In this document: positions 1-64,000 of the stretch, in pieces
Layout of the letters: the number at the start of each line of letters is the position of its first letter
How positions within the stretch are numbered: position 1 is the first letter of the stretch
DNA from: an uncultured Bacteroidia bacterium
GTDB lineage: Bacteria > Bacteroidota > Bacteroidia > Palsa-948
NCBI GenBank assembly: GCA_964481195.1
Contig: CAYZTB010000009.1
Coordinates: forward strand, 11,047 to 75,046
Length of the DNA stretch: 64,000 nucleotides
Reading direction: 5' to 3'
Program-made: the position numbers and the translations under genes
Notes under the pieces: model-generated
What the model was told of the DNA's origin: nothing
Seen by the model: the letters and a program-made list of their open reading frames with translations, nothing else
Database searches by the model: none

Positions 1-123
1 TACATTAATAATGCAAACATACAATAATTTAAAAAATATTTAATTTTATATGTAACTTATTAATTATTAATGTTATACAATAAATATACTACTTATAGAA
101 TCTAAAAATAAAATTCAATTGGT

Positions 124-155
124 TTTGGATATAGGCAAGCACTTTCATACCTTTG
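124..155 (+). promoter_or_regulatory. Bacteroidota sigma-A promoter (-33 TTTG / -7 TACCTTTG)
   Basis: TTTG at 124-127, 20-nt spacer, TACCTTTG at 148-155. It lies inside the ORF-track N-terminal extension, so the real start is ATG 191. Confidence 0.75.
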
Positions 156-190
156 AGGAATTCAAAAATTACACATCTAAATACATTACA

Positions 191-2278
191 ATGAAAAAAT
201 TATTAGTACCTGTTTTAGCGCTATTCACTTGCATTGGTGCTTTTGCGCAAGTTCCTCGTTTTGCTCTTTTTGAACATTTTACTCAGGCTAGTTGCGGTCC
301 GTGCGCAGCTCAAAACCCTGGTTTTGTAAGTATTATAATGACTCCAAACCCAGTAAAAGTTAGGCATATAGCATATCACACTTCATGGCCGAGTACTGAC
401 CCAATGTATTCATTTAATACTGGCGGAGCAGCAGCACGCACTACTTTTTATGGTGTTAGTTCTGTTCCTACTGTTAAGCTAATGGGAAATGTAAAAACTG
501 GTGCCCCGGGTAGTTTTACGCAGTCAGACGTAGATGGAGTTTGGAGTAATTCAAGTCCAATTAAAGTAGAAGTTACGGAAGTAGATAATGGAAATAACAG
601 AGACGTAACTGTTAAAATTACTTCGGTGGGGACTCCTCCGGCAGGTTCTTTCCAATTATATGTTGCTGCCATTCATAGAAATGCAGTATATACATCTGCG
701 CCTGGAAATAATGGCGAAAAAGATTTTCCAAACGTATTTCGTCAGATGATAAGTGGGAACCCACAAACACTTCCTGGTGGAAATGCGAATGGTGTTGCTG
801 TAACTTTTGCAGCTCAAGGAAGCTCTGTTACGTTAGGTCCATACAATTATCTTGAAAGCATTGCAATCAACGGAGCAGTAAATGAACTTGCTTCACTTGC
901 TTGGGTTCAAAATACAAGTACCAAAGAAGTAATTCAGTGTGGCGCGTCATTCGATCCACCAATAAATGGTACTATGTCTACTCCAAACGTTGCTGTAATA
1001 AATGGACCGGCTGCGACAGCTCAAAGCTTTTCTTTTAACACAAGCAATTTAGGTTCTTCGAGTGAATCTTTCACTTATACACTTACAAATAATGCTCCAG
1101 GAAACTGGACTGGTGGTTTTTCTGTTAACAGTCAAAATTATACTACTACAGGAACGGTTAGTATTCCAGCAGGATTTACTTATCCTGTAGTAATAAATGT
1201 AACTCCAGGTGCAACTCCTGCAGTAGGAAGATATACATTAACTATGCAATCTCAAACAAACCCTTCTTCACCATCTAACGTAACTAATGTTTACGTTATC
1301 TCTGGAGTTACGGATTTAATTGTTTCTAACTCTTCTGGTCAGGGAGATAATACGGGTACTGCGTTACAATATGAACCAGATTATGTTGCAGGAATTCAGT
1401 TTGCAGGTAATACTACTTATGGAGCTACAGATGATGTAGTATTATTACGTGCTATGCAGGATAATGCAATGGGGCAAATAAAATATATATACTGGAACGT
1501 TGCTTGGACTTTCCCTTCTTTTAGCGGAGATCCTCTTGCAGCAGAGCTTACCACCTTCTTAAACAACGGTGGATGTTTGTTTGTTTCAGGGCAAGATTTT
1601 GCGTGGGATATTCACGATGCTACAAACGGGCACGGAACTCCAGCTCAAAAAACATTTTTTACAAATTTTATAGGAGCTGCTTATGTCGATGATGGAGTTG
1701 CCACAACAACCGCACTTACAGCAAACACTTCGGATGCAATATTTGGTACTGCAGGAAGCATTTCATTGCTTACCAATGTGTATACTGGAACAAGTTTTTT
1801 CCCCGATAATATAAATGCAGTAGGAAGTGGACAGGTGATTTTTAAATATAGTTCTAACTCTAAAACTGCTGGTGTGCGAAATACAAATTTTGTTTTCAAA
1901 ACAGTATATCTAGCCCCTGGTGTTGAGCAAATGTCTACGGCTGCTTCTAAAAATACGGTTTTAAAAATTTCGCACGATTGGTTTCACTTAGCTACTAGCA
2001 CATTTGAATATGATAATGCTATGCTTGCATTAAGCACGGGGCAGAATTATCCAAACCCAGCGGTAGACTTTACATTTGTTCCAGTTCCTGATTTGAACAA
2101 TGATGTTACACTTCAGTTGATGGATATGACTGGTCGTGTTTTATCTTCTTCTATCGTAGCTAAAAACTCAGCAATTCTTAAGCTTAATACTACAGGTTTA
2201 GTTTCTGGAATGTATATGTACAGAATCACAGATGGTATTAATGTTGGATCGTCCAAAGCATTACAAGTTATACGTTAA
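191..2278 (+). CDS. Omp28-related thioredoxin-fold protein with T9SS type A C-terminal sorting domain
   Basis: Signal peptide MKKLLVPVLALFTCIGAFA; FEHFTQASCGPC (CxxC); C-terminal QNYPNPA...LVSGMYMYRI sorting domain. Confidence 0.8.
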   Translation: MKKLLVPVLALFTCIGAFAQVPRFALFEHFTQASCGPCAAQNPGFVSIIMTPNPVKVRHIAYHTSWPSTDPMYSFNTGGAAARTTFYGVSSVPTVKLMGNVKTGAPGSFTQSDVDGVWSNSSPIKVEVTEVDNGNNRDVTVKITSVGTPPAGSFQLYVAAIHRNAVYTSAPGNNGEKDFPNVFRQMISGNPQTLPGGNANGVAVTFAAQGSSVTLGPYNYLESIAINGAVNELASLAWVQNTSTKEVIQCGASFDPPINGTMSTPNVAVINGPAATAQSFSFNTSNLGSSSESFTYTLTNNAPGNWTGGFSVNSQNYTTTGTVSIPAGFTYPVVINVTPGATPAVGRYTLTMQSQTNPSSPSNVTNVYVISGVTDLIVSNSSGQGDNTGTALQYEPDYVAGIQFAGNTTYGATDDVVLLRAMQDNAMGQIKYIYWNVAWTFPSFSGDPLAAELTTFLNNGGCLFVSGQDFAWDIHDATNGHGTPAQKTFFTNFIGAAYVDDGVATTTALTANTSDAIFGTAGSISLLTNVYTGTSFFPDNINAVGSGQVIFKYSSNSKTAGVRNTNFVFKTVYLAPGVEQMSTAASKNTVLKISHDWFHLATSTFEYDNAMLALSTGQNYPNPAVDFTFVPVPDLNNDVTLQLMDMTGRVLSSSIVAKNSAILKLNTTGLVSGMYMYRITDGINVGSSKALQVIR

Positions 2279-2293
2279 TTATTTAGGAGATAT

Positions 2294-2346
2294 AATATCA
2301 GCAGTTTGGTTCAGTTATTGTACTTACTAAACTGCTGATATTTTTT
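2294..2346 (+). terminator. Intrinsic terminator-like hairpin
   Basis: AATATCAGCAGTTTGGT (2294-2310) pairs with ACTAAACTGCTGATATT (2326-2342), followed by a T run. Confidence 0.65.
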
Positions 2347-2359
2347 AAAACAAAAATCT

Positions 2360-2869
2360 ATGAAAAAATCAATTCTATTTTTAGCAGTATTTGCCTTACT
2401 TGTTTCTTTTAAGGACAATGAGCGCAAATTACCTTCTGTGGACATAAAAACATTGGATGGTAAAAATGTTAATTCTTCAACCTTCTCCAATGATGGAAAG
2501 CCAATCATTATTAGCTTTTGGGCTACTTGGTGCTCTCCTTGTAAAAAAGAATTAAATGCTATTTCAGACGTATATAGCGAGTGGCAAAAAGAGACAGGCG
2601 TAAAACTTATCGCCATCTCTATTGACGATTCTAAGAGCTCTACCAACGTAGCGCCATATGTAAATAGTAAAGGATGGGAGTATGAAGAATACTTAGATTT
2701 AAACTCGGACTTTAAACGTGCTATGAATGTGAACATGCCCCCACATACTTTCATACTAGATGGTAAAGGAAATATTGTTTGGCAACACGTAGGTTTTAAG
2801 GATGGTGACGAGGAACAATATATTGAGGTTGTTCGAAAAATAATTAAGGGAGAACCTATCGAACATTAA
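2360..2869 (+). CDS. TlpA-family thiol:disulfide oxidoreductase
   Basis: IISFWATWCSPCKKEL motif, signal peptide, PHTFILDGKGNIV. Confidence 0.9.
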   Translation: MKKSILFLAVFALLVSFKDNERKLPSVDIKTLDGKNVNSSTFSNDGKPIIISFWATWCSPCKKELNAISDVYSEWQKETGVKLIAISIDDSKSSTNVAPYVNSKGWEYEEYLDLNSDFKRAMNVNMPPHTFILDGKGNIVWQHVGFKDGDEEQYIEVVRKIIKGEPIEH

Positions 2870-2935
2870 TCTTAATTTTGCTTTTGGATATTATATTGAT
2901 GAATTACTTCATTACTTTTTAGCTTAAGATTTTAT

Positions 2936-4594
2936 ATGAAAAGAGTCATTCTCGTTGCTTATTTTGCTGTTATTTGTATTGTATCTTTTTCTCAAGAAAA
3001 CACTCCGCTAGCTAATAATCAAGGTATTCTACAGGGCAATATGCAAATGGATGCACAATATTATAATCCGGATTCCACCATTGGAGCAGCTCCTGTTCCC
3101 GAAAAAATGTTGATGAACGGTTTCATGAATATTAATTATACCCGCGGTAATTTTAAAGCAGGTATTCGTTACGAAAGTTATTTAAATACCATTCAAGGAT
3201 TTAACCCTAAGTATAAAGGGAATGGAATCCCATATCGATTTGCAACATATACAGCAGATGAATTGGAAGTAACTGCAGGAAATTTTTACGAGCAATTTGG
3301 TAGTGGCTTAGTGCTTCGTACCTACGAAGAGCGGGGTTTGGGTATTGATAATGTATTTGATGGAATACGTTTAAAATATACCATCAAAGGGATTTACATG
3401 AAAGGGCTTATTGGCAAGCAGCGAAGCTACTTTTCTCAAGGACCCGGAATTACCAGAGCTTTTGACACCGAAGTGCAATTAAATGAACTTATCGCTAAGT
3501 GGTCTGAATCTTCTACAAGAATATCTATTGGAGGAAGTTTTGTAAGTAAATATCAGGATGGAGATAAAGTAATTTATTTAACCCACACATTAAACGTTCC
3601 TCAAAACGTAGGCGCTTCTGCAGGAAGAATTTCTATTAACAGAAAAAAGAACAGGCTAATGGCAGAATACGCTTATAAAATTAACGACCCTTCAGCAATA
3701 AATAAATATATTTATAGGCCTGGGGAAGCAATATTATTAAGTTACACATATTCCACCAAAGGATTTGGCTTTTCAATGTCTGGAAAGCGTATCGATAATT
3801 TTTCTTTTAAATCAGATAGAAATGCTACGGGAATTGATGTGGATATGAATTTTTTGCCAGCCTTAAATCGCCAGCATACCTATGCATTAATGGCATTTTA
3901 CCCTTATGCAACTAATCCTAGAGGTGAAATTAGCTATTTAATAGATATTCAGAAAAAAATTAAAAAAGGTTCTAAGCTTGGAGGAAAATATGGAATGGAC
4001 ATTGCAATAAATTATTCCGGAGCAAACGGGCTAGATACAACAACAACAATTCCCGAATATGATTCTACTCGAATTGGGTACACAACCAATCAATTTGCTT
4101 TAGGGGAGGTGTATTATCAGGATGTAAATATTGAGCTAACTAAAAAACTAACTCCAAAACTTAAAATAATGTTGTTGTATTCAAATCAAGTTTATAATAA
4201 AAATGTAATTCAAGGGTTAGCAGGGTATAAAGTTATATACTCCAACATTGCTATGACAGAGATATCCTATAAGATAAATAGCAGCAACTCTGTTCGAATG
4301 GAAATGCAGCACTTAGCTACCAAGCAAGATCAGCAAAGTTGGGCAATGGGCTTAATTGAATTTGGAGCCGGAGAGCATTGGATGATAAGCGTGCAGGATA
4401 TGTATAATTATGCAAATCATAAAACTAAAGAACGATTTCACTATTACAATGCTACGGTAGTTTATATTAAAAGTGGCACTCGTATTGCGCTAGGATATGG
4501 AAGACAACGTGCCGGTATATTTTGTGTAGGTGGAGTTTGCCGGTTTGTTCCTGCTTCTAATGGATTATTGTTAACTGTAACATCAAGCTTTTAA
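2936..4594 (+). CDS. Outer-membrane beta-barrel-like protein (DUF6029-like)
   Basis: Signal peptide, amphipathic beta strands, terminal Phe, C-terminal GIFCVGGVCRFVP motif; lies between tlpA and omp28. Confidence 0.7.
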   Translation: MKRVILVAYFAVICIVSFSQENTPLANNQGILQGNMQMDAQYYNPDSTIGAAPVPEKMLMNGFMNINYTRGNFKAGIRYESYLNTIQGFNPKYKGNGIPYRFATYTADELEVTAGNFYEQFGSGLVLRTYEERGLGIDNVFDGIRLKYTIKGIYMKGLIGKQRSYFSQGPGITRAFDTEVQLNELIAKWSESSTRISIGGSFVSKYQDGDKVIYLTHTLNVPQNVGASAGRISINRKKNRLMAEYAYKINDPSAINKYIYRPGEAILLSYTYSTKGFGFSMSGKRIDNFSFKSDRNATGIDVDMNFLPALNRQHTYALMAFYPYATNPRGEISYLIDIQKKIKKGSKLGGKYGMDIAINYSGANGLDTTTTIPEYDSTRIGYTTNQFALGEVYYQDVNIELTKKLTPKLKIMLLYSNQVYNKNVIQGLAGYKVIYSNIAMTEISYKINSSNSVRMEMQHLATKQDQQSWAMGLIEFGAGEHWMISVQDMYNYANHKTKERFHYYNATVVYIKSGTRIALGYGRQRAGIFCVGGVCRFVPASNGLLLTVTSSF

Positions 4595-4607
4595 AAATAT
4601 TTATTTC

Positions 4608-5483
4608 ATGAAAAACATTTTATTATTAGCTGTCCTGTTTTCTTTCGTAATAGCATCTTGCAATAAAGTAGAAAACCCTTATTCTGCCACTATAACTGGA
4701 GGAGGCGATACAACTATTGTTAAAATACGCAAAGTACTTTTAGAAGATTATACGGGTCATAAGTGCGGAAATTGCCCTCAAGCTGCATTAACTGCGCAAA
4801 CAATAAAATCAATTTATAAAGAGCAATTAGTAATATTGGCTGTTCATGCAGGATTCTATGCTAAGCCCATGGCTGCCCCTTATGATTATGATTTCAGAAC
4901 AATAGCAGGAACAGATTGGGATGTTTTCTTTGGCAATGGAGTAGTAGGGAATCCCAATGGTATGATTAATCGAAGGGGTTATCCAACTAATACACACGTT
5001 AGCACTAAAATTGGTGAGTGGATTGATACAGTTGCTGCACTAACGGCTATAGCTCCGGATGCTTTTATAAAAATCAACAACAGCTATAATTCTACCACAC
5101 GTGTATTAAATACAAGTATTAAAACCGAGTTTTTGAATTTTTTGTCTGGTACATACAAGTTAATGGTAGTGCTTTCAGAAGATAGTATTGTTAAACCTCA
5201 AGTAGATTATTCTAAACCTACTGGTCAGCAAAACATTTTAGATTATGTACACCAACACGTACTACGAGATGCTATTTCATCCACTAATTGGGGAGATGTA
5301 ATTGCAACAGGCAGTGCAGCGGCAGGAGATACAGTAGTTAAAGCATTTCAATATACATTACCTGCTACTTATCCTGCTGCCAACGGCATAGCGCCTTCTC
5401 CTAGTCATTGCTATGTGGTAGCCTTTGTGTACAATGCAGCTACGTATGAAGTGGTTCAAGTAGAAGAGAAGAAGATAAAGTAA
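4608..5483 (+). CDS. Omp28-family outer membrane lipoprotein
   Basis: Lipobox IASC; KVLLEDYTGHKCGNCP; YVHQHVLRD. Confidence 0.85.
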   Translation: MKNILLLAVLFSFVIASCNKVENPYSATITGGGDTTIVKIRKVLLEDYTGHKCGNCPQAALTAQTIKSIYKEQLVILAVHAGFYAKPMAAPYDYDFRTIAGTDWDVFFGNGVVGNPNGMINRRGYPTNTHVSTKIGEWIDTVAALTAIAPDAFIKINNSYNSTTRVLNTSIKTEFLNFLSGTYKLMVVLSEDSIVKPQVDYSKPTGQQNILDYVHQHVLRDAISSTNWGDVIATGSAAAGDTVVKAFQYTLPATYPAANGIAPSPSHCYVVAFVYNAATYEVVQVEEKKIK

Positions 5484-5502
5484 TTTACTTTTTTTAGAAT
5501 AT

Positions 5503-5531
5503 AAATCCAACTCAAGAACAGTGTTGGATTT
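5503..5531. terminator. Hairpin between convergent genes
   Basis: AAATCCAAC (5503-5511) pairs with GTTGGATTT (5523-5531). Confidence 0.5.
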
Positions 5532-5532
5532 T

Positions 5533-6249
5533 CTATTTTATAACCGAAATATTATTATAACCAATCACCTCGTTGTTGCTAGAGTGTAAAAAGTATGAAT
5601 AAATTCCAGCTGGAAGGTTTAGTCGAAAGCTGTTAGAGCCATTTTTTAGCCCACCCAGCTCCAATACTTTATTTCCATAGATGGAATAGGCAAGTAATGT
5701 AATGTTGTTATCAATTACTTTTAAATTTGAAATGTCAATATTTATAATATCATCGGAAAACGCAGGAGAAGGATATATTTTTATATCTGCTTGTTTCGGG
5801 CTTGATCCTATTACGCCATTGCCTAAAACAGTAATGGTATGAAACCGTTGATATACTTCATAAGTTGGATTAGTCACATCTTTAAATCTCATGTATACTG
5901 TTTGGCTATCTGGTGTAAGATTAGTTTCAATATCTAAAATAAAATACTCACCAGCAGGAGGTATTTTTACTCGTACGCTATCTACTGATGGCGGGAAACA
6001 CACACTCAAGCAAAAATGAGTTATCCAATCTGTTCCACCCGATGTTGTTTTTGCATCAATAACTCTTACGGCTTCAATGGTAATAGAATCTGTGGTATTA
6101 TTCTGCAAAAGATTTCCCATACCAATAAATGCTTCAGGCACATCGTATTGAATAGTATCGGTAGGGATAAAAGAAAATGTCTGAGCGTATGTTTGTATAC
6201 ACTCAGACATTGTTATTAGAGCAACAAGGGTAGGGACTACTTTTTTCAA
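5533..6249 (-). CDS. Small secreted protein with T9SS type A sorting domain (paralog of 6262-6981)
   Basis: TTG start; WITHFCLSVCF; C-terminal IYPSPA...LPAGIYSY. Confidence 0.7.
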   Translation of the reverse strand: MKKVVPTLVALITMSECIQTYAQTFSFIPTDTIQYDVPEAFIGMGNLLQNNTTDSITIEAVRVIDAKTTSGGTDWITHFCLSVCFPPSVDSVRVKIPPAGEYFILDIETNLTPDSQTVYMRFKDVTNPTYEVYQRFHTITVLGNGVIGSSPKQADIKIYPSPAFSDDIINIDISNLKVIDNNITLLAYSIYGNKVLELGGLKNGSNSFRLNLPAGIYSYFLHSSNNEVIGYNNISVIK

Positions 6250-6261
6250 TATTATATTTTA

Positions 6262-6981
6262 CTATTTCCCAATAACAATATTACCTGATTTAATCTTTGT
6301 ATTTCCAGCTAGCAATGAATAGTTGTAATATCCAGCAGCTAGGTTTAGATTAATTGAATTATTGCCTGACTTTAATCCAGTAACAGTGCTAACAGCATTA
6401 CCCAAAGTGGAATATACAATGATGGTAAAATCATTATCCTTTGTTTTTACATTAGATATATCTAGTGTAAATGTATTGCCTGATGTTACAGGAGAAGGAA
6501 AAATATTTACAGAAGCAAGGTTTGGGTAATTGTCATTAACGCTAAAACCCACTTTTGTAACTGCGTGGAAACGCTGGTACGCAACATCTGTGGGTGTAGA
6601 TACGTTTTTAATTTTCATGTAAATTGTTTGACTATCAGGTGTAGCGGTAATGTAAAAATGCGGAATAAAATCAACAGTATCATTTGCTGGGATTGTGAAT
6701 CGTACACTATCAACAAAATCTGCATAACAAATATCTAGGCAAAAAGCAGATGCCCATCCATTGGCTAGATTTACATTTTGAACTCTAACAACATCAATAG
6801 CTAATGGGCTAGAAGTTTTATTTTTAATATAGCTTCCATAGCACTGAATATCTCCTCCAGCAAGTGGAGCACCGTATGCTATGGTATCGTAAATATGGTA
6901 ATCAAAGGATACTTGAGCAACTGCATTATCTGCTTGAATTAACAGAAACGAAAGACCTAGAATTGTGTAAAGTTTTTTCAT
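6262..6981 (-). CDS. Small secreted protein with T9SS type A sorting domain
   Basis: Start reassigned to MKKLYTIL (6981), downstream of promoter TATATTTG (complement of 7021-7028); WASAFCLDICY; IFPSPV...LAAGYYNY. Confidence 0.75.
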   Translation of the reverse strand: MKKLYTILGLSFLLIQADNAVAQVSFDYHIYDTIAYGAPLAGGDIQCYGSYIKNKTSSPLAIDVVRVQNVNLANGWASAFCLDICYADFVDSVRFTIPANDTVDFIPHFYITATPDSQTIYMKIKNVSTPTDVAYQRFHAVTKVGFSVNDNYPNLASVNIFPSPVTSGNTFTLDISNVKTKDNDFTIIVYSTLGNAVSTVTGLKSGNNSINLNLAAGYYNYSLLAGNTKIKSGNIVIGK

Positions 6982-7170
6982 ATATATTAAGATTAGTTTT
7001 TTATTGATATAAATATTTAACAAATATAGCATTTTGCTTTCTTTATTAAAAGTAATGATTTACATATTATACATTTTCTAAATTAAGACTCATATATATA
7101 ACTAATTGAAAAATAATATTTTATCTAAAAATAATTGCATTTTTAAAAGCTATTAAAAGGCAGCTTACTT

Positions 7171-8412
7171 CTATTCCGTAATAAGCATTTCAGTAAAATA
7201 GTTCATCTCTTTAACAAATACAGAATAGGCCTCACCAGTAGCAGGGCCTGAATATCCAGTACGTATTTTTCTTACAACTCCCTTTTTATCTATAAAAATC
7301 GTTGTTGGGAATGACATGATATGGCTTAATTGAGGCAATGCTTTTTCTGCATCTTTGGGTTGAAAGCCAGATATTAAAAATTCGTAATCTGCGCCAAATT
7401 TATTTTTTAAACGACTCACATTTTGTTTTGCCTTTTCAAAATCATCGGTTTTTTCAAATGCTATGCCAACTACTTCAACACCTTTTGATTTATATTTTTT
7501 TGAATAGTCTGCCAAGAACATAGTTTCGTCCATGCAATTAGGACACCAGGATCCAAAGATTTGCAGAACGGTAACTTTGTTTTTGAATTTTTCGTCTAAC
7601 AAAGACACTTTTTGATTATTCAGATTTGGGAAAGTAAAATCAATTTTTGAAAATCCTGTTTTAAGAAAGGTAAGAGAATCGGCATTTCGCAATTGAAAGG
7701 AATTATTTTTTTTAGCTAACCAAGTTTGCTGAAAATGAATGCCTGAATAAAACTCTCCCCAAATAGTACTATCTTCTAATACCTCTGCATGAAAAACAAA
7801 AGCATGTGAGCCATCAAAGCATGACAGCAGCATATATTTCCCAAAGGCGCATCCTTCTAAGTAGCGATAGTCGCCAGTTTCTGTTAAAAATGTTCCAGTA
7901 GCTCTTCCGCCAGCTGTTTTAAATATTCCAATTGCCATCGAGCTATCTGGTTCAGCAGGGCCAAATACACACTCCCATTTACCATCAAAGGAAACGGTAC
8001 TAGCATATTCCGGACAATCAAAGCGTTGCGTCTCACCTTTTATAGCGGTAAAGGGAATAATATTTTTTTCTGTTCTAGAATGATTTATCCAAATACCAAT
8101 AAGTGAATCACTGCTGAACTTGCAACGAAACTCAGAATCAAATAAGGGCATTTTAATGAAAACAGAATCCTGAACGAATGAAACTTCATTAACTATAATT
8201 GTTTCTTCTGCATTATGAATGGCAATAATTGTAGAATCTCCTTTTATAGTTAAATCAAAATTAAAAGGAAGAATTAGCCCTGTGGAATCGTTAAGCGTTA
8301 AATATCCTCTCCATACACCCGAACTAAGCGGAGTAGATTGTGGAGTTTTATTTTCGCCTCCGCAGGATAAAATTAATGGAAGCAGTAGAAAAATATAAAA
8401 TAGTTTTTTCAT
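7171..8412 (-). CDS. TlpA/redoxin-domain lipoprotein
   Basis: Lipobox ILSC; C-terminal QIFGSWCPNCMDE and SFPTTIFIDKKG. Confidence 0.85.
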   Translation of the reverse strand: MKKLFYIFLLLPLILSCGGENKTPQSTPLSSGVWRGYLTLNDSTGLILPFNFDLTIKGDSTIIAIHNAEETIIVNEVSFVQDSVFIKMPLFDSEFRCKFSSDSLIGIWINHSRTEKNIIPFTAIKGETQRFDCPEYASTVSFDGKWECVFGPAEPDSSMAIGIFKTAGGRATGTFLTETGDYRYLEGCAFGKYMLLSCFDGSHAFVFHAEVLEDSTIWGEFYSGIHFQQTWLAKKNNSFQLRNADSLTFLKTGFSKIDFTFPNLNNQKVSLLDEKFKNKVTVLQIFGSWCPNCMDETMFLADYSKKYKSKGVEVVGIAFEKTDDFEKAKQNVSRLKNKFGADYEFLISGFQPKDAEKALPQLSHIMSFPTTIFIDKKGVVRKIRTGYSGPATGEAYSVFVKEMNYFTEMLITE

Positions 8413-8414
8413 GT

Positions 8415-9728
8415 TTAAAATAATCTAAAAATATCGTTTCCTATTGCATAAACCATAAGTGTAAGTAAAATAGCCATGCCAATATATTGAGCAATTTCTA
8501 AAAATTTATCACTGGGCGTTTTGCCTGTAACTACTTCGTATAGTAAGAACAACACATGTCCTCCATCCAAAGCAGGTATTGGTAATATATTCATGAAAGC
8601 TAGCACGATGGATAATATAGCTGTAAGATTCCAAAATGATTCCCAGTCCCACACGGGAGCAAAAAGATTTCCAATAGATATAAAACTCCCTACGCCTTTG
8701 TATGCGCCAGTTTCAAAGTTGAAAATAAGCTTAAACTGTCTGATGTAGTCAGATAGTTTTTCGTTTGCTCTTCGTATCCCGGCAGGAAAGGATTCTAAAA
8801 ATCCGTATTCTCTGGTTTTAAAGTCAAAGTAATGATCAGGTTGTTTTGGAAAAAAACCAAGCTTTCCATCTTCACTTACTAAAAGGTTGATGATAGCAGT
8901 GTCGTTAGTGCGTATTAATTTTAACGCAACTTCTTTTCCTTTATTTTTTTCAAGCTGTAAAGAGAGCGCTTGAAAGAATTCAGTAGGTTCATCATTCACG
9001 CCAATAATCCTATCTCCTTTCATAAGTCCCGCTTTTTCGGCCGGCATGCCTTTCATTAGGGAGTCAATTTCGCAAGGGAAAGCAGGAGCAATAAATGAAG
9101 AACGCTTTTCAATTAACTTCTCTATAAAATCTTTTGGGATTTCTAAGGAGATGTCTTCCCCTTTTCGATTTACTTCTACTGTTGAAGCGTATAGCATTTC
9201 GTGAACCACATCTTGAAAATTTTCTACTTGTTTTTTGTCTACCGAAATAATTTTATCTCCATTTTGAAATCCAATATCAAAAGCCAGTGAGTCTTTACAC
9301 CAAATGCCATTCGTTAAATTTGCAGTTGGCAAATATTTTTCTCCGTACACAAATGAAAGCATGGCATAAATAAACATGGCAAGCAGCATATTCACAGTAA
9401 CTCCTCCAATCATTACTATCAATCGTTGCCAAGCTGGTTTAGCACGGAACTCCCACGGTTCGGCCGGTTTTTTCATTTGCTCCTTGTCCATGCTCTCGTC
9501 TATCATGCCTGATATTTTCACATAGCCTCCAAGTGGAATCCACCCAATTCCGTATTCAGTATCACCTTTTTTTATTTTGAATAAAGAAAACCAAGGGTCA
9601 AAAAAGAGATAGAACTTATCGACTCTCATCTTAAACCATTTAGCAGGTAAAAAATGACCTAGTTCATGTAATACAACAAGTATAGAGAGCGAAAGAATAA
9701 GTTGCGAAGCTTTTATCAGAATTTCCAT
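8415..9728 (-). CDS. rseP: RIP metalloprotease RseP (site-2 protease with PDZ)
   Basis: HELGH zinc motif, GWIPLGGYVKI, NILPIPALDGG; follows dxr. Confidence 0.95.
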   Translation of the reverse strand: MEILIKASQLILSLSILVVLHELGHFLPAKWFKMRVDKFYLFFDPWFSLFKIKKGDTEYGIGWIPLGGYVKISGMIDESMDKEQMKKPAEPWEFRAKPAWQRLIVMIGGVTVNMLLAMFIYAMLSFVYGEKYLPTANLTNGIWCKDSLAFDIGFQNGDKIISVDKKQVENFQDVVHEMLYASTVEVNRKGEDISLEIPKDFIEKLIEKRSSFIAPAFPCEIDSLMKGMPAEKAGLMKGDRIIGVNDEPTEFFQALSLQLEKNKGKEVALKLIRTNDTAIINLLVSEDGKLGFFPKQPDHYFDFKTREYGFLESFPAGIRRANEKLSDYIRQFKLIFNFETGAYKGVGSFISIGNLFAPVWDWESFWNLTAILSIVLAFMNILPIPALDGGHVLFLLYEVVTGKTPSDKFLEIAQYIGMAILLTLMVYAIGNDIFRLF

Positions 9729-9763
9729 TTATCTATTGGGGTTATTAATCTTATCGTGAATAT

Positions 9764-10918
9764 TTAAATTAATTCGAGAATTTTTTTTCTTGTTTCAATA
9801 TCGGTGTTTATATAATCTTGATACGTTGGATTTTTAATGAACGACACAGAGTTCATACATGTTTCAATTAGTTCGCTCATCTTTAAAAAACTTATTTTAC
9901 CACTTAAAAACTCTTGTACTGCTATTTCATTTGCTGCATTTAAAATACAAGGACTATTCCCTCCCTTTTCCATAGCAATAAAGGCTAGAGCAAGGTTACG
10001 AAAAGTTTCAGTATCAGGCTTTTCAAATGTAAACGATGGATAATCCATGAAATTAAAGCGCTTAAATGAAGATGATATTCTTTTTGGGTATGACAACGCG
10101 TATTGAATAGGAAGTTTCATGTCCGGCAATCCTAATTGAGCTTTCATGCTTCCATCTTTAAACTGAGCGATGGAATGAATAATACTTTGTGGATGCACAA
10201 TTACTTCTATCTGATCTGCTTTTAGATTAAATAGCCACTTGGCTTCAATAACCTCCAAGCCTTTATTCATTAAGGAAGCAGAATCGATGGTGATTTTAGC
10301 CCCCATCTCCCAATTAGGATGCTGCAGGGCTTGCTCTTTTTTAACAGACTCTAAAAATTTCTTGTCCTTACCTCGAAATGGTCCGCCAGAAGCAGTTAAA
10401 TATATTTTTTCAATTGGATTTTCCCATTCTCCTGCCATACACTGGAAAATGGCAGAATGTTCAGAATCTACGGGATAGATATTTACTCCATTTTCTTTAG
10501 CTAACGCAGTTACAAGTTCTCCTGCAACTACTAAAGATTCCTTATTAGCAAGAGCAATATTTTTTTTTGCTTTAATAGCTGCTAGGGTGGAAGCTAAGCC
10601 TGCATATCCAACTATTGCAGCCAGCACTATGTGAATACTATCCATTTGAACTACTTGTTCAACAGATTTATTTCCAGCAAATACTTTTATGTCGTATCTA
10701 CTAAGCGAAGTTTTTACTTGATTGTATTTGCTTTCATCGGCAATGACTACCGCATTAGGTTTGAAAGCTATTGCTTGTTGGATAAGAAGATCTGCATTGC
10801 CATTTGCAGTAAGTACTTCCACAACAAATTTATCAAGATGCTCATTTATTACTTCGAGTGCCTGCGTTCCAATAGAACCGGTTGAGCCTAAAATAGCTAT
10901 GTGTTTTTTGTCGCTCAT
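9764..10918 (-). CDS. dxr: 1-deoxy-D-xylulose-5-phosphate reductoisomerase
   Basis: LGSTGSIG, LANKESLV, PVDSEHSAIFQ, TASGGPF, HPNWEMG, MNKGLEVIEA. Confidence 0.97.
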   Translation of the reverse strand: MSDKKHIAILGSTGSIGTQALEVINEHLDKFVVEVLTANGNADLLIQQAIAFKPNAVVIADESKYNQVKTSLSRYDIKVFAGNKSVEQVVQMDSIHIVLAAIVGYAGLASTLAAIKAKKNIALANKESLVVAGELVTALAKENGVNIYPVDSEHSAIFQCMAGEWENPIEKIYLTASGGPFRGKDKKFLESVKKEQALQHPNWEMGAKITIDSASLMNKGLEVIEAKWLFNLKADQIEVIVHPQSIIHSIAQFKDGSMKAQLGLPDMKLPIQYALSYPKRISSSFKRFNFMDYPSFTFEKPDTETFRNLALAFIAMEKGGNSPCILNAANEIAVQEFLSGKISFLKMSELIETCMNSVSFIKNPTYQDYINTDIETRKKILELI

Positions 10919-11805
10919 CAGAACACAATATATTCTTGTGGGTCAATAGCTTTTCCATTGTACCATAATTCAAAATGCAAATGTGGTCCACTACTTTGTT
11001 CGCCCGAATTTCCTATTACAGCAATGGCTTCTCCGGCTTTCACATACTGTCCGGCTTTTTTTAGTAGCACGGAGTTGTGCTTGTAAGCGGAAACTAAATT
11101 GTTTGAATGTTGTATCTGAATGGTAAATCCAGTTTCTGAAGTCCAGCCCGAAAATAATACGGTTCCATCTAATGTTGCTTTTATGGGTTCGTTTTCTTTT
11201 GCCACTATATCTGTTCCGTAATGTTCTTGATTTGCATTAAAAGAAGATGTTACCGTTCCTTTAACAGGTGTAAAAAAGAAAAAATTACTAATGCTTTCCT
11301 TGCCCGATTTTTTTTCTGAAAAGGTCAAAGAGTATTTGTCTTGTGCTTCAATCTCTGCACGAAAGAGGGAATCTTCTTTGGAAGGCCTGGTGTCAATTGC
11401 CTTTTGATCTTTACTGTTTTTAGTATTTGAATAACCAGCAGATTTATTGTTAAGGCTGTCGTTTCCAATATTTCCACTCATGATATTCATGATGTTTTTC
11501 ATGGCAGCTGAGCTTAGCTCCAATTCATGCTGAAGAGAATCAAATTTTAATGTAAGGCTAACCAGCTCTTTTCTGGTTTTTAGTTCCGATCCATAACCGG
11601 GGATGTATGCTTTCATCGGAGTAAAAGCCACCAAGCTTACCGTTAGTGTTATCATTATTATGGAGATTAAGCCAACCGTAATGAAGATGTTTAATGGGGT
11701 TAGTTTTAATGAAAACTGCTCTTCAAAACTATCGTCATTCATTACTACAAGCCGGTACCTGTTGCGGATTTTACTCCAAAAAGTAGATTTTTTCTTTTCT
11801 TCCAT
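10918..11805 (-). CDS. M23-family peptidase
   Basis: HYGTD and GPHLHFE motifs with an N-terminal TM helix. Start reassigned to MEEKKK (11805) because TATCTTTG lies on the minus strand at 11814-11821. Confidence 0.9.
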   Translation of the reverse strand: MEEKKKSTFWSKIRNRYRLVVMNDDSFEEQFSLKLTPLNIFITVGLISIIMITLTVSLVAFTPMKAYIPGYGSELKTRKELVSLTLKFDSLQHELELSSAAMKNIMNIMSGNIGNDSLNNKSAGYSNTKNSKDQKAIDTRPSKEDSLFRAEIEAQDKYSLTFSEKKSGKESISNFFFFTPVKGTVTSSFNANQEHYGTDIVAKENEPIKATLDGTVLFSGWTSETGFTIQIQHSNNLVSAYKHNSVLLKKAGQYVKAGEAIAVIGNSGEQSSGPHLHFELWYNGKAIDPQEYIVF

Positions 11806-11893
11806 TAGCCCCGCAAAGATATGGTTTTGGGCATACTTCATAGGGAAGTACTCATCAAATTCAGAATAATAATTAGAGGCATTAAAAATATAT

Positions 11894-11923
11894 TTTGTGG
11901 AATCAAAATCCTTTTTACCTTTG
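11894..11923 (+). promoter_or_regulatory. Sigma-A promoter of the sulfate assimilation operon
   Basis: TTTG 11894-11897, 18-nt spacer, TACCTTTG 11916-11923. Confidence 0.75.
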
Positions 11924-11944
11924 CCCCATCATTTAGAAACAACA

Positions 11945-12010
11945 ATGACAAACAATAAGCTCAACACGGTTAATAACGCATACAGCACTTGCTGTATGAT
12001 GTGTATTTAA
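11945..12010 (+). CDS. Cys/Met-rich leader peptide 1 (MTNNKLNTVNNAYSTCCMMCI, 21 aa)
   Basis: Hand translation. A-rich start context; five consecutive Cys/Met codons TGC TGT ATG ATG TGT at 11990-12004. Confidence 0.85.
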   Translation: MTNNKLNTVNNAYSTCCMMCI

Positions 12011-12014
12011 TTGT

Positions 12015-12058
12015 GGAAGAGTTTTAGTTAGTCAATAACGATATAACAAGGCTCTTCC
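12015..12058 (+). promoter_or_regulatory. Antiterminator of attenuator 1
   Basis: GGAAGAGTTTT (12015-12025) pairs with AAGGCTCTTCC (12048-12058), the 5' arm of terminator 1 (11 bp, 2 G-U). Confidence 0.8.
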
Positions 12059-12081
12059 GAAAGGAGGGGCCTTCTTTTTTT
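12048..12081 (+). terminator. Attenuator terminator 1
   Basis: AAGGCTCTTCC-GAAA-GGAGGGGCCTT hairpin (11 bp) followed by C and T7. Confidence 0.9.
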
Positions 12082-12106
12082 GCATCAAACTAATAGATAA
12101 AATAAA

Positions 12107-12208
12107 ATGAAAAATAAAATCAACATTCATACTTCAACCTTAAACATTACCCGTATGTGTATTTGTATGTGCATGTGTAGAGCGAGGGCCTATGCGTTGA
12201 GGTGTTGA
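12107..12208 (+). CDS. Cys/Met-rich leader peptide 2 (MKNKINIHTSTLNITRMCICMCMCRARAYALRC, 33 aa)
   Basis: Hand translation. Seven of eight codons at 12155-12178 are Cys/Met; A-rich start context. Confidence 0.85.
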   Translation: MKNKINIHTSTLNITRMCICMCMCRARAYALRC

Positions 12209-12228
12209 TGAAATTACACTTAAATGTC

Positions 12229-12265
12229 AAAAGCCCTTCCGCAAAAACGCAGAAGGGCTTTTTTT
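12229..12265 (+). terminator. Attenuator terminator 2
   Basis: AAAAGCCCTTC...GAAGGGCTTTT stem running into T7, ending 37 nt before the sir start. GCGAGGGC (12182-12189) can alternatively pair with GCCCTTCCGC. Confidence 0.9.
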
Positions 12266-12302
12266 ATGTCTTTAAACAAAATAATTTAAAAAAATAAATA
12301 CA

Positions 12303-14432
12303 ATGCAATCATTTAGAACAGAATTAGAAAACCCAGTTATAGAAAAAGACATTCTTGATTTAGAGAAAAAAATAATTCTATTTAAGGAAGGTAAAATAGA
12401 TTCAGAAAAATTTAGATCTCTGCGGCTAGCAAGGGGAGTATACGGACAGCGGCAGCAAGGGGTGCAGATGATTCGAATAAAAATCCCACTTGGAAAAATA
12501 ACAGTAAAACAACTTTTGAAAATTGCAGATATATCTGACGAATATTCAAATGGGAACTTACATTTAACTACACGACAAGATGTGCAAATACATTATGTGT
12601 CGCTTGATAAAACGCCAGAGCTATGGGCTAAGCTAGAAAAGGATGATATCACGCTGCGAGAAGCTTGCGGAAACACTGTGCGAAACATCACCGCCTCTTC
12701 TTTTGCGGGGATCGATCCGAAAGAACCATTTGATGTCACTCCCTATGCAGAAGGCTTGTTTCGTTTCTTCCTAAGAAATCCTATACAAGAAAACCTTGGG
12801 AGAAAATTCAAAATTGCTTTTTCGTCAAGCGAAAAGGACACAGCTTTTGTTTTTATTCATGATTTAGGCTTAATTCCAAAGGTTAAAATAATTGAGGGAA
12901 CAATAGTAAAAGGATTCAAGGTTGTAATTGCCGGTGGTCTTGGTGCGCAGCCACAATTGGCACAAATTGCCGATGAGTTTTTGCCAGCTGAATATTTAAT
13001 ACCGTTTGCTGAAGCAGTTGTACGTGTTTTTGATAGATATGGGGAAAGAAACAATCGTCATAAAGCTCGACTAAAATATTTGATAGCGAAGATTGGACTC
13101 GAAGAGTTTCTAAGGTTAGTAAAAGAAGAACGGCTTGCTTTAAAATCTAAGCCATCAGAAATAAAGATACTGCCGCCTGTTTCTGATTATTTTAATCAGG
13201 AAGAAAAAGGGAAAGTGTTTACTACTTTTAAAGTATCGGACACTGCTAATTATTTACAATGGAGAAATTCAAATGTAGTAGAGCAAAAGCAGCAAGGGTT
13301 TTTTGCAGTAGGCGTGCGGGTTCCATTGGGAAATATTCATTCAGATAAAGCACGGCAACTAGCCGATATAGTAAAAAAATATTCCTCTGACGATCTTCGA
13401 ATTACACTGAATCAAGGATTTTTGCTTCGGTTTGTTCCTAAAGATGCATTAGTTACTCTATACAAAGAGTTGAGTGCAATCAACCTTTCTTTAGCAGGCT
13501 TTGATAGCCTTGGCGATATTACAGCTTGCCCGGGTACCGATACTTGTAATCTTGGAATTTCAAACAGCACAGGAATTGCGCTTGAGTTGGAAAAAGTTAT
13601 TCAAAACGAGTATGCTGATTTGCTTTATGAAAAAAACATTAAAATTAAAATCAGTGGCTGCATGAACTCGTGCGGACAACATTCATTGGCGCATATTGGA
13701 TTTCATGGAAGCTCATTAAAATCTGGTTCTCATGTATTACCTGCTTTGCAAGTCCTATTAGGCGGTGGAGTGATTGGAGATGGATCAGGTAAAATATCTG
13801 ATAAAGTAATAAAGGTACCCAGCAAGCGAGGACCTGCTGTGCTACGTACCTTATTAGATGACTACGAGAAACAAAAAAATGGAAGTGAAACATTTAACCA
13901 GTATTATGAAAGAAAAGGCAATAATTATTTCTTTCAATTACTTAGACATCATGCTGATTTATCTACGCTTATTGAAAACGAATACAAAGACTGGGGCTAT
14001 GAAGAATCTTTTAAGCCTTTAATTGGTGTAGGGGAATGTGCCGGTGTTATGATAGATTTAGTAGCCACGTTGTTTTTAGAAGCGCAAGAAAAATTAGACG
14101 CTGCACAAACTGCATTTCAGGAAGACTTATTTGCAGATTCCATTTATCAAAGTTACGGTGCTTTTGTAAATGGAGCCAAAGCACTGTTGTTATCGAAGCA
14201 AATAACAAGTAATACACAACATGGAATACTTAATGAGTTTGATAAACATTTTGTAGCTACAGGTGATTTTGAATTTGAAGGAAAGTTTGTTGAAGAGGTT
14301 TTGGAAATCAATAAAGCAGAGCCAACAAAATCTTTCTCTCAAGCATATTTTTTTAATGCAAAAAAGTTTATCGAGAACATTATTCAAAAGAGAGAAAATC
14401 AATTGAGTCAACAAAATAATGTACTTGCTTAA
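12303..14432 (+). CDS. Siroheme sulfite reductase (NIR/SIR family) with C-terminal HEPN-like domain
   Basis: HLTTRQDVQ, REACGNTVRN, ACPGTDTC and KISGCMNSCGQH siroheme/4Fe-4S ligands; extra ~125-aa C-terminal helical domain; first gene of the cys operon. Confidence 0.9.
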   Translation: MQSFRTELENPVIEKDILDLEKKIILFKEGKIDSEKFRSLRLARGVYGQRQQGVQMIRIKIPLGKITVKQLLKIADISDEYSNGNLHLTTRQDVQIHYVSLDKTPELWAKLEKDDITLREACGNTVRNITASSFAGIDPKEPFDVTPYAEGLFRFFLRNPIQENLGRKFKIAFSSSEKDTAFVFIHDLGLIPKVKIIEGTIVKGFKVVIAGGLGAQPQLAQIADEFLPAEYLIPFAEAVVRVFDRYGERNNRHKARLKYLIAKIGLEEFLRLVKEERLALKSKPSEIKILPPVSDYFNQEEKGKVFTTFKVSDTANYLQWRNSNVVEQKQQGFFAVGVRVPLGNIHSDKARQLADIVKKYSSDDLRITLNQGFLLRFVPKDALVTLYKELSAINLSLAGFDSLGDITACPGTDTCNLGISNSTGIALELEKVIQNEYADLLYEKNIKIKISGCMNSCGQHSLAHIGFHGSSLKSGSHVLPALQVLLGGGVIGDGSGKISDKVIKVPSKRGPAVLRTLLDDYEKQKNGSETFNQYYERKGNNYFFQLLRHHADLSTLIENEYKDWGYEESFKPLIGVGECAGVMIDLVATLFLEAQEKLDAAQTAFQEDLFADSIYQSYGAFVNGAKALLLSKQITSNTQHGILNEFDKHFVATGDFEFEGKFVEEVLEINKAEPTKSFSQAYFFNAKKFIENIIQKRENQLSQQNNVLA

Positions 14433-14442
14433 TGCCACACAA

Positions 14443-14499
14443 ATGAAAAGAATAAATAAACAAATTTCATTAATATATTTTTATTGTTGTTTTAATTGA
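14443..14499 (+). CDS. Putative small Cys-Cys peptide (MKRINKQISLIYFYCCFN)
   Basis: Hand translation in the sir-cobA gap; tandem TGT TGT; no terminator hairpin follows. Confidence 0.35.
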   Translation: MKRINKQISLIYFYCCFN

Positions 14500-14543
14500 C
14501 AATAAAATCAGAATAAAAAATTTATCAACTTAAAAATAATACA

Positions 14544-15317
14544 ATGAAAAATAAAAATATACAACCTAAATTAACTTTAGTAGGCGCAGGCCCCGGAGAT
14601 CCAGACTTAATAACCGTAAAAGCTATCACCGCTTTAGGAAAAGCAGATGTTATACTTTATGATGCTTTAGCAAACAAGAAACTTTTGCAATACGCACCAT
14701 CGAGCATCAAAAAAATATTTGTAGGAAAGCGGAATGGAAAGCATTCCTTAAAGCAAGATCAAATAAATAATCTTATAGTTGACTTAGCTTTTACTTACGG
14801 CAATGTAGTCCGATTGAAAGGAGGCGACCCATTTGTATTTGGAAGAGGCTATGAAGAAATTCAGCATGCTGAGTTGTTCAATATTGTAACCGAAGTAATA
14901 CCAGGTATTTCATCCTCAGTAGGTGTTCCTGCCTTGGCTGGTATTCCAGTAACTCATCGTGGGCTAAGCGAAAGTTTTTGGGTAATTACAGGCACAACTC
15001 GTACAGGGGAATTATCTGCTGACATTAAGCTTGCCTCTCAATCAAAGGCTACGGTTGTCATTTTAATGGGCGTTAATAAGTTAAGCAAAATTGTAAAAAT
15101 CTACAAAGCTGCTGGCAAGGAAAAATTACCAATAGCATTAATTCAAAATGGAACTCTGCCTGATGAGCGTATTGCAATTGCAACAGTAGCAACAATAGAA
15201 GAAGCAGTGCAATTTAAAAAGATTGCTTCTCCCGCAATTATTATTATTGGAGAGGTGGTCAGTTTGCACCCAGAATTTATTTCTCAGGAATTATTTGAAA
15301 AATACGTATTGAATTAA
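14544..15317 (+). CDS. cobA: Uroporphyrinogen-III C-methyltransferase
   Basis: LVGAGPGDPDLIT, VRLKGGDPFVFGRGYEE, IPVTHRG. Confidence 0.95.
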   Translation: MKNKNIQPKLTLVGAGPGDPDLITVKAITALGKADVILYDALANKKLLQYAPSSIKKIFVGKRNGKHSLKQDQINNLIVDLAFTYGNVVRLKGGDPFVFGRGYEEIQHAELFNIVTEVIPGISSSVGVPALAGIPVTHRGLSESFWVITGTTRTGELSADIKLASQSKATVVILMGVNKLSKIVKIYKAAGKEKLPIALIQNGTLPDERIAIATVATIEEAVQFKKIASPAIIIIGEVVSLHPEFISQELFEKYVLN

Positions 15318-15335
15318 TCTTTGAATATATATATA

Positions 15336-16904
15336 ATGAACACAATTAATGAAAGTTCTACTATGTTAGAAGCCATACCTCGTACTGGTAATAAATTGTT
15401 TCCAATTTTTTTGAAATTGGAGAAACTAAAAGTCCTGATTGTTGGAGGTGGCTTGGTCGCTTTGGAAAAGCTTAAAGCTGTTTTAAATAATAGTCCAGAA
15501 ACAGCAATAGTCCTAATAGCTCCAGATATTATTCCCGAAATAGTTGTGCTAGCTTCTGGCCTGCAAACAATTTCAATCAAGCAACGAGTGTTTTTTCCAG
15601 GCGATTTATACTCGGCAGATCTTGTAATAGCTGCAACTGCCGATTCGGACACAAATAAAATTATTAAATCTGAATCACAGAAGCGAGGCATTTTGGTAAA
15701 CGTAGCTGATACTCCAGAGTTATGTGATTTTTATTTGGGAAGTATTGTGAGTAAAGGAGATTTAAAAATTGCCGTTTCTACCAACGGCAAATCTCCTACC
15801 ATGGCTAAGCGTGTAAAAGAAGTGTTGAATGAATCTTTTCCTCAGGAAACACAAGGCGTATTGGATAATCTGGAAACAATAAGGAAAAAATTGAACGGAG
15901 ATTTTTCCGATAAAGTTAGGAAGCTAAATGAAATTACTGCTGTGCTAGCAATAGAAAACAATTTAGCATCCTTGCAGCCACATATTTCGGTAGAACATGA
16001 AAACGCTAAGCCTCCCTATAAACAAACAAAATACTGGTTACTGTATTCTTTGTCTGCACTAGCTTTAATGATTGTTGGTCATTTATTATTTTCGTTTTTG
16101 CCAGTACCATACATAGGCGAATACATAGGTGATACTGTCGGGAAAATAGATAAAACAATATTGTTTTTTGTATTAGGAGGTTTTTTAGCTCAAATGGTAG
16201 ATGGCGCATTGGGCATGGCTTATGGCGTTACGGCTACTACTTTTTTACTTTCATATGGTATTGGAACTGCATCGGCAGTAGCGAGTGTTAAAGCTTCAGA
16301 AATATTTACCACAGGCGCTTCTGGTCTTATGCATTTGAAATTTAAAAATGTAAATACAAAACTGTTTAGGAGTTTATTATTCCCCGGTATTGTAGGTGCA
16401 ATTATTGGAGCGTATATACTTTCATCGCTAGGTAGTTACACGGATTATTTAAGACCATTTGTTTCTGCATATACATTAATATTAGGTGTAATAATTATTA
16501 GAAAAGCCATTCGTAAAAAAATACAAAAGCAAAAAATAAAGCGAGTCGGTCGGTTAGCATTGATTGGCGGTTTCCTCGATTCCATTGGTGGGGGAGGTTG
16601 GGGACCTATTGTTTCTTCTACTTTAATTGCAAGAGGCAGAGCGTTGCGTTATACTGTAGGATCGGTAAACCTGGCAGAATTTTTTATTACGCTGGCTAGT
16701 TCCATAACTTTTTTTACGCTTATAGGAATTCAACATTGGGATATTATTGTTGGATTAATTATTGGAGGAATGATTGCCTCGCCTTTTGCTGCCTACTTTA
16801 CTTCAAAAATACCAGTTAGAGCAGGGTTGATAACTGTTGGAATCGTAATAATAATTGTTAGTTTAAGAATACTAATAAAAACATATTTGAACCTATGGAC
16901 TTAA
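15336..16904 (+). CDS. Fusion of precorrin-2 dehydrogenase/ferrochelatase (CysG N-terminal part) and a TauE/SafE (TSUP) transporter
   Basis: LIVGGGLVA, VNVADTPELCDF and IAVSTNGKSP, then a multi-TM domain with DGALGMAYG and DSIGGGGWGP. Confidence 0.85.
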   Translation: MNTINESSTMLEAIPRTGNKLFPIFLKLEKLKVLIVGGGLVALEKLKAVLNNSPETAIVLIAPDIIPEIVVLASGLQTISIKQRVFFPGDLYSADLVIAATADSDTNKIIKSESQKRGILVNVADTPELCDFYLGSIVSKGDLKIAVSTNGKSPTMAKRVKEVLNESFPQETQGVLDNLETIRKKLNGDFSDKVRKLNEITAVLAIENNLASLQPHISVEHENAKPPYKQTKYWLLYSLSALALMIVGHLLFSFLPVPYIGEYIGDTVGKIDKTILFFVLGGFLAQMVDGALGMAYGVTATTFLLSYGIGTASAVASVKASEIFTTGASGLMHLKFKNVNTKLFRSLLFPGIVGAIIGAYILSSLGSYTDYLRPFVSAYTLILGVIIIRKAIRKKIQKQKIKRVGRLALIGGFLDSIGGGGWGPIVSSTLIARGRALRYTVGSVNLAEFFITLASSITFFTLIGIQHWDIIVGLIIGGMIASPFAAYFTSKIPVRAGLITVGIVIIIVSLRILIKTYLNLWT

Positions 16905-17596
16905 ATATTCTATCTAAAATCAACTCTGAGGTTTCAGGAAAAACTCCTTTAGCTGCGTTGACTGCAATTTCGAAAAATGAAGGAGTAGTTTTTTCTACCA
17001 GCTTTGGATTGGAGGATCAAGTTATGACCCACTTAATTTTTTCCAACAACCTGCCCATAAAAATTTTTACGCTGGATACAGGTAGATTGTTTCCTGAGAC
17101 CTATTCAGTTTGGAGCCGTACCAAAGAAATGTATAGTAAAGAAATACATGCGTATTCTCCAAATGAAAACTTAATTCAAGAGTTAATCTCTAAAAAGGGC
17201 CCCAACAGTTTTTATGAATCTGTAGAAAATAGATTGGAATGTTGCCATATCCGAAAAGTGGAACCTTTGCAACGAGCATTAAAAGGAAATTCTATTTGGA
17301 TAACCGGCATTCGTAAGGAACAATCGAATGCAAGGGGTGGCATTTCTTCTCTTGAATGGGATGATGTTAACAGTATCGTAAAATTTCATCCTTTGTTTGA
17401 TTGGAGTATGAATGAGGTAAAGAAATTTATTTCTGAAAACAATATTCCATACAACGCATTGCACGATAAAGGATTTCCAAGTATTGGTTGTCAGCCATGT
17501 ACGAGAGCAGTAAAAGAAGGAGAGGATGCCCGTGCAGGCCGTTGGTGGTGGGAGCAGAACAACAAAAAAGAATGTGGATTACATATACATAAATAG
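16895..17596 (+). CDS. cysH: Adenylyl-sulfate (APS/PAPS) reductase
   Basis: STSFGLED, LDTG, ECCHIRKVEPL, SIGCQPCT, KECGLH. Confidence 0.95.
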   Translation: MDLNILSKINSEVSGKTPLAALTAISKNEGVVFSTSFGLEDQVMTHLIFSNNLPIKIFTLDTGRLFPETYSVWSRTKEMYSKEIHAYSPNENLIQELISKKGPNSFYESVENRLECCHIRKVEPLQRALKGNSIWITGIRKEQSNARGGISSLEWDDVNSIVKFHPLFDWSMNEVKKFISENNIPYNALHDKGFPSIGCQPCTRAVKEGEDARAGRWWWEQNNKKECGLHIHK

Positions 17597-17603
17597 AAAA
17601 ATA

Positions 17604-18512
17604 ATGAAATACAAAAAATTAGATTATTTAGATCAACTAGAGTCTGAATCTATTCATATACTTCGAGAAGTGGCAGGTCAATTTGAACGACCCGCGTTGC
17701 TTTTTTCGGGAGGAAAAGATTCTATTACGCTTGTACATTTGGCATTAAAAGCTTTTCGTCCGGGCAAGTTTCCTTTTCCGCTCGTTCATATTGATACGGA
17801 GCATAATTTCCCTGAGGCAATTGAGTTTAGAGACAAACTAGCAAAGCAAATTGGCGAACGATTAATTGTTCGCAGTGTAGCGGATACCATAAAACAAAAA
17901 GGCTTGATTGAAAAACCTGGGCGATTTTACAGCAGGAACGCTTTGCAAACCCATACTTTACTTGAGACTATTGAAGAGTTTAAGTTTGATGCCTGCATTG
18001 GTGGAGCTCGTAGAGATGAAGAAAAGGCTAGAGCGAAGGAGCGTGTATTTTCTGTACGAGATGAATTTGGGCAGTGGAACCCTAAAAAACAAAGACCCGA
18101 ACTTTGGGGTCATTACAATGGAAGAATTAGCCAAGGTGAAAATGTTCGTGTTTTTCCTATTAGTAACTGGACCGAGTTGGATGTATGGAATTATATTAAG
18201 CGAGAGAAGATTGAACTACCATCCATCTATTTTTCTCATAAACGAAACTGTGTTATCAGGCCCGGTGGTTTACTGGCATTAACCGATTTTGTCTATACCG
18301 ATTCGCTGGATAAAATTGAAGAACGGACAGTTCGCTTTCGTACGGTGGGCGATGCTACGTGTACCGCTGCTGTTGAGTCCGAAGCAGAATCATTGGATGA
18401 CATCATTCGTGAAATTGAATTAACTAAAATAAGTGAACGAGGAGCTACTCGTTTAGATGACCAAACTTCGGAAGCGGCAATGGAGGACAGAAAGAAAGGA
18501 GGATATTTTTAA
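17604..18512 (+). CDS. cysD: Sulfate adenylyltransferase subunit 2
   Basis: LFSGGKDS, GARRDEEKARAKER, RFRTVGD, terminal GYF. Start reassigned to MKYKK (17604). Confidence 0.96.
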   Translation: MKYKKLDYLDQLESESIHILREVAGQFERPALLFSGGKDSITLVHLALKAFRPGKFPFPLVHIDTEHNFPEAIEFRDKLAKQIGERLIVRSVADTIKQKGLIEKPGRFYSRNALQTHTLLETIEEFKFDACIGGARRDEEKARAKERVFSVRDEFGQWNPKKQRPELWGHYNGRISQGENVRVFPISNWTELDVWNYIKREKIELPSIYFSHKRNCVIRPGGLLALTDFVYTDSLDKIEERTVRFRTVGDATCTAAVESEAESLDDIIREIELTKISERGATRLDDQTSEAAMEDRKKGGYF

Positions 18513-18539
18513 TAAAAACATTTTAACAAATAATACAAC

Positions 18540-19799
18540 ATGGACTTACTAAGATTTTTAACAGCAGGAAATGTGGATGATGGGAAAAGTACTTTGATAG
18601 GACGATTGCTATATGATAGTGGCTCTGTATCGACAGATATTTTACAAGCAATTGAAAAAGCAAGCAAAGGGAAAAATAGTTCTGGTATTGACCTTTCGCT
18701 TCTTACCGATGGATTGAGAGCCGAGCGCGAGCAAGGAATTACTATTGATGTGGCTTATAAGTATTTTACCACACCCAAACGCAAATTTATTATTGCTGAT
18801 ACTCCTGGCCATGTGCAGTACACGCGCAACATGGTTACAGGAGCATCAAATTCAGATCTGGCAATTATTTTAATAGATGCACGTAATGGCATTTCAGAAC
18901 AAACTAGCAGACATTCTATCATTTCAACTTTGTTTGGAATTCGGCATTTAGTAGTCTGTGTAAATAAAATTGATTTGATGGATTATTCCCAGCAAGTGTT
19001 TGATGACATAGTTCGGGCGTACAAAGAATTTATAATTAAGATTAATCCTGAAGAGAATAATGAAAAAAGATATGACATCGTTTTTATTCCGGTTAGCGCT
19101 AAACTAGGCGATAACGTGGTAACACGCTCCCAGAAAATGCCTTGGTACACTGAAAAAACTTTGTTGGAGCATTTGGAGTCTGTAGAAGTAGATACAGATA
19201 CCAATTTGACTAACGCTAGATTTCCTGTGCAATACGTAATACGACCACAGCAAGATGACTTACACGATTACCGTGGCTATGCAGGTAAAATAATAAGCGG
19301 TACATTTAAAAAAGGCGATGCTGTAGAAGTTTTACCAGCCGGAATTTCATCACGTATCAAGGAAGTAGAAATATATGGGTCTTCGGTAGAAGAGGCCTAT
19401 GCTTCTCAATCTGTAATTTTACATCTCGAAGACGATGTAGATATTAGCAGGGGAGATGTGATAGTGAAAAATGACAAGGAGCTTTCTGTTACACAAGACC
19501 TTGAGGCAACAGTGTGTTGGATGAGTGAACGTTCATTACGTGTTGGTTCAAAGTTTCTAATCCAACAACATGGGAAAATTGTAAAAGCTGCTGTGAAAGA
19601 AGTTCTACATAAAATTAATGTAAATACCTTCGACAAAGTAGAAGGCGATAAGGTTGTTGCTCTGAATGAAATTGCTAAACTAAAACTACGTACGGCTTCA
19701 CCTATGGTGATTGATACGTTTCAGAAAAATAAAGCTAACGGAAGCTTTATATTAATAGATGAGAATACACACGAAACTGTTGGAGGTTGTGTAGTCTGA
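18540..19799 (+). CDS. cysN: Sulfate adenylyltransferase subunit 1 (GTPase), no fused APS kinase
   Basis: GNVDDGKSTLIGRLL, EREQGITIDVAY, DTPGH, NKID. Confidence 0.96.
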   Translation: MDLLRFLTAGNVDDGKSTLIGRLLYDSGSVSTDILQAIEKASKGKNSSGIDLSLLTDGLRAEREQGITIDVAYKYFTTPKRKFIIADTPGHVQYTRNMVTGASNSDLAIILIDARNGISEQTSRHSIISTLFGIRHLVVCVNKIDLMDYSQQVFDDIVRAYKEFIIKINPEENNEKRYDIVFIPVSAKLGDNVVTRSQKMPWYTEKTLLEHLESVEVDTDTNLTNARFPVQYVIRPQQDDLHDYRGYAGKIISGTFKKGDAVEVLPAGISSRIKEVEIYGSSVEEAYASQSVILHLEDDVDISRGDVIVKNDKELSVTQDLEATVCWMSERSLRVGSKFLIQQHGKIVKAAVKEVLHKINVNTFDKVEGDKVVALNEIAKLKLRTASPMVIDTFQKNKANGSFILIDENTHETVGGCVV

Positions 19800-19812
19800 A
19801 AGTTTAAGTCAT

Positions 19813-19850
19813 AAAAAAAAGGCGAATCAATTTTGATTCGCCTTTTTTTT
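19813..19850. terminator. Bidirectional intrinsic terminator
   Basis: A8-GGCGAATCAA-TT-TTGATTCGCC-T8 between convergent genes. Confidence 0.92.
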
Positions 19851-19864
19851 AAAATAATATTTTA

Positions 19865-20308
19865 TTATTGTTTGAATCCTACAAGGATAGAAACACATCC
19901 ACTAGGCACTAGTCCAGAAGGAGTATCCACGTTTGGAACAATAACTTCCAAAGTCATTTGTTGAGTTGATTCAACTGAGAAATCCCAATAGTCAAACTTT
20001 CCCATGTCTTTGCTTGTAAAAAGTTGCGTTTTAGCCGCATCTTTCATTACAAAATATACATCGCCTAATGATTCATGAGCAGAAACTAAAATACGATAGG
20101 TCTGGCCTGAATAAAAAGTTAGTGTTAGTTCAGCCTGATCTCCTGAAAGAAGTACGGAGCTGTTTACTTGTCCATTATGAATAAATGGTGCAAGGCTTGA
20201 AATTTGCTTTTTCACAAACCCTTTACATTGTGCAAAGGCTCCGATTGATGGAAGAAGTGCTAATGCAACAATTACAACAAGTCTTCCTGGATTTAAAAAG
20301 TTTTTCAT
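19865..20308 (-). CDS. Uncharacterised secreted protein (paralog of 42429-42881)
   Basis: Signal peptide ending AFA-QC; C-terminal GCVSILVGFK. Confidence 0.75.
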   Translation of the reverse strand: MKNFLNPGRLVVIVALALLPSIGAFAQCKGFVKKQISSLAPFIHNGQVNSSVLLSGDQAELTLTFYSGQTYRILVSAHESLGDVYFVMKDAAKTQLFTSKDMGKFDYWDFSVESTQQMTLEVIVPNVDTPSGLVPSGCVSILVGFKQ

Positions 20309-20316
20309 GAGTGATA

Positions 20317-21243
20317 TTAGTTTTGACCGCTGATGATTTTAGTTCTGATTTCTGCCGCTTTTGCAGTTAATTTTTCTAACGTTTCAGGAGAAACAGTGTA
20401 ATTTATTTTTCCTCCGATGGTAGTAACTTTTGAAGCTTCATCTGTTTTAACACTGGTTGCTGATTCAGATTTTACTTGCACTTCACTAAAAATAGCTTGT
20501 AATGCTTTTAAGTCTTCTAAGATAGAAGTTACTGCTGCATCGTTTCCGCTTGAACCTAGCAAAGCAATTACATTATCAAGAGTTCCTTTTTGCTCAGCAA
20601 TTCTGCTAATAATAGGCTTGCCATTTTTTGAAGACTTAGCTAGTTGAGTAGCCAAATAAATACCTTCAACAAAACCACCAGAAATAACAAGTGCAGAAGC
20701 GTTTTCGCGCTGGCTCTCTTTTAACATTTCATCAGTAGTCATGTAAGAGTCGGAAATAATTGAAAGAAGAGAATCTTTTCTGCCAGTATTAGCTTGAATG
20801 CGGTCAACTGTTTTTTCGTTAAAAGCAGTTCCTACACCTAAGGATTCTGCAAGTTTCCTAGTACATCCAAGATATAAAATAGACTCTTGAGTGTTGTTGT
20901 CAAACACGCTGGTGTAGCTTAAGTCGGCTCCATAAACGCCTAAATTAAGAGCTTTGGCGCTGTTTGAATTATACTTGTTTACGTTGTCAATAGGGTTTAA
21001 CAAATCCTTATTATAATTAGCGCCAGCTTTTTGAATAAGTTGAGCTAGCTCAATAGGAGATGGAATCGAGTAAAAAATATTTTGTGCTTTGTTGCCTGTT
21101 TTTGACATTCCGCCTGACTCTGTATCGGTAGTGTCAGAACCATCAGTTTCTGCAGTGCCTTCGTTAGAGCCACATCCATAAAAGAATGGCGATAAAGCGG
21201 CAGCCAAGATACATGCCGGAATAAATTTCTTCAAATAATTCAT
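20317..21243 (-). CDS. Uncharacterised all-helical lipoprotein (paralog of 42901-43749)
   Basis: Start reassigned to MNYLKK (21243) after promoter TATCTTTG (complement of 21284-21291); lipobox FYGC; YSIPSPIE...ALNLGVYGADLSY. Confidence 0.75.
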   Translation of the reverse strand: MNYLKKFIPACILAAALSPFFYGCGSNEGTAETDGSDTTDTESGGMSKTGNKAQNIFYSIPSPIELAQLIQKAGANYNKDLLNPIDNVNKYNSNSAKALNLGVYGADLSYTSVFDNNTQESILYLGCTRKLAESLGVGTAFNEKTVDRIQANTGRKDSLLSIISDSYMTTDEMLKESQRENASALVISGGFVEGIYLATQLAKSSKNGKPIISRIAEQKGTLDNVIALLGSSGNDAAVTSILEDLKALQAIFSEVQVKSESATSVKTDEASKVTTIGGKINYTVSPETLEKLTAKAAEIRTKIISGQN

Positions 21244-21330
21244 GTTGATTATAATTTGATTGTAATAAGTTTCGATTGTTCGCCAAAGATAAAAAATAAT
21301 TCGCACCGCGATATATTTGATTTTCAGGCA

Positions 21331-24114
21331 CTAATGAGCTAATAGCCAGTTATCTCCAGTGCCAGTTTCTACTTCTATTGGTACATTCATTTTAATAGCA
21401 TTCTTCATTTTATCTTCAATTATTGGCTTTATTACATCTAATTCTTCTTTAAATACATCAAACACTAATTCATCATGTACCTGAAGAATCATTTTGGATT
21501 TAAACTTCCTCTTAGTGAACTCTTTATGGATGTTGATCATGGCAATTTTTATCATATCAGCTGCAGAACCTTGAATAGGGGCATTAATAGCGTTTCGTTC
21601 TGCGAAACCCCTAACAGTATGATTGGCAGATGTAATATCTCGTAAATATCGTTTGCGACCTAGAATGGTTTCTACATAGCCGTGCTTTTTTGCAAAATCA
21701 ATATTGTTTTGCATGTACTCTTTTATTTTAGGGTATTGAGCAAAATAATTTTCAATGATGCTTTTAGCTTCTGTTCTTGGAATGTTAAGTCGCTGCGATA
21801 ATCCAAAGGCTGATATTCCATAGATAATACCAAAGTTTACCATTTTGGCATTTCTTCTCATATCGGAAGTAACTTCTTTAATAGGAACAGCATACACTTT
21901 GGATGCCGTTGCTGCATGAATATCTTGTCCGCTATGAAAAGCTTGAATCATTCCCTCATCTTTGCTTAACGCTGCAATTACGCGCAATTCAATCTGAGAA
22001 TAATCGGCCGACATAAGTGTAAACTTATTATTGCGGGGCACAAATGCTTTGCGGATTTCTCTTCCTCGTTCTGTACGGATAGGTATGTTTTGCAAATTTG
22101 GGTTGTCGGAACTTAAGCGACCTGTTACAGCAACAATTTGGTTGTAGGAAGTATGGATTCTGCCTGTTCGAGGGTTTACTAACTTAGGAAGAGAATCTAC
22201 GTATGTATTTTTTAACTTTTGCAACTCCCGGTAATCCAATATTTTTTCAATGATGGGATGGGAGCCTTTTAATTTTTCCAACACATCTTCGCCTGTTGCA
22301 TACTGACCCGTTTTTGTTTTTTGTGGTTTGTCTACTATTTTTAGTGTGTCGTATAATACTTCCCCTACTTGTTTAGGCGATGAAATATTAAATTCTTGTC
22401 CTGCTAATTTGTAAATCTCTTTTTCGGAAATAGCAATATCTCCGGCTAATGTTTCTGAAAGTTCACTGAGTGCGGCTGTGTCAATTTTTACTCCTTCTGT
22501 TTCCATAGCAGCTAAAACAGGAACTAATGGTATTTCAACTTCTTCAAATAGCTTTGTGGTACCTGTTTCCTTTAACATAGGAATAAACTTTTCTTGCAAT
22601 TGCAAAGTCACATCGGCATCTTCGGCAGCATATTCCGAAATTTTTTCTAAAGGCACTTCGCGCATGCTGATTTGATTCTTTCCTTTTTTGCCAATCAATA
22701 ATTCAATAGATACTGGCGTGTAATCTAAATATGTTTCGGAAAGTAAATTCATGTTATGGCGCATGTCGGGTTGAATAAGATAATGCGCTATCATAGTGTC
22801 AAATAATTTTCCTTTAATCGCTATGTCGTACCATTTTAGTACGGCCATGTCATACTTAATATTTTGCCCTACCTTTTCTATGTCCTCATCTTCAAAAATA
22901 TTTTTGAACTCATTTACAGTGGCTTGCGCTTCGTTGTAATTTTCTGAAACTGGAATGTAATATGCTTCGTTTGGCTTAAATGAAAAAGACAAGCCAACCA
23001 ACTCCACATTTTGTGCATCCAGCCCCGTTGTTTCTGTATCAAAGCAAATTGATTTTTGTTTGCCAAGAGCCGTAATAAGCTTTGTTCTTTTTTCTTTGGT
23101 ATCTGTTAAATAATAGGTGTGTGGCGTGTTGGAAATATTTTTTAACTCTTTTATGCCGACTGTATTTTCGGCATCATTAGTTGTAGTAACATTTGAAGAG
23201 TTGGTAAGTGCAGAAGTTGTATTTGAAGAACCGCCAGCCCCTTCTCCCAAAATCCTTTTTCCAAGCGTATTAAATTCTAACTCAGCAAAAATTGCGGAAA
23301 GCCTTTCTTTATCTAACGGACTCATTATTAATTCTTGCTCATTAAATTCTACAGGCACATCGCAATGAATAGTAGCAAGTCGTTTTGACATCAATGCTTG
23401 ATCGGCATATTTGATAACGTTTTCTTTGAGCTTTCCTTTAAGTTGGTCTGCTCCTTTAATAACATTTTCTAAGCTGCCAAATTCTTTAAGGAGTTTGGAA
23501 GCTGTTTTCTCCCCAACACCTGGTAGTCCGGGTATATTATCCACGGCATCTCCCATCAAACCTAAAATATCTATTACTTGAGAAATATCTTCAATGTCCC
23601 AGCGCTTGAGCACATCTTCTCTTCTTAAAACTGTCCAGCCGCTTTTAAAAACGGGTGGACGAAAAATAAAAGTCTTGTCACTTACCAATTGACCAAAATC
23701 TTTGTCGGAAGTAACCATGTAAGTTTCATACCCATGCTGCTCCGCTTTTTTAGCTAGCGTTCCTATGATATCATCTGCTTCATGCCCTTCGCTTTCTAAA
23801 ACTGGAATTCCAAATCCACCTAATATTTCTTTAATGTAAGGTACCGCACTAATAATATCTTCGGGTGTAGCCTGTCGGTTTGCTTTATAATCGGCAAAAT
23901 AGGTTTCGCGTTCGGTAGGACCGTGCATATCAAAAGCAACAGCAATGTGCGTGGGTTTCTCTTTTCGTAAGAGCTCAAATAAGATATTTGTAAATCCAAA
24001 GATGGCGGAAGTGTTCATGCCTTTGGAAGTAAGCCTGGGGTTTTTTGCAAATCCATAATAGGCCCTGTAGATTAAAGCCATTGCGTCTAATAAAAAAAGT
24101 TTTTTCTCTGCCAC
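21331..24114 (-). CDS. polA: DNA polymerase I
   Basis: 5'-3' exonuclease LLDAMALIYRAYY, 3'-5' exonuclease FDTETTGLD, TGRLSSDNPNLQNIP, ADYSQIELR, LQVHDELVF. Confidence 0.98.
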   Translation of the reverse strand: MAEKKLFLLDAMALIYRAYYGFAKNPRLTSKGMNTSAIFGFTNILFELLRKEKPTHIAVAFDMHGPTERETYFADYKANRQATPEDIISAVPYIKEILGGFGIPVLESEGHEADDIIGTLAKKAEQHGYETYMVTSDKDFGQLVSDKTFIFRPPVFKSGWTVLRREDVLKRWDIEDISQVIDILGLMGDAVDNIPGLPGVGEKTASKLLKEFGSLENVIKGADQLKGKLKENVIKYADQALMSKRLATIHCDVPVEFNEQELIMSPLDKERLSAIFAELEFNTLGKRILGEGAGGSSNTTSALTNSSNVTTTNDAENTVGIKELKNISNTPHTYYLTDTKEKRTKLITALGKQKSICFDTETTGLDAQNVELVGLSFSFKPNEAYYIPVSENYNEAQATVNEFKNIFEDEDIEKVGQNIKYDMAVLKWYDIAIKGKLFDTMIAHYLIQPDMRHNMNLLSETYLDYTPVSIELLIGKKGKNQISMREVPLEKISEYAAEDADVTLQLQEKFIPMLKETGTTKLFEEVEIPLVPVLAAMETEGVKIDTAALSELSETLAGDIAISEKEIYKLAGQEFNISSPKQVGEVLYDTLKIVDKPQKTKTGQYATGEDVLEKLKGSHPIIEKILDYRELQKLKNTYVDSLPKLVNPRTGRIHTSYNQIVAVTGRLSSDNPNLQNIPIRTERGREIRKAFVPRNNKFTLMSADYSQIELRVIAALSKDEGMIQAFHSGQDIHAATASKVYAVPIKEVTSDMRRNAKMVNFGIIYGISAFGLSQRLNIPRTEAKSIIENYFAQYPKIKEYMQNNIDFAKKHGYVETILGRKRYLRDITSANHTVRGFAERNAINAPIQGSAADMIKIAMINIHKEFTKRKFKSKMILQVHDELVFDVFKEELDVIKPIIEDKMKNAIKMNVPIEVETGTGDNWLLAH

Positions 24115-24117
24115 GAT

Positions 24118-24723
24118 CTATTTTGAAATTATTTGTTGAATGTATTTTCCAAGCACGTCAAATTCGATATTTACTTTATCGCTAACGCGTAGGTTTTTAA
24201 AATTGGTGTTCTTGAATGTATGCGGAATGATAGCTACTGAGAATAAAATAGTAGAACTTTTTGCTTTTGGATTTATTACAGTCAATGCTACGCCATTAAT
24301 GCAGACTGATCCTTTATTTATTAGCAATTTTTTTTCCCCGGATTTTGCATTTCTTATTTCAAATGTAAATAGCCAACTTCCTTTTTCTGCAACTATCTTT
24401 TTGCAGCTAGCCGTTGTGTCAATATGCCCTTGCACAAAATGCCCATCTAATCGAACTCCAATCTTTAGGCAGCGCTCCAGATTTATAGCTTGTCCTTTTA
24501 TTAGAGAACCTAAATTTGTTTTCAGTAGTGTTTCTTTTACAGCGGTTACAAAATAAATTTTACCTTTTTTGGACTCCACGGTCAGGCACACACCGTTATG
24601 GGCAACACTTTGCCCTACTTTCAAAGATTTAGTAAATGTTGATTCAACTCCAATAGCTAAATTCCCCTTCTTTTGAATAAGAGAGTTTATTTTTCCTATA
24701 GATTCTATAATTCCTGTAAACAT
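24118..24723 (-). CDS. ribE: Riboflavin synthase (alpha chain)
   Basis: Diagnostic N-terminus MFTGIIE (start 24723), NGVCLTV, GHFVQGHID, VNIEFD. Confidence 0.93.
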   Translation of the reverse strand: MFTGIIESIGKINSLIQKKGNLAIGVESTFTKSLKVGQSVAHNGVCLTVESKKGKIYFVTAVKETLLKTNLGSLIKGQAINLERCLKIGVRLDGHFVQGHIDTTASCKKIVAEKGSWLFTFEIRNAKSGEKKLLINKGSVCINGVALTVINPKAKSSTILFSVAIIPHTFKNTNFKNLRVSDKVNIEFDVLGKYIQQIISK

Positions 24724-24899
24724 GTATTTAAAAAACAAATTGAACGAATATACGAATGATTAATTCGTGTTATAGAGGTAAAGGTAGTCAAACCTAAATA
24801 TCCCTAAAATATTGGGCTTTTCAGGGGAGAAAAAGTTGGATTGGGTTGAGTGTTTTTAGTCCTTTTTGAGAGCGTTTGTTACCCCGTAATTTCTTCAAA

Positions 24900-24936
24900 C
24901 CTACCTGCTCCTCAAGGAGTCCTGCGGACAGGCAGG
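24900..24936. repeat. REP-like branched palindrome
   Basis: CCTACCTG [CTCC-TCAA-GGAG][TCC-TGC-GGA] CAGGCAGG: an outer stem enclosing two mini-hairpins. Confidence 0.55.
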
Positions 24937-25337
24937 GGTTTAGGATGGCCTAAGAGCGAATACATCCATTTCCAATGAAAATGTTTAAATGCTCCTCTTC
25001 TTTTATTCGGAAAGGAATGAAATTAACACCATAATATGTTTTTAAATTAGATAATAGTAATCCTGCAATCATCTTATACAAGTTGAGATACAAATCTATA
25101 TCTGCTACTTCCGTTAAAGGTCTTACTGTTTGAGAGCAGAGCTCTCACGAGTGCAACCTGCGGAAGTCGCCCTCTATAGTTTTACTGAGCTTTTGTAAAT
25201 ACTGTTCTTGTGTACTTAGTTCTCATTCTTTTATGGAGCAACTTAAATATATATGATTCTCTATTTTTAATCTAAATTTATAGAAATAGCATTTTTAGTC
25301 TAAATTCGATTATTTTTAAGTATTTATATGCATAATA

Positions 25338-25417
25338 CAGGCTATAACTTGAAAATATATTTTGGTATATCAGGTTATAGACTTATATTTGTATTGTAGT
25401 TATAAGGCTATACCCTG
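25338..25417 (+). promoter_or_regulatory. Promoter plus three operator-like boxes upstream of mobile mystery protein A
   Basis: TTTG 25361-25364, 19-nt spacer, TATATTTG 25384-25391. Boxes resembling CAGGnTATAnCCTG start at 25338, 25371 and 25404. Confidence 0.7.
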
Positions 25418-25882
25418 ATGAACACACAAAAACAAAAACTCCTTATTGAGCAGGTAGATAAAAAACTATCTCTGTTTAAGCCAGTAGAAAAGATTATGCC
25501 ACCAGCGAAGGGGTGGGTGTATACTATCCGCACCGCTCTTAAAATGTCGCTCCGCCAATTAGCTGACAGATTAAAAATTTCGTATCAGAGTGTAGGCGAG
25601 CTTGAAAAGAGAGAAGCGAATGGCTCTATCACGATTAAGACTTTGCGCGATGTGGCAAATACGCTTGATATGAAACTGGTTTACGGATTCGTTCCTAAAG
25701 AGGAAAGTATTGAAAACATGATTGAAAAAAGAGCTAATGAAGTAGCTCGTGAGATCGTATTGCGTGCTTCTAACACCATGAAGTTGGAGGATCAGGAAAA
25801 TTCACAAGCACGTATTGAGAGAGCTATCCAAAGCAAAGCAGAGGAAATAAAAAATAAAATGCCTAAGTATTTATGGGGTTAG
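25418..25882 (+). CDS. Mobile mystery protein A (XRE-type HTH)
   Basis: PAKGWVYTIRTALKMSLRQLADRL, EKREANGSIT, TMKLEDQ; overlaps the partner Fic gene. Confidence 0.88.
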   Translation: MNTQKQKLLIEQVDKKLSLFKPVEKIMPPAKGWVYTIRTALKMSLRQLADRLKISYQSVGELEKREANGSITIKTLRDVANTLDMKLVYGFVPKEESIENMIEKRANEVAREIVLRASNTMKLEDQENSQARIERAIQSKAEEIKNKMPKYLWG

Positions 25883-26469
25883 AGATTGAATACATAGACG
25901 GGCAAACTCCTCTTGATGAGGAGGAGAAGGAAGGATTACTTATTTCAACTATAAACACACACGGAGAGCTTGATGAATTTGAGCAACAGAATATTGAGAA
26001 AGCTATTGAATGGACTTTGGGCAGAAAATTCAAACACGAAAAAATTATCGCGGAAGATTTTGTTCGAGAACTTCATCATAAAATGTTTGGCGATGTTTGG
26101 AAATGGGCAGGAGAGTTTAGGCATTCAAATAAAAACATGGGTTGTGATTGGAAACAAATAAACACACAATTAAAACAGTTAAATGATGATTGCCTTTACT
26201 GGATTGAACATAAAACTTATTCGGATGTAGAAATTGCAATCCGTTATAAGCATAGTATTGTAAGTGTTCACTGTTTCTCAAATGGTAATGGTCGCCACTC
26301 GCGCCTAATGGGAGATGTCATAATCAGTCATATTTTTAGAAAAAAGGTTTTTACTTGGGGAGGAAGAGGCTTGAATAAAAAAGGAGAATCAAGAAATAAT
26401 TATTTTAAAGCAATCAAGGAGGCGGATAAGGGAAGTATAATGCCTCTTATGAAATTTGCTAACACCTAG
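25873..26469 (+). CDS. Mobile mystery protein B (Fic/DOC domain)
   Basis: GQTPLDEEEKEGL, MFGDVWKWAGEFR, Fic motif HCFSNGNGRHSR. Confidence 0.9.
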   Translation: MGLEIEYIDGQTPLDEEEKEGLLISTINTHGELDEFEQQNIEKAIEWTLGRKFKHEKIIAEDFVRELHHKMFGDVWKWAGEFRHSNKNMGCDWKQINTQLKQLNDDCLYWIEHKTYSDVEIAIRYKHSIVSVHCFSNGNGRHSRLMGDVIISHIFRKKVFTWGGRGLNKKGESRNNYFKAIKEADKGSIMPLMKFANT

Positions 26470-26738
26470 TTTGGATGTAGGGAAAGAATTTATATTTTCA
26501 TTGTGTTTTTTTGAGATGTTGCTGAGTAATTTAGAGGCTAAAAAAACATAGCTCTCTCAAAAAGAACCTAAAGTTTCTCCAATAACAATTCAGGTATAAT
26601 TTGGAAGAAAACGTTACCTGTTTACTCCTCAACCTACCTATCAAACCCCGCAACTGTTTGAACTTTAGGAGGAATAGATATTAATAGCGATATACGAATG
26701 AAGTTTAATCAGAAAAGTAGAAAAATGGAGATAAAAAA

Positions 26739-29513
26739 TTATTTACCGCTTAGCAAGTGCACATTGCCCGTAAGCACATGAGGTAGAATTCCCTCTAAGC
26801 GAATTTCGTAAACTGTACAGACATAGTAATAGACCCCATCGGAGCACGGCTGTTTGTTTTGAAGGTTGTTGCCATCCCACATGATTTCAGGATCTTCGGA
26901 TGTAAATACTTGCGCACCCCATCGATTATATATTTTGATATCTATTTTAGCAACATATTTGTATGGATGAATAGGTATGAAAAAATCATTCGATCCATCA
27001 CCATTGGGAGTAAACACGTTTGGTAAATGATAAACAGGACAATTGTCAATGCAAAATAAATTACTGAAAGCGCTTTCGTTGCCGAAAGAATCAACCGAAG
27101 TAACGGCATAACATCCTGCAATAGATATTAAGCTATCGTGCAAATAGGATGTTGTGTTAATGTCAAAAATAGTGTCAATCACAGAAAAATCACCACTTAA
27201 AGAGTCTCTATGATAAATGATGTAATAAACAGCATCATCGCTACAGGAGTTGTTTGGATTGGTCCAGTGTAAGGTATTTTGATTGTACTGGCAGCTGGAA
27301 TCAACATCCAACACGTTAGCGCATGGTGGTGTTTGGTCAATGGGTGTGCAGCAAAGTTCTTGCGACCAATTTATTAAAGGATGTGGAAGCGTAGTGTCAG
27401 GATATGCGCCAATGCTTTTTACCTTATAACAATATTGAGCTCCGTTTGCTAAGCCTGTATCTTTAAATGTTTGTAACGCAGTAGTTGAAAGCGAATCCCA
27501 GGTAGAGGTAACTTTGTTGTATCTGTAAATATCGTATTGGTAATTTTTCCATGGTGTTATTTCGCCCCATGAAATTTGAATTTGATTATCGCTTGAACTA
27601 CAAGTTAAAAAAACTGATGATGCATTTTGAGTTGGGCAATGATTGTTATTGTTAGAATAAAACTCAACGCGGTAATTGTACGGGTTTGATACAGTGTTTA
27701 AGGGAGTATCGGTATGTGTGCTATCTAAGAGCGTAGCAAAATAAGGACTTGAATAGGAAGCTATGGCAGGCTGTAAGGGATTTAAATATCCTGTTGCGCT
27801 CAGCAATTCAAACTTATAAGGGCCTTGATTTGTAGCTAGAGTAGTGTCTAAGTTCAATGGATCGGCAATGGGTCTTACCCAAGAAACTTTTATTGATCCA
27901 TTCGTAGTATTTGTTGATAGGACATCCACATTAGTAATAATAGGTACATCGCGTACTAATTTATTACATATAGCATCGGACACATAACTTTCGGCTCCAT
28001 CAAGATAAACAGCAACAACGCGGTAGGAATATACACTGCCATGAACAAGACCTACATTGTCTTTAAAGGTTTTTAGTGCTTGAGAAACCGTTCCAATTAG
28101 AGAGTACCCCCATGATGTAGGCATGCCTGTTTGGCAATAGCCAGGCTTTAGCGTATCACAACCTAGCTTGCGGTATATTTTATATTGAAATAAAGGATTT
28201 GTAGCTGGGTTACAAAATGCAGCATCCCATTTTATTACCATGCTAGCGCAGGAAGGTTCTGCAGTAAGATTTTTAGGAGCTGGAGCTATAACGCGAATAA
28301 AAAAAGTTTCATAATCTGTTAATTGAATAGGGGGAAAATCAGGCGCTCCATCATCAAGCGCTCTAAAAGTTACTAGATATGGCTGTAGCCTAACCTGATT
28401 GCAGGTAGGAGACCAAGAAAAATATCCAGTAGATGGACTTTGAATAGGAGCATCAGAAATAAAAGTAGCTGCAGGATTTGTTTTAAATGGATCGCCAGTT
28501 GCATCAAATGCATAAATATGATTAAAGCCAGGGTCGGTAGCAGTTACTGTTAGCGATAAATTTGTATTAGCTAAAATGCAAGTATCATCGACAGATGAAA
28601 TAACAGGAGGTTTGTTTATGCATTCGTAAACGGTAACCTGCATATCTCTGCGTACGGTACTAATTTTATATCTTTTTCCATTGGCTGTATTAAGTTTCCA
28701 CTCCTGAATATCAATAGCAAAATTATATTCATAGGGCAGCGAATAGGGTGAAGGAAGCTTTATCGGACTGTTCCAAATAAAATCGCCAGTTATAGGATTT
28801 AAAGTAACACCGCTAGGGATAAAATATCCGCTTACTGGCATACTAGGTCCTTGATTACAAATTCCAAGTTTATAAGAAAGACTATCTCCATCTGGATCTA
28901 CCGCTCCTGGGTTATGAATAAAAATCACTCCAATACATGCTCGGTCAATAGGCAGATTAGTTAGGGTTACAGAATTATTAAAAGAAGCCATGCCTGGTGC
29001 ATTAATTATGGTAAGCGTATCTTGAATGCTAAATGCACTTTGATTACCCACGTTTACAATACCATCGTTACGATTGGGATCGGTCATGGAAATTATATAA
29101 GAACCATAGCCGGGATAGGTATGTGTTATGGTGTAAATATTCTTTTTAATATTTAAGCTTTGAAGTGTTGGGTTTCCTATTGTCCATTGACCCATGTGGT
29201 GAGTGCCACAGTTTGGATTACCTCCACCACAGCCATTTGCGCCCCAAGCGTCTTGCTGAGGATCTCCGGATTCAAAATTGCTACGGCATACTACCGCAGA
29301 ATCTCCATCGCCAAAATAAATAGTTTGGGTACAGCGATCGGCTTGTGAGCTAGTTCCTTTGGTATAGGTAATGGCAGAAATTTCGTAGGTGTTTCCGCTG
29401 ATGTGCCTATAAATAATTTCTCCGGCACGCTCGTGAGTAGCAAATGCAGTTAATGCAAAGACAGAAAATACTATAGAGAAAAGCTTTTTCACAGATATAT
29501 ATCTTCTTAACAA
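26739..29513 (-). CDS. Secreted protein with FN3-like repeats and T9SS type B (gliding motility-associated) C-terminal domain
   Basis: AFA-THERAGEI N-terminus; LPNVFTPNGDGSND...IYNRWG...WDG...GVYYY. The start may be GTG 29492. Confidence 0.85.
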   Translation of the reverse strand: MLRRYISVKKLFSIVFSVFALTAFATHERAGEIIYRHISGNTYEISAITYTKGTSSQADRCTQTIYFGDGDSAVVCRSNFESGDPQQDAWGANGCGGGNPNCGTHHMGQWTIGNPTLQSLNIKKNIYTITHTYPGYGSYIISMTDPNRNDGIVNVGNQSAFSIQDTLTIINAPGMASFNNSVTLTNLPIDRACIGVIFIHNPGAVDPDGDSLSYKLGICNQGPSMPVSGYFIPSGVTLNPITGDFIWNSPIKLPSPYSLPYEYNFAIDIQEWKLNTANGKRYKISTVRRDMQVTVYECINKPPVISSVDDTCILANTNLSLTVTATDPGFNHIYAFDATGDPFKTNPAATFISDAPIQSPSTGYFSWSPTCNQVRLQPYLVTFRALDDGAPDFPPIQLTDYETFFIRVIAPAPKNLTAEPSCASMVIKWDAAFCNPATNPLFQYKIYRKLGCDTLKPGYCQTGMPTSWGYSLIGTVSQALKTFKDNVGLVHGSVYSYRVVAVYLDGAESYVSDAICNKLVRDVPIITNVDVLSTNTTNGSIKVSWVRPIADPLNLDTTLATNQGPYKFELLSATGYLNPLQPAIASYSSPYFATLLDSTHTDTPLNTVSNPYNYRVEFYSNNNNHCPTQNASSVFLTCSSSDNQIQISWGEITPWKNYQYDIYRYNKVTSTWDSLSTTALQTFKDTGLANGAQYCYKVKSIGAYPDTTLPHPLINWSQELCCTPIDQTPPCANVLDVDSSCQYNQNTLHWTNPNNSCSDDAVYYIIYHRDSLSGDFSVIDTIFDINTTSYLHDSLISIAGCYAVTSVDSFGNESAFSNLFCIDNCPVYHLPNVFTPNGDGSNDFFIPIHPYKYVAKIDIKIYNRWGAQVFTSEDPEIMWDGNNLQNKQPCSDGVYYYVCTVYEIRLEGILPHVLTGNVHLLSGK

Positions 29514-29579
29514 AAATAGTGCAAAAACATGAATTAAACAAAAAAATTAAAGGCTAAAATTAGAGTAGAGGTTTATCCA

Positions 29580-29954
29580 TTAATAAACTTTAATTGCTTT
29601 GCTTACTGAGCGACCTTCCTCTAATTTTACTAGGGTTGGTGCAGGGGCAGTATATGGTGCAGGAGGGGTTACTGTAGCGGATAGAATAGCTGGAAGTTTA
29701 AACGTAAAAGTGGCAACGCCAGCAGCATCGGTAGTAGAAGATTGAACTTGAATTTGAAGGTTGCCATTTGCACCTGTTTGATTTGGAGCAATTTGAATAC
29801 TTGCTCCTACCACTGGGCCATTCGTTACGCCATCCTGAATTGTTAAAACTAAATCACAATCTTTGTTTCTTCTGCAAGAAGATGAAAAAATAAATACAAC
29901 AGAAAATAAAAGAGCAAAAGAAAATAATGGGCTGTATGTAGAATTTCTTTTCAT
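29580..29954 (-). CDS. Small lipoprotein, single beta-sandwich domain
   Basis: Start reassigned to MKRNST (29954) after promoter TATCTTTG (complement of 29976-29983); lipobox SSSC. Confidence 0.7.
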   Translation of the reverse strand: MKRNSTYSPLFSFALLFSVVFIFSSSCRRNKDCDLVLTIQDGVTNGPVVGASIQIAPNQTGANGNLQIQVQSSTTDAAGVATFTFKLPAILSATVTPPAPYTAPAPTLVKLEEGRSVSKAIKVY

Positions 29955-30066
29955 GTGAGGGTTACTTGTTGAGCACAAAGATAATGATTATCATTACTTT
30001 ACCAAAATTTATTTAAGCCGAACATTGTATGTAAATAATTGAAATTAAACACCTTAAAAAAATATT

Positions 30067-31221
30067 CTAGTAATTTATCACCTGCTCTTCAATTTCCTTG
30101 GGAATTTCGCGAAAACTGTATTGCTGATTTCTCAACTGAGGCTCAAAGCCTGCTTCGCGTATGGAGCGTTGAATGCTACTAGCCGTGAAACGATGTGGAG
30201 CTCCCGCAGCCGAGACTACATTTTCTTCGAGCATGATACTGCCAAAATCATTGGCACCTGCGTGTAAACAAATTTGAGCAATTTCTTTTCCTACGGTAAG
30301 CCAAGATGCTTGTATGTTAATGATGTTAGGAAGCATAATGCGGCTTATTGCAATCATGCGAATATATTCTTCGCCCGTTGTTTTGTTTTTTACTCCTCTT
30401 ACTTCAGACAACAACGTATCTGCATCTTGAAAAGTCCAGGGTATGAATGCCAAAAAGCCTTTTGCATTTTTAGGTTTTTCATTTTGCACTTCACGGAGCC
30501 ATACTAAATGTTCAAAGCGTTCGTACAAAGTTTCTACATGCCCAAACATCATAGTGGCCGAAGTGGTAATATTTAATTTGTGAGCAGCACGCATAACATC
30601 CAACCATTCTTGTCCACCGCATTTCCCTTTTGATATTAACCTGCGTACTCGGTCGTTCAGGATTTCTGCACCGGCTCCGGGTAAGGAGTCTAAACCGGCT
30701 TCTACCAATGCTTTTAGCACTTCGGTGTGCGTAGATTTTTCAAGCTTAGTTATGTGTGCAACTTCGGGTGGGCCAAGCGAATGAAGCTTGATGTTTGGAT
30801 ACAAACTTTTTATTTCTCGAAATAAATCGGTATAAAATTTTAGTCCCAAATCCGGATGATGGCCTCCTTGCAAAAGCAACTGATCGCCACCATATCGCAA
30901 GGTCTCTTCAATTTTTTTCTTGTAGGTATTTATGTCTGTTATGTATGATTCTGCATGTCCCGGAATCCGATAAAAGTTGCAAAACTTACAATTGGCAATA
31001 CAAACATTGGTGGTATTTACGTTTCTGTCAATCTGCCAGGTAACTTTTCCATCGGGCTTTTGAATTTTTCGCAATTCATTGGCCACATACATGAGTTCTG
31101 TGATGGGTGCATTTTCAAATAGAAACACTCCTTCTTCGATAGAAAGAAATTCAAATTGGAGTGCTCGCTTTAATAATGATTCGGTGTTCAATGTATTTTC
31201 TGTATATGAAAAATGGTGCAA
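30067..31221 (-). CDS. mqnC: Dehypoxanthine futalosine cyclase (CofH-like radical SAM, futalosine menaquinone pathway)
   Basis: DRNVNTTNVCIANCKFCNF, LLQGGHHP, GAGAEIL, GANDFGSIMLEENVVSAAG. The start may be TTG 31191. Confidence 0.85.
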   Translation of the reverse strand: MHHFSYTENTLNTESLLKRALQFEFLSIEEGVFLFENAPITELMYVANELRKIQKPDGKVTWQIDRNVNTTNVCIANCKFCNFYRIPGHAESYITDINTYKKKIEETLRYGGDQLLLQGGHHPDLGLKFYTDLFREIKSLYPNIKLHSLGPPEVAHITKLEKSTHTEVLKALVEAGLDSLPGAGAEILNDRVRRLISKGKCGGQEWLDVMRAAHKLNITTSATMMFGHVETLYERFEHLVWLREVQNEKPKNAKGFLAFIPWTFQDADTLLSEVRGVKNKTTGEEYIRMIAISRIMLPNIINIQASWLTVGKEIAQICLHAGANDFGSIMLEENVVSAAGAPHRFTASSIQRSIREAGFEPQLRNQQYSFREIPKEIEEQVINY

Positions 31222-31306
31222 TCGGTTTTGAATTCAGACAAGTACCGATTTTTATTTACTTTTATGTTCAAATCTACATAATAAACGGTTACAGATATCA
31301 ATCATT

Positions 31307-32386
31307 ATGAGCGACAAAAAAATTAGAATTGGAATTACACACGGGGATATAAATGGAATAGGACTCGAAGTAATCATTAAAACATTTATGGATCCGCAGA
31401 TGCTAGAGGTTTGTACGCCAGTACTTTTCAGCTCTCAAAAAACATTTTCGTTCCATAGAAAAATGCTGAATGTTGAAATGCGCTTTAATCCGATAAGAGA
31501 CGTAGAGCAAGCTGCCGATGGACAATTCAATATCATTAATTTATACGAAGAAGAACCTGTTATAGAGTTTGGTGCTTCGCAGGAGCAAGCAGGAAAGTAT
31601 GCTTTAAAATCTATAGAGGCAGCCTGTGAGGCGTTGGAAAATAAAAAAATTGATGCGCTAGTTACAGCACCTATCAATAAACACAATATACAGTCGCCCG
31701 AATTTCAATTTAAAGGTCACACGGATTATTTGGAAATGCGATTTAAAGATTCTGCGCTTATGTTAATGTGTGCGGATAAATTAAGAGTTGGAGTGGTGAC
31801 CGGACATATTCCTGTTGCAAACATTTCGGCAATCATCAACGAAGAAAAAATAGTTCAGAAAATAAAATTGATGCACGCTTCTTTGGCATCGGATTTTGGA
31901 ATTCGTAAACCCAAAATTGCGGTGCTTGGATTAAATCCACATGCCGGTGACAACGGAGTTATTGGCAGCGAAGAGAAGAGTGTAATCATACCAGCAATCA
32001 CACAGGTAAAGAACGATGGTATGTTTGTAATGGGGCCATATTCGGCCGATGGATTTTTTTCACGATCTACTACTTCAACAGGAATGGGAAGTGCTATGTA
32101 TGATAAATTTGATGGAGTTTTAGCCATGTATCACGACCAGGGGTTGATTCCTTTTAAAGCAATTGCTTTTGATACGGGAGTAAATTATTCTGCAGGGCTG
32201 TCCATCATTCGTACTTCGCCCGATCATGGTGTTGGATATGATATAGCAGGTAAAAATCAGGCAAGCGAAAGTTCTTTCCGCAGTGCTGTATATTTAGCTT
32301 GCGATATTTATAAAACAAGAAATATGGAAAAACTAATTACGGCAGATCCATTGAAAGCATTATCGAAAAAGGAAAGGGACTTTTAA
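31307..32386 (+). CDS. pdxA: 4-hydroxythreonine-4-phosphate dehydrogenase
   Basis: GDINGIGLE, VTAPINK, GLNPHAGD, AMYHDQGL, RTSPDHG. Confidence 0.95.
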   Translation: MSDKKIRIGITHGDINGIGLEVIIKTFMDPQMLEVCTPVLFSSQKTFSFHRKMLNVEMRFNPIRDVEQAADGQFNIINLYEEEPVIEFGASQEQAGKYALKSIEAACEALENKKIDALVTAPINKHNIQSPEFQFKGHTDYLEMRFKDSALMLMCADKLRVGVVTGHIPVANISAIINEEKIVQKIKLMHASLASDFGIRKPKIAVLGLNPHAGDNGVIGSEEKSVIIPAITQVKNDGMFVMGPYSADGFFSRSTTSTGMGSAMYDKFDGVLAMYHDQGLIPFKAIAFDTGVNYSAGLSIIRTSPDHGVGYDIAGKNQASESSFRSAVYLACDIYKTRNMEKLITADPLKALSKKERDF

Positions 32387-33648
32387 CTTTTAAATAATTC
32401 CATCACTGTTATTTCAGGTGATATTCCAACACGACCCGGGTAACCCAAAAATCCAAGGCCTCTGTTAACATATAAATATTGTTTGCCTTCCGAGTACAAC
32501 CCTGCCCACTGTTTGTAAAAATATTGTACCGGACTCCATTTGAATCTCGGTATTTCAATTCCAAATTGTGCCCCGTGTGTATGTCCGCTGAAGGTAAGGT
32601 CTACATCCTTAAAGTCATTTTTTACCTGCAAGTTCCAGTGCGAAGGGTCGTGCGACAGCAATAGTTTTACAGGATATTTTTCGGCTCCTTTGTAGGCGAG
32701 GTTCATATCTCCGTACTTGGAAAAATGCAAATTGCCTCCCCAGTTTTCCATTCCTATTAATGCAATTTCCGCATCTCCTTTTTTTAATGCAATGTGTTCA
32801 TTCAGTAATAACCTCCAGCCCATTTGGGCATGTATGTTTTTTAAGTCTTGCAGGTTTTTTTCTTTTGCTTCTTTACTTTTCCAGTTTGAATAATCACCAT
32901 AATCGTGATTTCCTAAGGTGCTATAAACTCCCAATGGAGCATTTAGTTTGCTTAGTACTTGAACGAACGACTCTGTTTCGGTAGCGTAGTCATTTACTAG
33001 GTCTCCTGTAAAAAATATTATGTCCGGTTGTTGGTGTAGGATTACTTCTACCGCTTCTTTAATAAAAGAGTTTGAAATAAAACTTCCCAAATGCAGGTCA
33101 GAGATTTGAACAATTTTTAATCCATTAAAAGAGTAGGGCAAATTTGGCAAGATAACTTTTGCTCGATGGATCTTAATGTCAAACGCTCCTTTCACCATGC
33201 CGTATACAAAGCTCATAAATGGAATAGCCGCCATACCGAGAGCCAAATAATTTAGAAATTTTAATCTGCTAATTCCTCCTTCGGCAGGTATTGTTTCAAC
33301 AGAGCCAGAAGAATAAAATTTTGTAAAAAAATTTCCTATCCAGCGAAATAATCGAATGATGTCATCTGCTACAATAAATACCGTACCGATTAGCTTAGAA
33401 ATAAGCAGCATAATTACAAAAGCAAATACATACACTTTTATAAACTTGGGCCAGTCTGCAATTTGAAAAAAGGTAGGAATTAGGAAAAGCACAAATGAAA
33501 AAGCGGTAAAGCCCCAGTAGGAATAAAAGACAATATTTTTTTTATTCGCGGAACTATCTTTTAAAGCAACCGAAATAGCCTGATAAAAATACCAATCTAA
33601 AAGCAACAAAAAAAATCCTAGTACTAAAATTCGTAGGCTGATAGGCAT
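32383..33648 (-). CDS. Membrane-anchored metallophosphoesterase (YkuE/YaeI-like)
   Basis: N-terminal TM helices; SDLH, GDLVN, GNHDY, SHDP, GHTHG. Confidence 0.9.
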   Translation of the reverse strand: MPISLRILVLGFFLLLLDWYFYQAISVALKDSSANKKNIVFYSYWGFTAFSFVLFLIPTFFQIADWPKFIKVYVFAFVIMLLISKLIGTVFIVADDIIRLFRWIGNFFTKFYSSGSVETIPAEGGISRLKFLNYLALGMAAIPFMSFVYGMVKGAFDIKIHRAKVILPNLPYSFNGLKIVQISDLHLGSFISNSFIKEAVEVILHQQPDIIFFTGDLVNDYATETESFVQVLSKLNAPLGVYSTLGNHDYGDYSNWKSKEAKEKNLQDLKNIHAQMGWRLLLNEHIALKKGDAEIALIGMENWGGNLHFSKYGDMNLAYKGAEKYPVKLLLSHDPSHWNLQVKNDFKDVDLTFSGHTHGAQFGIEIPRFKWSPVQYFYKQWAGLYSEGKQYLYVNRGLGFLGYPGRVGISPEITVMELFKS

Positions 33649-33681
33649 CCGTAAATAAACTAATAATTTTTGAGAGGAAGC

Positions 33682-36600
33682 TTATCGCAGCAAGGAAATA
33701 TTTCCTTTCATGGAAATGCGAGTGCCATCAACTAAATCAGCAGTAAGGAAATAGGAATATACTTCGGTGCCACCCATTTGCTTTCCAAAAATCATTCCGT
33801 TGTAAGCCCCATCCCATTTAAATCCAATATCTGAAGTTTCAAAAACCTGTTCTCCCCATCGATTGAATAAGGCTAAATGAAAATTTTCTATGCAGGCAGG
33901 CAGTAAATAATACACTTGAAGTTCATCATTTTCTCCATCGCCATTTGGAGAGAATGCGTTTGGCAGGTATAATGTTCCTGCATTGGAACATTGATCAACC
34001 ACTACAGTTACGCAAGCAGTGTCAATACAATTACTAGCATTTGTTACTGTAACACAGTATTGAGTTGTATTATTTGGAGATACTGTTATGGTAGCGCCAT
34101 TACCACCGTTCGACCATTGATACGTGCCACCGCCACCAGCAGTTAAGTTTACGCTTTGTCCTTGTACAATGGTAGCGCCAGAACTTACAGTTGCAATTGG
34201 GTTAGCGGCTAAAAAAGTTGTAAACGATGCCGTGGCTGTACATTGCCCTATGGCTACTAAAACTGAATAGGTGCCAGGCACAGTAGGATTAATACTTGCT
34301 GTTGTAGCGCCTGTATTCCAAACATATGTAGCGCCAGCGGGAGATGCAGAAAGTGTTGCAGCTTGTCCCTGACAAATATTTGTACCTGATACTATAGCTG
34401 TTGGAGGCGGAGAGACTAACACCGTAACTGTTCCTGTATCATTGCAAGATCCAGAAGAAGTTACCACCGAGTAGCTGGTAGTAGTAGAAGGAGTTACAGT
34501 AGTTGCTGAAGTTGTAGCACCATTACTCCAAACATATCCATTGCCGCCAGATGCATTTAGAGATGCCGTTTCACCAGCACAAATTGTTACATTATTAGAA
34601 ACTATTATGATTGGCGATGGATTAACTGTAACGGAAACAGAGTCGGTATCGGAACAAGCTCCTGCGCCAGCTACGATAGTAAATGTTGTATTAACAGGAG
34701 GAGAAACAGTAATTGCAGATGTGGTAGCGCCATTGCTCCAGGAATATACAGAACTTCCAGTGGCAGATAGCTGTGTAGATTGTCCTGCACAAATTGTTGT
34801 GTTTTGTGAAACAGTAACAGAAGCCTGACTAACAACAGTAACTGTTACAGGTAAAGTATCTGAACACGATCCAGCATATCCAATGACAGAATAGGTGGTT
34901 GAAGTTGCGGGAGAAACTGAAATTGATGCAGCAGTAGCCCCCGTACTCCATAAATAAGTATTGCCACCAGACGGGGAGACCAACGCAGTAAGTGTTGATG
35001 TTTCTCCAATGCAAATTATTGTATTGCCAGAAACCGTAGTTGATAAAGTTGGCAATGCATTAACGGTAACCGTAGCAGTATCAAAACAAGAGCCGCTAAA
35101 AGCAGTAACCGTATATGTAGTTATTGAAGATGGAGCAGGGGTAATTACAATTGTAGCGCTGGATGCTCCTATATTCCATACATAATTGGTTCCACCGGAT
35201 GCAGTTAGAGTAGAAGATGTTCCACCACATAGCGTAGTATTTCCAGAAACGGATGCAGTAATATTTGCGCCCACATTTATGGTTAACGTATCATCGTCCG
35301 AACAGGAACCTGAAAAAGCTATGACTGTATAGGAGGTGTTAGTAGCAGGAGTTACAACGATGGAAGAAGTGGTTGCAGAGTTGGACCATAAATAAGTTGT
35401 TCCGCCAGATGCAGTAAGTGTAGCACTTCCTCCAGTACAAATATTTGTAGGGCCATTAATAGTTGCGGTAATGTTATTTGAAATTGTAACAGTTACACTT
35501 TGTGTATCTGAACAACTTCCCGAATAAGCTACCACAGAATAGGTGGTTGTACTTGATGGAGTAACAACAATGGAAGAAGTTGATTGTCCAGATGACCAGG
35601 AATAGGAACTTCCGTTGGAAGCAGTTAAGGTAGCCGCATCGCCAGAACAAATAGTGGTGTTTGGTGAAACAGCGGCAGTAATTCCGGGAGTAACATTTAC
35701 GGTAATGCTGGTGGTGCCAGTACAACTTCCACTTCCTACATTAATTGTGTAAGTTGAAGTAGTTGTTGGAGAAACTATAATGGATGATGTGGTTGCCCCT
35801 GTAGACCAAGAATATGTATTGCCTCCAGAAGCTACAAGCGAAGAATTACCTCCTGCACAAATCGTATTGTTTCCTGTAATCGTAGGATTGATAGAGGAAA
35901 TTACTGTCACAACTACAGTGGCAGTGCCGGGACCGCAGGGAGTTCCTACGGTTACAACATAGGTTGTAGTTGAAGCTGGTGATGCAACAGGATTTGAAAT
36001 GTTTGCATAACTTAATCCAGTAGCCGGTGACCATGAGTAAGAACTTCCTGCTGATGAAGTAAGAGTGGTATTCCCTCCTGTACAAATTGTTGTATTGGGC
36101 GATGCAGAAACTGCAGGTGAATTTGTTGCAGTTACTAAAACCGGTTGATGATAAGTTCCCGGGCAAGTTGCAACGTAAAAAGTGTAAGTACCTGCAGTAG
36201 CAATTACCGAAGTTGTTAGTGTGCCTCCAGTTCCAATTACATTACCTGCAACACTTGCATCGTACCAAGAAATTATAGCACCTCCAGGAGTTCCACCTAA
36301 CGTAGCAGTAAGCGTTGCAGCTTGTCCAGCACAAATAGTAACGTTTGGTGCGTTGATAACGAAATTTGTTACGGTGGTTGTGCTAGTACCTACGCCACCT
36401 GCCGTTGCACCGTTTGGAGGGAATTCTGTAAGACTAGTGGAGTTGGTAACTCCATTTACTCCAGGATTTACGGTTGTTGCGGGTGCTCCATTAGAAACAT
36501 CAACATGTCCACCACCTCCGCCTCCTCCAGGTCCCTGCGCTTGTGAATCGTTTAGCGTAAATGTTTGATCACCGCCCTTGCCTCCATTGGCACTTATTGA

Positions 36601-37956
36601 AATTCCAGTTATTGCTCCTACAGAATTAACTACTACGGTGCCACCGGCACCACCACCACCAGCACCGTCCTTATACTGATTACTGATGTTAGCAGACTTT
36701 GCGTTTCCTCCGGCATTTCCATTGGAAATTAATTGTCCGGTCCCTGATACTGCTCCATAGTTCATTAGGTATATTAACCCACCCCCACCCGATCCTTCGC
36801 CACCACAATTATCATTCTGATCTCCGGCACCACCACCGCCACCTAAAAATAATTTTCCACTGCTGTAATCTACAGGTCTTCCTCCATAACCACCAATTGG
36901 CTGCCGGAACTGTCCGCCCCAAACTCCATTGCCGGGTCCTTGTGTGGTAGCGTTGCCGTTGCTTGCCGACCACGAATATCCCCCTTGTCCGCCACCTGAT
37001 GAAGTTTGAGTAGCAAAGCCAGCGTATTGAAGGTTCCACGCGTTGGCATATCCGGCAACCGAAATATCTGGCATTCCATGACCATTCCATAATGCAGGGT
37101 TTCCTCCATTGGCACCACCACCGCCACCACCATTGTGAATGTTGCCACCCCCACCACCATTTCCAGGGGCACCGCGCATATACATTCCTCCATATGCGTT
37201 GTAATCTGTTTTGTATCCTGCAATGCCTTCTCCTTTTTCTGAACCATCCTGATTAAGGGTAGAGGCAGAAAAATATAAGTTCATAATTTGAGTGGTGTTG
37301 TCTAATATCTGACCTCCGCGAAATCCAGTGCCAGTAGTATTGATCGAGCCATTGATCACACTATTAGTTTCAACTTCAATTGCACATACGCCACCAACAG
37401 TAGAGTTCCATGCAGGGCAGGTAATGGATGCGCCTGCATTAATTGTTAAAGAGGAATATCGTTGAACACGAATGATTTGTGTTTTTCCTGTAGCAGTATA
37501 AGAGTATGTAAGAGGGCAATCTAATTCAATGCTTGTTCCATTTGGAACTGATTTTACTCCTGCAAATTCCCAATTACCACAATTGTTGTATGCAGTAACA
37601 GATCCCCAAGAACTATCTGTTGGAATTCCAATTCCTAATGGAGGATTGGGCCAACTTCCATCGCTTGGTGTTCCATCTATGCTAGCTCCTTGCATTTGAA
37701 TAATCATAATTAAATCTCCGGGAGCAAGGTTTCCGGGAAATCTTGCATTTGCATTTAACGCGCTTGCAGCAACAGTAATAGTTGTTGCGCCAGATGCAGC
37801 ATTTGCATTTAAGGAAGTATATTCATTTACTATGTTATTCGCAGTGGTAACTAACTTAACCCCATGTTTACTTCGCTGAGCAAACAAATTTGCTTTGCTT
37901 CCTAATAAATAAGAAAGACAAACAAAAAGCAAAAATTTATTTCGAAGTGAATTCAT
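33682..37956 (-). CDS. Large adhesin-like protein: Gly-rich head, ~11 Ig-like repeats, T9SS type B C-terminal domain
   Basis: Repeats of ICxGxxxTLTASGGxxYxWSxGATTxSIxVxP; C-terminal YLPNAFSPNGDGEND...FNRWGE...WDG. Confidence 0.88.
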   Translation of the reverse strand: MNSLRNKFLLFVCLSYLLGSKANLFAQRSKHGVKLVTTANNIVNEYTSLNANAASGATTITVAASALNANARFPGNLAPGDLIMIIQMQGASIDGTPSDGSWPNPPLGIGIPTDSSWGSVTAYNNCGNWEFAGVKSVPNGTSIELDCPLTYSYTATGKTQIIRVQRYSSLTINAGASITCPAWNSTVGGVCAIEVETNSVINGSINTTGTGFRGGQILDNTTQIMNLYFSASTLNQDGSEKGEGIAGYKTDYNAYGGMYMRGAPGNGGGGGNIHNGGGGGGANGGNPALWNGHGMPDISVAGYANAWNLQYAGFATQTSSGGGQGGYSWSASNGNATTQGPGNGVWGGQFRQPIGGYGGRPVDYSSGKLFLGGGGGAGDQNDNCGGEGSGGGGLIYLMNYGAVSGTGQLISNGNAGGNAKSANISNQYKDGAGGGGAGGTVVVNSVGAITGISISANGGKGGDQTFTLNDSQAQGPGGGGGGGHVDVSNGAPATTVNPGVNGVTNSTSLTEFPPNGATAGGVGTSTTTVTNFVINAPNVTICAGQAATLTATLGGTPGGAIISWYDASVAGNVIGTGGTLTTSVIATAGTYTFYVATCPGTYHQPVLVTATNSPAVSASPNTTICTGGNTTLTSSAGSSYSWSPATGLSYANISNPVASPASTTTYVVTVGTPCGPGTATVVVTVISSINPTITGNNTICAGGNSSLVASGGNTYSWSTGATTSSIIVSPTTTSTYTINVGSGSCTGTTSITVNVTPGITAAVSPNTTICSGDAATLTASNGSSYSWSSGQSTSSIVVTPSSTTTYSVVAYSGSCSDTQSVTVTISNNITATINGPTNICTGGSATLTASGGTTYLWSNSATTSSIVVTPATNTSYTVIAFSGSCSDDDTLTINVGANITASVSGNTTLCGGTSSTLTASGGTNYVWNIGASSATIVITPAPSSITTYTVTAFSGSCFDTATVTVNALPTLSTTVSGNTIICIGETSTLTALVSPSGGNTYLWSTGATAASISVSPATSTTYSVIGYAGSCSDTLPVTVTVVSQASVTVSQNTTICAGQSTQLSATGSSVYSWSNGATTSAITVSPPVNTTFTIVAGAGACSDTDSVSVTVNPSPIIIVSNNVTICAGETASLNASGGNGYVWSNGATTSATTVTPSTTTSYSVVTSSGSCNDTGTVTVLVSPPPTAIVSGTNICQGQAATLSASPAGATYVWNTGATTASINPTVPGTYSVLVAIGQCTATASFTTFLAANPIATVSSGATIVQGQSVNLTAGGGGTYQWSNGGNGATITVSPNNTTQYCVTVTNASNCIDTACVTVVVDQCSNAGTLYLPNAFSPNGDGENDELQVYYLLPACIENFHLALFNRWGEQVFETSDIGFKWDGAYNGMIFGKQMGGTEVYSYFLTADLVDGTRISMKGNISLLR

Positions 37957-38079
37957 TTAAATTTAAACTTAGGCAAATTAAGTAATAATAAAGGAAATTA
38001 GGAAATTCATCAATTACCTTATTATACAGGTAAGATGCAAAATAGAAGGGATAAGTTGCAGCAAGAAAAGCCAAAAAAC

Positions 38080-39477
38080 CTAATAACCAAGCGTTTTTAG
38101 CATCGATTTGTAGGTTTGCTCTTTAGCAAACAGCTTAGTAGTGACATCCCCGTTTTCATTTCTATCAATTAAAACGTGTTTGGGCGATGGTATCAAACAA
38201 TGTTGTATGCCTCCATATCCTGCAATGGATTCCTGATAAGCACCGGTATGAAAAAAACCTATATAAAGCGGACCTTCTGTTGCATTTCCAATTTTTGGTA
38301 AAAACACTTGTTCGGAATGTGCCTCTGTATTGTAATAGTCTAATCCATCGCAGGTCATGCCACCCAAATTTACTCTATGACTTTCTTTTTCCCAATGATT
38401 CACAGCAAGTAAAATAAATTTTTGTCCAATCGCCCAAGTGTCTGGTAACGTGGTAATGAATGAAGAGTCTATCATGTACCAAAGTTCTCTGTCGTTTTGT
38501 TGCTTTTGATCGCAAACCGAATAGAGGGCAGCCCCGCTTTCGCCAACGGTAAATGAACCAAACTCAGTAAAAATGTTTGGCTCTTTAATTTTATTTTGCT
38601 TGCAGAAAGTTTTTATCTGCGAAACTATTTCTTCAATAATGTATTCGTAGTCGTATTCAAAACCTAGCGAAGTGCGAATAGGGAGTCCGCCTCCAATGTT
38701 TAAGGAATCTAATTCCGGACAAATTCTTTTTAACTCAGCATAAACGTTTAGGCATTTAGCAAGTTCCGTCCAATAATAAATAGTGTCTTTAATGCCGGCA
38801 CTCACAAAAAAGTGAAGCATTTTTAGCTCTAGCTTTTTATTCTTCTTGATTCTAGCTTTGTAAAAGGGAACAATTTCTTTGTAACGGATTCCTAGTCTGG
38901 AAGTGTAATAATCATAAGTTGGTTCTTCTTCAGATGCAATTCGAATGCCGAGTTTACATTTTCCTTTTACGTAGCGCTTGTAATATTCCAGTTCGTTTTT
39001 GTTGTCTAAAATTGGAATTACATTTTTGTATCCGTTATTGATAAGTTCAACAATAAATTGCGGGTAGGGCTTGCGCTTGTACCCGTTACAAATCACGAAA
39101 GTGTTCTTATCAATTTTCCCTTGTCTGTATAGTTCTTTAATAATTGGAATGTCAAATGCCGAAGATGTTTCTAGGTGCGAACCATTTTTAATAGCCTCGT
39201 CCATAACAAAAGAAAAATGAGAGCTCTTGGTGCAATAACAATAAGTATAATTACCTTTGTAATCGGCTTTAGCCATAGCAACATTAAAAAGTTTTTTTGC
39301 TTTTTGAATTTGTTGTCCGATCTTTGGAATGTATGTTATTTTGAGAGGTGTGCCGTATTGTTTGATGATATCCATTAATGGAACATCGTTAAAATGTAAT
39401 TCGCCATCAACAACATTAAATCCTTCTTGAGGAAAATGGAATGTTTGCTGAATTAAATCGCGATATTTATTTTTCAT
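38080..39477 (-). CDS. speA: Arginine decarboxylase (PLP-dependent Orn/DAP/Arg decarboxylase family)
   Basis: YCYCTKSSHF, CNGYK, LNIGGG, TEFGSFTVGESG, TCDGLDYY, GAYQE. Start MKNKY (39477). Confidence 0.82.
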   Translation of the reverse strand: MKNKYRDLIQQTFHFPQEGFNVVDGELHFNDVPLMDIIKQYGTPLKITYIPKIGQQIQKAKKLFNVAMAKADYKGNYTYCYCTKSSHFSFVMDEAIKNGSHLETSSAFDIPIIKELYRQGKIDKNTFVICNGYKRKPYPQFIVELINNGYKNVIPILDNKNELEYYKRYVKGKCKLGIRIASEEEPTYDYYTSRLGIRYKEIVPFYKARIKKNKKLELKMLHFFVSAGIKDTIYYWTELAKCLNVYAELKRICPELDSLNIGGGLPIRTSLGFEYDYEYIIEEIVSQIKTFCKQNKIKEPNIFTEFGSFTVGESGAALYSVCDQKQQNDRELWYMIDSSFITTLPDTWAIGQKFILLAVNHWEKESHRVNLGGMTCDGLDYYNTEAHSEQVFLPKIGNATEGPLYIGFFHTGAYQESIAGYGGIQHCLIPSPKHVLIDRNENGDVTTKLFAKEQTYKSMLKTLGY

Positions 39478-39599
39478 AGAAGTACAATACAAGATTAATG
39501 TGCGCTAAGTTGGGAATAATTTGTGAAAGTAAGTGACTTACATGTGATTTTTTTTGACAATGTAAGTGAGTTGGATTTTGTTAAATAATAAGTTAGAAC

Positions 39600-40553
39600 A
39601 TGAAAAAGATTAAAATCATTGAAGTTAAGTCCGAGCTTGGGGCCGGAACCCGCGGGGCGGGCATGGGGGTAGATGCCGTACGTGTAGCTGCGCTAGATTT
39701 TGGCAGTTCTTTTTTTAGAAGAAATGAATCGGTAGAAGTGCCCAATGATAATAAGCTATTGATGGAGCCGGTAAGCAACGATTATGCTAAACGTATTAAA
39801 AGTGTTTTTTCTTTTAGCGAACGATTGGCTAATCAGGTTTGTGCGTTTAGCAAAGAAGAAGGAGTAGTGCCTATTGTCATTGCAGGCGATCATTCCTCTG
39901 CGATAGGTGTCGCATCGGGCATTAAGATGGCACATCCCGATAAAAGATTAGGTATTATTTGGATTGATGCTCATGCAGACCTTCATTCGCCTTTTACTTC
40001 CCCTTCGGGAAATATGCATGGCATGCCCATTGCTGCAATTATTGACGAGGATAATTTGGAAAACCAAATCAACAAACCCAATGAAGAAACTATTGAATAT
40101 TGGAATAAGATAAAGAACATTGGAGGGATTCATCCAAAGGTTCATCCAAAAGATATTGTAATGGTTTCGGTGCGGGACTTTGAAAGACAGGAAGAATATT
40201 TGTTGAAAAAACACAACATCAAAACCATATCGGTCAATGAAATTCGTAACCGAGGCGTAGAGCGCGTTGCAGCATTAATGTTAAGCACGCTAGATAGTTG
40301 TGATATTATTTATATCTCGTTTGATGTAGATAGTATGGACCCTTCCATATCCCGAGGTACAGGCACCCCCGTACCCGATGGACTCACAGAAAAAGAAGCA
40401 GGTAATCTCATTTACTACTTAATGCGTAGCCGAAAAATTTGCTGCCTTGAAATGGTGGAGATTAACCCAACGCTTGATAAAGAAAACAGAATGGCAGAAA
40501 ATGCTTTTGAAATTTTACTAAAAGCAACCAATCAATTGATAAATGATTTTTAA
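39600..40553 (+). CDS. Arginase (ureohydrolase family)
   Basis: GDHS, WIDAHADLH, SPSGNMHGMP, SFDVDSMDP, GTGTPV, EINP. Confidence 0.88.
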   Translation: MKKIKIIEVKSELGAGTRGAGMGVDAVRVAALDFGSSFFRRNESVEVPNDNKLLMEPVSNDYAKRIKSVFSFSERLANQVCAFSKEEGVVPIVIAGDHSSAIGVASGIKMAHPDKRLGIIWIDAHADLHSPFTSPSGNMHGMPIAAIIDEDNLENQINKPNEETIEYWNKIKNIGGIHPKVHPKDIVMVSVRDFERQEEYLLKKHNIKTISVNEIRNRGVERVAALMLSTLDSCDIIYISFDVDSMDPSISRGTGTPVPDGLTEKEAGNLIYYLMRSRKICCLEMVEINPTLDKENRMAENAFEILLKATNQLINDF

Positions 40554-40572
40554 TTTTTGTTTAATTTAGATT

Positions 40573-42396
40573 ATGAATATTCAGGAAATAGTAGCAGGTA
40601 AAGTTGTTGAGGCGATTCACAGACTATACGGACAAGCTTTACAGCCTGAGCAGATTACATTTAATAAAACCAAGCCCGAGTTTGAGGGCGATATTACTTT
40701 GCTAGTATTTCCACTTACCAAAGCATCTAAAAAATCACCCGAAGAAACGGCAAATGCCATAGGAGATTTTTTGAAAGAGCACCTTGCTGAAGTGGCTGCA
40801 TTTAATGTGGTGAAAGGATTTCTAAATTTGGTTATTCTGGATTCCTATTGGGTAGATTATTTGGCTGTAGCAAATCCTAATTCCCAAATCCTAATTCCCA
40901 ATTCCGAAACTGTAATGGTTGAATTTTCATCTCCCAATACAAACAAGCCTTTGCATTTAGGACATGTGCGTAATAATTTATTGGGTATGGCAGTTTCTAA
41001 TATTTTAAAAGCTGCAGGAAAAAAAGTAATTCGAGTAAATCTAGTTAATGATCGTGGAATACATATTTGTAAGTCAATGCTAGCTTGGCAAAAATGGGGC
41101 AATGGCGAAACGCCAGAATCAAGTGGTATGAAAGGTGATCACTTGGTTGGGAAGTATTATGTAGAGTACGATAAAGAATTGAAAAAAGAAAAGGCGGTTC
41201 ACCCCAACCCTCCCGATGGGAGGGAGGTTGAGCATGCAGGCGCTCCCCCTTTGGGGGAGTTGGAGGGGGCTGTACAGGAAATGCTTCGCAAATGGGAATC
41301 TGGAGATTCTGAAACTCTCGCCCTCTGGAAAAAGATGAACGGCTGGGTATATGATGGCTTTGCTAAAACATATAAAGAGCTTGGAGTAGAATTTGAAAAA
41401 ACTTATTACGAGTCGGAGACTTATTTGCTCGGTAAAAAAATAGTGGATGAAGGATTAAGTAAGGGTGTATTTTTTAAGAAGGAGGATGGTTCAATCTGGA
41501 TAGACCTTACCAAAGATGGGCTGGACGAAAAGCTGTTGCTTCGTTCGGATGGCACTTCGGTTTATATGACGCAGGATTTAGGTACCGCTGTTGAACGCAT
41601 GAAAGAGTTCAATGTAAATAAAATGATTTATGTAGTAGGAAACGAGCAGGACTACCATTTTAAAGTTTTATTCCACATTATTAAAAAATTATCAGCTGCC
41701 GGAATAATTGGCTCTGGCTCTTCCTCCTTTGGGGGAAGCGGGGATGGAGGTGGCTTCTTTCACCTTTCCTACGGCATGGTGGATCTTCCATCGGGTAAAA
41801 TGAAATCGCGCGAAGGGACGGTGGTAGATGCTGATGAGTTGATGGAAGACATGGTTAAAAATGCAATGGAAACAACAAAGGAATTGGGCAAGACCGAAGG
41901 AATGAGTACTGAAGAAGCAGATGCGCTGTACAAAAATATTGGTATGGGAGCGTTAAAATATTTCATCCTTAAGGTAGATGCAAAAAAGAGAATGCTCTTT
42001 GATCCTAAAGAGTCCATTGATTTTAATGGCAACACAGGTCCATTTTTACAATACACCTATGCGCGTATAAAATCTATTTTAAGAAAAGCAGAAGAGTTCA
42101 AAAGCGAAAAGAAACCCCCAACTGTTATTCTTCCAAGTGAAAAAAATATAATTCGTCTTTTACATGATTTACCTAAAGCAATATCTGAAGCAGCTGAAAC
42201 GTATAACCCGGGTCACATAGCTAATTACACGTTCGACTTAGCAAAAGCATACAATCATTTTTATCATGAAGTGCCCATTCTTAAAGCGGAAAATTCAGTT
42301 GAGAAAAGTTTCAGACTAAAGTTGTCACAAAAAACGGCTGAAACCATAAAGCTATGTTTGGCTTTACTTGGAATAAATGTTTCGGAAAGAATGTAA
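40573..42396 (+). CDS. argS: Arginine--tRNA ligase carrying repeat-derived in-frame segments
   Basis: SSPNTNKPLHLGH (HIGH motif), KMKSREG, GNTGPFLQYTYARI, terminal ERM. Confidence 0.97.
   Translation: MNIQEIVAGKVVEAIHRLYGQALQPEQITFNKTKPEFEGDITLLVFPLTKASKKSPEETANAIGDFLKEHLAEVAAFNVVKGFLNLVILDSYWVDYLAVANPNSQILIPNSETVMVEFSSPNTNKPLHLGHVRNNLLGMAVSNILKAAGKKVIRVNLVNDRGIHICKSMLAWQKWGNGETPESSGMKGDHLVGKYYVEYDKELKKEKAVHPNPPDGREVEHAGAPPLGELEGAVQEMLRKWESGDSETLALWKKMNGWVYDGFAKTYKELGVEFEKTYYESETYLLGKKIVDEGLSKGVFFKKEDGSIWIDLTKDGLDEKLLLRSDGTSVYMTQDLGTAVERMKEFNVNKMIYVVGNEQDYHFKVLFHIIKKLSAAGIIGSGSSSFGGSGDGGGFFHLSYGMVDLPSGKMKSREGTVVDADELMEDMVKNAMETTKELGKTEGMSTEEADALYKNIGMGALKYFILKVDAKKRMLFDPKESIDFNGNTGPFLQYTYARIKSILRKAEEFKSEKKPPTVILPSEKNIIRLLHDLPKAISEAAETYNPGHIANYTFDLAKAYNHFYHEVPILKAENSVEKSFRLKLSQKTAETIKLCLALLGINVSERM
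40872..40906 (+). repeat. Heptamer tandem array inside argS
   Basis: AAATCCT AATTCCC AAATCCT AATTCCC AATTCCG, encoding NPNSQILIPNS. Confidence 0.8.
41198..41270. repeat. Inverted doublet of REP-like palindromes inside argS
   Basis: CCCTCCC-GAT-GGGAGGG (41208-41224) and CTCCCCC-TTT-GGGGGAG (41243-41259), with outward C-rich and G-rich tails. Confidence 0.8.
41720..41750 (+). repeat. Single REP-like palindrome inside argS
   Basis: CTTCCTCC-TTT-GGGGGAAG plus tail CGGGGATGGAGG. Confidence 0.75.
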
Positions 42397-42428
42397 ATGA
42401 CGCAATTGAAAGGAGCGTCAGAAAATAA

Positions 42429-42881
42429 TTAGTCTTTTATTCCAATCAATAATACAAAACAGCCCTTTTGGTTTGGCTCTGTAGCTGCCGGAATTTCAAA
42501 CTCTATATAGTAAGTTCCTGTAGCAACGGGTTTGAAGTTAAAAACAAAATCTCCCTTTTTTCCACTCTCGTCAAAGTAAAGGAGCTTCTTGTCTTTTTTG
42601 CTTGGATGTTTGTCATAGATGACGATGCCAACTTCTTGAGGTAAGGCAGTTTTCCCAAAAACTAATTTGTAATCTTCGTCAGAGTACACTGTAAATTCTA
42701 ATATTTCTTTTCGTGCTGTTTTGTTGTAATTAATTTCTTTCAATGCATACGCATCGTAAGAGTATGGTTTTAAAAGTGGCATGCAGTTTTTTACAATTGG
42801 CTTTACTTTGCACTGAGCGGAAAGCACAGTAGTAAATAAGCTAAATATGCCAAGAAGAAAAGTAAATATAATTTTATGCAT
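42429..42881 (-). CDS. Uncharacterised secreted protein (paralog of 19865-20308)
   Basis: Signal peptide ending LSA-QC; C-terminal GCFVLLIGIK. Confidence 0.75.
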   Translation of the reverse strand: MHKIIFTFLLGIFSLFTTVLSAQCKVKPIVKNCMPLLKPYSYDAYALKEINYNKTARKEILEFTVYSDEDYKLVFGKTALPQEVGIVIYDKHPSKKDKKLLYFDESGKKGDFVFNFKPVATGTYYIEFEIPAATEPNQKGCFVLLIGIKD

Positions 42882-42900
42882 ATGCTGTTGCTTTTAATAT

Positions 42901-43749
42901 TTAACCAACAATAGATTTTCGTAAATCACGGGTTTTTTCAGTTATTGTTTTTAATTGATTTTGGTCTACTGTTGTAATTCCACTTTCATCTTGAACAGCA
43001 ACACTATCAAAATAGCTTTTTAATTCGCTAATCTTAGAAAACAATTCTTTAAATTCCTCGTCACCCTGAAACTGGGAGGTTACATTCATGAGGCTATTTA
43101 ACACATATTTTTGCTCAGCTACACGTGCAGCCACTTTCTCCTTATTTGATTCTTTGGTGAGTTGAGTAGCTATGTACATGTTTTCAACCCATGCGCCAAT
43201 AAAAATTAGAAGTGTTTGTTTTTCCTTATTGTTGTCTTTCATGAAAATATCCATCTCGCTTTTTAATTCGCACACTACGTTAATCAAAGAATCTTCGTTA
43301 CTTAAATTATTTTTAAAGCGCTTCAAATAATCATCAGCATCAAAAAGGCTGGACATGCCCAGCTCATCTGAAAGGCGCTTGACTGCTTCCATGTAACGAG
43401 AAGCCTCGTGACTCTGTTTGTTTAACACCGTGTAAGCTAAGTCGGCACTGTATATGCCTAGGTTTAAAGTTTTACTGTGAACAGAAGTGTACTTAGAAAC
43501 ATTTTCTGGTGGGTTAGCAATCCCTTCAATATACTTTAGTCCTGTCCTTTTAAATATTTTAGCCATCAGCAATGGAGAAGGCAACGAGTAAAAGAAATCC
43601 TGTGTTGTTTCCGAAATTTGTGCCTCTGCTGAAGTAGAATCCAAATCGCTATTTATGTTTTCATCAATTGAAGCATTGCCGCAAGACGTAGCAGTGATAA
43701 TTACACTAGCTAAGCAAAGATTAGAAATTAGTAGAAAGGATGATTTCAT
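42901..43749 (-). CDS. Uncharacterised all-helical lipoprotein (paralog of 20317-21243)
   Basis: Lipobox ATSC; YSLPSPLL...TLNLGIYSADLAY; promoter TATATTTG on the complement of 43778-43785. Confidence 0.75.
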   Translation of the reverse strand: MKSSFLLISNLCLASVIITATSCGNASIDENINSDLDSTSAEAQISETTQDFFYSLPSPLLMAKIFKRTGLKYIEGIANPPENVSKYTSVHSKTLNLGIYSADLAYTVLNKQSHEASRYMEAVKRLSDELGMSSLFDADDYLKRFKNNLSNEDSLINVVCELKSEMDIFMKDNNKEKQTLLIFIGAWVENMYIATQLTKESNKEKVAARVAEQKYVLNSLMNVTSQFQGDEEFKELFSKISELKSYFDSVAVQDESGITTVDQNQLKTITEKTRDLRKSIVG

Positions 43750-43927
43750 TATTGATTGTAAAAATGAATGTATGTTTCAAATATAAAGAAACAATTTGAA
43801 CGTGCATATATCTATTTCATTTATTCTTATTATTTATTAATATTTGAAGAGGGGTATAATGCGAGTTTTAAAACATTAAACCACCCCCTATTTTAATATT
43901 AAAGGATTTTCTATTAAATTTGCCATC

Positions 43928-45688
43928 ATGCGATTATTCGACATCTTATACCAGTGCCACACTAAATTTCCAAACGAGGAATGTTTAGTGAAAAAAGAAA
44001 ATGGGAAATGGATACCCACCTCTACTAAATCTTTTATCGAACAATCCGAAGAACTCGCTAGCGGACTGTTGGCGCTCGGCCTTCAAAGAGAAGATAAAAT
44101 TGCTATTCTTTCAAACAACCGGCCAGAGTGGAATATATGCGACATGGCAGTTCAGATGAGTGGTTGTGTGCTGATTCCAGTCTACCCTACGATTAGCGAA
44201 AAGGACCTTACTTTTATATTTAACGATTCTCAGGTCAAGTATGTTTTTGTTTCCTCAGAAGATATTTATAAAAAAGTAACATCTGTTTTAACGGATTCTA
44301 CTTCAGTAAAAGAGATTTTTTCATTTAATGAAATCACATCTGTAAAAAGCTGGAAAGAAGTTCGAGCGCTAGGCAAATCAGCAAATAACAATTTGAGTTT
44401 AGAGAAAATGAAAGCCTCTATACAGGATTCTGACTTGGCAACTATATTGTATACTTCCGGCACTACAGGCACTCCCAAGGGTGTAATGCTTTCGCACGAC
44501 AATATTTTTTCAAACGTACACGCAGTTCGAAATTTACCACCGGCTGGGTATGGAGATAAGGCGTTAAGCTTTCTTCCTTTAAATCATATTTACGAGCGGA
44601 TGTTAGTATACATGTATTTGTATTTGGGCATTTCAGTTTACTATGCCGAAAGCTTAGAAACGATAGGCGATAATCTTAGAGAAGTAAAACCTCAGATCTT
44701 CACCTGTGTACCAAGACTGTTAGAAAAAGTATATGACAAAATTGTATCCAAAGGCAACGAGCTTGCTGGAATTAAAAGAACATTATTTTTTTGGGCCTTG
44801 GCGCTGGGCGAAAAATTTAACGGAGCGGAAAATCATGGTATATGGTATAGTTTGCAATTACGTTTAGCTAACAAGCTAATATTTTCTAAGTGGAGAGAAG
44901 CATTGGGAGGCAACGTGCGTGCTGCAGTTTCGGGTGGTGCTGCTTTAAATCCTCGTTTAGCAAGAATCTTTTGGAGTGCACAAATTCCGGTTTTAGAAGG
45001 ATATGGCTTAACTGAAACTTCGCCTGTAATTGCAGTAAATACGCTGGAGCCAAACGGAATGCGATTTGGTACAGTTGGAGAAGTCATAGAGCGTGTTAAA
45101 GTTAAAATTGCAGAAGATGGAGAAATTCTGTGCAAAGGTCCAAACGTGATGCTAGGATATTATAAACATCCAGATGCTACTGCCGAAGTAATTGATTCGG
45201 ATGGATGGTTTCATACAGGTGATATTGGAATACTTCAAGATGGAAAATATTTAAAAATTACCGACCGTAAAAAAGAAATATTTAAAACATCGGGAGGAAA
45301 ATACATTGCTCCTCAAATGATTGAAAATAAATTGATAGAGATACCTTTAGTAGAGCAAGTAATGGTAATAGGGGAGAATCAGAAATTTGCTTCGGTCTTA
45401 ATTGTGCCTTCCTTTTTAAAAATAAAAGAATCGTACGCAAAACAAGGAAAAGCATACCCAGGAAACGAAGAAGTAATTAAAGATGTGGACATTATTAAAA
45501 TAATAAAAGAAGGCATTGAAAAAGTAAATAGCAGTCTTGCTAGCTACGAAACTATTAAGAAGATAGAGTTGCTTCCCAAAGATTGGACTATTGATAATGG
45601 TGAGTTAACACCTAAAATGTCATTGAAGCGCAAAGTGATTCTAGAAGCGAACAAGCATTTATTGGCTAAGATTTACGCTGATAAATAG
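43928..45688 (+). CDS. Long-chain fatty acid--CoA ligase
   Basis: YTSGTTGTPKG, EGYGLTET, WFHTGDIG, ITDRKK, LTPKMSLKR. Confidence 0.93.
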   Translation: MRLFDILYQCHTKFPNEECLVKKENGKWIPTSTKSFIEQSEELASGLLALGLQREDKIAILSNNRPEWNICDMAVQMSGCVLIPVYPTISEKDLTFIFNDSQVKYVFVSSEDIYKKVTSVLTDSTSVKEIFSFNEITSVKSWKEVRALGKSANNNLSLEKMKASIQDSDLATILYTSGTTGTPKGVMLSHDNIFSNVHAVRNLPPAGYGDKALSFLPLNHIYERMLVYMYLYLGISVYYAESLETIGDNLREVKPQIFTCVPRLLEKVYDKIVSKGNELAGIKRTLFFWALALGEKFNGAENHGIWYSLQLRLANKLIFSKWREALGGNVRAAVSGGAALNPRLARIFWSAQIPVLEGYGLTETSPVIAVNTLEPNGMRFGTVGEVIERVKVKIAEDGEILCKGPNVMLGYYKHPDATAEVIDSDGWFHTGDIGILQDGKYLKITDRKKEIFKTSGGKYIAPQMIENKLIEIPLVEQVMVIGENQKFASVLIVPSFLKIKESYAKQGKAYPGNEEVIKDVDIIKIIKEGIEKVNSSLASYETIKKIELLPKDWTIDNGELTPKMSLKRKVILEANKHLLAKIYADK

Positions 45689-45790
45689 GCAGATTTTTCA
45701 TTTGTTTGTCTTTTTGGTTTCCTTATTCCTGTTACCTTTATTAACTGATATTGACAAACAACATTATTCGATTATTTATACTTTGTTATT

Positions 45791-48163
45791 ATGAAACGAT
45801 CAATTAAAAAAGTTGCTGTGCTTGGCTCAGGCGTAATGGGTTCTCGTATTGCTTGTCATTTTGCAAATATTGGAGTAGAGGTATTACTTCTCGATATTGT
45901 CCCAAAAGATGCCGCGGCAGATAAAAAATCTCGCAATAAAATTGTGAACGATGCATTAACTTTTGCGTTGAAGTCAAACCCTTCGCCAATTTATCAAAAG
46001 TCGTTTGCAAATAGAATTACAACAGGCAATTTTGAGGACGATATGGAAAATATCGCGACTTGCGATTGGATTATTGAAGTAGTTGTGGAAAGATTAGATA
46101 TTAAGAAAATTGTTTTTGATCAGGTAGAAAAATTTAGAAAACAGGGAACGCTTATTACATCCAACACCTCAGGCATTCCAATTAATTTAATGCTGGAAGG
46201 AAGAAGCGAAGATTTTCAAACACATTTTTGTGGTTCTCACTTTTTTAATCCACCTCGATATTTGAAGTTGTTGGAAATTATTCCTACTTCTAAAACTTCA
46301 AAAGAAGTAGTGGGCTTTTTAATGCATTATGGAGATTTGTATCTAGGAAAAACCACGGTGCTTTGTAAAGATACGCCTGCTTTTATTGCAAACCGTATTG
46401 GAGTATATGGCATTATGGCATTGTTTCATCTGGTGCAAAAAATGGAACTTACCGTTGAAGAAGTTGATAAACTTACTGGCCCGGTTTTAGGAAGGCCAAA
46501 GTCTGCTACGTTTCGTACCTGTGATGTAGTTGGACTAGATACGTTAGTGCATGTTGCAAACGGTTTAGCATCAAATCTTCCCAACGATGAGGCAAAAGAT
46601 TTATTTAAACTTCCTGCCTATGTGCAGAAGATGGTCGACAATAAATGGCTGGGCTCTAAAACAGAGCAAGGATTTTTCAAAAAAGTAAAAGGGGCGAAGG
46701 GAAGTGAGATTCATGCTTTGGATTTTAAATCGCTGGAGTATAAACTAGTACAGAAAGTAAAATTTGCTACGCTCGAATTAACAAAACCTATTGATGATTT
46801 AAAAGCAAGATTAAAAGTTTTAATTACCGGCAAAGATAAAGCAGGAGATTTTTACCGTGCCTCTTTCTTTGGGTTGTTTCAATATGTTTCCAATCGTATT
46901 CCGGAAATATCGGACGAGCTTTACAAAATTGATGATGCCATGAAAGCCGGTTTTGGCTGGGAGCTAGGGCCCTTTGAATATTGGGATGCGTTGGGAGTAA
47001 AAGAAACAGTTGCTTACATGGAAAAAGCAGGGCAAAAACCTGCGCAGTGGATTTATGATTTTATTGCTTCGGGTAAAACATCATTTTACGCAATAGAAAA
47101 AAACGCTAGAAATTATTACGACATCCCTACTAAATCATACAAATTAGTGCCGGGTACAGAAGAATATATTTCGCTGGAAATAATTCGCCCTACAAAAACA
47201 GTTTGGAAAAATTCGGGTGCTACCTTAACTGATATTGGAGACGGAATCGTGAATTTAGAGTGGAACACCAAGATGAATTCTATCGGTGGCGAAGTGATTC
47301 AAGGCATTAATACTTCAATCGAAATTGCTGAGAAGGATTTTCAAGGGTTAGTAATTTCTAACGAAGGAGCAAACTTTTCAGCAGGTGCAAACGTGGGAAT
47401 GATATTTATGTTTGCAGTAGAACAGGAATGGGATGAGCTTAACATGGCTATTAAGTTGTTCCAAAACACCATGATGCATATTCGCTATTCTTCAGTTCCA
47501 GTTGTTGTTGCGCCTCATAACCTAGCGTTAGGTGGAGCTTGTGAAATGAGCATGCATTCTGATAAAGTAATAGCACACGCAGAAACGTATATGGGCTTGG
47601 TTGAGTTTGGCGTAGGTTTAATTCCGGGTGGCGGAGGAACAAAAGAGTTTGCAGTCCGCCTTTCCGATGGTTTGCAAGATGGAGATATCGAGCTGAATAA
47701 TTTCCGTGACCGATTTTTAACAATAGGACAAGCAAAAGTTTCTACTTCTGCTAATGAAGCTTTTGGTTTAGGTTATTTACGAAAAGGAAAAGATTTAGTA
47801 GTGGTATCAAGAGCAAGATTGCTTGGCGATGCAAAAGCAGCCTGTTTAGATTTAGCAAAAGAGGGGTACAGCAAACCTGTACCAAGAAAAGATATTCGTG
47901 TTTTAGGAAAGCAAGCACTAGGACTGGCTTACTTAGGCGCTAACTCCATGCTCAGCGGACATTATATTTCAGAACACGATGTGAAAATATCTCAGAAGCT
48001 AGCCCACGTATTATGTGGAGGAGAACTATCTGCACCCACACTAGTTAGTGAACAATATTTACTCGATTTAGAGCGCGAAGCATTTTTAAGTTTGTGCGGT
48101 GAAAAGAAAACATTGGAAAGAATCCAATCTATATTAACAGGAGGAAAAGTATTGAGAAATTAG
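45791..48163 (+). CDS. 3-hydroxyacyl-CoA dehydrogenase / enoyl-CoA hydratase (FadN type)
   Basis: VLGSGVMG, SNTSGI, HFFNPPRY; C-terminal crotonase domain ALGGACE...GLVEFGVGLIPGGGG. Confidence 0.93.
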   Translation: MKRSIKKVAVLGSGVMGSRIACHFANIGVEVLLLDIVPKDAAADKKSRNKIVNDALTFALKSNPSPIYQKSFANRITTGNFEDDMENIATCDWIIEVVVERLDIKKIVFDQVEKFRKQGTLITSNTSGIPINLMLEGRSEDFQTHFCGSHFFNPPRYLKLLEIIPTSKTSKEVVGFLMHYGDLYLGKTTVLCKDTPAFIANRIGVYGIMALFHLVQKMELTVEEVDKLTGPVLGRPKSATFRTCDVVGLDTLVHVANGLASNLPNDEAKDLFKLPAYVQKMVDNKWLGSKTEQGFFKKVKGAKGSEIHALDFKSLEYKLVQKVKFATLELTKPIDDLKARLKVLITGKDKAGDFYRASFFGLFQYVSNRIPEISDELYKIDDAMKAGFGWELGPFEYWDALGVKETVAYMEKAGQKPAQWIYDFIASGKTSFYAIEKNARNYYDIPTKSYKLVPGTEEYISLEIIRPTKTVWKNSGATLTDIGDGIVNLEWNTKMNSIGGEVIQGINTSIEIAEKDFQGLVISNEGANFSAGANVGMIFMFAVEQEWDELNMAIKLFQNTMMHIRYSSVPVVVAPHNLALGGACEMSMHSDKVIAHAETYMGLVEFGVGLIPGGGGTKEFAVRLSDGLQDGDIELNNFRDRFLTIGQAKVSTSANEAFGLGYLRKGKDLVVVSRARLLGDAKAACLDLAKEGYSKPVPRKDIRVLGKQALGLAYLGANSMLSGHYISEHDVKISQKLAHVLCGGELSAPTLVSEQYLLDLEREAFLSLCGEKKTLERIQSILTGGKVLRN

Positions 48164-48164
48164 A

Positions 48165-48605
48165 GATTGAAGATTATTGATTTTAGATTACATGAATGCT
48201 GAAGAGTTAAAAAAACGAACGAAGCAATTTGCGCATAACTGTGTTGGTTTTTCAATGAAATTGCCACATGTTTACCTAGGGAATCATATTAAGGGACAGT
48301 TAATTAGATGCTCTACTTCAGTGGCTGCCAATTACAGAGCAGCATGTCGAGCGCAAACGAAGCCCAATTTTATGGATAAGCTTAGAATAGCCATAGAAGA
48401 AGCGGACGAATCAAATTTTTGGCTTGAATTTATTAAAGATGAGAAATTATTAGCTGAAAGTGATGTAAAAAATTTACTGCAAGAATCAGATGAGTTGGTT
48501 GCAATATTTGTTTCATCAAGAAAAACTGCTTCCAGTCAAAATTAATTGAAAAATAGATATTAATGTATTTAATCAAAAATCGTTATTCATAAATCTTAAA
48601 TTATA
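48165..48605. repeat. Inverted heptamer arrays flanking the four-helix-bundle gene
   Basis: Upstream GATTGAA GATTATT GATTTTA GATTACA (48165-48192); downstream AATCAAA AATCGTT ATTCATA AATCTTA AATTATA (48571-48605). Confidence 0.7.
48192..48545 (+). CDS. Four helix bundle protein (23S rRNA-IVP / Avd-like family)
   Basis: QLIRCSTSVAANYRAACRA...IAIEEADESNFWLE. Start reassigned to ATG 48192. Confidence 0.9.
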   Translation: MNAEELKKRTKQFAHNCVGFSMKLPHVYLGNHIKGQLIRCSTSVAANYRAACRAQTKPNFMDKLRIAIEEADESNFWLEFIKDEKLLAESDVKNLLQESDELVAIFVSSRKTASSQN

Positions 48606-49813
48606 TGAACGCATATATAGTATCAGCATTTCGTTCTGCAGTTGGCAAGGCCGGCCGCGGAGGTTTCAGATTTACTCGTCCGGATGATATTGCATCGGAT
48701 GTTATTAAACATTTAATGGCATCGGTGCCAAACGTGGCAGCCGAACAAGTTGATGATTTAATTGTGGGTAATGCCATGCCAGAAGCCGAGCAGGGCCTAA
48801 ACATGGGAAGACTAATTTCTTTGCTCGCATTTAATACAGATAAAGTTCCAGGTATGACAGTAAATAGATATTGTGCGTCTGGATTAGAAACGATTGCCAT
48901 AGCTAGTGCAAAAATTAATTCCGGTCAGGCTGAATGTATTATTGCAGGTGGAGTAGAAAGCATGAGCTTGATTCCGATGGGTGGTTGGAGAATAGTTCCT
49001 AATTACGAGGTTGCTAAAGTACATCCGGATTATTACTGGGGCATGGGACTTACTGCCGAAGCAGTTGCAAATGAATACAAAGTTTCGCGTGAGGATCAAG
49101 ATAAATTTTCTCTTAATTCTCATTTAAAAGCTATTGCAGCTATCAAAGAAGGAAAATTTAAAGATGAGATTGTGCCGATTAAGATTATGGAGACTTATTA
49201 TGAAGAAGCTGTTGACTCCTCCCCTTCGGGGAGGACGGGTGGGGCCAAAAAAACTAGGGAGTTTATTGTCGACACCGATGAAGGGCCACGTGCTGATACA
49301 AATATTGAAGCACTCGCAAAATTAAAACCTGTATTTGATGCAAGGGGTACAGTTACAGCCGGCAACTCTTCACAAACTAGCGATGGAGCAGCTTTTGTAA
49401 TGGTTGTAAGCGAGAAGTTTATGAAAGAAAATAAACTTACTCCCATTGCACGATTAGTCTCTTTTGCAGCAGCAGGAGTTCCTCCGCGTATTATGGGAAT
49501 AGGTCCTATTGCAGCTATACCAAAAGCATTAAAATTAGCAGGATTAAAACAAGACCAAATCGATTTAATAGAGTTGAACGAAGCCTTTGCTTCGCAATCA
49601 TTAGCAGTAGTGCGCGAGTTAAAGCTAAACCCTGAAATAATAAATGTTAATGGAGGTGCGATATCTTTAGGGCATCCACTTGGTTGCAGTGGAGCTAAAT
49701 TATCCGTTCAAATATTTAACGAGCTAAAAAGACGTAAGAAAAAATATGGCATGGTTACCATGTGTGTAGGAACCGGACAAGGAGCTGCTGGAATTTTTGA
49801 AATGATAAATTAA
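48605..49813 (+). CDS. fadA: Acetyl-CoA C-acyltransferase (thiolase)
   Basis: NRYCASGL, NEAFA, GGAISLGHPLG, MCVGTGQG. Confidence 0.93.
   Translation: MNAYIVSAFRSAVGKAGRGGFRFTRPDDIASDVIKHLMASVPNVAAEQVDDLIVGNAMPEAEQGLNMGRLISLLAFNTDKVPGMTVNRYCASGLETIAIASAKINSGQAECIIAGGVESMSLIPMGGWRIVPNYEVAKVHPDYYWGMGLTAEAVANEYKVSREDQDKFSLNSHLKAIAAIKEGKFKDEIVPIKIMETYYEEAVDSSPSGRTGGAKKTREFIVDTDEGPRADTNIEALAKLKPVFDARGTVTAGNSSQTSDGAAFVMVVSEKFMKENKLTPIARLVSFAAAGVPPRIMGIGPIAAIPKALKLAGLKQDQIDLIELNEAFASQSLAVVRELKLNPEIINVNGGAISLGHPLGCSGAKLSVQIFNELKRRKKKYGMVTMCVGTGQGAAGIFEMIN
49217..49246 (+). repeat. REP-like palindrome inside the thiolase gene
   Basis: TCCTCCCC-TTC-GGGGAGGA plus tail CGGGTGGGGCC, encoding SSPSGRTGGA. 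Confidence 0.8.
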
Positions 49814-49816
49814 ATC

Positions 49817-50731
49817 TTACAGAAAAATCCCAAAGCCAAGCAAAATAATTAAAGCAACAAAACTAATTAAAAGGGCAATTTTAATGAACTTCTGCGTGTT
49901 GGTTTGTTCAGCTTTTTTCTTGTGTTTTGTATAGGTGGAATCATCCTGATCGTAATCTCCTTTTTTAGGCTTTAGCATTCCGTTTTTAATACGGATAAGA
50001 TCAATAAAAAATAAAACAAAAAAACCTCCTAAGGTTAACATTTCCAGAATTCCTATTTCGGTGTATCCTAAATAAAAACGATGCGCTCCAAAAATTCCTA
50101 AAAATCCTGCCAGCAAAAAAGCTTTTCGTTTTGTGATAATTCTTTCTTTTTTTTGTTTTTGGTCAGATTCGTTAGATAGGGCAGTATCCCTGTACTTAGT
50201 AAAAAGCAGTAACGCAAAAATCCATATTCCAATAATGGCAAAGGGGGTTAGAATAAAAAATGTATTGGCAGCCCACAGTATATTGCTAAGTGAAAACAGG
50301 CCGTAGAAAAGTGCAGTAAGTACGGAGCCTACTGCTATTAGCAACAGCATTTTTACATCAGATGGAGTTTTTTCATTGTCCAAAGTTTTTTTCTTTTTTA
50401 CTTTGGGCAGTGCTTGTGTTTTATGTGTTCGCTCTGTTTTAGGTTTGAGATTTTTCTCATGTAAGCCTGATACTTTGTATTCTAATTGTAATTCTTTAAT
50501 GTTTTGAATTGTATTTGGAGCAGGGGCTTCGGGAACTGCCGAGGCCGAAGCGTCTTCCTGTATTAAAGACTCGGAATAAAATTTAGGAGTTTGTTTTACT
50601 GCGCTATGACTTTTTATTTTTTCAACCGATGAATTATAATATCCACTTCGATAAAGCCTCTTTTCAAAGTTGCAGGAATGCAAAAGCAATATTGCTAATA
50701 ATACAGCAGACGATTTTAAAATATATTTCAT
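49817..50731 (-). CDS. TM2-domain membrane lipoprotein
   Basis: Lipobox LHSC; AFLLAGFLGIFGAHRFYLG...LTLGG; additional TM helices. Confidence 0.8.
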   Translation of the reverse strand: MKYILKSSAVLLAILLLHSCNFEKRLYRSGYYNSSVEKIKSHSAVKQTPKFYSESLIQEDASASAVPEAPAPNTIQNIKELQLEYKVSGLHEKNLKPKTERTHKTQALPKVKKKKTLDNEKTPSDVKMLLLIAVGSVLTALFYGLFSLSNILWAANTFFILTPFAIIGIWIFALLLFTKYRDTALSNESDQKQKKERIITKRKAFLLAGFLGIFGAHRFYLGYTEIGILEMLTLGGFFVLFFIDLIRIKNGMLKPKKGDYDQDDSTYTKHKKKAEQTNTQKFIKIALLISFVALIILLGFGIFL

Positions 50732-50805
50732 GTATTATTTAGAATAGCCAAAAGTCGAAAAAATCGCGATACATTCAACCAGATAATATTCCAAAAGCAA
50801 ATTAA

Positions 50806-50887
50806 GCCATTAATTTGCACTAATTAACACCAATTTATCTTTCATTTGTCTCTGCCTGTTTCGTGTAAATTCGTGTTAATTAGTGGC
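50806..50887. repeat. Miniature inverted-repeat element built from 10-nt subunits
   Basis: GCCATTAATTTGCACTAATTAACACCAA (50806-50833) versus TTCGTGTAAATTCGTGTTAATTAGTGGC (50860-50887): 22/28 complementary. Confidence 0.75.
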
Positions 50888-51013
50888 GTTTTTGTTCATC
50901 AATCATTTGTATAGCGTGCTTAAAAAATAGTACAACAATAGTTTCAGTTTTTGTAGCTACAATAAAATGTACTTGTTCTTGAATACAACCCTAAAATAGC
51001 ATCAAAAAAATAG

Positions 51014-51021
51014 TAACTTTG
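51014..51021 (+). promoter_or_regulatory. -7 promoter element TAACTTTG
   Basis: Matches TAnnTTTG, 24 nt upstream of the acyl-CoA dehydrogenase start. Confidence 0.55.
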
Positions 51022-51045
51022 AATTAAACAAATACCATCCAATTT

Positions 51046-52839
51046 ATGTCTACCGAAACTAAATCAGCAGCTATTAAAGGCGGAGAATTTCTTATTAAAG
51101 ATACCGAGGCAAATGATATTTTTATTCCTGAGCAGTGGAACGAGGAGCAATTGATGATTGCACAATCGTGTACAGATTTTTTGGCACAAGAAGTTTGGCC
51201 TAACTTGGAAAAGATTGATAATCAGGAGGAAGGACTTATGGTTAAGCTTTTAGATAAAGCAGCAGAACTTGGACTGCTTGGGTTAAGTGTTCCTGAAGAA
51301 TTTGGTGGATTTGAAAAAGATTTTGTTACAGGCATGTTAGCTACCGAAAAATTGGGAGCTGGATATTCATTTGCAGTTTCCATTTCTGCACATACGGGTA
51401 TTGGAACATTACCAATTTTATATTATGGTAACGAAGCACAAAAGAAAAAATATATTCCGAATTTAGCGAATGGTAAATGGAAAGCTTGTTATTGTTTAAC
51501 AGAACCTAGCAGTGGATCGGACGCCAACTCTGGAAAAACCAAAGCGGTATTAACTCCCGATGGCAAGCATTATATTTTAAACGGACAAAAGATGTGGATT
51601 ACCAACGGTGGCTTTGCTGAAATATTTACGGTGTTTGCAAAAATTGATAACGATGAAAATCTTTCCGCATTTATCGTAGAGAAAAGCTTTGGTGGCATTA
51701 CGCTAAATCCGGAAGAGCATAAAATGGGTATCAAGGGATCTTCTACTCGTCAAGTATTTTTTAACGACTGTAAAGTTCCTATAGAAAATTTATTAAGCGA
51801 AAGACAAAGTGGATTTAAAATCGCTGTAAACATTTTAAACATTGGAAGAGTAAAATTAGCTGCTGCCGCACTGGGCGCTTCCAAAAAAGTTTCTGAGCAG
51901 TCAATTCAATATGCAAATGAGCGCAACCAGTTTGGCAGACCTATCTCTAAATACGGTGCTATTCGTTATAAATTAGCTGAACAGGCAATCCGCATTTATG
52001 CAACGGAAGCTGCGCTGTATCGTGCTACACAAAATATTGAAGATGCCATGAATGCACTTGCTGCAGGAGGCATGGAGCATGGTAAAGCATTATTAAAGGG
52101 AGTAGAACAATTTGCTCCCGAAGCTGCGATTTTAAAAGTTGCAGGTAGCGAAGTGTTGGATTATGTAGTAGATGAAGGCGTACAGATTTATGGTGGAATG
52201 GGTTATTCGGCCGATGCACCGATGGACAGAGCATACCGCGATTCTCGTATCAACAGAATATTTGAAGGTACTAATGAGATAAACAGAATGTTGATTGTGG
52301 ATATGATGCTTAAGCGCGCCATGAAAGGTGAATTAGATTTGATGGGGCCTGCAACTAAAGTAGCAAGTGAGCTTATGAGCATTCCAGATTTTGGTGCGGA
52401 GGATACGGCTCTGTTTTCGGCAGAGAAAAAATATTTGAAAAATTTTAAGAAAGCAATACTGATGACAGCCGGCAGCGCAGCACAAAAATTAATGATGGAG
52501 CTTGCCAAAGAACAAGAAGTGTTAATGAATATTGCAGATATGCTTATTGACCTTTACCTATCGGAATCTGTTTTATTAAGAGTAGAAAAATTAGTTGGTA
52601 TGCGTGGAGAAGATGCGTGCAAAGAGCAAATTGATATTATGCGCGTATATATAAATGATGCTGCTGATCGCATTAATAAAAATGGAAAAGAGGCGATAAC
52701 TTCTTTTGCGCAAGGCGATGAGCAGCGCATGATGCTGATGGGGTTAAAACGATTTACTAAAACGGAACCTTTTAATGCAAAGGATGCCAGAAGAAGAGTG
52801 GCAGCGAAGTTGATTTTAGAAGGGAAGTACTGCTACTAA
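51046..52839 (+). CDS. Acyl-CoA dehydrogenase
   Basis: CLTEPSSGSD, LNGQKMWITNG, EHKMGIKGSST, QIYGGMGY, RIFEGTNEI. Confidence 0.95.
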   Translation: MSTETKSAAIKGGEFLIKDTEANDIFIPEQWNEEQLMIAQSCTDFLAQEVWPNLEKIDNQEEGLMVKLLDKAAELGLLGLSVPEEFGGFEKDFVTGMLATEKLGAGYSFAVSISAHTGIGTLPILYYGNEAQKKKYIPNLANGKWKACYCLTEPSSGSDANSGKTKAVLTPDGKHYILNGQKMWITNGGFAEIFTVFAKIDNDENLSAFIVEKSFGGITLNPEEHKMGIKGSSTRQVFFNDCKVPIENLLSERQSGFKIAVNILNIGRVKLAAAALGASKKVSEQSIQYANERNQFGRPISKYGAIRYKLAEQAIRIYATEAALYRATQNIEDAMNALAAGGMEHGKALLKGVEQFAPEAAILKVAGSEVLDYVVDEGVQIYGGMGYSADAPMDRAYRDSRINRIFEGTNEINRMLIVDMMLKRAMKGELDLMGPATKVASELMSIPDFGAEDTALFSAEKKYLKNFKKAILMTAGSAAQKLMMELAKEQEVLMNIADMLIDLYLSESVLLRVEKLVGMRGEDACKEQIDIMRVYINDAADRINKNGKEAITSFAQGDEQRMMLMGLKRFTKTEPFNAKDARRRVAAKLILEGKYCY

Positions 52840-52894
52840 TAATTCTGTTTAACTTTTATTTTAGATTTTTTATTGATTACAATAGGGGTATTTG

Positions 52895-53323
52895 TTATTG
52901 AGAAATCTTCTCAGTAAGTACTTTAAATTTCCTTAGCTTTTTTCTATATAGTTTTTCTCCTTTCCTATAGTAAATATTTACTCCTTTAGTCAGGTTGGCA
53001 GGTTTTTGATTTACATCCGGACAAACATTACATTTTTCGGGTTGAAATAATGCGAAACTAAATGTTAGCTCACAATATCTTTTTTCAGTTTTATTGTAAG
53101 CAATGTGTATGGAGTGCTGTTCGGCAATAGTTATTACGGAGTCAATCATTAAACTATCACCTCTTTTGCTTTTTAATGCAATTTCATAATTCATAAACAC
53201 CCCAGAGCGTCCTCCAATCACTTTCTGACTAGTTGCTTTTGTTATTCTTACCTGCGAGTAAGACTGCACTGAGCAACAAACTAGTATAAGAAGGAATATC
53301 CTTGACAGTTTTTTTAATTTCAT
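52895..53323 (-). CDS. Hypothetical secreted basic protein
   Basis: 142-aa ORF with a signal peptide and a CNVC motif; family not recognised. Confidence 0.6.
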   Translation of the reverse strand: MKLKKLSRIFLLILVCCSVQSYSQVRITKATSQKVIGGRSGVFMNYEIALKSKRGDSLMIDSVITIAEQHSIHIAYNKTEKRYCELTFSFALFQPEKCNVCPDVNQKPANLTKGVNIYYRKGEKLYRKKLRKFKVLTEKISQ

Positions 53324-53570
53324 AGATGAGCGAATTTACTATTTGTAATTGACTTTACAAATTGAACTAAAAAGTATGATTTCAATCATGTTTGATTCAT
53401 AGGATATATTTTACTCAACAAGCAATATGTGTTTTTGAGCAGAAACAAATATTTTAGGTAAGAATAATAGTTTTTTAAAAATGTAAATAAATGATTATTT
53501 AGTTTGCGCTTTCATTATCTATACTTATCTTTATCAATCAAAAAATAAGACATATACTAAATATATAAAA

Positions 53571-54344
53571 ATGAAAAAAATATTACTCTCTACTTTACTA
53601 AGTTTTATTGTTGTGTTTGGCTTTGCTCAAACTACTGCAACTAATTTTACATGCAACGATTGTTCTGGTAACCCCCATACGCTCTTTAATGAGCTTGATG
53701 CAGGAAAAGTTGTAGTGCTCACATGGACAATGCCTTGCGGTTCTTGTGCAGGCCCAATTCAATCAGCAAATTCGGTTGCTCAAAGTTTTTCATCTAGTTA
53801 CCCTGGAAGAGTATTAGTGTATTTAGTGGATGATGTTGGAAACACCACTTGTGCTACCTTAACTTCATGGGCTAACTCCAATGGACTTTCAAGTTTAACC
53901 AAATTTTCAAATGCTGCTATTGATATGATGGATTATGGTTCAGTCGGAATGCCCAAGGTTGTTATTTTAGGAGGAGCAAATCACACAGTTTATTATAACG
54001 AAAATGATGCTGTTAATTCAGCAAATATGTCAACTGCTATTACGAATGCACTTAACGCTACAACAGCAGTTAAAGAAGAAAGTATCATTTCTTCTTATAA
54101 TGTTTTTCCAAATCCTGCCGTTAACACAACTACCATTTCATACGCACTAAGCAACGCATCGGATGTTACAATTGAAATTTATAATTTAGTTGGAGCAACA
54201 GTTCAAACTGTTTTTGCCGGCAAACAAGCAGCAGGCGTACAGCAAATGAAATTAGACTGCTCAAATCTTACAAATGGATTTTATTTTGTGAAAATAAAAA
54301 ATGGCAATAGTGGCAAAACATTAATGCTTTCAGTAGCAAATTAA
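53571..54344 (+). CDS. Thioredoxin-like protein with T9SS type A sorting domain
   Basis: Signal peptide; TWTMPCGSC; VFPNPA...LTNGFYFVKI. Confidence 0.82.
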   Translation: MKKILLSTLLSFIVVFGFAQTTATNFTCNDCSGNPHTLFNELDAGKVVVLTWTMPCGSCAGPIQSANSVAQSFSSSYPGRVLVYLVDDVGNTTCATLTSWANSNGLSSLTKFSNAAIDMMDYGSVGMPKVVILGGANHTVYYNENDAVNSANMSTAITNALNATTAVKEESIISSYNVFPNPAVNTTTISYALSNASDVTIEIYNLVGATVQTVFAGKQAAGVQQMKLDCSNLTNGFYFVKIKNGNSGKTLMLSVAN

Positions 54345-54366
54345 CAGTTTGTGCTCTAATATTAAT

Positions 54367-54399
54367 GACTTGCATAGCTACTATGCAGGTCTTTTTTTT
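54367..54399 (+). terminator. Intrinsic terminator
   Basis: GACTTGCATAG-CTA-CTATGCAGGTC followed by T8. Confidence 0.85.
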
Positions 54400-54408
54400 A
54401 ATGCAAGG

Positions 54409-55524
54409 ATGATAAAAAGAATAATTCTATTCAGTTCGGTTGCTTTATTAAATTTTCCTGTTGCAGGAATAGCACAGGGATGTTGTTCTGGAGGCAGCGG
54501 AAGCCCAATTGCGGGAGGAGGTTCTCAGGGAGTTTTGTTAGATAGGCAAATGGAAGTTTCTAGCACATATCAATATAACTATACCAATAAATTTTTTGCC
54601 GGGAATAAGGATACCATTCCATTGTTCAATCATTTAGTTTCAGATTATCTGTATACTAAAATAGCATATGGAGTCACAAAAGATTTAACTGTTTCTTTAG
54701 AATCAGGATTTTTTTTAAAAAAGCAGCAGATTGGAAAAAACCTTGATACAGCACAGTCTGTGGGTTTTTCAGACCTTATATTTTTCCCTAAATATGTAGT
54801 ATATAGTAACACGCAGGAAAAAAGAAGAGTAGAATTTGTGTTAGGGGCTGGCTGGAAAATTCCTATAGGTTCATACAATGATTCAATGGTAACTTTCCGA
54901 GATACTGTTAACGGAATTGTTTATTATACAGCTGCCCCGCCTTCTTCTCAACTTACAACTGGCTCACATGATTTTATTTTTTATTCATTTTTCTTTAGAG
55001 GGTTTCCTAAAAGTAACTTCAGGCTTTTTGCAAACTCAGTATATATTAAGAAAGGATGGAATCCCCTAGGAGAAAAATTTGGTGATTATGCGAGCTTAGG
55101 TTTATTTGCTGGAAAAACATTTTTTGATAAACTTGGAGTCACACTTCAAGTTAAAGGAGAGTATATAGGAAAGTTAAAGTCTGCTAAGAATGTAGACTTG
55201 TTGGCTTTTTATAACGTTGATACTGCTTCAACTGGAAGCAGGGCAATTTTTATCACCCCACAAATTTCATATTCAATTAAGGCATTAACCATTTTTGCTC
55301 TCAGTGATTTTCCTATTTACCAATATGTGAATAAAGAGCAAATAGCTTCGCAATATCAATTTGCTATTGGGCTTGCTTATCGTTTTTTCACTACGAAAAG
55401 CATTATCCCTAAAGACGGAGCAGCTGTTTTCGCTTGCGAGATGGATTGCCCAGGCGGACAAAGCTCTAAGCCCGGCACTTGCAGGATGTGCGGAATGCAA
55501 ATGAATAAAAAGGAAAAAAAATAA
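54409..55524 (+). CDS. Outer-membrane beta-barrel (MetA/transporter-like) with C-terminal Cys/Met heavy-metal-binding domain
   Basis: Start reassigned to MIKRII (54409); mature N-terminus QGCCSGG; barrel ends GLAYRFF, then FACEMDC...PGTCRMCGMQM. Confidence 0.7.
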   Translation: MIKRIILFSSVALLNFPVAGIAQGCCSGGSGSPIAGGGSQGVLLDRQMEVSSTYQYNYTNKFFAGNKDTIPLFNHLVSDYLYTKIAYGVTKDLTVSLESGFFLKKQQIGKNLDTAQSVGFSDLIFFPKYVVYSNTQEKRRVEFVLGAGWKIPIGSYNDSMVTFRDTVNGIVYYTAAPPSSQLTTGSHDFIFYSFFFRGFPKSNFRLFANSVYIKKGWNPLGEKFGDYASLGLFAGKTFFDKLGVTLQVKGEYIGKLKSAKNVDLLAFYNVDTASTGSRAIFITPQISYSIKALTIFALSDFPIYQYVNKEQIASQYQFAIGLAYRFFTTKSIIPKDGAAVFACEMDCPGGQSSKPGTCRMCGMQMNKKEKK

Positions 55525-55573
55525 ATTTCTTTTTTCATTTTTACCCAATTCATATTCTTTGTAATATTGGGAT

Positions 55574-56455
55574 ATGAAAACCACATCTACATTCCTCTTT
55601 ATTTTTATTACATCCTATTTGTTTGCCCAGCTTCCCAATACGGACATTTGGATTTTAGATATCGTTGATAGTGCAGGAAGAGTTTCGTTACGAAATCCAA
55701 TAAACTTAACAAACAGAACCGGTTATGACAATCAGCCGGCTTTCTCTCCAGATGGCAGTTACCTCTTATATACTTCTCAACCTACAGGCGAAACGCAAAC
55801 AGATATATATAGGTGTGATTTTAAAACAAAAACCACTTCTCAAATTACTAAAACTACTACGAGCGAATACTCTCCAACGTTTATGTCCGATAAAAAATCT
55901 TTTTCGGTAGTGATGGTTGAAAAGGACTCTGCACAACGACTTTGGAAATATCCTTTAACTGGGGGGGAGGCAGTTTGTATTGCGAAAAATATTTCTGCAG
56001 TAGGATACCATAGTTGGATGAATAAAGATAGTCTTGCTGTTTTTGTATTAACTAAACCTTCTTTTACGTTGCAACTCTTCAATATAGCTTCTCAAAAGCC
56101 TACTACTATTGCGGATAGCATTGGAAGATGTATGCGAATGAAGGATGGGCTTCTATGGTATACAACCAAAGCAGGTCACTTTCAAAATGTTTATTCTTAC
56201 TCATTTAATTCAAAGAAAGATTCTCTGCAAGGCGTTATTGAGAGTGAAGATTATGCTTTTTACAAACGCAAAACGGGCGTTGTAGGTCGTGAAGAGATTT
56301 GGTCTTTTTCAGACAGTTCCATTTTATATGGATTCATGAGTACATCCGGTGGTGCTCATGAGGTTAGTGACCTTTCTGTATATGGAATCACAAAACCTAC
56401 GCGTATTACTATAAGTCCAGATGGAAAAAAATTAGCAATTGTTTCAAATAAGTAA
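55574..56455 (+). CDS. TolB-like (PD40) beta-propeller protein
   Basis: GYDNQPAFSPDG, SEYSPT, ISPDGKKLAIV; signal peptide. Confidence 0.8.
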   Translation: MKTTSTFLFIFITSYLFAQLPNTDIWILDIVDSAGRVSLRNPINLTNRTGYDNQPAFSPDGSYLLYTSQPTGETQTDIYRCDFKTKTTSQITKTTTSEYSPTFMSDKKSFSVVMVEKDSAQRLWKYPLTGGEAVCIAKNISAVGYHSWMNKDSLAVFVLTKPSFTLQLFNIASQKPTTIADSIGRCMRMKDGLLWYTTKAGHFQNVYSYSFNSKKDSLQGVIESEDYAFYKRKTGVVGREEIWSFSDSSILYGFMSTSGGAHEVSDLSVYGITKPTRITISPDGKKLAIVSNK

Positions 56456-56473
56456 TTAATTAAAATATTTTTT

Positions 56474-57115
56474 ATGAATTTCATTCCACAAGAAATTGAT
56501 GATTTTTCTTTAGCACATTCTGACTTGGAGTTGGAAGTATTACAAAAATTAAATCGCGAGACGCATGTAAAGATGACGCTACCACAGATGCTTTCCGGTC
56601 ATATGCAAGGCTTGATGTTGCAAATGTTCAGCAAGATGATTAGTCCTAAAAATATTTTAGAGATTGGTACATTTACTGGCTATTCCGCTATTTGCTTAGC
56701 ACAAGGATTACAGCAAGGAGGTATGCTGCATACCATCGATGTAAATGAAGAGTTACAAGAGATTATACTTCGTTATGTGAAGGATGCAGGCTTAAAAGAC
56801 AAAATAACGCTCCATATAGGCCCCGCTGTTAATATCCTCCCGACCTTAAATGAGTCCTTTGACCTTGTATTTATTGATGCAGATAAGGAGAACTATTCCA
56901 ACTATTTTGACTTAGTATTTCCGAAGGTAAAACAAGGAGGGTACATTATAGCAGACAATGTGCTTTGGAGTGGTAAGGTGCTCGATTCCGCTATGAAAAT
57001 GGACAAAGACACGAAAGCATTATTAGATTACAGCAAGAAAATTCAAGCGGATTCCAGTGTAGAAAATGTGCTTCTTCCCCTGCGAGATGGACTCATGATT
57101 TCCAGAAAAAAATAA
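56474..57115 (+). CDS. SAM-dependent O-methyltransferase (CCoAOMT-like)
   Basis: LEIGTFTGYS, FDLVFIDADK, ADNVLWSG, LRDGL. Confidence 0.92.
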   Translation: MNFIPQEIDDFSLAHSDLELEVLQKLNRETHVKMTLPQMLSGHMQGLMLQMFSKMISPKNILEIGTFTGYSAICLAQGLQQGGMLHTIDVNEELQEIILRYVKDAGLKDKITLHIGPAVNILPTLNESFDLVFIDADKENYSNYFDLVFPKVKQGGYIIADNVLWSGKVLDSAMKMDKDTKALLDYSKKIQADSSVENVLLPLRDGLMISRKK

Positions 57116-57118
57116 TTT

Positions 57119-57214
57119 TTTCATAGGGGGATTTTCGATTTCTCCTATGAAACTTATTAACAATCGCATTTCCCCTATGAAATGTGCCTAAAAAGGCTTT
57201 ACTTTTGCTATGAA
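57119..57214 (+). promoter_or_regulatory. Hairpin and repeat cluster plus -7 promoter element upstream of the SWIB gene
   Basis: TTTCATAGGGGGA (57119-57131) is complementary to two direct copies of ATTTCYCCTATGAAA (57138-57152, 57168-57182); TACTTTTG at 57200-57207. Confidence 0.55.
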
Positions 57215-57257
57215 GTTAAACATTAAGTTAAACTTTATAAATTAAAAACAAAACAAA

Positions 57258-57560
57258 ATGGCTACAAAAGCAAAAGCAAAAACAAAGGTAAAAGCAAAAA
57301 CCAAAAGAAAGCCGAACGCAGCTTTCATGGCTCCATTAACTCCAAGCGCTAAATTAGCAGCAGTTACTGGTGCAAAAGCACTTCCACGTACTGAAGTTGC
57401 AAAAAAACTTTGGGCTTACATCAAGAAGAACGATCTTCAAGATAAGAAGAACAGACGCAACATCAATGCGGATGATACACTAAAAGAAATTTTTGGTGGA
57501 AAGAAAACTGTTAGCATGTTTGAAATGACCAAATTGGTTAGCAAGCACCTAAAGAAGTAA
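57258..57560 (+). CDS. SWIB/MDM2-domain protein with Lys/Ala-rich N-terminal tail
   Basis: RTEVAKKLWAYIKKNDLQD...INADDTLKEIFG...MFEMTKLVSKHL. Confidence 0.92.
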   Translation: MATKAKAKTKVKAKTKRKPNAAFMAPLTPSAKLAAVTGAKALPRTEVAKKLWAYIKKNDLQDKKNRRNINADDTLKEIFGGKKTVSMFEMTKLVSKHLKK

Positions 57561-57578
57561 TCTTTTACTTTTTGCTAG

Positions 57579-57610
57579 TAAAGGCGGATTAAGAAATTAA
57601 TCCGCCTTTA
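57579..57610. terminator. Terminator hairpin between convergent genes
   Basis: TAAAGGCGGATTAA-GAAA-TTAATCCGCCTTTA (14-bp stem), overlapping the CotH stop codon. Confidence 0.8.
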
Positions 57611-59675
57611 TTATTTTGTGCGCCTTGGTAATCCCCTTACTATTTGTCTTCAGAAAATATACTCCGTTCGGTTTGTTAGACAGATCTACTTGAGTTTGTG
57701 TTTTCACATTTTGATCTCCTAGTGAGTGTATTTTTTCACCGTAGATAGTATATAATTCCCAATCAAATGATGCATTGTTGCTGGCAGCAATATCGAAAAC
57801 TCCTTTTGAAGGATTTGGAAAAACGGCATATGTTGTTTCTAATAAGTTATTCGATGCTATTGAAGCTGTAAGGCAAGTACCTGGCAAATTAGCATCCATC
57901 CAATTAAGTCGATTTCTAATCCATGATTTCATTCTGTCAATTTCAGCTTGATAGGTGGCTGGATATGGAGTAGGGTTGGGCCATACATATGTACCTAATA
58001 TGGGCCAGGCAGAAAAATTTCTAGTCATAGGTACAGCTAAAAGAGTAGCCATGGAATCCAAGTAATTATTAATATATCCTGTATCTAGCACAGTGCTTCT
58101 TAATGCAAGCCAACGGCATTTTAATTTGCTTGTAAAATTTGGGTCGGTCATAAAACGATCCCACCAAAAAGGAATTTGCCATCCATCGTTCGGACAAACA
58201 TTTCCAAATTTATAAGCCCAATTGCTGTAGCTAGGGCTGCCACAATAATTTGCATTTAACCAAGCAATGTCAAAATCCCAAGGAGGACCAATAGCAAGCT
58301 TACCTCCTTTGCTATATTTATCTTTATACAAAAATGTACTTATTCGATACCCATCTATATTGCTGCTAATTTCATTTAATATGAAGTAATCAATAAATGT
58401 ATTCACCTTACAATATTTTACATATCCAATGGCAGTATCTGCAAAATTGGGACCAGAAAGTGCAGTTTCAAAACTATCTACATACTGCTGAATGTATGTT
58501 TTTTGTTGTGGAGTTATTGAATCTGGATCTGGATAATCATACTGGTATTTTATAGTTTGCCCGCTGGAGCTAACTGCAGGGGCGAAAGGAGAAGTCCATC
58601 CTACTAAACTATTGCCCGTTGTTTTATCTATTTTAATAATATAGCCACCAGTTAAAGAATCTCCTGCATTTTCCCAAGTGCCAAGTTTTGCAATATTAAC
58701 TCGGTTTGCATCGCGTTTAATTTTTTCCATTAATACATATACGCCCATATACTTTCCATTAATAACCAATTCGCAAAAACGAGTTCTTGCTGCATACCTG
58801 CCAAAGTCGTTATACAATTTATAGGACAGCACATTTCTTAAATGTGTTTTATCTGTATACGATGCGCTTAAAATCCAATCGTGCTCATTGGGCATACCTA
58901 AAATTACGGTATCATTTTTATTTCCCAAAGCATCTCTGGTCTCAAAGCCATAACTCTTTTTTGGAAATCCTTGGGAAGAAGAGCCTCTGAATTCTATCGC
59001 AATTTTTCCTTTGTAATTATTATGCGGGTTTGTCAAATAATTTTTTACTCCTACGCCATTATATATTATTCCCATATCGCAAGTAATCTTTGGCTCGTCA
59101 ACAATTGTTTGATTGTTTGTATTTATTACAACTATTGGTAAATATGAAGAATCAACTTGTATGGCAGTAGCTGGACTGTTGCTAAACTTAAGCCTCCAGT
59201 TAACCACGCTGCCAGTATTATTTCCAGTATTATTATCATCATCATATACACGCAGTTTCCAGATACCATTTCCATTTAAGCCATTGTTTAATAAAGATAA
59301 TTTTTGCTCTGGTCTATAACTACCATTAAAAGGTGCTGTTCCGTTTGTAATAAGCGTTGTTGCATCTTGCCTAAAACAAATAGTTATATAATTATCTCCT
59401 GTTCCTCCATTATCTGTAGTAAGCTCCACTCTTGTTCCGCCTGGCGATTCTAAATAAATGTCAAGGTCGTTGTCTTTAATATGCGTAATATTTATGCAGG
59501 CTTCTTCTAAACCATATGCATTGTTAAGAAAGGGAGGGTTTAACGTGCTTATATTTAATAAAAAATAGGTGGTATCTAAGTTATCAGAGATAGCTCCTCC
59601 GGTGCCCGTAAAAGTTTGTGCTTGAATAGCTATAGTTAAAAATAATGCGTTTAGGAAGAGTGTAGTTTTTTTCAT
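57597..59675 (-). CDS. CotH-family kinase with N-terminal proprotein-convertase P-like domain and T9SS type A sorting domain
   Basis: ITH...DLDIYLESPGGT...GIWKLRVYD; RGSSSQGFPKKSY, YMGVYVLMEKI, PWDFD; VFPNPS...GVYFLK. Confidence 0.85.
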   Translation of the reverse strand: MKKTTLFLNALFLTIAIQAQTFTGTGGAISDNLDTTYFLLNISTLNPPFLNNAYGLEEACINITHIKDNDLDIYLESPGGTRVELTTDNGGTGDNYITICFRQDATTLITNGTAPFNGSYRPEQKLSLLNNGLNGNGIWKLRVYDDDNNTGNNTGSVVNWRLKFSNSPATAIQVDSSYLPIVVINTNNQTIVDEPKITCDMGIIYNGVGVKNYLTNPHNNYKGKIAIEFRGSSSQGFPKKSYGFETRDALGNKNDTVILGMPNEHDWILSASYTDKTHLRNVLSYKLYNDFGRYAARTRFCELVINGKYMGVYVLMEKIKRDANRVNIAKLGTWENAGDSLTGGYIIKIDKTTGNSLVGWTSPFAPAVSSSGQTIKYQYDYPDPDSITPQQKTYIQQYVDSFETALSGPNFADTAIGYVKYCKVNTFIDYFILNEISSNIDGYRISTFLYKDKYSKGGKLAIGPPWDFDIAWLNANYCGSPSYSNWAYKFGNVCPNDGWQIPFWWDRFMTDPNFTSKLKCRWLALRSTVLDTGYINNYLDSMATLLAVPMTRNFSAWPILGTYVWPNPTPYPATYQAEIDRMKSWIRNRLNWMDANLPGTCLTASIASNNLLETTYAVFPNPSKGVFDIAASNNASFDWELYTIYGEKIHSLGDQNVKTQTQVDLSNKPNGVYFLKTNSKGITKAHKIIKAD

Positions 59676-59682
59676 AAAAAAT

Positions 59683-59716
59683 AAAAAAATCCTTGTTTTC
59701 TTAGAACAAGGATTTT
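59683..59716 (-). terminator. Intrinsic terminator (minus strand)
   Basis: AAAATCCTTGTT / AACAAGGATTTT stem with a T run on the minus strand. Confidence 0.75.
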
Positions 59717-59734
59717 AGAAAATGAGAATTGAAT

Positions 59735-60694
59735 TTATTTGCTAATAGTAAACTTTCCAGACCTAAGTGATGCGCCATCAACGTTATTTAAGCTATAGGA
59801 ATATACACCCGATACTAAGTTTGTAGTTTGTAATGTCCAGGTTTTTAGTTTTAATGGATGAGATTGATCAACTTGGGTAGAAGAAATAACTTCTCTGCCC
59901 ATCACATCAAAAACTATAACCGACACACTTTCCAATGCATCGGAAGTAATTGAAATGTGATCGGTTGCAGGATTAGGGTAAACGATAACACCACTAGAAG
60001 AGGAATGTTCGTTTACGTTGTTGTACCCAGAAAAGGACAAGTCATCTACCCAAAGTGTACTTCCGGCAACACCACAAGTGTTGGTAGCTAAGCAGGATGC
60101 GCTGAATCCAAGTATCATAGAGTCCGGAATAACAGTTGAGAACGTAGGGTCATAGGTTAGGGTAAAAGTAGATAGTGTATAAGCAGATGCAGCTGTTTTA
60201 ATTACAATACCACCAATTGCAATGGTATCTCTTTTTGCACCATTCCATTTAGTAAGGACCACTCCGCAAGAAGCGCTATCACTTGCCATTGGAGTATATT
60301 TATGCCAAAAGGTACAGGTTGTAGGTCTAGCAGTATATGGAAATCCGGATATAAGTTTTAAAGGAGATAGTTGCACTTTCCCAACAAATGCAACGCCAGT
60401 AGGATCAGGTAATTGTCCGCCCGAAGGATCATTAACAACGTCAACCGTAACTATTTTCATAGCGTAAGTTCCTCCATGGGCTTCGGTGCCAGTTACTTTA
60501 AATACCGAGGTGCTATTTCCTGGAGAAACAAAAGAAACAAGCTGATTTCCGGTTACCCAATTGGTAGGCTCTTCAGGAACGGATATTGTACCATTATTCA
60601 TGGTTGTCCAACTTTCAAAATCCATAGTTGGGTTTTGTGCGAATGCGCAAAAGCTAGTTCCGGCAGCAATAATTGAGAGTAAAAGTTTTTTCAT
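59735..60694 (-). CDS. Secreted protein with putative carbohydrate-binding (PCMD-like) domain and T9SS type A sorting domain
   Basis: NPTMDFESW...PYTARP...GSTLWVDDLSF; VYPNPA...SGVYSY; promoter TATCTTTG on the complement of 60717-60724. Confidence 0.75.
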   Translation of the reverse strand: MKKLLLSIIAAGTSFCAFAQNPTMDFESWTTMNNGTISVPEEPTNWVTGNQLVSFVSPGNSTSVFKVTGTEAHGGTYAMKIVTVDVVNDPSGGQLPDPTGVAFVGKVQLSPLKLISGFPYTARPTTCTFWHKYTPMASDSASCGVVLTKWNGAKRDTIAIGGIVIKTAASAYTLSTFTLTYDPTFSTVIPDSMILGFSASCLATNTCGVAGSTLWVDDLSFSGYNNVNEHSSSSGVIVYPNPATDHISITSDALESVSVIVFDVMGREVISSTQVDQSHPLKLKTWTLQTTNLVSGVYSYSLNNVDGASLRSGKFTISK

Positions 60695-60832
60695 ATTTTA
60701 TTATTTAATATAGCCTCAAAGATATGAACTAAATGGGTTTTTACAAATATTTTTAAGCATTTTATTTATTGGACAATAGACTTTAATTAAATTATGCGCT
60801 TATATTTGTCCTTTCTTAAAAGCAGAAATTTC

Positions 60833-61549
60833 ATGAAACGAATAGTCATTATTGTCTTCGTGGTAGTTGTAGCCGGCATTGGAGGATATTTCCTAATCAA
60901 TGGTGGATTTAATAAAATGTTAGGTGGCAAAGACATTAGCGAAGGAGTTATTGAATACGACATTACGTATCCTAAGCTTGACCCCAAAAGTATGATGGTT
61001 TCTGGTATGCCCAATCAAGCTTTTTTGCGATTTAAGAATAATAATATGTCCAACGATATGTCAGGAATGATGGGTTTAATTAGCATTACATTTATTTCAA
61101 ATCACAGTACTAAATCTGTTGAGCAACGACTAACTCTTATTAATAAAAAATACTCTTCAACTATTAATAAAGAAGATTTATCCAGATTAAATGATTCTTA
61201 CGTTAGTTCATTTGAAAAAGGGTCTACCGTGCAACAAATTGCAGGTTTTCAATGCAAGGAAGCAAAGGTTAAACTTTTAGATGGAGAAGAGATTAAGGTG
61301 TTTTATACGAATGATATTGGTATTGAAAATCCTAATTGGTCTAACCCTTATAACAAAATTGATGGTGTATTAATGGATTTCCAGATGGAGCGTTATGGGG
61401 TTGTTATGCACCTTAGGGCAAAATCAGTTGTAGCACAAAAAATTGAAGATGAGGCTTTTCATCTTCCTGCAGATTCGTCTGAGTATAAAAGAATTGATTT
61501 TATTGAACTTGAAAAAATCCTTGAAGAGCTGAATCCTGGCTCAAATTAA
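60833..61549 (+). CDS. Hypothetical membrane-anchored periplasmic protein (GLPGLI/DUF4412-like)
   Basis: Start MKRIVII (60833); N-terminal TM; EGVIEYDITY and IAGFQCKEA...FYT motifs. Confidence 0.6.
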   Translation: MKRIVIIVFVVVVAGIGGYFLINGGFNKMLGGKDISEGVIEYDITYPKLDPKSMMVSGMPNQAFLRFKNNNMSNDMSGMMGLISITFISNHSTKSVEQRLTLINKKYSSTINKEDLSRLNDSYVSSFEKGSTVQQIAGFQCKEAKVKLLDGEEIKVFYTNDIGIENPNWSNPYNKIDGVLMDFQMERYGVVMHLRAKSVVAQKIEDEAFHLPADSSEYKRIDFIELEKILEELNPGSN

Positions 61550-61746
61550 GTAATACTATTTTTTTACTTTCTTCGTTATCAAAAGTAACATCAGTTAGGT
61601 GCTTGCCTTCTTTTTAACATGCATTCGTTAACAAGTAATCACTTTAGATAAGCTAGGTCGCTTGATTGCGTTTTATTTTTGATGAATACCAAAGTCTTTG
61701 TAATAAAGAGGTTATTGGAGTGTAATCCTATATTAATCATTTTGCC

Positions 61747-64000
61747 ATGGCGGAAGAAGAAATAATTGTGACCAATAAATTTAAAAAAGCTAGGAACGAA
61801 TTCAGAAAATCTCGCTTAGAGAAAGACGAAGTAGAGGTTAATGAGGATTTCGAAATTGAAGAAGATGTTGATGGAGCAGAGGATAATACTGATCAGGAAA
61901 ATGTTACAGGAGAAGAAGCCACTCCTAAAAGAAAAAAGAGAGTGCCTAAGGTAAAGGTCAGTCCCTTACAACCCGTCATAAATGTAGTAACAGATCCAAG
62001 ACTTCAACGTATAGCAGGGCTTGCCCTTTTTCTTTCTTCATTTTATTTAGCGGTTGCATTTACTTCGTTTTTGTTTACTTGGAAAGCTGATCAAGACAAG
62101 GTGATGGGCTCTTGGGTTGAATTATTTTTCCCTAGCGAAGAATTAAGTGCTACGGTCGGATCTATGGAAGTAGAGAACTGGCTTGGAAAAGTTGGCGCAA
62201 TCGTCTCTCATTTATTTATTCATAAGGGCTTTGGGGTGGCTTCATACTTTTTTGTAGTATTTTCTTTTTTAGCAGGATTCAGAGTTCTTTTCAAAACATC
62301 ACCTTTTGCATTACGTACTTTTTTTAAACGATCTGCTTTTGTAATGTTGTGGAGTTCTTTAGCGTTAGGCTATTTTTTTCATAACGATTATTTTTATTTG
62401 GGCGGAACATTTGGATATCAAACAAGCCTTTGGTTAAACCAGTCTGTTGGATTTATTGGAACCGGGTTCTTAATGGTGTTTTCAATTTTTGGATTTATGG
62501 CTCTCTCTTACAACTATGCTTTTGATTGGTTAAGAAGCAAAGAGTCGGAAGCGGCAATGGAATCGCTTGACACCATGGAGAAAAACGAAACCATCCCAGC
62601 TAATGTTTCTGTAGAAGTGTTATCCGTTCAGCATATTGATGATAAAGAAGTTGAGCAAGTTGTTGATCTTCCTTTAGAAGTATCTATACATGAGGCGGAG
62701 GTTCCAGCAGAGGAACTGCCTGTAAGTTTTGAAATGGTTCCTGAAGTTCAAGAGGAAAAAGAAGAAGAAAAAGAGGAGGACGATGAAAATGTGTTGTTTA
62801 CTGTTTCTCAAAAAGAAAAAGAAGCAATTAAAACAGAAGAGTCTGAAGATGATTTGACCACTTTTGGAGATTTTGATCCAACCTTAGAGCTGTCGGATTA
62901 TCAAAAACCTTCTGTTGATTTATTAAAAGATTATGGTGTTAGTGAGTCAAGCGTTAATCAAGAAGAACTTGTTACCAATAAAGATCGAATTGTTAGTACG
63001 CTAAAAAATTTCGGAATAGAAATTTCTAAGATTAAAGCGACTATTGGACCTACCGTTACGCTTTATGAAATCATTCCTGCCGAAGGAGTTCGAATTTCTA
63101 AAATTAAAAACCTGGAAGATGATATTGCGCTTTCTCTAGCAGCTTTAGGAATACGTATCATAGCGCCAATGCCTGGGAAAGGAACTATCGGAATTGAGGT
63201 TCCTAATCAGAATCCTGAATTAGTTTCGATGCGATCCATTGTGGCGTCAGAAAAATTTCAGAGTACAACTTTTGAATTGCCTTTTGGACTAGGTAAAACT
63301 ATTTCGAACGAAACATTTATAGCAGACTTAACCAAAATGCCTCACTTGCTTATTGCCGGTACGACTGGACAGGGTAAGTCGGTAGGGTTAAACGTAATTC
63401 TTACTTCTTTACTTTATAAGAAACATCCTGCGCAAGTAAAATTTGTGTTGATAGATCCAAAGCGAGTGGAGCTTACGCTTTTCAATAAAATTGAAAGACA
63501 CTTCTTGGCTAAGCTGCCCAATACAGATGACGCAATCATTACGGATACTACCAAAGTGATTCATACATTAAAATCGCTTTGTATGGAAATGGATGATCGC
63601 CTTACTTTGTTTAATACTGCCATGGTGCGTAATATTAAGGAGTACAATGCAAAGTTTATTGATAGAAAATTAAATCCAAAGAAAGGGCACAAATTTTTAC
63701 CGTACATCGTAGTAGTGGTAGATGAGTTTGGAGATCTTATTGCACAGGCAGGAAAAGAAATAGAAACTCCACTTACCAGATTAGCTGCAGTGGCCCGTGC
63801 AACGGGAATACATTTAATTATTGCAACGCAGCGTCCATCAGTAAACGTTGTAACAGGATTGATTAAGGCAAATTTCCCTGCCCGTATTGCTTTCCGAGTT
63901 CAATCAAAAATTGATTCACGAACCATTTTAGATATAGGCGGTGCGGATCAACTGATTGGAAAAGGAGATATGTTATTCTCGCTTGGTAGTGAGTTAATCC
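61747..64000 (+). CDS. ftsK: DNA translocase FtsK (runs off the window end; absent from the ORF track)
   Basis: Hand translation from ATG 61747: TM region, acidic linker, IGPTVTLYE, APMPGKGTIGIEVPN, Walker A PHLLIAGTTGQGKS, IDPK, VVDEFGDL, HLIIATQRPS. Confidence 0.95.
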   Translation, partial: MAEEEIIVTNKFKKARNEFRKSRLEKDEVEVNEDFEIEEDVDGAEDNTDQENVTGEEATPKRKKRVPKVKVSPLQPVINVVTDPRLQRIAGLALFLSSFYLAVAFTSFLFTWKADQDKVMGSWVELFFPSEELSATVGSMEVENWLGKVGAIVSHLFIHKGFGVASYFFVVFSFLAGFRVLFKTSPFALRTFFKRSAFVMLWSSLALGYFFHNDYFYLGGTFGYQTSLWLNQSVGFIGTGFLMVFSIFGFMALSYNYAFDWLRSKESEAAMESLDTMEKNETIPANVSVEVLSVQHIDDKEVEQVVDLPLEVSIHEAEVPAEELPVSFEMVPEVQEEKEEEKEEDDENVLFTVSQKEKEAIKTEESEDDLTTFGDFDPTLELSDYQKPSVDLLKDYGVSESSVNQEELVTNKDRIVSTLKNFGIEISKIKATIGPTVTLYEIIPAEGVRISKIKNLEDDIALSLAALGIRIIAPMPGKGTIGIEVPNQNPELVSMRSIVASEKFQSTTFELPFGLGKTISNETFIADLTKMPHLLIAGTTGQGKSVGLNVILTSLLYKKHPAQVKFVLIDPKRVELTLFNKIERHFLAKLPNTDDAIITDTTKVIHTLKSLCMEMDDRLTLFNTAMVRNIKEYNAKFIDRKLNPKKGHKFLPYIVVVVDEFGDLIAQAGKEIETPLTRLAAVARATGIHLIIATQRPSVNVVTGLIKANFPARIAFRVQSKIDSRTILDIGGADQLIGKGDMLFSLGSELI

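Follow-up and report, generated by a model that had tools for sequence, protein, structure and literature searches.

Putative tandem cysteine/methionine leader-peptide attenuators upstream of a sulfate-assimilation operon in an uncultured member of the Bacteroidia

The sulfate-assimilation operon and its leader

In this study, the leader of a sulfate-assimilation operon was analysed in a 64,000-nucleotide stretch of contig CAYZTB010000009.1 from an uncultured Bacteroidia bacterium (the whole stretch is referred to below as the window). The gene order downstream of the leader is sir-cobA-sirC/tauE-cysH-cysD-cysN, and the genes were annotated as follows:

12303..14432, + strand: sir, sulfite/nitrite reductase hemoprotein family, 709 aa (Pfam NIR_SIR and NIR_SIR_ferr)
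14544..15317, + strand: cobA-type uroporphyrinogen-III methyltransferase of the siroheme branch (Pfam TP_methylase)
15321..16904, + strand: SirC-like siroheme synthase N-domain fused to a TauE/SafE membrane protein, 527 aa (Pfam NAD_binding_7, Sirohm_synth_M and TauE; NCBIfam cysG_Nterm above its cut-off)
16895..17596, + strand: cysH, (P)APS reductase (Pfam PAPS_reduct; NCBIfam NF002537 and TIGR02055 above their cut-offs)
17526..18512, + strand: cysD, sulfate adenylyltransferase small subunit (Pfam PAPS_reduct; matches the cysD-like ORFs of loci L127 and L128)
18540..19799, + strand: cysN, sulfate adenylyltransferase GTPase subunit and last gene of the operon (Pfam GTP_EFTU and GTP-eEF1A_C; the next ORF is on the opposite strand)

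The best NCBIfam match of the sir product was to a NirA-family model, below the cut-off of that model, and the operon context points to sulfite as its substrate. The true start of cysD probably lies downstream of position 17526.

The leader is 375 nt long and contains two short ORFs (sORFs), both located between a promoter box and sir (12303). Its features are:

11916..11923, + strand: -7 promoter box of the Bacteroidetes type, TACCTTTG (motif TAnnTTTG; assigned by position and conservation)
11945..12010, + strand: leader ORF 1, 21 codons, MTNNKLNTVNNAYSTCCMMCI (ends ...STCCMMCI; ATG at 11945, TAA at 12008-12010)
11979..11998, + strand: small hairpin with the Cys codons as its 3' arm (from folding; the 5-bp core was independently predicted by RNAalifold)
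11990..12004, + strand: control codons of unit 1, UGC UGU AUG AUG UGU (from the codon table; three Cys and two Met in five consecutive codons)
12014..12025, + strand: antiterminator 5' strand of unit 1 (12 pairs with 12048-12059; begins 4 nt past the stop codon)
12048..12081, + strand: intrinsic terminator 1 (11-bp stem at 12048-12073; U-run at 12074-12081, CTTTTTTT after the stem; hairpin -17.9 kcal/mol)
12107..12208, + strand: leader ORF 2, 33 codons, MKNKINIHTSTLNITRMCICMCMCRARAYALRC (ends ...RMCICMCMCRARAYALRC; ATG at 12107, TGA at 12206-12208)
12155..12178, + strand: control codons of unit 2, AUG UGU AUU UGU AUG UGC AUG UGU (four Cys and three Met in eight codons)
12182..12189, + strand: antiterminator 5' strand of unit 2, within leader ORF 2 (codons GCG AGG GCC; pairs with 12233-12242)
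12229..12265, + strand: intrinsic terminator 2 (stem at 12229-12262, U-run to 12265; hairpin -19.0 kcal/mol)

A preliminary description of this DNA had proposed both sORFs with their peptides, a terminator behind each of them and an alternative pairing partner for each terminator 5' arm, and all of these elements were recovered at the positions listed above. A simple terminator scan listed terminator 1 alone because of its loop and stem rules.

A sigma-70-type promoter scan is uninformative for Bacteroidota, and the Bacteroidetes -7 motif was used in its place. Between the divergent upstream gene and sir (11842-12302), TAnnTTTG occurs a single time on the + strand, at 11916-11923, and from this box a transcript start at ~11928 and a 5' UTR of sORF1 of ~17 nt are predicted (the -7 consensus and its spacing of 4-5 nt to the start are given in the accessible text of PMC6847099). 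As the motif is not enriched across the whole window (80 found versus 94 expected), the evidence for the box consists of its position and its conservation. Translation in Bacteroidota is initiated without Shine-Dalgarno pairing. Both sORF ATGs are preceded by an A-rich context, as expected for start sites in this phylum according to the accessible text of PMC6847099.

Architecture and folding of the two units

The units represent two types. In type A (unit 1), the stop codon is located immediately 3' of the control codons, and the homologues in relatives are sORFs ending in MMCCMMC[AI], MCCMC and similar strings, while in type B (unit 2) the reading frame runs across the antiterminator strand, with homologues of the form ...MCMCCMMYLRMRKA..MHYCKR and ...MCCCCYMRTRKGFVFKR. 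Equilibrium folding of the full-length leader with the ribosome masked returned the terminator every time, and it was replaced by footprint-aware folding, in which folding is restricted to the RNA from the 3' edge of the ribosome to the terminator loop.

In unit 1, this analysis revealed that the antiterminator is left free when the ribosomal A site is at 11990-11999 (UGC 11990, UGU 11993, AUG 11996 or AUG 11999), partly free when it is at 12002, and blocked when it is at the stop codon (12008). The antiterminator hairpin has an energy of -18.8 kcal/mol, the energy of the antiterminator/arm duplex was matched by none of 100 shuffles, and the fold of the unit compared with shuffles gave z = -7.2 (0/200). 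In the family alignment of the type A terminator, 89.8% of the cells are paired, 7 of the 12 pairs are compensatory and none of 500 shuffles reached an equal result; RNAalifold recovers this terminator unaided. The type A antiterminator has 93.3% of its cells paired and compensatory changes in 2 of 8 pairs, a score reached in 5 of 500 shuffles, so that covariation is modest here and most of the support comes from conservation.

The small hairpin over the Cys codons is also found in the family alignment (82.5% of the cells paired, with a change from G:C to A:U in two sequences), and it could possibly act as a pause or timing hairpin. The minimum free energy structure of unit 1 additionally includes a long-range anti-antiterminator, whereas the family consensus (RNAalifold) keeps only the 5-bp hairpin over the Cys codons. 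Since the anti-antiterminator is present in the window yet outside the family consensus, the behaviour of the leader without translation may differ from that of trp.

In unit 2, the antiterminator is left free by only the first five of the eight control codons: with the A site at 12155-12167 it is free, at 12170 it is so only in part, and at 12173, at 12176 and at the stop codon (12206) it is lost. It has an energy of -20.5 kcal/mol with its inner hairpin, but the bare duplex (-11.7 kcal/mol) was equalled by 11 of 100 shuffles and is thus weaker than that of the relatives' CGNAAGGGNTT, a mimic of the terminator 3' arm. The window's unit 2 antiterminator carries a deletion relative to these relatives and is the weakest case of antiterminator placement. 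The fold of unit 2 compared with shuffles (z = -3.5, 3/200) was more moderate than that of unit 1. Among 17 aligned type-B units, the terminator core AAGCCCTTCCG...GAAGGGCTT is almost invariant; as the type-B terminator and antiterminator vary so little, their alignment holds little information for or against the pairing. Locus L015 was omitted from alignment A1, and loci L010, L095 and L047 from alignment A2.

Conservation of the leaders in other Bacteroidota

The regions upstream of sir in relatives, named in the preliminary description as a place to look for similar leaders, were searched, and sORFs with Cys/Met runs were found to recur there. Within the last 500 nt before sir, such sORFs are present in 49 of 92 unique loci of other Bacteroidota; the reverse complement gave 5 of 92 and shuffled sequences 2 of 92, and the leader sORFs are therefore above chance. 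(Locus L009 was dropped because its sir match begins at residue 150, and L016 and L023 were dropped as duplicates of L005 and L006.) Of the 63 sORF units of this kind, 54 have a terminator of -10 kcal/mol or stronger on their 3' side. The antiterminator strand starts 17-43 nt past the first Cys codon in nearly all units tabulated (20-30 nt in the two units of the window), and the mean energy of the duplex between the antiterminator and its cognate arm is -11.6 kcal/mol, versus -8.3 kcal/mol with the arms of other units and -6.2 kcal/mol in shuffled regions. In 29 of 49 units, no more than 5 of 100 shuffles matched the antiterminator duplex. Features conserved in distant taxa are the in-frame ATG, the Cys/Met codon run and the stop codon, while the N-terminal sequence and the length vary and UGC and UGU replace each other in synonymous changes.

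At least 21 loci share the two-unit layout, and in these the -7 box stands ahead of the first unit alone. Of 22 tandem loci, 21 have the motif start 16-36 nt 5' of the first sORF (18 of them at 24-29 nt), and within 70 nt of the second sORF it is present in none of 21; such a box does occur within 70 nt of unit B in the single-unit loci L004, L010 and L095. Together with the single + strand box in the window, these positions bear out the earlier proposal of one promoter followed by two units in series before sir. The sequence 3' of terminator 1 is unconserved in relatives.

No convincing leader was found within 1.5 kb upstream of sir in 33 of the 92 loci, and the element is thus widespread, not universal. 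In some Sphingobacteriales, an Rrf2 gene is located upstream of sir instead. Three loci (L106, L107 and L109) carry a distinct leader family, with the terminator CCTCTGC/GCAGAGG and a matching CCGCAGAG within the sORF; a SAM-II Rfam match was also found in these three loci. One of the leader carriers is a MAG labelled Ignavibacteria. A scan of the bacterium's own genome for further Cys/Met leaders gave no more than the two units described here; the remaining candidates had no clean terminators or were part of long frames.

A pattern of the MCCMM type gave 54 matches in 401 genomes versus 2 for the reversed control. Leaders of this type with terminators precede sir, AKR-sir, APS kinase (cysC)-cysD-cysN, a cysE-like gene and an OAH/OAS sulfhydrylase (metY-like) gene; the leader of the last one, MKNNNKMCCMMMMCMCAPP, is especially rich in Met and is followed by the metY-like and then a MetX-like gene. 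Many of the 41 matches that were examined lie in or before unrelated genes (GyrB, glutamate dehydrogenase, Omp28, LPG synthase and others) without a terminator and were treated as chance. Matches also adjoin SufBD (L121) and a rhodanese protein (L101). Among the non-Cys residues of the leader peptides, Met accounts for 39 of 76 (51%) inside the runs, 89 of 240 flanking them and 48 of 1228 (4%) in the remainder of the peptides (these statistics leave out seven sORFs, in other frames or far upstream, that were taken for chance occurrences), and three type-A leaders have two Cys but four Met (MMCCMM). The mixing of Cys and Met control codons is a conserved trait that extends beyond this genome.

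Proposed mechanism, alternatives and related systems

The leader is probably composed of two ribosome-mediated transcription attenuators with Cys/Met control codons, placed in series behind one promoter and before the sulfate-assimilation operon. This reading builds on direct observations: the anatomy, energetics and conservation of the units, covariation in the terminator and the antiterminator, the presence of only one promoter box and the association with sulfur genes. According to the proposed mechanism, a ribosome would translate the short ORF, in which Cys (UGY) control codons are interleaved with Met (AUG). With charged tRNA-Cys, and probably tRNA-Met, in plentiful supply, it would proceed; in unit 1, the ribosome at the stop codon would cover the antiterminator strand that starts 4 nt further on, and in unit 2 it would translate across this strand. 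With the antiterminator blocked, the terminator hairpin would form and transcription would end at ~12081 or ~12265. At low levels of charged tRNA, the ribosome would stall at the first control codons and leave free the strand 20-30 nt downstream, which would pair with the terminator 5' arm so that RNA polymerase reads on. RNA polymerase would have to clear both checkpoints before sir. We infer the translation of the sORFs and the stalling on Cys and Met codons from this arrangement, and two units in series may sharpen or multiply the response.

It is rather unlikely that the attenuators respond to Cys only, with the AUGs serving as RNA structure, as internal starts that load ribosomes beside the Cys codons or as mere hitch-hikers. 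In the small hairpin of the window, AUG AUG is paired to a CAUA on its 5' side, the Met directly before the Cys run in Pedobacter-type leaders (MMCCCKTQ) could be the real start, and the more distant leaders L036, L015 and L095 are nearly pure poly-Cys. However, Met occurs both 5' and 3' of Cys (MMCCMMC, MCMCCMM), Met codons outnumber Cys codons in some leaders, the Met-rich leader precedes a metY-like gene, the hairpin pairs expected for the 3' AUGs are open in 8 and 9 of the 13 sequences, and AUG near start codons is otherwise avoided in Bacteroidetes (accessible text of PMC6847099). A metabolite- or protein-binding RNA switch (a riboswitch, a T-box-like element or a regulator-bound RNA) with untranslated sORFs would account for the unusual conservation of the terminator/antiterminator sequences AAGCCCTTCCG and GGAAAGCC, as for a binding site, but it would leave unexplained the strand asymmetry among the sir loci, the A-rich context of both ATGs and the retention of ATG, codon run and stop across distant taxa despite a variable N-terminus and synonymous codon changes. 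No Rfam family matched at threshold: the best match in 11000-13000 is an unrelated sRNA (32 bits against a threshold of 55 bits), and no SAM or T-box family appeared at E ≤10, where all hits were sub-threshold and to unrelated families, so that the reading as a riboswitch or T-box was rejected. An RNA switch of any of these kinds is very unlikely indeed.

Two further explanations concern the independence of unit 1 and the role of the peptides. If an internal promoter drove unit 2 and the operon, unit 1 would form a short transcript of its own (either a small RNA or a small-protein gene) and the units would not be in series. The U-run of terminator 1 with the following G gives TTTTTTTG, a partial -7 box, and the sigma-70-type scan lists a weak site at 12079-12108; against this stand the distribution of the box described above (none near unit B in tandem loci, present in single-unit loci), the unconserved sequence 3' of terminator 1, the irrelevance of the sigma-70 consensus as a promoter type in Bacteroidota and the -11 A of the box, which is almost invariant among real promoters (accessible text of PMC6847099), and we regard an internal promoter as very unlikely. 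That the Cys/Met-rich peptides are themselves the functional product (metal-binding or modified), the hairpins being ordinary gene-end terminators, would fit their conservation as two recognisable families, but scarcely any credence can be given to it: the peptides are always encoded directly 5' of genes for sulfur assimilation or Cys/Met biosynthesis, with the same orientation and no promoter box between, the antiterminator strand supplies the codons for the conserved C-terminal residues of type B, and genes for modification or export are absent next door.

The reading as serial attenuators has well-known parallels. In trpL and hisL, a short ORF with end-product codons is combined with an intrinsic terminator and a ribosome-dependent, mutually exclusive antiterminator, and the thr and ilv leaders have mixed control codons (Thr and Ile; Ile, Val and Leu). 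The preliminary description had assigned the leader to the trpL/hisL-type architecture, and this is supported by the control-codon sORF, terminator and exclusive antiterminator of both units and by their conservation in relatives. Shared with trpL and hisL are the clustered end-product codons, the terminator before the first structural gene and the antiterminator dependent on ribosome position, and the thr and ilv leaders are a precedent for mixing Cys with Met. Unlike trpL and hisL, the leader uses Cys and Met codons, belongs to a phylum without Shine-Dalgarno-led initiation, comprises two full units in series and places the type B antiterminator within the ORF. RNAalifold found no conserved anti-antiterminator in the family. 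More than one switch in a single leader is also known from tandem riboswitches and T-boxes. Bacteroid-trp (Rfam RF01692), which we take to be the Trp-codon leader of Bacteroidetes trp operons, would represent the leader-peptide class of attenuator in this phylum, but for another amino acid and of another family; RF01692 matches B. thetaiotaomicron and gave no match in the bacterium's own genome.

The earlier statement that Cys-rich leader ORFs are described in Actinobacteria is correct, with two sources to be distinguished. Seliverstov et al. 2005 (PMC1262725) predicted Cys leader peptides before cys operons by comparative genomics, in the accessible text with no conserved terminator hairpin and with a suggestion of Rho, whereas the Bacteroidota elements have both terminator and antiterminator. 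Canestrari et al. (bioRxiv 10.1101/834739), where the general mechanism of leader-peptide attenuation is also outlined, describe mycobacterial polycysteine leaderless sORFs at which stalling on Cys codons relieves repression at low cysteine; the ribosome-binding region of the following gene is sequestered by pairing with the Cys tract, control is translational and termination was excluded by a reporter, and the accessible text notes the lack of an earlier description of uORF-mediated cysteine attenuation. Those sORFs likewise have runs of Cys codons upstream of sulfur-metabolism genes, but the present leader has Met beside Cys, a predicted 5' UTR and strong intrinsic terminators after both sORFs, and its assignment to the leaderless translational class was rejected on account of the UTR and the terminators. 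In Salmonella mgtCBR, two sORFs act on stem-loops in one long leader (PMC3641672, accessible text), so that more than one sensing sORF precedes a single operon there too, but they respond to different signals, whereas here two complete sORF-antiterminator-terminator units have the same kind of control codons.

A full-text literature search, with most subscription journals outside its scope, found no Cys or Cys/Met leader described for Bacteroidota and in particular no tandem Cys/Met attenuator, in agreement with the preliminary description. A Russian-language survey of attenuators was reportedly published by Lopatovskaya and co-workers in 2010. We know of no precedent for Met codons as attenuator control codons, of no description of combined Cys and Met control codons in a terminator-based attenuator and of no established account of how sulfate assimilation and Cys/Met synthesis are controlled in Bacteroidota. 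The mechanism would be that of classical ribosome-mediated attenuation, and the new aspects would be the Cys and Met signal, the phylum and the conserved series arrangement.

A broader proposal, about equally likely to hold or to fail, is that these leaders form a phylum-wide Bacteroidota regulon of terminator-based attenuators that read the charging of tRNA-Cys and tRNA-Met and take the place that proteins of the CysB/CymR type hold in other phyla. They would then be the first terminator-based cysteine attenuators and the first with Met control codons, types A and B would have been kept in series behind one promoter as an ancient, selected design (for steeper induction or to demand a sustained signal), and the same leaders would govern cysC-cysD-cysN, cysE-like, metY-like and MetX-like genes. 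The leader offers a concrete, testable account of sulfur control in Bacteroidota that needs no regulator protein, and it would extend classical attenuation to two amino acids not known for it, in a phylum without Shine-Dalgarno initiation. The conserved two-unit series occurs naturally and would be suited to studying what is gained from attenuators in tandem. Sulfur regulons of uncultured Bacteroidota may be annotated with the help of the peptide and terminator signatures, and the leaders flag the aldo/keto reductase and the TauE fusion as co-regulated sulfur genes.

Leader region and operon in the window

The sulfate assimilation operon of this 3.19-Mb genome (36.7% G+C) is probably governed by a series of two leader-peptide transcription attenuators with Cys/Met control codons. 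The preliminary description had placed two short ORFs (sORFs), each with a terminator, in front of sir, the first gene of the operon, and the sequence agrees exactly with that placement. In the list below, the stop codon of a type A sORF directly follows the control codons, and a type B sORF reads through the antiterminator strand.

Features of the leader region (window coordinates)
10918-11841, -: M23 peptidase gene, divergent, upstream of the leader
11945-12010, +: sORF1, peptide MTNNKLNTVNNAYSTCCMMCI, type A
12048-12073, +: terminator 1, an 11-bp G+C-rich hairpin, then CTTTTTTT
12107-12208, +: sORF2, peptide MKNKINIHTSTLNITRMCICMCMCRARAYALRC, type B
12229-12262, +: terminator 2, a hairpin with a U-run to 12265
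12303-14432, +: sulfite/nitrite-reductase-family gene (sir), 709 aa

No Rfam family reached threshold in the window leader, and a genome scan found no further Cys/Met leaders in this genome beyond the sir operon. Compared with shuffled sequences, the fold of unit 1 was far better (z -7.2) and that of unit 2 moderately so (z -3.5).

Downstream of sir, the operon comprises genes for a cobA-type methyltransferase, a SirC-TauE fusion, cysH, cysD and cysN, and ends at 19799. The fusion (15321-16904, +) is one 527-aa frame with a TTG start, in which residues 27-199 are a SirC-like siroheme-synthase N-domain and residues 284-516 a TauE/SafE sulfite-exporter-family membrane domain; at another sir locus (L011) TauE has its own gene immediately upstream of sir. 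The sir protein has a C-terminal extension (residues 590-673) that weakly matches a HEPN domain (E 3e-5, 24.6 bits; cut-off, 22 bits) and is conserved, since relatives match across about 700 residues. As listed, the frames of cysH (16895-17596) and cysD (17526-18512) share 71 nt; since the Pfam match of cysD begins at residue 56, translation of cysD probably starts some way past 17526.

Recurrence of the leaders at sir and other sulfur genes

The stretch upstream of sir was searched for sORFs that open with ATG and contain a Cys/Met run, in 14 relatives and 80 named genome records (Bacteroidia MAGs, Chitinophaga, Arcticibacter, Mucilaginibacter, Pedobacter, Pontibacter and others, including MAGs labelled Ignavibacteriaceae/Ignavibacteriales). 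In this search, of a kind proposed in the preliminary description, at least one such sORF was present in the last 500 nt at 49/92 unique sir loci and two or more at 17 of them, although the relatives are not independent and these locus counts overstate the statistical weight. The controls gave 5/92 loci (reverse complement) and 2/92 (shuffles). Seven further loci have a tandem pair 1.0-1.35 kb upstream of sir, ahead of an interposed aldo/keto-reductase gene. With a stricter Cys criterion, 54/63 units had a hairpin of at most -10 kcal/mol and a U-run behind the sORF.

Two peptide types recur: type A, to which sORF1 belongs, stops right after the run (e.g. MNNNFTYTLT.SNSPMMCCMMC[AI]), and type B, which includes sORF2, has a longer tail (e.g. 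...MCMCCMMYLRMRKA..MHYCKR or ...MCCCCYMRTRKGFVFKR). A MAG labelled Ignavibacteriaceae (L047) also has a tandem leader before sir, in which the terminator and antiterminator sequences are particular to it (GAGGTCTTTCAGC with GTTGAAAGAC), so the element extends beyond the class of the window.

No convincing leader was found within 1.5 kb at 33/92 sir loci; in some of these an Rrf2-family regulator gene lies directly upstream, and in others the cluster begins with a gene other than sir. The former include Mucilaginibacter and Pedobacter loci (L034:734-1168 and L087:883-1329; 145-149 aa, same strand as sir); in this position, a frame of 144-149 aa on the strand of sir was also seen at roughly twelve other leaderless loci. 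The Rrf2 gene may represent an alternative, protein-based control at leaderless loci.

A 15-base pattern for Met-Cys-Cys-Met-Met, searched in 401 genomes of the window's class, gave 54 matches in 45 genomes (reversed control, 2 matches), of which 41 were examined. The genes listed below follow a match that lies in a short ORF with a terminator after it; the remaining examined matches stand beside unrelated genes, lack a terminator and look like chance.

Genes behind pattern-matched Cys/Met leaders (L, loci in other genomes)
sir, directly after leader and terminator: L122-L125
aldo/keto reductase, then sir: L097, L099, L134 (L098 checked only to the reductase)
APS kinase-cysD-cysN: L127, L128 (the same genomes also carry a tandem leader at the reductase-sir locus)
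serine-acetyltransferase-like gene: L107
O-acetylhomoserine/O-acetylserine sulfhydrylase gene: L106, L109 (tandem leader)
O-acetylhomoserine/O-acetylserine sulfhydrylase gene, then OsmC-like and MetX-like genes: L129

The reductase gene (about 290 aa) between tandem leader and sir was seen at L097, L098, L099 (the same place as L006) and L134, and likewise at L017, L019, L020 and L024-L026; from this position it is predicted to be co-regulated with sulfate assimilation. SAM-II riboswitches above the gathering score (L106:1197-1303, -; L109:1713-1819, +; L107:1146-1225, -) adjoin the Cys/Met leaders on the opposite locus strand (the L109 leader is on the minus strand), so that riboswitch-controlled and predicted leader-controlled sulfur genes are neighbours. 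Short frames starting with MCCMM also occur 88 nt before a SufB/D gene (L121, G233:C113) and 2 nt before a rhodanese-domain gene (L101, G115:C22); these may be leaders, N-termini or chance occurrences.

Predicted switching between antiterminator and terminator

Folding was modelled with an assumed ribosome footprint of -15 to +13 around the A-site codon, using only the RNA already out of the ribosome, up to the terminator loop. For unit 1, the model gives an antiterminator hairpin (12014-12059, -18.8 kcal/mol) when the A site is at UGC 11990, UGU 11993, AUG 11996 or AUG 11999; the hairpin is partial at UGU 12002 and absent at the stop codon 12008, where the terminator (-17.9) is the only structure that can form. 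The antiterminator of unit 2 (12182-12189 with 12233-12242, -20.5 kcal/mol including an inner hairpin) can pair while the A site is at 12155-12167, is partial at 12170, and is absent at 12173, 12176 and the stop codon 12206. Each terminator 5' arm thus has a predicted alternative partner, as had been claimed, and the modelled ribosome-dependent folds of both units are those of classical attenuator geometry. The bare duplex of unit 2 is weak (11/100 shuffles reach its energy). In the free RNA the unit 1 antiterminator is predicted to be sequestered by long-range pairing, for which RNAalifold found no conservation in the family alignment.

Across the family, nearly all units listed have the best partner of the terminator 5' arm at 17-43 nt past the first Cys codon. 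The type A antiterminator strand begins 2-5 nt after the stop codon; that of type B is inside the ORF, where conserved Arg-Lys-Gly-Phe codons (CGNAAGGGNTT) mimic the terminator 3' arm. Mean strand/arm duplex energies were -11.6 kcal/mol for cognate pairs, -8.3 with other units' arms and -6.2 for shuffled regions, and at most 5/100 shuffles reached the cognate energy in 29/49 distinct units. In the type A alignment (n=15), 89.8% of terminator positions were paired, with two-sided changes at 7/12 pairs (0/500 shuffles), and 93.3% for the antiterminator, with two-sided changes at 2/8 pairs (5/500 shuffles). RNAalifold independently recovered the type A terminator, together with a 5-bp hairpin having the Cys codons as its 3' arm. 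Both type B structures are almost invariant, hence conserved yet uninformative for covariation. The leaders at L106, L107 and L109 form an unrelated-looking family with a different terminator sequence and a matching strand within the sORF, which is covariation at the family level.

Proposed signal, series layout and known systems

Among 63 distinct sir-upstream leader peptides, Met makes up 39/76 of the non-Cys residues within the run (counted from its first Cys to its last), and 89/240 in the two positions on either side, against 48/1228 elsewhere. Three type A leaders contain MMCCMM (four Met, two Cys), and the leader before the L129 sulfhydrylase gene contains MCCMMMMCMC. The small hairpin over the Cys codons does not account for the 3' AUG codons of most sequences. 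Sulfide from the pathway feeds cysteine and, via sulfhydrylase, homocysteine, and a two-amino-acid signal is therefore physiologically sensible. The thr and ilv leaders have mixed control codons and offer a formal precedent for such a signal, in which Cys and Met would be read together.

The Bacteroidetes -7 element is TAnnTTTG, with transcription starting 4-5 nt after it, as described in PMC6847099. On the plus strand from 11842 to 12302 the element matches only once, as TACCTTTG (11916-11923); with the published spacing, transcription is expected to begin near 11928, which would leave about 17 nt of 5' UTR. The motif starts 16-36 nt before the type A ATG at 21/22 tandem loci (24-29 nt in 18), the exception being the Ignavibacteriaceae-labelled MAG (L047), which lacks a TAnnTTTG box, and was found within 70 nt of the type B ATG at 0/21; this fits the claimed order of one promoter followed by two units. 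Three of six single-unit loci (L004, L010, L095) have it within 70 nt of the ATG. Types A and B are built differently and each is kept across families; the series is therefore old and does not stem from a recent duplication. A second conserved TAAATTTG, 29 nt upstream of the -7 box and 45-56 nt before the type A ATG, was seen at L006, L007, L017, L018, L022, L024-L026, L028, L029 and L033, and at L004 (27 nt); it could serve as an upstream element of the promoter or mark a second start site.

Cys-codon leaders in Actinobacteria, to which the preliminary description had referred, are indeed described, in PMC1262725 without terminators, whereas the Bacteroidota elements have them. Mycobacterial Cys-codon leaders are presented in 10.1101/834739 as leaderless and acting on translation, and its authors state there that uORF-mediated attenuation for cysteine had not previously been described. 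The main texts of transcriptome papers on Flavobacterium psychrophilum and Bacteroides thetaiotaomicron treat leader-peptide-like sORFs only in general terms. No Cys or Cys/Met attenuator in Bacteroidota was found in the full-text literature, as covered by the main texts of mostly open-access papers, in line with the preliminary description.

Predicted folds, conservation and covariation support the leader-peptide attenuator interpretation. What departs from the textbook mechanism is the signal, the lineage, the regulon and the conserved tandem layout. On wholly computational grounds, we consider it likely that two Cys/Met leader-peptide attenuators in series control sulfate assimilation here, as part of a wider sulfur regulon of the Bacteroidota.

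Follow-up and report, generated by a model that had tools for sequence, protein, structure and literature searches.

The 5' leader of a sulfate-assimilation operon in an uncultured Bacteroidia bacterium very probably contains a functional leader-peptide attenuator in which the ribosome responds to cysteine and methionine, and which would be the first of two such devices in series. The argument draws on the anatomy of the element, the mutual exclusivity of its hairpins, its conservation and its association with sulfur genes, together with a modelled effect of the ribosome footprint. All positions refer to the window, the whole stretch of 64,000 nucleotides that was analysed. The parts of the first attenuator on which the argument depends are:

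11945 to 12010, plus strand: leader ORF 1; all 36 elements have a homologous ORF, 19-28 codons long
11990 to 12004, plus strand: control codons TGC TGT ATG ATG TGT (Cys Cys Met Met Cys), read from the sequence
12015 to 12025, plus strand: region 2, the antiterminator 5' arm GGAAGAGTTTT, beginning 4 nt past the leader stop
12048 to 12058, plus strand: region 3, the shared arm AAGGCTCTTCC, partner of either region 2 or region 4
12063 to 12073, plus strand: region 4, the terminator 3' arm GGAGGGGCCTT, preceded by a GAAA loop at 12059-12062
12075 to 12081, plus strand: run of seven T completing intrinsic terminator 1, from the sequence and a terminator scan

Leader ORF 1 has 21 codons followed by a TAA stop (12008-12010), and its product, read from the sequence, is MTNNKLNTVNNAYSTCCMMCI. 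The last six sense codons specify Cys Cys Met Met Cys Ile, five of which are the control codons. A terminal run rich in Cys and Met is found in 36 of 36 elements, 35 of them with Cys codons; the remaining one (L212), located 5' of a homoserine dehydrogenase gene, has one Cys and four Met codons, both codons of the Cys-Cys pair having been replaced so that the leader ends in MMGRMMCF. Variants of the run include MMCCMMCA, MCCMICI, MCCICS, PCCMMCC, MMCCCMCYLIC, CCTMCCTCCAL, and CCCCAFLWRG. Homologs also vary synonymously between TGC and TGT at the control codons, and the N-terminal two thirds of the peptide is not conserved among them. A filter for Cys/Met richness passes 11 short ORFs across the entire 3.19-Mb genome, and a terminator lies 3' only of the two leaders described here. 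The leader thus appears, from its sequence, to have the short ORF and the cluster of end-product codons that characterize a classical attenuator.

The region downstream of the stop codon can fold in two ways. Regions 2 and 3, GGAAGAGTTTT and AAGGCTCTTCC, pair over 11 positions (nine Watson-Crick and two G-U), while regions 3 and 4, AAGGCTCTTCC and GGAGGGGCCTT, pair over 11 positions across the GAAA loop and are followed by a C and the seven T (12074-12081). An earlier note on this DNA had proposed an 11-bp antiterminator (12015-12025 with 12048-12058) 4 nt past the stop and, exclusive with it, an 11-bp GAAA-capped terminator with a T-run; both lie where it had placed them, the antiterminator exceeding chance and the terminator being recovered by the terminator scan. 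The antiterminator duplex has an energy of -16.7 kcal/mol. When the post-stop segment was shuffled 2000 times, no shuffle matched this value; among 9126 other 28-nt stretches taken from the window, 2 did. For the complete 146-nt leader the folding energy is -52.2 kcal/mol (z = -7.4; equalled by 0 of 200 shuffles). The terminator scan flags 12048-12073 and 11979-11998, and finds four terminator-like sites in 1.2 kb versus 0.8 expected. The hairpin at 11979-11998 was rejected as a terminator in its own right because the tract that trails it, ATGTGTATTT, is a poor U-run and lies within the ORF. In the model alignment, which was fitted to this structure, 98.7% of cells in the terminator columns are paired and 9 of 11 pairs have changed on both sides. 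By sequence, then, a predicted intrinsic terminator separates the leader ORF from the first structural gene, and the candidate antiterminator shares an arm with it.

Relatives of the element were collected in several ways. Of 462 loci related through the sulfite reductase gene (sir), 80 were kept, from Sphingobacteriales, Chitinophagales, Cytophagales, unclassified Bacteroidia, and Ignavibacteria; by a crude filter, about 30 of the 80 have a Cys/Met-rich short ORF within 700 nt 5' of sir. A covariance model, R1, was built from 11 leader-1-type elements and gives 22 matches at E < 1e-5 in the window and 21 loci; 21 of the matches are distinct (L006 and L009 are the same). The element is located approximately 1.1-1.7 kb 5' of sir in 11 of these loci, with one other gene in between in the case of L004. 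The order to which the window belongs is represented by 10 genomes, and R1 matches at E <= 0.001 occur in five, including the window's own. Three further genomes of the same genus have a clear homolog of the first attenuator and one has a leader of the second type alone; four of eight other genomes of the genus have no R1 match, which does not imply absence, as the scoring covered 150 of about 2400-3500 candidates per genome. When the class was sampled evenly, R1 matches were present in 17 of 151 genomes and 13 of 100 genera (E <= 1e-4).

The class sample contributed 14 new loci, of which 12 were kept, making 36 elements in all; L211 was dropped as the same element as L008, and L224, with a terminator and no leader ORF, as a false positive. 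A metagenome scan with a 16-letter degenerate pattern of Cys/Met codons matched at least 120 stretches. Among the matches listed, 80 metagenome loci (L091-L170) are almost all due to chance, and one of the 80 (L112) has an R1 match. Weak R1 matches in the window at 19814-19972 (minus strand), 19726-19849 (plus strand), and 59683-59837 (minus strand), and four weak matches elsewhere in the genome, lack the combination of a Cys/Met short ORF and a terminator and were taken as plain terminators. The first gene 3' of the 12 class-level elements is a sulfite reductase in seven cases, a homoserine dehydrogenase in two, and an APS kinase in one; the two remaining elements precede a Glu/Leu-type dehydrogenase and a 1-Cys peroxiredoxin, which have no obvious link to sulfur. 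That 10 of the 12 stand before genes for sulfur amino acids fits the sensing of cysteine and methionine.

A segment at the leader stop pairs with the 5' arm of the terminator in all 36 elements, over 6-11 bp and with energies from -6.3 to -17.6 kcal/mol. In 31 elements the segment begins 0-8 nt past the stop, in the other five it overlaps the end of the ORF, and the median gap is 4 nt. The arm itself is variable, with 18 different 8-mers among the 36 elements, and the partner follows the arm; examples are GGAAAGCC with GGCTTTCC, GGAAGAG with CTCTTCC, GAAAGAC with GTCTTTC, GAAAGGCC with GGCCTTTC, and GAGAGG with CCTCTC. When partners are permuted, none of 20000 permutations reaches the observed total energy in either the 24-element or the 36-element set, a test that is inflated by relatedness; the genus has the window's type of pairing in common, which was counted as a single event. 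After shuffling, post-stop segments pair as well in 41 of 4800 trials. Column by column on the model alignment, 91.6% of antiterminator cells pair versus 26-70% when the arms are slid, 17 of the 21 sequences share one type of antiterminator pair, and 19-85 of 500 shuffles do as well on the covariation measures; these column-based counts are blurred by four sequences that are shifted by one column. Covariation in homologous leaders, a check named in the earlier note, is found in part: compensated pairings over 18 arm variants are seen throughout, but covariation within columns is weak. A loss of complementarity in homologs, which the same note had regarded as fatal to the proposed switch, is not seen in any of the 36. 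On the sequences compared, the candidate antiterminator, which shares the terminator arm, is kept in relatives, with modest column-wise covariation.

The range of leaders and downstream genes may point to something broader. It is conceivable, and to us a rather speculative idea, that Bacteroidia possess a retunable attenuator scaffold in which a hairpin has the control codons as its 3' arm and the antiterminator arm abuts the stop, governing both the supply of sulfide (sir, cysC) and the methionine branch (homoserine dehydrogenase). Specificity would be reset by swapping Cys and Met codons, and two differently built copies in series would provide a steep gate with a dual input, cysteine and methionine.

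The surroundings of the first attenuator include a candidate promoter, a second attenuator, and the operon:

11894 to 11897, plus strand: candidate -33 promoter element TTTG, 18 nt 5' of the -7 box and similar in homologs
11916 to 11923, plus strand: candidate Bacteroidota-type -7 box TAccTTTG, 22 nt before the leader ATG
12107 to 12208, plus strand: leader ORF 2 of the second attenuator, product MKNKINIHTSTLNITRMCICMCMCRARAYALRC, Cys/Met-rich and different from ORF 1
12229 to 12269, plus strand: terminator 2 with its T-run, the stem occupying 12229-12262
12303 to 14432, plus strand: ferredoxin-type sulfite reductase, from Pfam matches, the first regulated gene

Of 22 homologous elements, 21 have a TAnnTTTG motif 16-36 nt 5' of the leader ATG, and we take the TAccTTTG at 11916-11923, together with the TTTG at -33, to represent the consensus of Bacteroides and Flavobacterium promoters. 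The upstream neighbour is an M23 peptidase gene on the minus strand (10918-11841), leaving a divergent intergenic gap of 460 nt; a plus-strand terminator in this gap can therefore act solely on the downstream transcript, and no upstream gene needs one. The next gene after leader ORF 1, that for sulfite reductase, lies 220 nt beyond terminator 1 and is followed, according to Pfam, by uroporphyrinogen methylase, a siroheme-synthase/TauE fusion, and PAPS reductase, an operon that can be written sir-cobA-cysG/tauE-cysH. Further ORFs are present downstream of PAPS reductase at 17526-18512 and 18540-19799. Among the sequencing runs consulted, none of RNA covers 11850-12950, and contigs from four DNA runs yielded fragments with no informative variants. 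In the second attenuator the candidate antiterminator arm (12182-12189) is inside leader ORF 2. No TAnnTTTG box is seen in the sequence between terminator 1 and leader ORF 2, and without a promoter box between them the two attenuators would both act in series.

Small Cys-rich peptides exist, and with a plausible promoter ORF 1 could be read as encoding a functional micropeptide that has its own terminator and is upstream of the operon by coincidence. Several features make this the least probable of the readings considered here, with next to no weight in our assessment: the unconserved N-terminal two thirds of the peptide, the presence of a second, different Cys/Met ORF in tandem, an antiterminator that would serve no purpose, and the tie of the element to genes for sulfur amino acids in 10 of 12 independent class-level cases and in all sir-anchored loci.

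The control codons are themselves part of an RNA structure, of which two levels can be distinguished:

11979 to 11998, plus strand: apical hairpin CATACAGC/ACTT/GCTGTATG, a perfect 8-bp stem with a 4-nt loop
11946 to 12034, plus strand: P1, a leader-long hairpin, from the minimum-energy fold

The 8-bp hairpin over the Cys-Cys-Met codons had been pointed out in the earlier note, and it is indeed there; its 3' arm is TGC-TGT-ATG (11990-11998). The 64-kb window has 24 perfect 8-bp hairpins, and about 0.025 are expected per 66-nt ORF. The Cys-Cys codons are paired with upstream bases in 31 of 36 elements (on average 4.8 of 6 nt, versus 3.3 in shuffles), and one pair of the hairpin covaries with the first Cys codon, being G-C with TGC in 15 sequences and A-U with TGT in five; the hairpin over the Cys codons is therefore conserved. 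It is not isolated, as it is predicted to cap P1, which would span the whole leader ORF. In the minimum-energy fold, 11976-11978 pair with 12000-12002 at the base of the apical stem, a middle helix joins 11965-11973 to 12007-12015 and includes the stop codon, and lower helices join 11957-11962 to 12019-12024, 11951-11953 to 12027-12029, and 11946-11949 to 12031-12034. P1 alone has an energy of -32.7 kcal/mol (z = -5.7), and a similar shape is predicted in all 21 distinct homologs, with z from -0.7 to -6.4 and 19 of 21 at or below -2. A MAFFT alignment analysed with RNAalifold recovered the apical hairpin and the terminator and no other helix; the middle and lower helices were missed because of register shifts between homologs, and these helices were consequently scored per sequence.

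In the predicted fold, the lower helices of P1 take up some of the antiterminator arm and of the flank 3' of it. This pairing would correspond to the protector element (1:2) of classical attenuators, and it is modestly supported, being weakly above chance: it occurs in 24 of 24 minimum-energy folds, with a mean of 9.8 paired nt versus 6.7 when the 5' part is shuffled, and for individual sequences from 1 to 71 of 100 shuffles equal the pairing of region 2 and its flank. Early in the ORF, four elements (G005, G008, L005, and L058) have a near-copy of region 3, which pairs with region 2. The apical hairpin may pause RNA polymerase, as the earlier note had supposed, may slow the ribosome, or may merely nucleate the long hairpin.

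The effect of the ribosome was modelled by cutting the transcript before region 4 and forbidding pairing from -15 to +12 or +15 nt relative to the first base of the A site, corresponding to footprints of 28-31 nt. The probability of the antiterminator without a ribosome is 0.96 in the window, with a mean of 0.79 over 21 sequences. A stall at the first Cys codon gives 0.97 in the window (mean 0.81 over the 21), and values are 0.97-0.99 in the window for every A-site position up to 11999. For the final control codon, which is at 12002 in the window, the probability is 0.99 with the shorter footprint and 0.71 with the longer (mean 0.78 over the 21), and with the A site at 12005 it is 0.71 and 0.40. 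With the ribosome at the stop codon, it falls to 0.38 (+12) or 0.01 (+15) in the window and to a mean of 0.13 over the 21 sequences. Constrained folding thus agrees with the statement of the earlier note that a ribosome at the stop masks 12015-12025 and a stalled one leaves it free (0.38-0.01 versus 0.97-0.99), and in these models the geometry is that of a classical attenuator, in which a stall would free the arm and a ribosome at the stop codon would cover it. On the full-length leader at equilibrium, the terminator state is favoured at every ribosome position (-51.7 versus -43.1 kcal/mol), with a terminator probability of about 1 in all ribosome states. Since the terminator is always the more stable structure on the full-length RNA, the decision to read through would be kinetic, as it is in classical attenuators.

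The antiterminator forms in the equilibrium model even when free of a ribosome, and alternative hairpins alone do not prove that the ribosome is the sensor. The same structures could belong to a riboswitch or to a switch controlled by a protein or tRNA, the short ORF being incidental and not read by ribosomes for the purpose of regulation. This seems highly improbable. At the gathering threshold, Rfam has no match in the whole window, and at a permissive threshold nothing relevant is found in 11400-12700; no conserved structure resembling a ligand pocket is apparent. The best scores for Rfam leader families (Thr_leader, Phe_leader, and others) are 16-23 bits, below the threshold of 55 for membership, and all of these matches are on the second attenuator or the opposite strand. 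Across the 36 elements the ORF, its ATG, its length of 19-28 codons, and the terminal Cys/Met run are always kept while other parts of the peptide vary. The distance from the stop to the antiterminator arm is also fixed, with its median of 4 nt; a fixed distance is needed only by a mechanism that depends on ribosome position, and therefore counts against a switch that operates without one.

For the preferred reading, ribosome-mediated attenuation, the sequence of events would be as follows. Charged tRNA-Cys and tRNA-Met would be sensed in the 5' leader of the operon, on a transcript starting approximately 15 nt before the leader ATG. When both amino acids are ample, the ribosome would reach the stop at 12008-12010 with its footprint over the first 6-9 nt of GGAAGAGTTTT; 12048-12058 would then pair with 12063-12073, and RNA polymerase would terminate at the T-run. 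A ribosome stalled at 11990-12004 would instead leave 12015-12025 bare to capture 12048-12058 on emergence, no terminator would form, and transcription would proceed to the second attenuator and then the operon. We infer from the layout that the ORF is translated and that ribosomes stall within it, and likewise the kinetics of the decision and any role of the hairpin in pausing.

A different use of the same peptide would be nascent-peptide arrest of the TnaC type, in which a free metabolite causes the terminating ribosome to stall on the C-terminal Cys/Met motif. Such arrest would lengthen the masking of the antiterminator arm and so enforce termination when sulfur amino acids are plentiful; it would explain masking that outlasts normal ribosome release, and in most leader-1-type elements the conserved residues are within 1-2 codons of the stop. 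The motif is not fixed, however, and enrichment in Cys and Met is all that the leaders share, which suits the sensing of codons better than contact with the tunnel. Arrest of this kind is accordingly considered a very poor candidate, and codon sensing remains the favoured interpretation.

The mechanism is textbook ribosome-mediated attenuation and is not new. What is particular here is the mixed Cys/Met run immediately before the stop, the antiterminator arm that abuts the stop, and the tandem arrangement with a second attenuator that is built differently. The regulation of sulfate assimilation in Bacteroidota is poorly known, and the phylum is not known to use the proteobacterial CysB system. 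A conserved leader that senses cysteine and methionine, if the interpretation is true, would supply the missing regulator of a central pathway in Bacteroidota. The element would also point to short ORFs overlooked in genome annotation, and would give a phylum that has few genetic parts a compact, ligand-free sensor of cysteine and methionine.

Among known systems, the enterobacterial leader-peptide attenuators trpL, hisL, thrL, leuL, and pheL are the classical examples, and thrL mixes Thr and Ile codons. The element described here resembles them in having a short ORF with end-product codons and a mutually exclusive antiterminator and terminator; a ribosome at the stop would cover the antiterminator arm in the same way, and the mixed run of codons is comparable to that of thrL. 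Unlike the enterobacterial attenuators, it would sense cysteine and methionine, control sulfate assimilation, and operate in Bacteroidota, from a promoter of the TAnnTTTG type and without a Shine-Dalgarno sequence; its control codons are the last before the stop, its 1:2 pairing is weak, and two different attenuators are placed in series.

Leaders with Cys codons have been described in other phyla. Brewer et al. 2021 (PMC8632094) predicted an attenuator, the uORFC-8-2 motif, 5' of cysS in Rhodobacterales. As far as the available part of that description goes, it is similar in that its first stem encloses two tandem Cys codons and a terminator stem with a U-run comes next, and different in phylum and in preceding a tRNA synthetase gene rather than an assimilation operon; no Met codons are mentioned there, it is not in tandem, and it has no sequence relation to the present element, which falls outside the motif. 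In mycobacteria, Cys leader peptides were first predicted by Seliverstov et al. 2005 (PMC1262725), and stalling on leaderless polycysteine short ORFs relieves repression (Canestrari et al., bioRxiv 10.1101/834739); the accessible text of the latter states that no uORF-mediated attenuation had previously been described for cysteine. These ORFs likewise have a run of Cys codons near the end of a short ORF 5' of genes for cysteine and sulfur metabolism. The mycobacterial system, in the portions of these reports that are at hand, uses a leaderless mRNA without an intrinsic terminator, and its output is translational, through sequestration of a downstream ribosome-binding site. The present element is not of this group, having a 5' untranslated region predicted at about 15 nt and a strong terminator and antiterminator.

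For Bacteroidota, the literature searched yielded no leader attenuator of the Cys or Cys/Met type, and the cross-phylum survey of Lopatovskaya et al. 2010 could contain one. Guerin et al. 2021 (PMC9723704) reported leader-peptide attenuators in Flavobacterium psychrophilum, at ilvE and hisG, and the supplementary spreadsheets of that paper, to the extent available, yielded no entry for cysteine, methionine, or sulfite. Unlike the present element, the ilvE and hisG leaders, as presented in the available parts of the paper, sense branched-chain amino acids or histidine. They belong to the same phylum and the same class of device, and the ilvE leader appears to hold two ORFs, each with a terminator, as does the leader of the operon described here.

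The second attenuator of the sulfate-assimilation operon (window 12107-12269), which directly follows attenuator 1, has a geometry unlike that of its neighbor: the control codons lie in the middle of the leader ORF and the candidate antiterminator arm falls within the ORF itself.

Control codons and candidate antiterminator arm of attenuator 2
12155-12178, control codons M C I C M C M C, mid-ORF
12182-12189, candidate antiterminator arm, within leader ORF 2

Leader ORF 2 runs on for nine further codons before its stop codon. When the ribosome footprint was barred from pairing in constrained RNA folding, the arm was predicted to be left free only by stalls at early control codons, a result that is qualitative only because the scan was one base out of frame.

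The control-codon composition of the leaders differs between lineages. Cytophagales-type leaders upstream of the sulfite reductase gene (loci L064 and L061) have much longer pure Cys runs and few Met codons; for example, the leader of a Pontibacter locus has seven Cys in succession.

Homologues of attenuator 1 are also found before other genes. In locus L212 (G075:C11), the leader lies approximately 48 nt upstream of a homoserine dehydrogenase ORF (L212:193-1452, minus strand), has its two Cys codons substituted, and its peptide has the C-terminal end MMGRMMCF; it may be a Met-tuned copy or a decaying one. At loci L221 and L222, leader-1-type elements precede genes for a dehydrogenase of the Glu/Leu/Phe/Val type and for a 1-Cys peroxiredoxin, neither with an obvious connection to sulfur amino-acid synthesis.

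Two proteins of the operon have additional domains or extensions. A single 527-aa ORF (window 15321-16904) combines siroheme-synthase N-terminal domains (Pfam matches to NAD_binding_7 and Sirohm_synth_M) with a membrane domain of the sulfite-exporter family (TauE/SafE), an unusual fusion in this operon. The sulfite reductase (window 12303-14432) has a C-terminal extension of approximately 150 aa, in which residues 590-673 weakly match HEPN (E = 3e-5); relatives of the protein are of the same full length.

A second case of paired tandem Cys/Met leader ORFs, with a terminator after each, occurs on an unrelated metagenome contig (L112:100-536, minus strand). For Flavobacterium psychrophilum ilvE, one leader peptide is annotated by the authors in supplementary spreadsheet 8 of PMC9723704; in our reading, the ilvE 5' region printed there apparently has a pair of Ile-rich leader ORFs, with a terminator-like hairpin downstream of each. 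Tandem leader attenuators may be a recurrent design in Bacteroidota.

Follow-up and report, generated by a model that had tools for sequence, protein, structure and literature searches.

Repeat units within the ArgRS and thiolase genes

The window analysed here is a 64,000-nt stretch of one contig from an uncultured Bacteroidia bacterium. Two plus-strand housekeeping genes within it carry short hairpin units: the ArgRS gene (40573..42396; Pfam PF00750, PF05746 and PF03485), with orthologs in 21 of 21 genomes, holds three, and the thiolase gene (48605..49813; PF00108 and PF02803) holds one. ArgRS site 1 is a doublet. Its first unit, on the minus strand (R when read on the plus strand; 41198..41224), is CCCTCCC-ATC-GGGAGGG-TT-GGGGTGAA, in which the third block is partly decayed and matches the mirror sequence at 5 of 7 positions. 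An 18-nt spacer (41225..41242), resembling the spacers of other doublets in the genome in length and form, leads to a plus-strand F unit (41243..41270), CTCCCCC-TTT-GGGGGAG-TTG-GAGGGGG, whose hairpin and mirror third block are both perfect. The whole doublet (41198..41270) has its tails pointing outward and encodes ArgRS residues 210-233 (HPNPPDGREVEHAGAPPLGELEGA). At ArgRS site 2, a solo plus-strand F unit (41720..41750), CTTCCTCC-TTT-GGGGGAAG-C-GGGGATGGAGG, has one mismatch in the stem and encodes approximately residues 383-393, with HLSYGMV..GKMKSR directly downstream. The thiolase unit is likewise a solo F unit on the plus strand (49217..49246), TCCTCCCC-TTC-GGGGAGGA-C-GGGTGGGG, or by blocks (T)CCTCCCC-TTC-GGGGAGG(A)-CG-GGTGGGG, and encodes SSPSGRTGGA. 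A sequence-only reading had named these four units and their peptides, and we recovered the exact strings, in frame at the two ArgRS sites and in thiolase, and the peptides in the translations of both ORFs.

At the thresholds used, a three-block search detected no further units elsewhere in the window, and Rfam gave no match in 38000-52000. The single-stranded DNA hairpin energies of single units, calculated with ViennaRNA, which models Watson-Crick hairpins only, were unexceptional (z of -0.5 to -1.9 compared with shuffles of the same composition). What makes the units significant is that they recur and covary, rather than how stably they fold.

A dispersed repeat family with three covarying blocks

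The three-block search of the 3.19-Mb genome (36.7% GC) identified 101 units, compared with 2, 1 and 2 in three genomes shuffled in 60-nt blocks. The motif thus has many other copies in the genome, as expected of the dispersed, DNA-level repeat family that had been proposed. Each unit consists of a pyrimidine arm, a loop (3 nt in the window units), a purine arm, a linker of 1-6 nt and a third block of G, A and T. Stems are 7-9 nt long and variable in sequence.

The third block had been described simply as a G-rich tail. We found that it mirrors the purine arm, with A kept as A or replaced by T. Of 75 oriented hairpins, 47 are followed by a block that perfectly mirrors their own purine arm, whereas arms matched to the tails of units with different arms gave 633 perfect matches out of 5,052 (12.5%). 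In a permutation test, none of 5,000 permutations reached 47 (mean 14.2, sd 3.1, maximum 25); copies that share descent inflate this test, and what counts as independent evidence is how many arm types follow the mirror pattern: at least nine, each with its own matching tail. Of the 57 asymmetric arms, 37 fit a mirror model perfectly and 9 a direct-repeat model (36 vs 8 in another run). The same covariation is seen between species at an orthologous ArgRS position, where all three strands vary jointly (CCTTCCC/GGGAAGG/GGATGGG vs CCTCCCC/GGGGAGG/GGTGGGG). Inverted doublets occur ten times in the genome in the R-to-F order and never in the F-to-R order, so that the polarity is tails outward.

The observation that all copies are intragenic, made for the window, does not extend to the genome as a whole. 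Within open frames of at least 200 aa lie 63 of the 101 units, with 16 near a frame end and 22 in shorter frames; 72.7% of 4,000 random windows are internal to such frames. Of the frame-internal units, 34 are sense and 29 antisense to the frame, and units are nearly stop-free in all frames. All 40 of the unit-bearing frames scanned were recognised by Pfam, including IleRS, LeuRS, PheRS, MutS, DnaG, PriA, GatB and MetH.

Lineage-specific segments in protein loops

Alignment of ArgRS and thiolase with their orthologs bears out the earlier view that the segments are lineage specific, and revealed no distant orthologs that share the peptides without the palindromes. The ArgRS site 1 interval measures 108 nt in five orthologs that lack the element and 120-123 nt in four that carry it; the doublet displaces an ancestral segment of about 60 nt and adds a net 12 nt. 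As native sequence is replaced, this is not classic transposition. The site 2 interval is 45 nt in six orthologs and 72-96 nt in five that bear a unit. The thiolase interval is 66 nt in five orthologs and 96 nt in this genome; in the closest relative it reaches 114 nt, with a disrupted unit. All 15 of the length differences listed for ArgRS sites 1 and 2, thiolase and Acs are multiples of three. Comparison by eye of filled and empty alleles at these four sites showed no target-site duplication and no common target sequence.

In the ArgRS structure model, the segments fall in low-confidence loops: residues 214-226, between helices 188-209 and 229-242, and residues 382-393 have pLDDT values below 50. 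The units probably persist in essential genes because they are nearly stop-free, change the length by multiples of three and lie in, or replace, surface loops.

Rickettsia palindromic elements are short palindromic repeats that lie in frame in housekeeping genes, are translated and are tolerated in surface loops. They are longer and AT-richer palindromes, and are not known to have a third mirror block or an associated nuclease ORF. The units described here resemble them in behaviour, as in-frame palindromes in housekeeping genes; translation of the units is itself suggested by the open frames and the multiple-of-three lengths.

A DUF559 nuclease bracketed by the units

A search for a nuclease gene flanked by the same repeats, as advised in the sequence-only reading, led to ORFs of DUF559 (PF04480, E-values of 1e-28 to 4e-35) bracketed by inverted units. 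This genome has three, in frame in Acs, iPGM and a Lactamase_B protein. All three have an R unit on the left and two have an F unit on the right, the third being cut by a contig end. In relatives, all five DUF559 copies are arranged likewise: three in RecJ, one in a CoA-transferase and one in a pseudouridine synthase. The whole element is about 500 bp long, with an ORF of about 110-130 aa.

Across 80 DUF559 loci from Bacteroidota and Patescibacteria, 64 have at least one unit, with a left R unit in 56 (vs 3 in the opposite orientation) and a right F unit in 44 (vs 5); at the thresholds used, 16 loci lack any unit. Control windows 600-760 nt from the DUF559 loci contained none (0/76 and 0/76; 0/152 in total). 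In 78 of the 80 loci the DUF559 ORF runs on in the frame of its host, within an open frame of at least 300 aa, and 55 of the 80 occupy the LeuRS site. The same element-end peptides and sequences recur in unrelated genes and phyla. For example, many DUF559 elements have KVLPFGEDLGG at their right end, the peptide that a relative carries at ArgRS site 2. Our literature search found no publication that describes this association between units and DUF559.

The Acs position FQYN|..|EV(F/Y)WCTAD occurs in three allelic states. It is empty (135 nt) in five species and holds a full nuclease element (636/633 nt) in two. Four further species have 24-39 extra nt there: two have a clear solo unit, in opposite orientations, one a less clear unit and one a decayed remnant.

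DUF559 matches 3hrl by sequence (E-value of 4e-21), and Foldseek placed it with 3hrl (6e-6), the catalytic domain of I-Bth0305I (3r3p; 4.5e-5, TM 0.65/0.73) and Vsr (1vsr; 0.029). Residues E66, D68, D70, H72 and D73 are invariant in all nine copies and are the putative catalytic residues. Pairwise identity among the three full copies of this genome is only 52-66%, and the Acs copy seems to have come down by vertical inheritance together with the gene around it (89% versus 85% identity); in these comparisons there was no sign of recent movement of full copies.

We consider it probable that the units are the inverted ends of an in-frame, DUF559-encoding selfish element, and that the window holds solo and doublet ends of it. 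The full element would consist of inverted unit ends around a central ORF for DUF559, a Vsr-like protein of the PD-(D/E)xK type, inserted in frame within host genes and translated through. The ArgRS site 1 doublet would then be a MITE-like, tails-outward, end-to-end pair without the internal ORF, and the solo units at ArgRS site 2 and in thiolase would be single element ends. DUF559 may mobilise them: the predicted nuclease would cut empty or structured targets, and repair would copy the element in, a homing-like spread for which a triplex or hairpin fold of single-stranded DNA may be what the system needs. Homing would account for recurrence at one site, as in LeuRS, but not for dozens of distinct sites in one genome, which counts against this reading. 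So do the replacement of native sequence at ArgRS site 1, the lack of a target-site duplication or common target at the four sites compared, the 16 DUF559 loci with no unit at the thresholds used, the unexceptional hairpin energies and the lack of signs of recent movement.

An unlikely explanation is that the host itself maintains the units as structural DNA signals, such as replication or recombination pause sites or TMECO-type instability hot spots, with no mobilising enzyme and with DUF559 as a passenger. The three-way covariation would then mean that the fold itself is selected or acts as a constraint, and the copies here do look old. In addition, the available part of Holder et al. (2015; NAR 43:10126; PMC4666352) ties TMECO repeats to local rearrangement, with no transposase nearby. 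Against this stand the patchy presence of units at orthologous codons among close species, the recurrence of the same ends in unrelated genes and phyla, and the strict R-left/F-right polarity around DUF559 with unit-free control windows. Moreover, such a signal is not expected in the catalytic domains of at least 40 different enzymes, in either orientation.

Relationship to triplex-motif repeats and to mobile elements

The mirror third block groups the units with the BoxC, PIT (potential intrastrand triplex) and TMECO repeats, not with REPs. As far as the available text of Holder et al. (2015; PMC4666352) describes them, these repeats occur in E. coli, other Proteobacteria and Cyanobacteria (that paper cites Hoyne and Maher 2000/2002 on them), and class II comprises pyrimidine, purine and reverse-Hoogsteen blocks with short loops between them. 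Judged by their sequence architecture, the units reported here are class II intrastrand-triplex-motif repeats, of the same kind as BoxC/PIT/TMECO though not of the E. coli family. On the same partial basis, they share with those repeats the class II block order, G/C-rich blocks, an antiparallel third block (which would give G·GC, A·AT or T·AT triads), a second loop that is often TTA or TTG, the occurrence as solo copies and inverted pairs, and the lack of a nearby transposase or integrase.

They differ from TMECO, as that source presents it, in several ways. TMECO has a 9-nt CCCTCNCCC consensus, whereas the stems here are variable, and the exact consensus CCCTCNCCC N3-6 GGGNGAGGG N3 GGGNGAGGG had no match on either strand of the genome. 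TMECO repeats in MG1655 are always intergenic (23/23), whereas most units here are inside genes and apparently read through. Finally, the units here bracket a DUF559 ORF, an association unreported in the portion of Holder et al. (2015) available to us, in which the words "endonuclease" and "in-frame" do not appear (PMC4666352).

The three-way covariation lends indirect support to triplex formation by the single strand. It is unlikely, to about the same degree as the host-signal explanation, that the selected fold is instead a hairpin/G-quadruplex switch, in which the two G-rich blocks supply four G-tracts. Several G-runs are indeed present in the purine arm plus tail, and similar archaeal and bacterial repeats are described, in the accessible part of one study, as able to switch among triplex, hairpin and G4 forms in vitro (PMC8044849). 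A G-quadruplex needs G-tracts, not the observed mirroring of A/T positions between tail and arm, and the replacement of A by T in the tail is allowed by antiparallel purine-motif triads (T·AT), according to the available text of Holder et al. (PMC4666352).

MITEs and REPINs likewise combine short, non-coding inverted-end doublets with a longer coding element sharing their ends. Unlike MITEs, the units show no target-site duplication at the four sites compared; unlike both, they are intragenic and in frame, and their coding partner encodes a small predicted hydrolytic nuclease, not a DDE or HUH transposase. The REPIN/RAYT analogy drawn in the sequence-only reading, by which inverted REP doublets are spread by a domesticated HUH (Y1) transposase, is very improbable for this family. 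The ten doublets are inverted hairpin pairs and the genome does have four matches to PF01797 (Y1_Tnp), but these are short matches in open frames of just 97-151 aa, with neither units nor any such GC-rich hairpin at their flanks; the only unit on their contigs is >20 kb away. Furthermore, REPs have no third mirror block, and the gene that the units bracket is DUF559. We give almost no credence to a protein-level origin, in which selection for flexible Gly/Pro/Ser-rich linkers produced convergent coding sequences: the peptides are G/P/S/E-rich and in loops, but the units are found in either orientation and in more than one reading frame, more than a fifth of them (22/101) are in short frames, and a DNA-level mirror rule has no meaning for a peptide.

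For the DUF559-encoding element that we favour, the closest enzymatic parallel is I-Bth0305I, a proven homing endonuclease and the prototype of the EDxHD/Vsr-like kind, which is located within a self-splicing group I intron and carries NUMOD/HTH DNA-binding modules at its N terminus, according to the accessible text of Taylor et al. (2011; PMC3239194). DUF559 shares with it the Vsr-like nuclease fold, with a conserved E-x-D-x-D-x-H-D stretch, and, as with enzymes of the I-Bth0305I type, the same conserved essential-gene site is occupied across distant taxa (LeuRS). In contrast to I-Bth0305I, the DUF559 ORF is apparently translated in frame with its host and is flanked by triplex-motif inverted ends, and Pfam scans of nine host proteins (E-value ≤1e-5) found no intein, Hint, NUMOD or intron families.

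Repeats in which a hairpin is followed by a mirror of one arm have long been known from E. coli, where they are unexplained. In the bacterium studied here, repeats of the same kind are apparently read through as extra protein loops.

Mirror-symmetric repeat units in the window and the genome

The sequence-only reading had claimed four palindromic repeat units in the window, and direct reading of the sequence located all of them at exactly the positions it gave. Each consists of a pyrimidine arm, a loop, a purine arm, a linker and a G-rich tail, in the F or R orientation (plus or minus strand, respectively). Three are hosted by the arginyl-tRNA synthetase (ArgRS) gene (ORF 40573..42396, identified by Pfam). 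Those at 41198-41224 (R) and 41243-41270 (F) form a single R->F doublet at site 1, and 41720-41750 is a solo unit at site 2. The fourth (49217-49246) is in the thiolase gene (ORF 48605..49813, also identified by Pfam). The peptides quoted for these units are found in the ORF translations. An Rfam gathering search of 38000-52000 returned no match, so we rejected a known RNA family as their identity. Hairpin stability was also set aside as evidence, given that single-strand DNA folding z scores of -0.5 to -1.9 versus shuffles are not significant alone.

The source assembly comprises 3.19 Mb in 113 contigs, with 36.7% GC. It contains 48 perfect 7-bp GC-rich hairpins, three of them in the window, and 88 if one stem mismatch is permitted. 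The 5′ arm is all-pyrimidine in 40 of the 48; the other eight have mixed-sequence arms, and several of these precede T-runs in the manner of terminators. In each unit the tail reads as a mirror image of the purine arm, A being either kept or replaced by T. For example, CTCCCCC/GGGGGAG is followed by GAGGGGG, CCTCCCC/GGGGAGG by GG(A/T)GGGG, TCTCCCC/GGGGAGA by AG(A/T)GGGG, and CTTCCCC/GGGGAAG by GATGGGG.

Among 75 genome hairpins, oriented solely by the G-richness of their flanks, 47 have a tail that perfectly mirrors their own arm. When arms were compared with the tails of units with a different arm, 633 of 5052 pairs matched, and none of 5000 permutations reached 47 (mean 14.2, sd 3.1, maximum 25). 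Copies sharing descent inflate this test, and thus what counts more for us is how many different arm types follow the rule, at least nine. A direct-repeat model of the tail was rejected, as it is perfect for 9 of the 57 asymmetric arms versus 37 for the mirror model. The full three-block pattern occurs in 101 units in the genome, compared with 2, 1 and 2 in block-shuffled genomes. All doublets in the genome have their tails outward (10 R->F, no F->R).

Template copying cannot yield mirror symmetry, whereas an antiparallel purine-motif third strand demands it (G·GC, A·AT, T·AT). In Holder et al. (2015; PMC4666352), this arrangement is termed a class II intrastrand triplex and is described for the BoxC/PIT/TMECO repeats of Escherichia coli, and the units reported here are a variant of that known kind. 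According to the same paper, RNA does not adopt purine-motif triplexes, an indication that the structure is at the DNA level. The units are a DNA-level repeat constrained by structure.

Units reside mostly within genes

Considering open frames of at least 200 aa, 63 of the 101 units are internal and 16 are near an end; 22 lie in shorter frames. Random 33-nt windows were internal to open frames in 72.7% of 4000 draws, so units are depleted from gene interiors, but only mildly. The pyrimidine-purine-tail strand is the coding strand for 34 internal units and the opposite strand for 29. Stop codons are absent from all six frames in 54 of the 101 units, and from at least four frames in 98. A Pfam scan of 40 of the ~47 distinct unit-bearing frames identified recognisable genes in all 40, including those encoding IleRS, LeuRS, PheRS-alpha, MutS, DnaG, PriA, the clamp-loader delta′ subunit, HisIE, HisF, GatB, MetH, NuoD, NuoH, IspG, HemC/D and urocanase. 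This differs from TMECO of E. coli MG1655, which Holder et al. (2015; PMC4666352) describe as “always located intergenically,” and the exact TMECO consensus has no match in this genome. The LeuRS gene of the genome under study (G000:C5:80294-83218) encodes unit-like peptides, ..SAGSSPDGGGQEGA.. and ..TSPSLGTGDMGGA.., at two positions other than the one occupied by the nuclease gene described below in other genomes; the hairpin scan caught only the first. The in-frame behaviour of the units resembles that of Rickettsia palindromic elements.

Several units, or the starts of units, lie ~50 nt or less from contig ends of this genome (C1:7, C64:4, C102:2934, C53:20112, C41:26670, C58:18760 and C23:41551). 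The repeat therefore probably causes assembly breaks, and the true copy number is likely above 101.

Presence varies among orthologs

Ten loci matched the anchors at ArgRS site 1. From GDHLVGKYY to MLRKWE, five orthologs have 108 nt and one has 102 nt, versus 120-123 nt in the four doublet carriers. This indicates that the 73-nt doublet took the place of ~60 nt of native sequence, and was not simply inserted. ArgRS site 2 is 45 nt in six orthologs and 72-96 nt, with a unit, in five; one more locus is N-masked. The orthologous site 2 units have two flank subtypes and vary jointly on all three blocks (CCTTCCC/GGGAAGG/GGATGGG vs CCTCCCC/GGGGAGG/GGTGGGG). Such covariation of the three strands, found both at orthologous sites and over the many variants of the arm, is evidence from evolution in favour of the fold. 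One relative encodes at site 2 the peptide KVLPFGEDLGG, which many of the nuclease-encoding elements described below also have at their right end.

In an ArgRS tree built with the inserts removed (10 rows, with support on 3 of 7 inner branches), presence is patchy, and one carrier is sister to an empty-site species (99/98 support). For thiolase, 7 of 14 loci matched the anchors, and the interval is 66 nt in five, 96 nt here and 114 nt in the closest relative, where the pyrimidine arm is retained and the rest of the unit is disrupted. Thus, whether a conserved gene carries a unit differs among related species.

We modelled ArgRS with AlphaFold2 on an alignment of 11 sequences (mean pLDDT 80.2, pTM 0.79), and both inserts came out as coil between well-modelled elements. 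The pLDDT is <50 for residues 214-226 and 382-393, within the two inserts, and for residues 404-416, the KMSKS-type loop.

A split match had raised the possibility of a nuclease-domain insertion at ArgRS site 1 of a distant relative from another family (G015:C53:53300-55700), and we found there instead an unrelated AT-rich insertion of ~100 aa. Near its C-terminus, this ArgRS also contains a pair of short GC-rich inserts, translated as LPAGRHG.. and SLPAGQAGASGG, that seem to belong to another family of small palindromic repeats.

Units bracket an in-frame DUF559 nuclease gene

The sequence-only reading had also related the repeats to REPINs and their RAYT transposases. We abandoned this link, as the four PF01797 matches in the genome are short and none is flanked by units. 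At G000:C23:18357-19585 we noted two adjacent, opposed, truncated Y1_Tnp (IS200-like) frames (123 and 76 aa) that have no relation to the repeat family.

Pfam scans detected a DUF559 domain (PF04480), a Vsr-like nuclease domain, in frame inside acetyl-CoA synthetase (Acs) and a Lactamase_B protein. A PF04480 search of the genome gave six matches, of which three are complete and lie in long frames; cofactor-independent phosphoglycerate mutase is the host besides the two just named. The E. coli K-12 control genome had no PF04480 match. To the left of each full copy is an R-oriented unit. To the right, two copies have an F-oriented unit, with nested small palindromes, and for the third the contig ends just where the pyrimidine arm starts. 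At the Acs copy, the inverted-repeat relation reaches ~10 nt inside the hairpins. The same R-left/F-right layout was found in five of five related copies from other species, belonging to the genus and the class, in frame within RecJ (three species, with the DHH domain split), within a family III CoA-transferase and, in a pseudouridine synthase, at the N-terminus. The units and the DUF559 ORF are thus one element with inverted ends. Nested small palindromes were observed in the bracketing units at G000:C84:5500-6150 and G000:C39 (L061:1300-1400). In C84 one occupies the left unit's first loop, and in the right units of both contigs others lie between the purine arm and the tail.

We examined 11 of 20 returned loci at the Acs site (between FQYN and EV(F/Y)WCTAD). 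The site is empty (135 nt) in five species and holds a full element (501/498 nt) in two. Four species have merely 24-39 extra nt, comprising two clear solo units in opposite orientations, one less clear and one decayed remnant. Solo units match the element ends. The element and its solo and doublet derivatives occupy conserved genes in frame. The Acs DUF559 copy appears to have been co-inherited with its host gene. There is no sign of recent movement in this genome, where the full copies are 52-66% identical to one another.

Using a 9-sequence DUF559 alignment to scan one genome per species, we detected at least 491 confirmed relatives and kept 80, which may include relatives' loci already examined, as duplicates were left in. 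Units were called within 160 nt of the DUF559 copy on each flank. Among these 80, the left flank has an R unit in 56 and an F unit in three, and the right flank has an F unit in 44 and an R unit in five; units are on both flanks in 36 loci and on at least one in 64. At a distance of 600-760 nt, control windows contain none (0/76 and 0/76). Open frames of at least 300 aa hold 78 of the 80 copies. Judged by flanking motifs, 55 of the 80 are at a single LeuRS position (..QRNWIGKSEG.. to ..VFTTRPDT..), and the others are in Acs (6), RecJ (3), a putatively Tgt-like gene, labelled by a motif (5) and elsewhere (11). In this genome the Pfam-verified LeuRS has no DUF559 at that position, the motifs being uninterrupted.

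The record titles in the survey include Bacteroidota and several Patescibacteria groups, and copies at the LeuRS site occur under both; short MAG contigs can be mis-binned. On a quick, poorly resolved DUF559 tree (33 of 77 inner branches open), 15 changes are needed to account for the host-site labels versus a shuffled mean of 24.1, and copies at the LeuRS and Tgt-like sites are intermixed in its Patescibacteria part. The DUF559 copies of loci L169 and L179 are nearly identical (branch lengths of 0.018 and 0.038) and share a host gene context; the title of one record names a Bacteroidota genus and that of the other a Lentisphaerota order, owing either to recent transfer or to mis-binning.

The nuclease resembles a homing endonuclease

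Searching PDB sequences with the DUF559 profile at E<=1 returned only 3hrl, a DUF559 “endonuclease-like protein” (E 4e-21), and the link to I-Bth0305I required a fold search. With a model of pLDDT 85.4, Foldseek matched 3hrl (E 6e-6), 3r3p, which is the catalytic domain of the homing endonuclease I-Bth0305I (E 4.5e-5, TM 0.65/0.73), and E. coli Vsr (E 0.029). The nuclease fold is therefore similar to that of a known homing endonuclease family. Residues E66, D68, D70, H72 and D73 (E-x-D-x-D-x-H-D) are invariant in all nine DUF559 copies. Taylor et al. (2011; PMC3239194) define the EDxHD family by Vsr-derived catalytic residues, with members in introns, in inteins or free-standing. A later paper equates a DUF559 gene with this family, and a survey places Vsr, DUF559 and 3r3p in one group. 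Pfam scans of nine host proteins detected no intein, Hint or NUMOD families (E<=1e-5).

Possible origin and significance

In a homing-like process, the nuclease would make a break or nick, and repair would then copy the element into empty sites. Ectopic repair may now and then seed new sites, and doublets and solo ends would remain after internal deletion. The single-strand triplex or hairpin fold may be a requirement of the nuclease or of the repair step. Four findings argue against a simple version of this picture: no target-site duplications were seen at ArgRS sites 1 and 2, thiolase or Acs; the event at ArgRS site 1 was a replacement rather than an insertion; there are many distinct unit sites per genome; and recent movement has left no sign in this genome.

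We regard it as possible, and on balance somewhat doubtful, that DUF559 elements constitute a widespread, undescribed class of homing-type selfish elements without an intron or intein. In such a class the nuclease gene would be in frame, and the triplex-forming inverted ends would serve both as the DNA structure acted upon and as translated flexible linkers that make the cargo tolerable in essential enzymes. The solo and doublet units of the window, like the E. coli BoxC/PIT/TMECO repeats, would then be ends of such elements, either decayed or non-autonomous.

To our knowledge, the E. coli repeats have been unexplained orphans since the 1990s, and we know of no function, mobilising enzyme or evolutionary evidence for a triplex in vivo in the ~30 years that bacterial intrastrand-triplex repeats have been recognised. 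DUF559 is a candidate for the partner enzyme. No mobility genes were found near TMECO, according to Holder et al. (2015; PMC4666352). In the open literature searched, we met no account of an in-frame DUF559 gene bracketed by triplex-motif ends together with intragenic derivatives of solo and doublet form, and no paper connecting the repeats with DUF559 or with insertion in frame; the search did not extend to subscription journals or to supplements (e.g., the tables of Holder et al., 2015, possibly listing intragenic or Bacteroidota motifs).

Besides probably breaking assemblies, the inserts can mislead alignment, domain annotation and structure prediction. Residence in essential genes through being translated is not a recorded lifestyle for this kind of repeat. 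If the nuclease link holds, it would be a third route, besides introns and inteins, by which homing-type elements occupy conserved sites in essential genes, and in uncultured Bacteroidota and Patescibacteria it would account for many Gly/Pro-rich enzyme loops that are lineage-specific.
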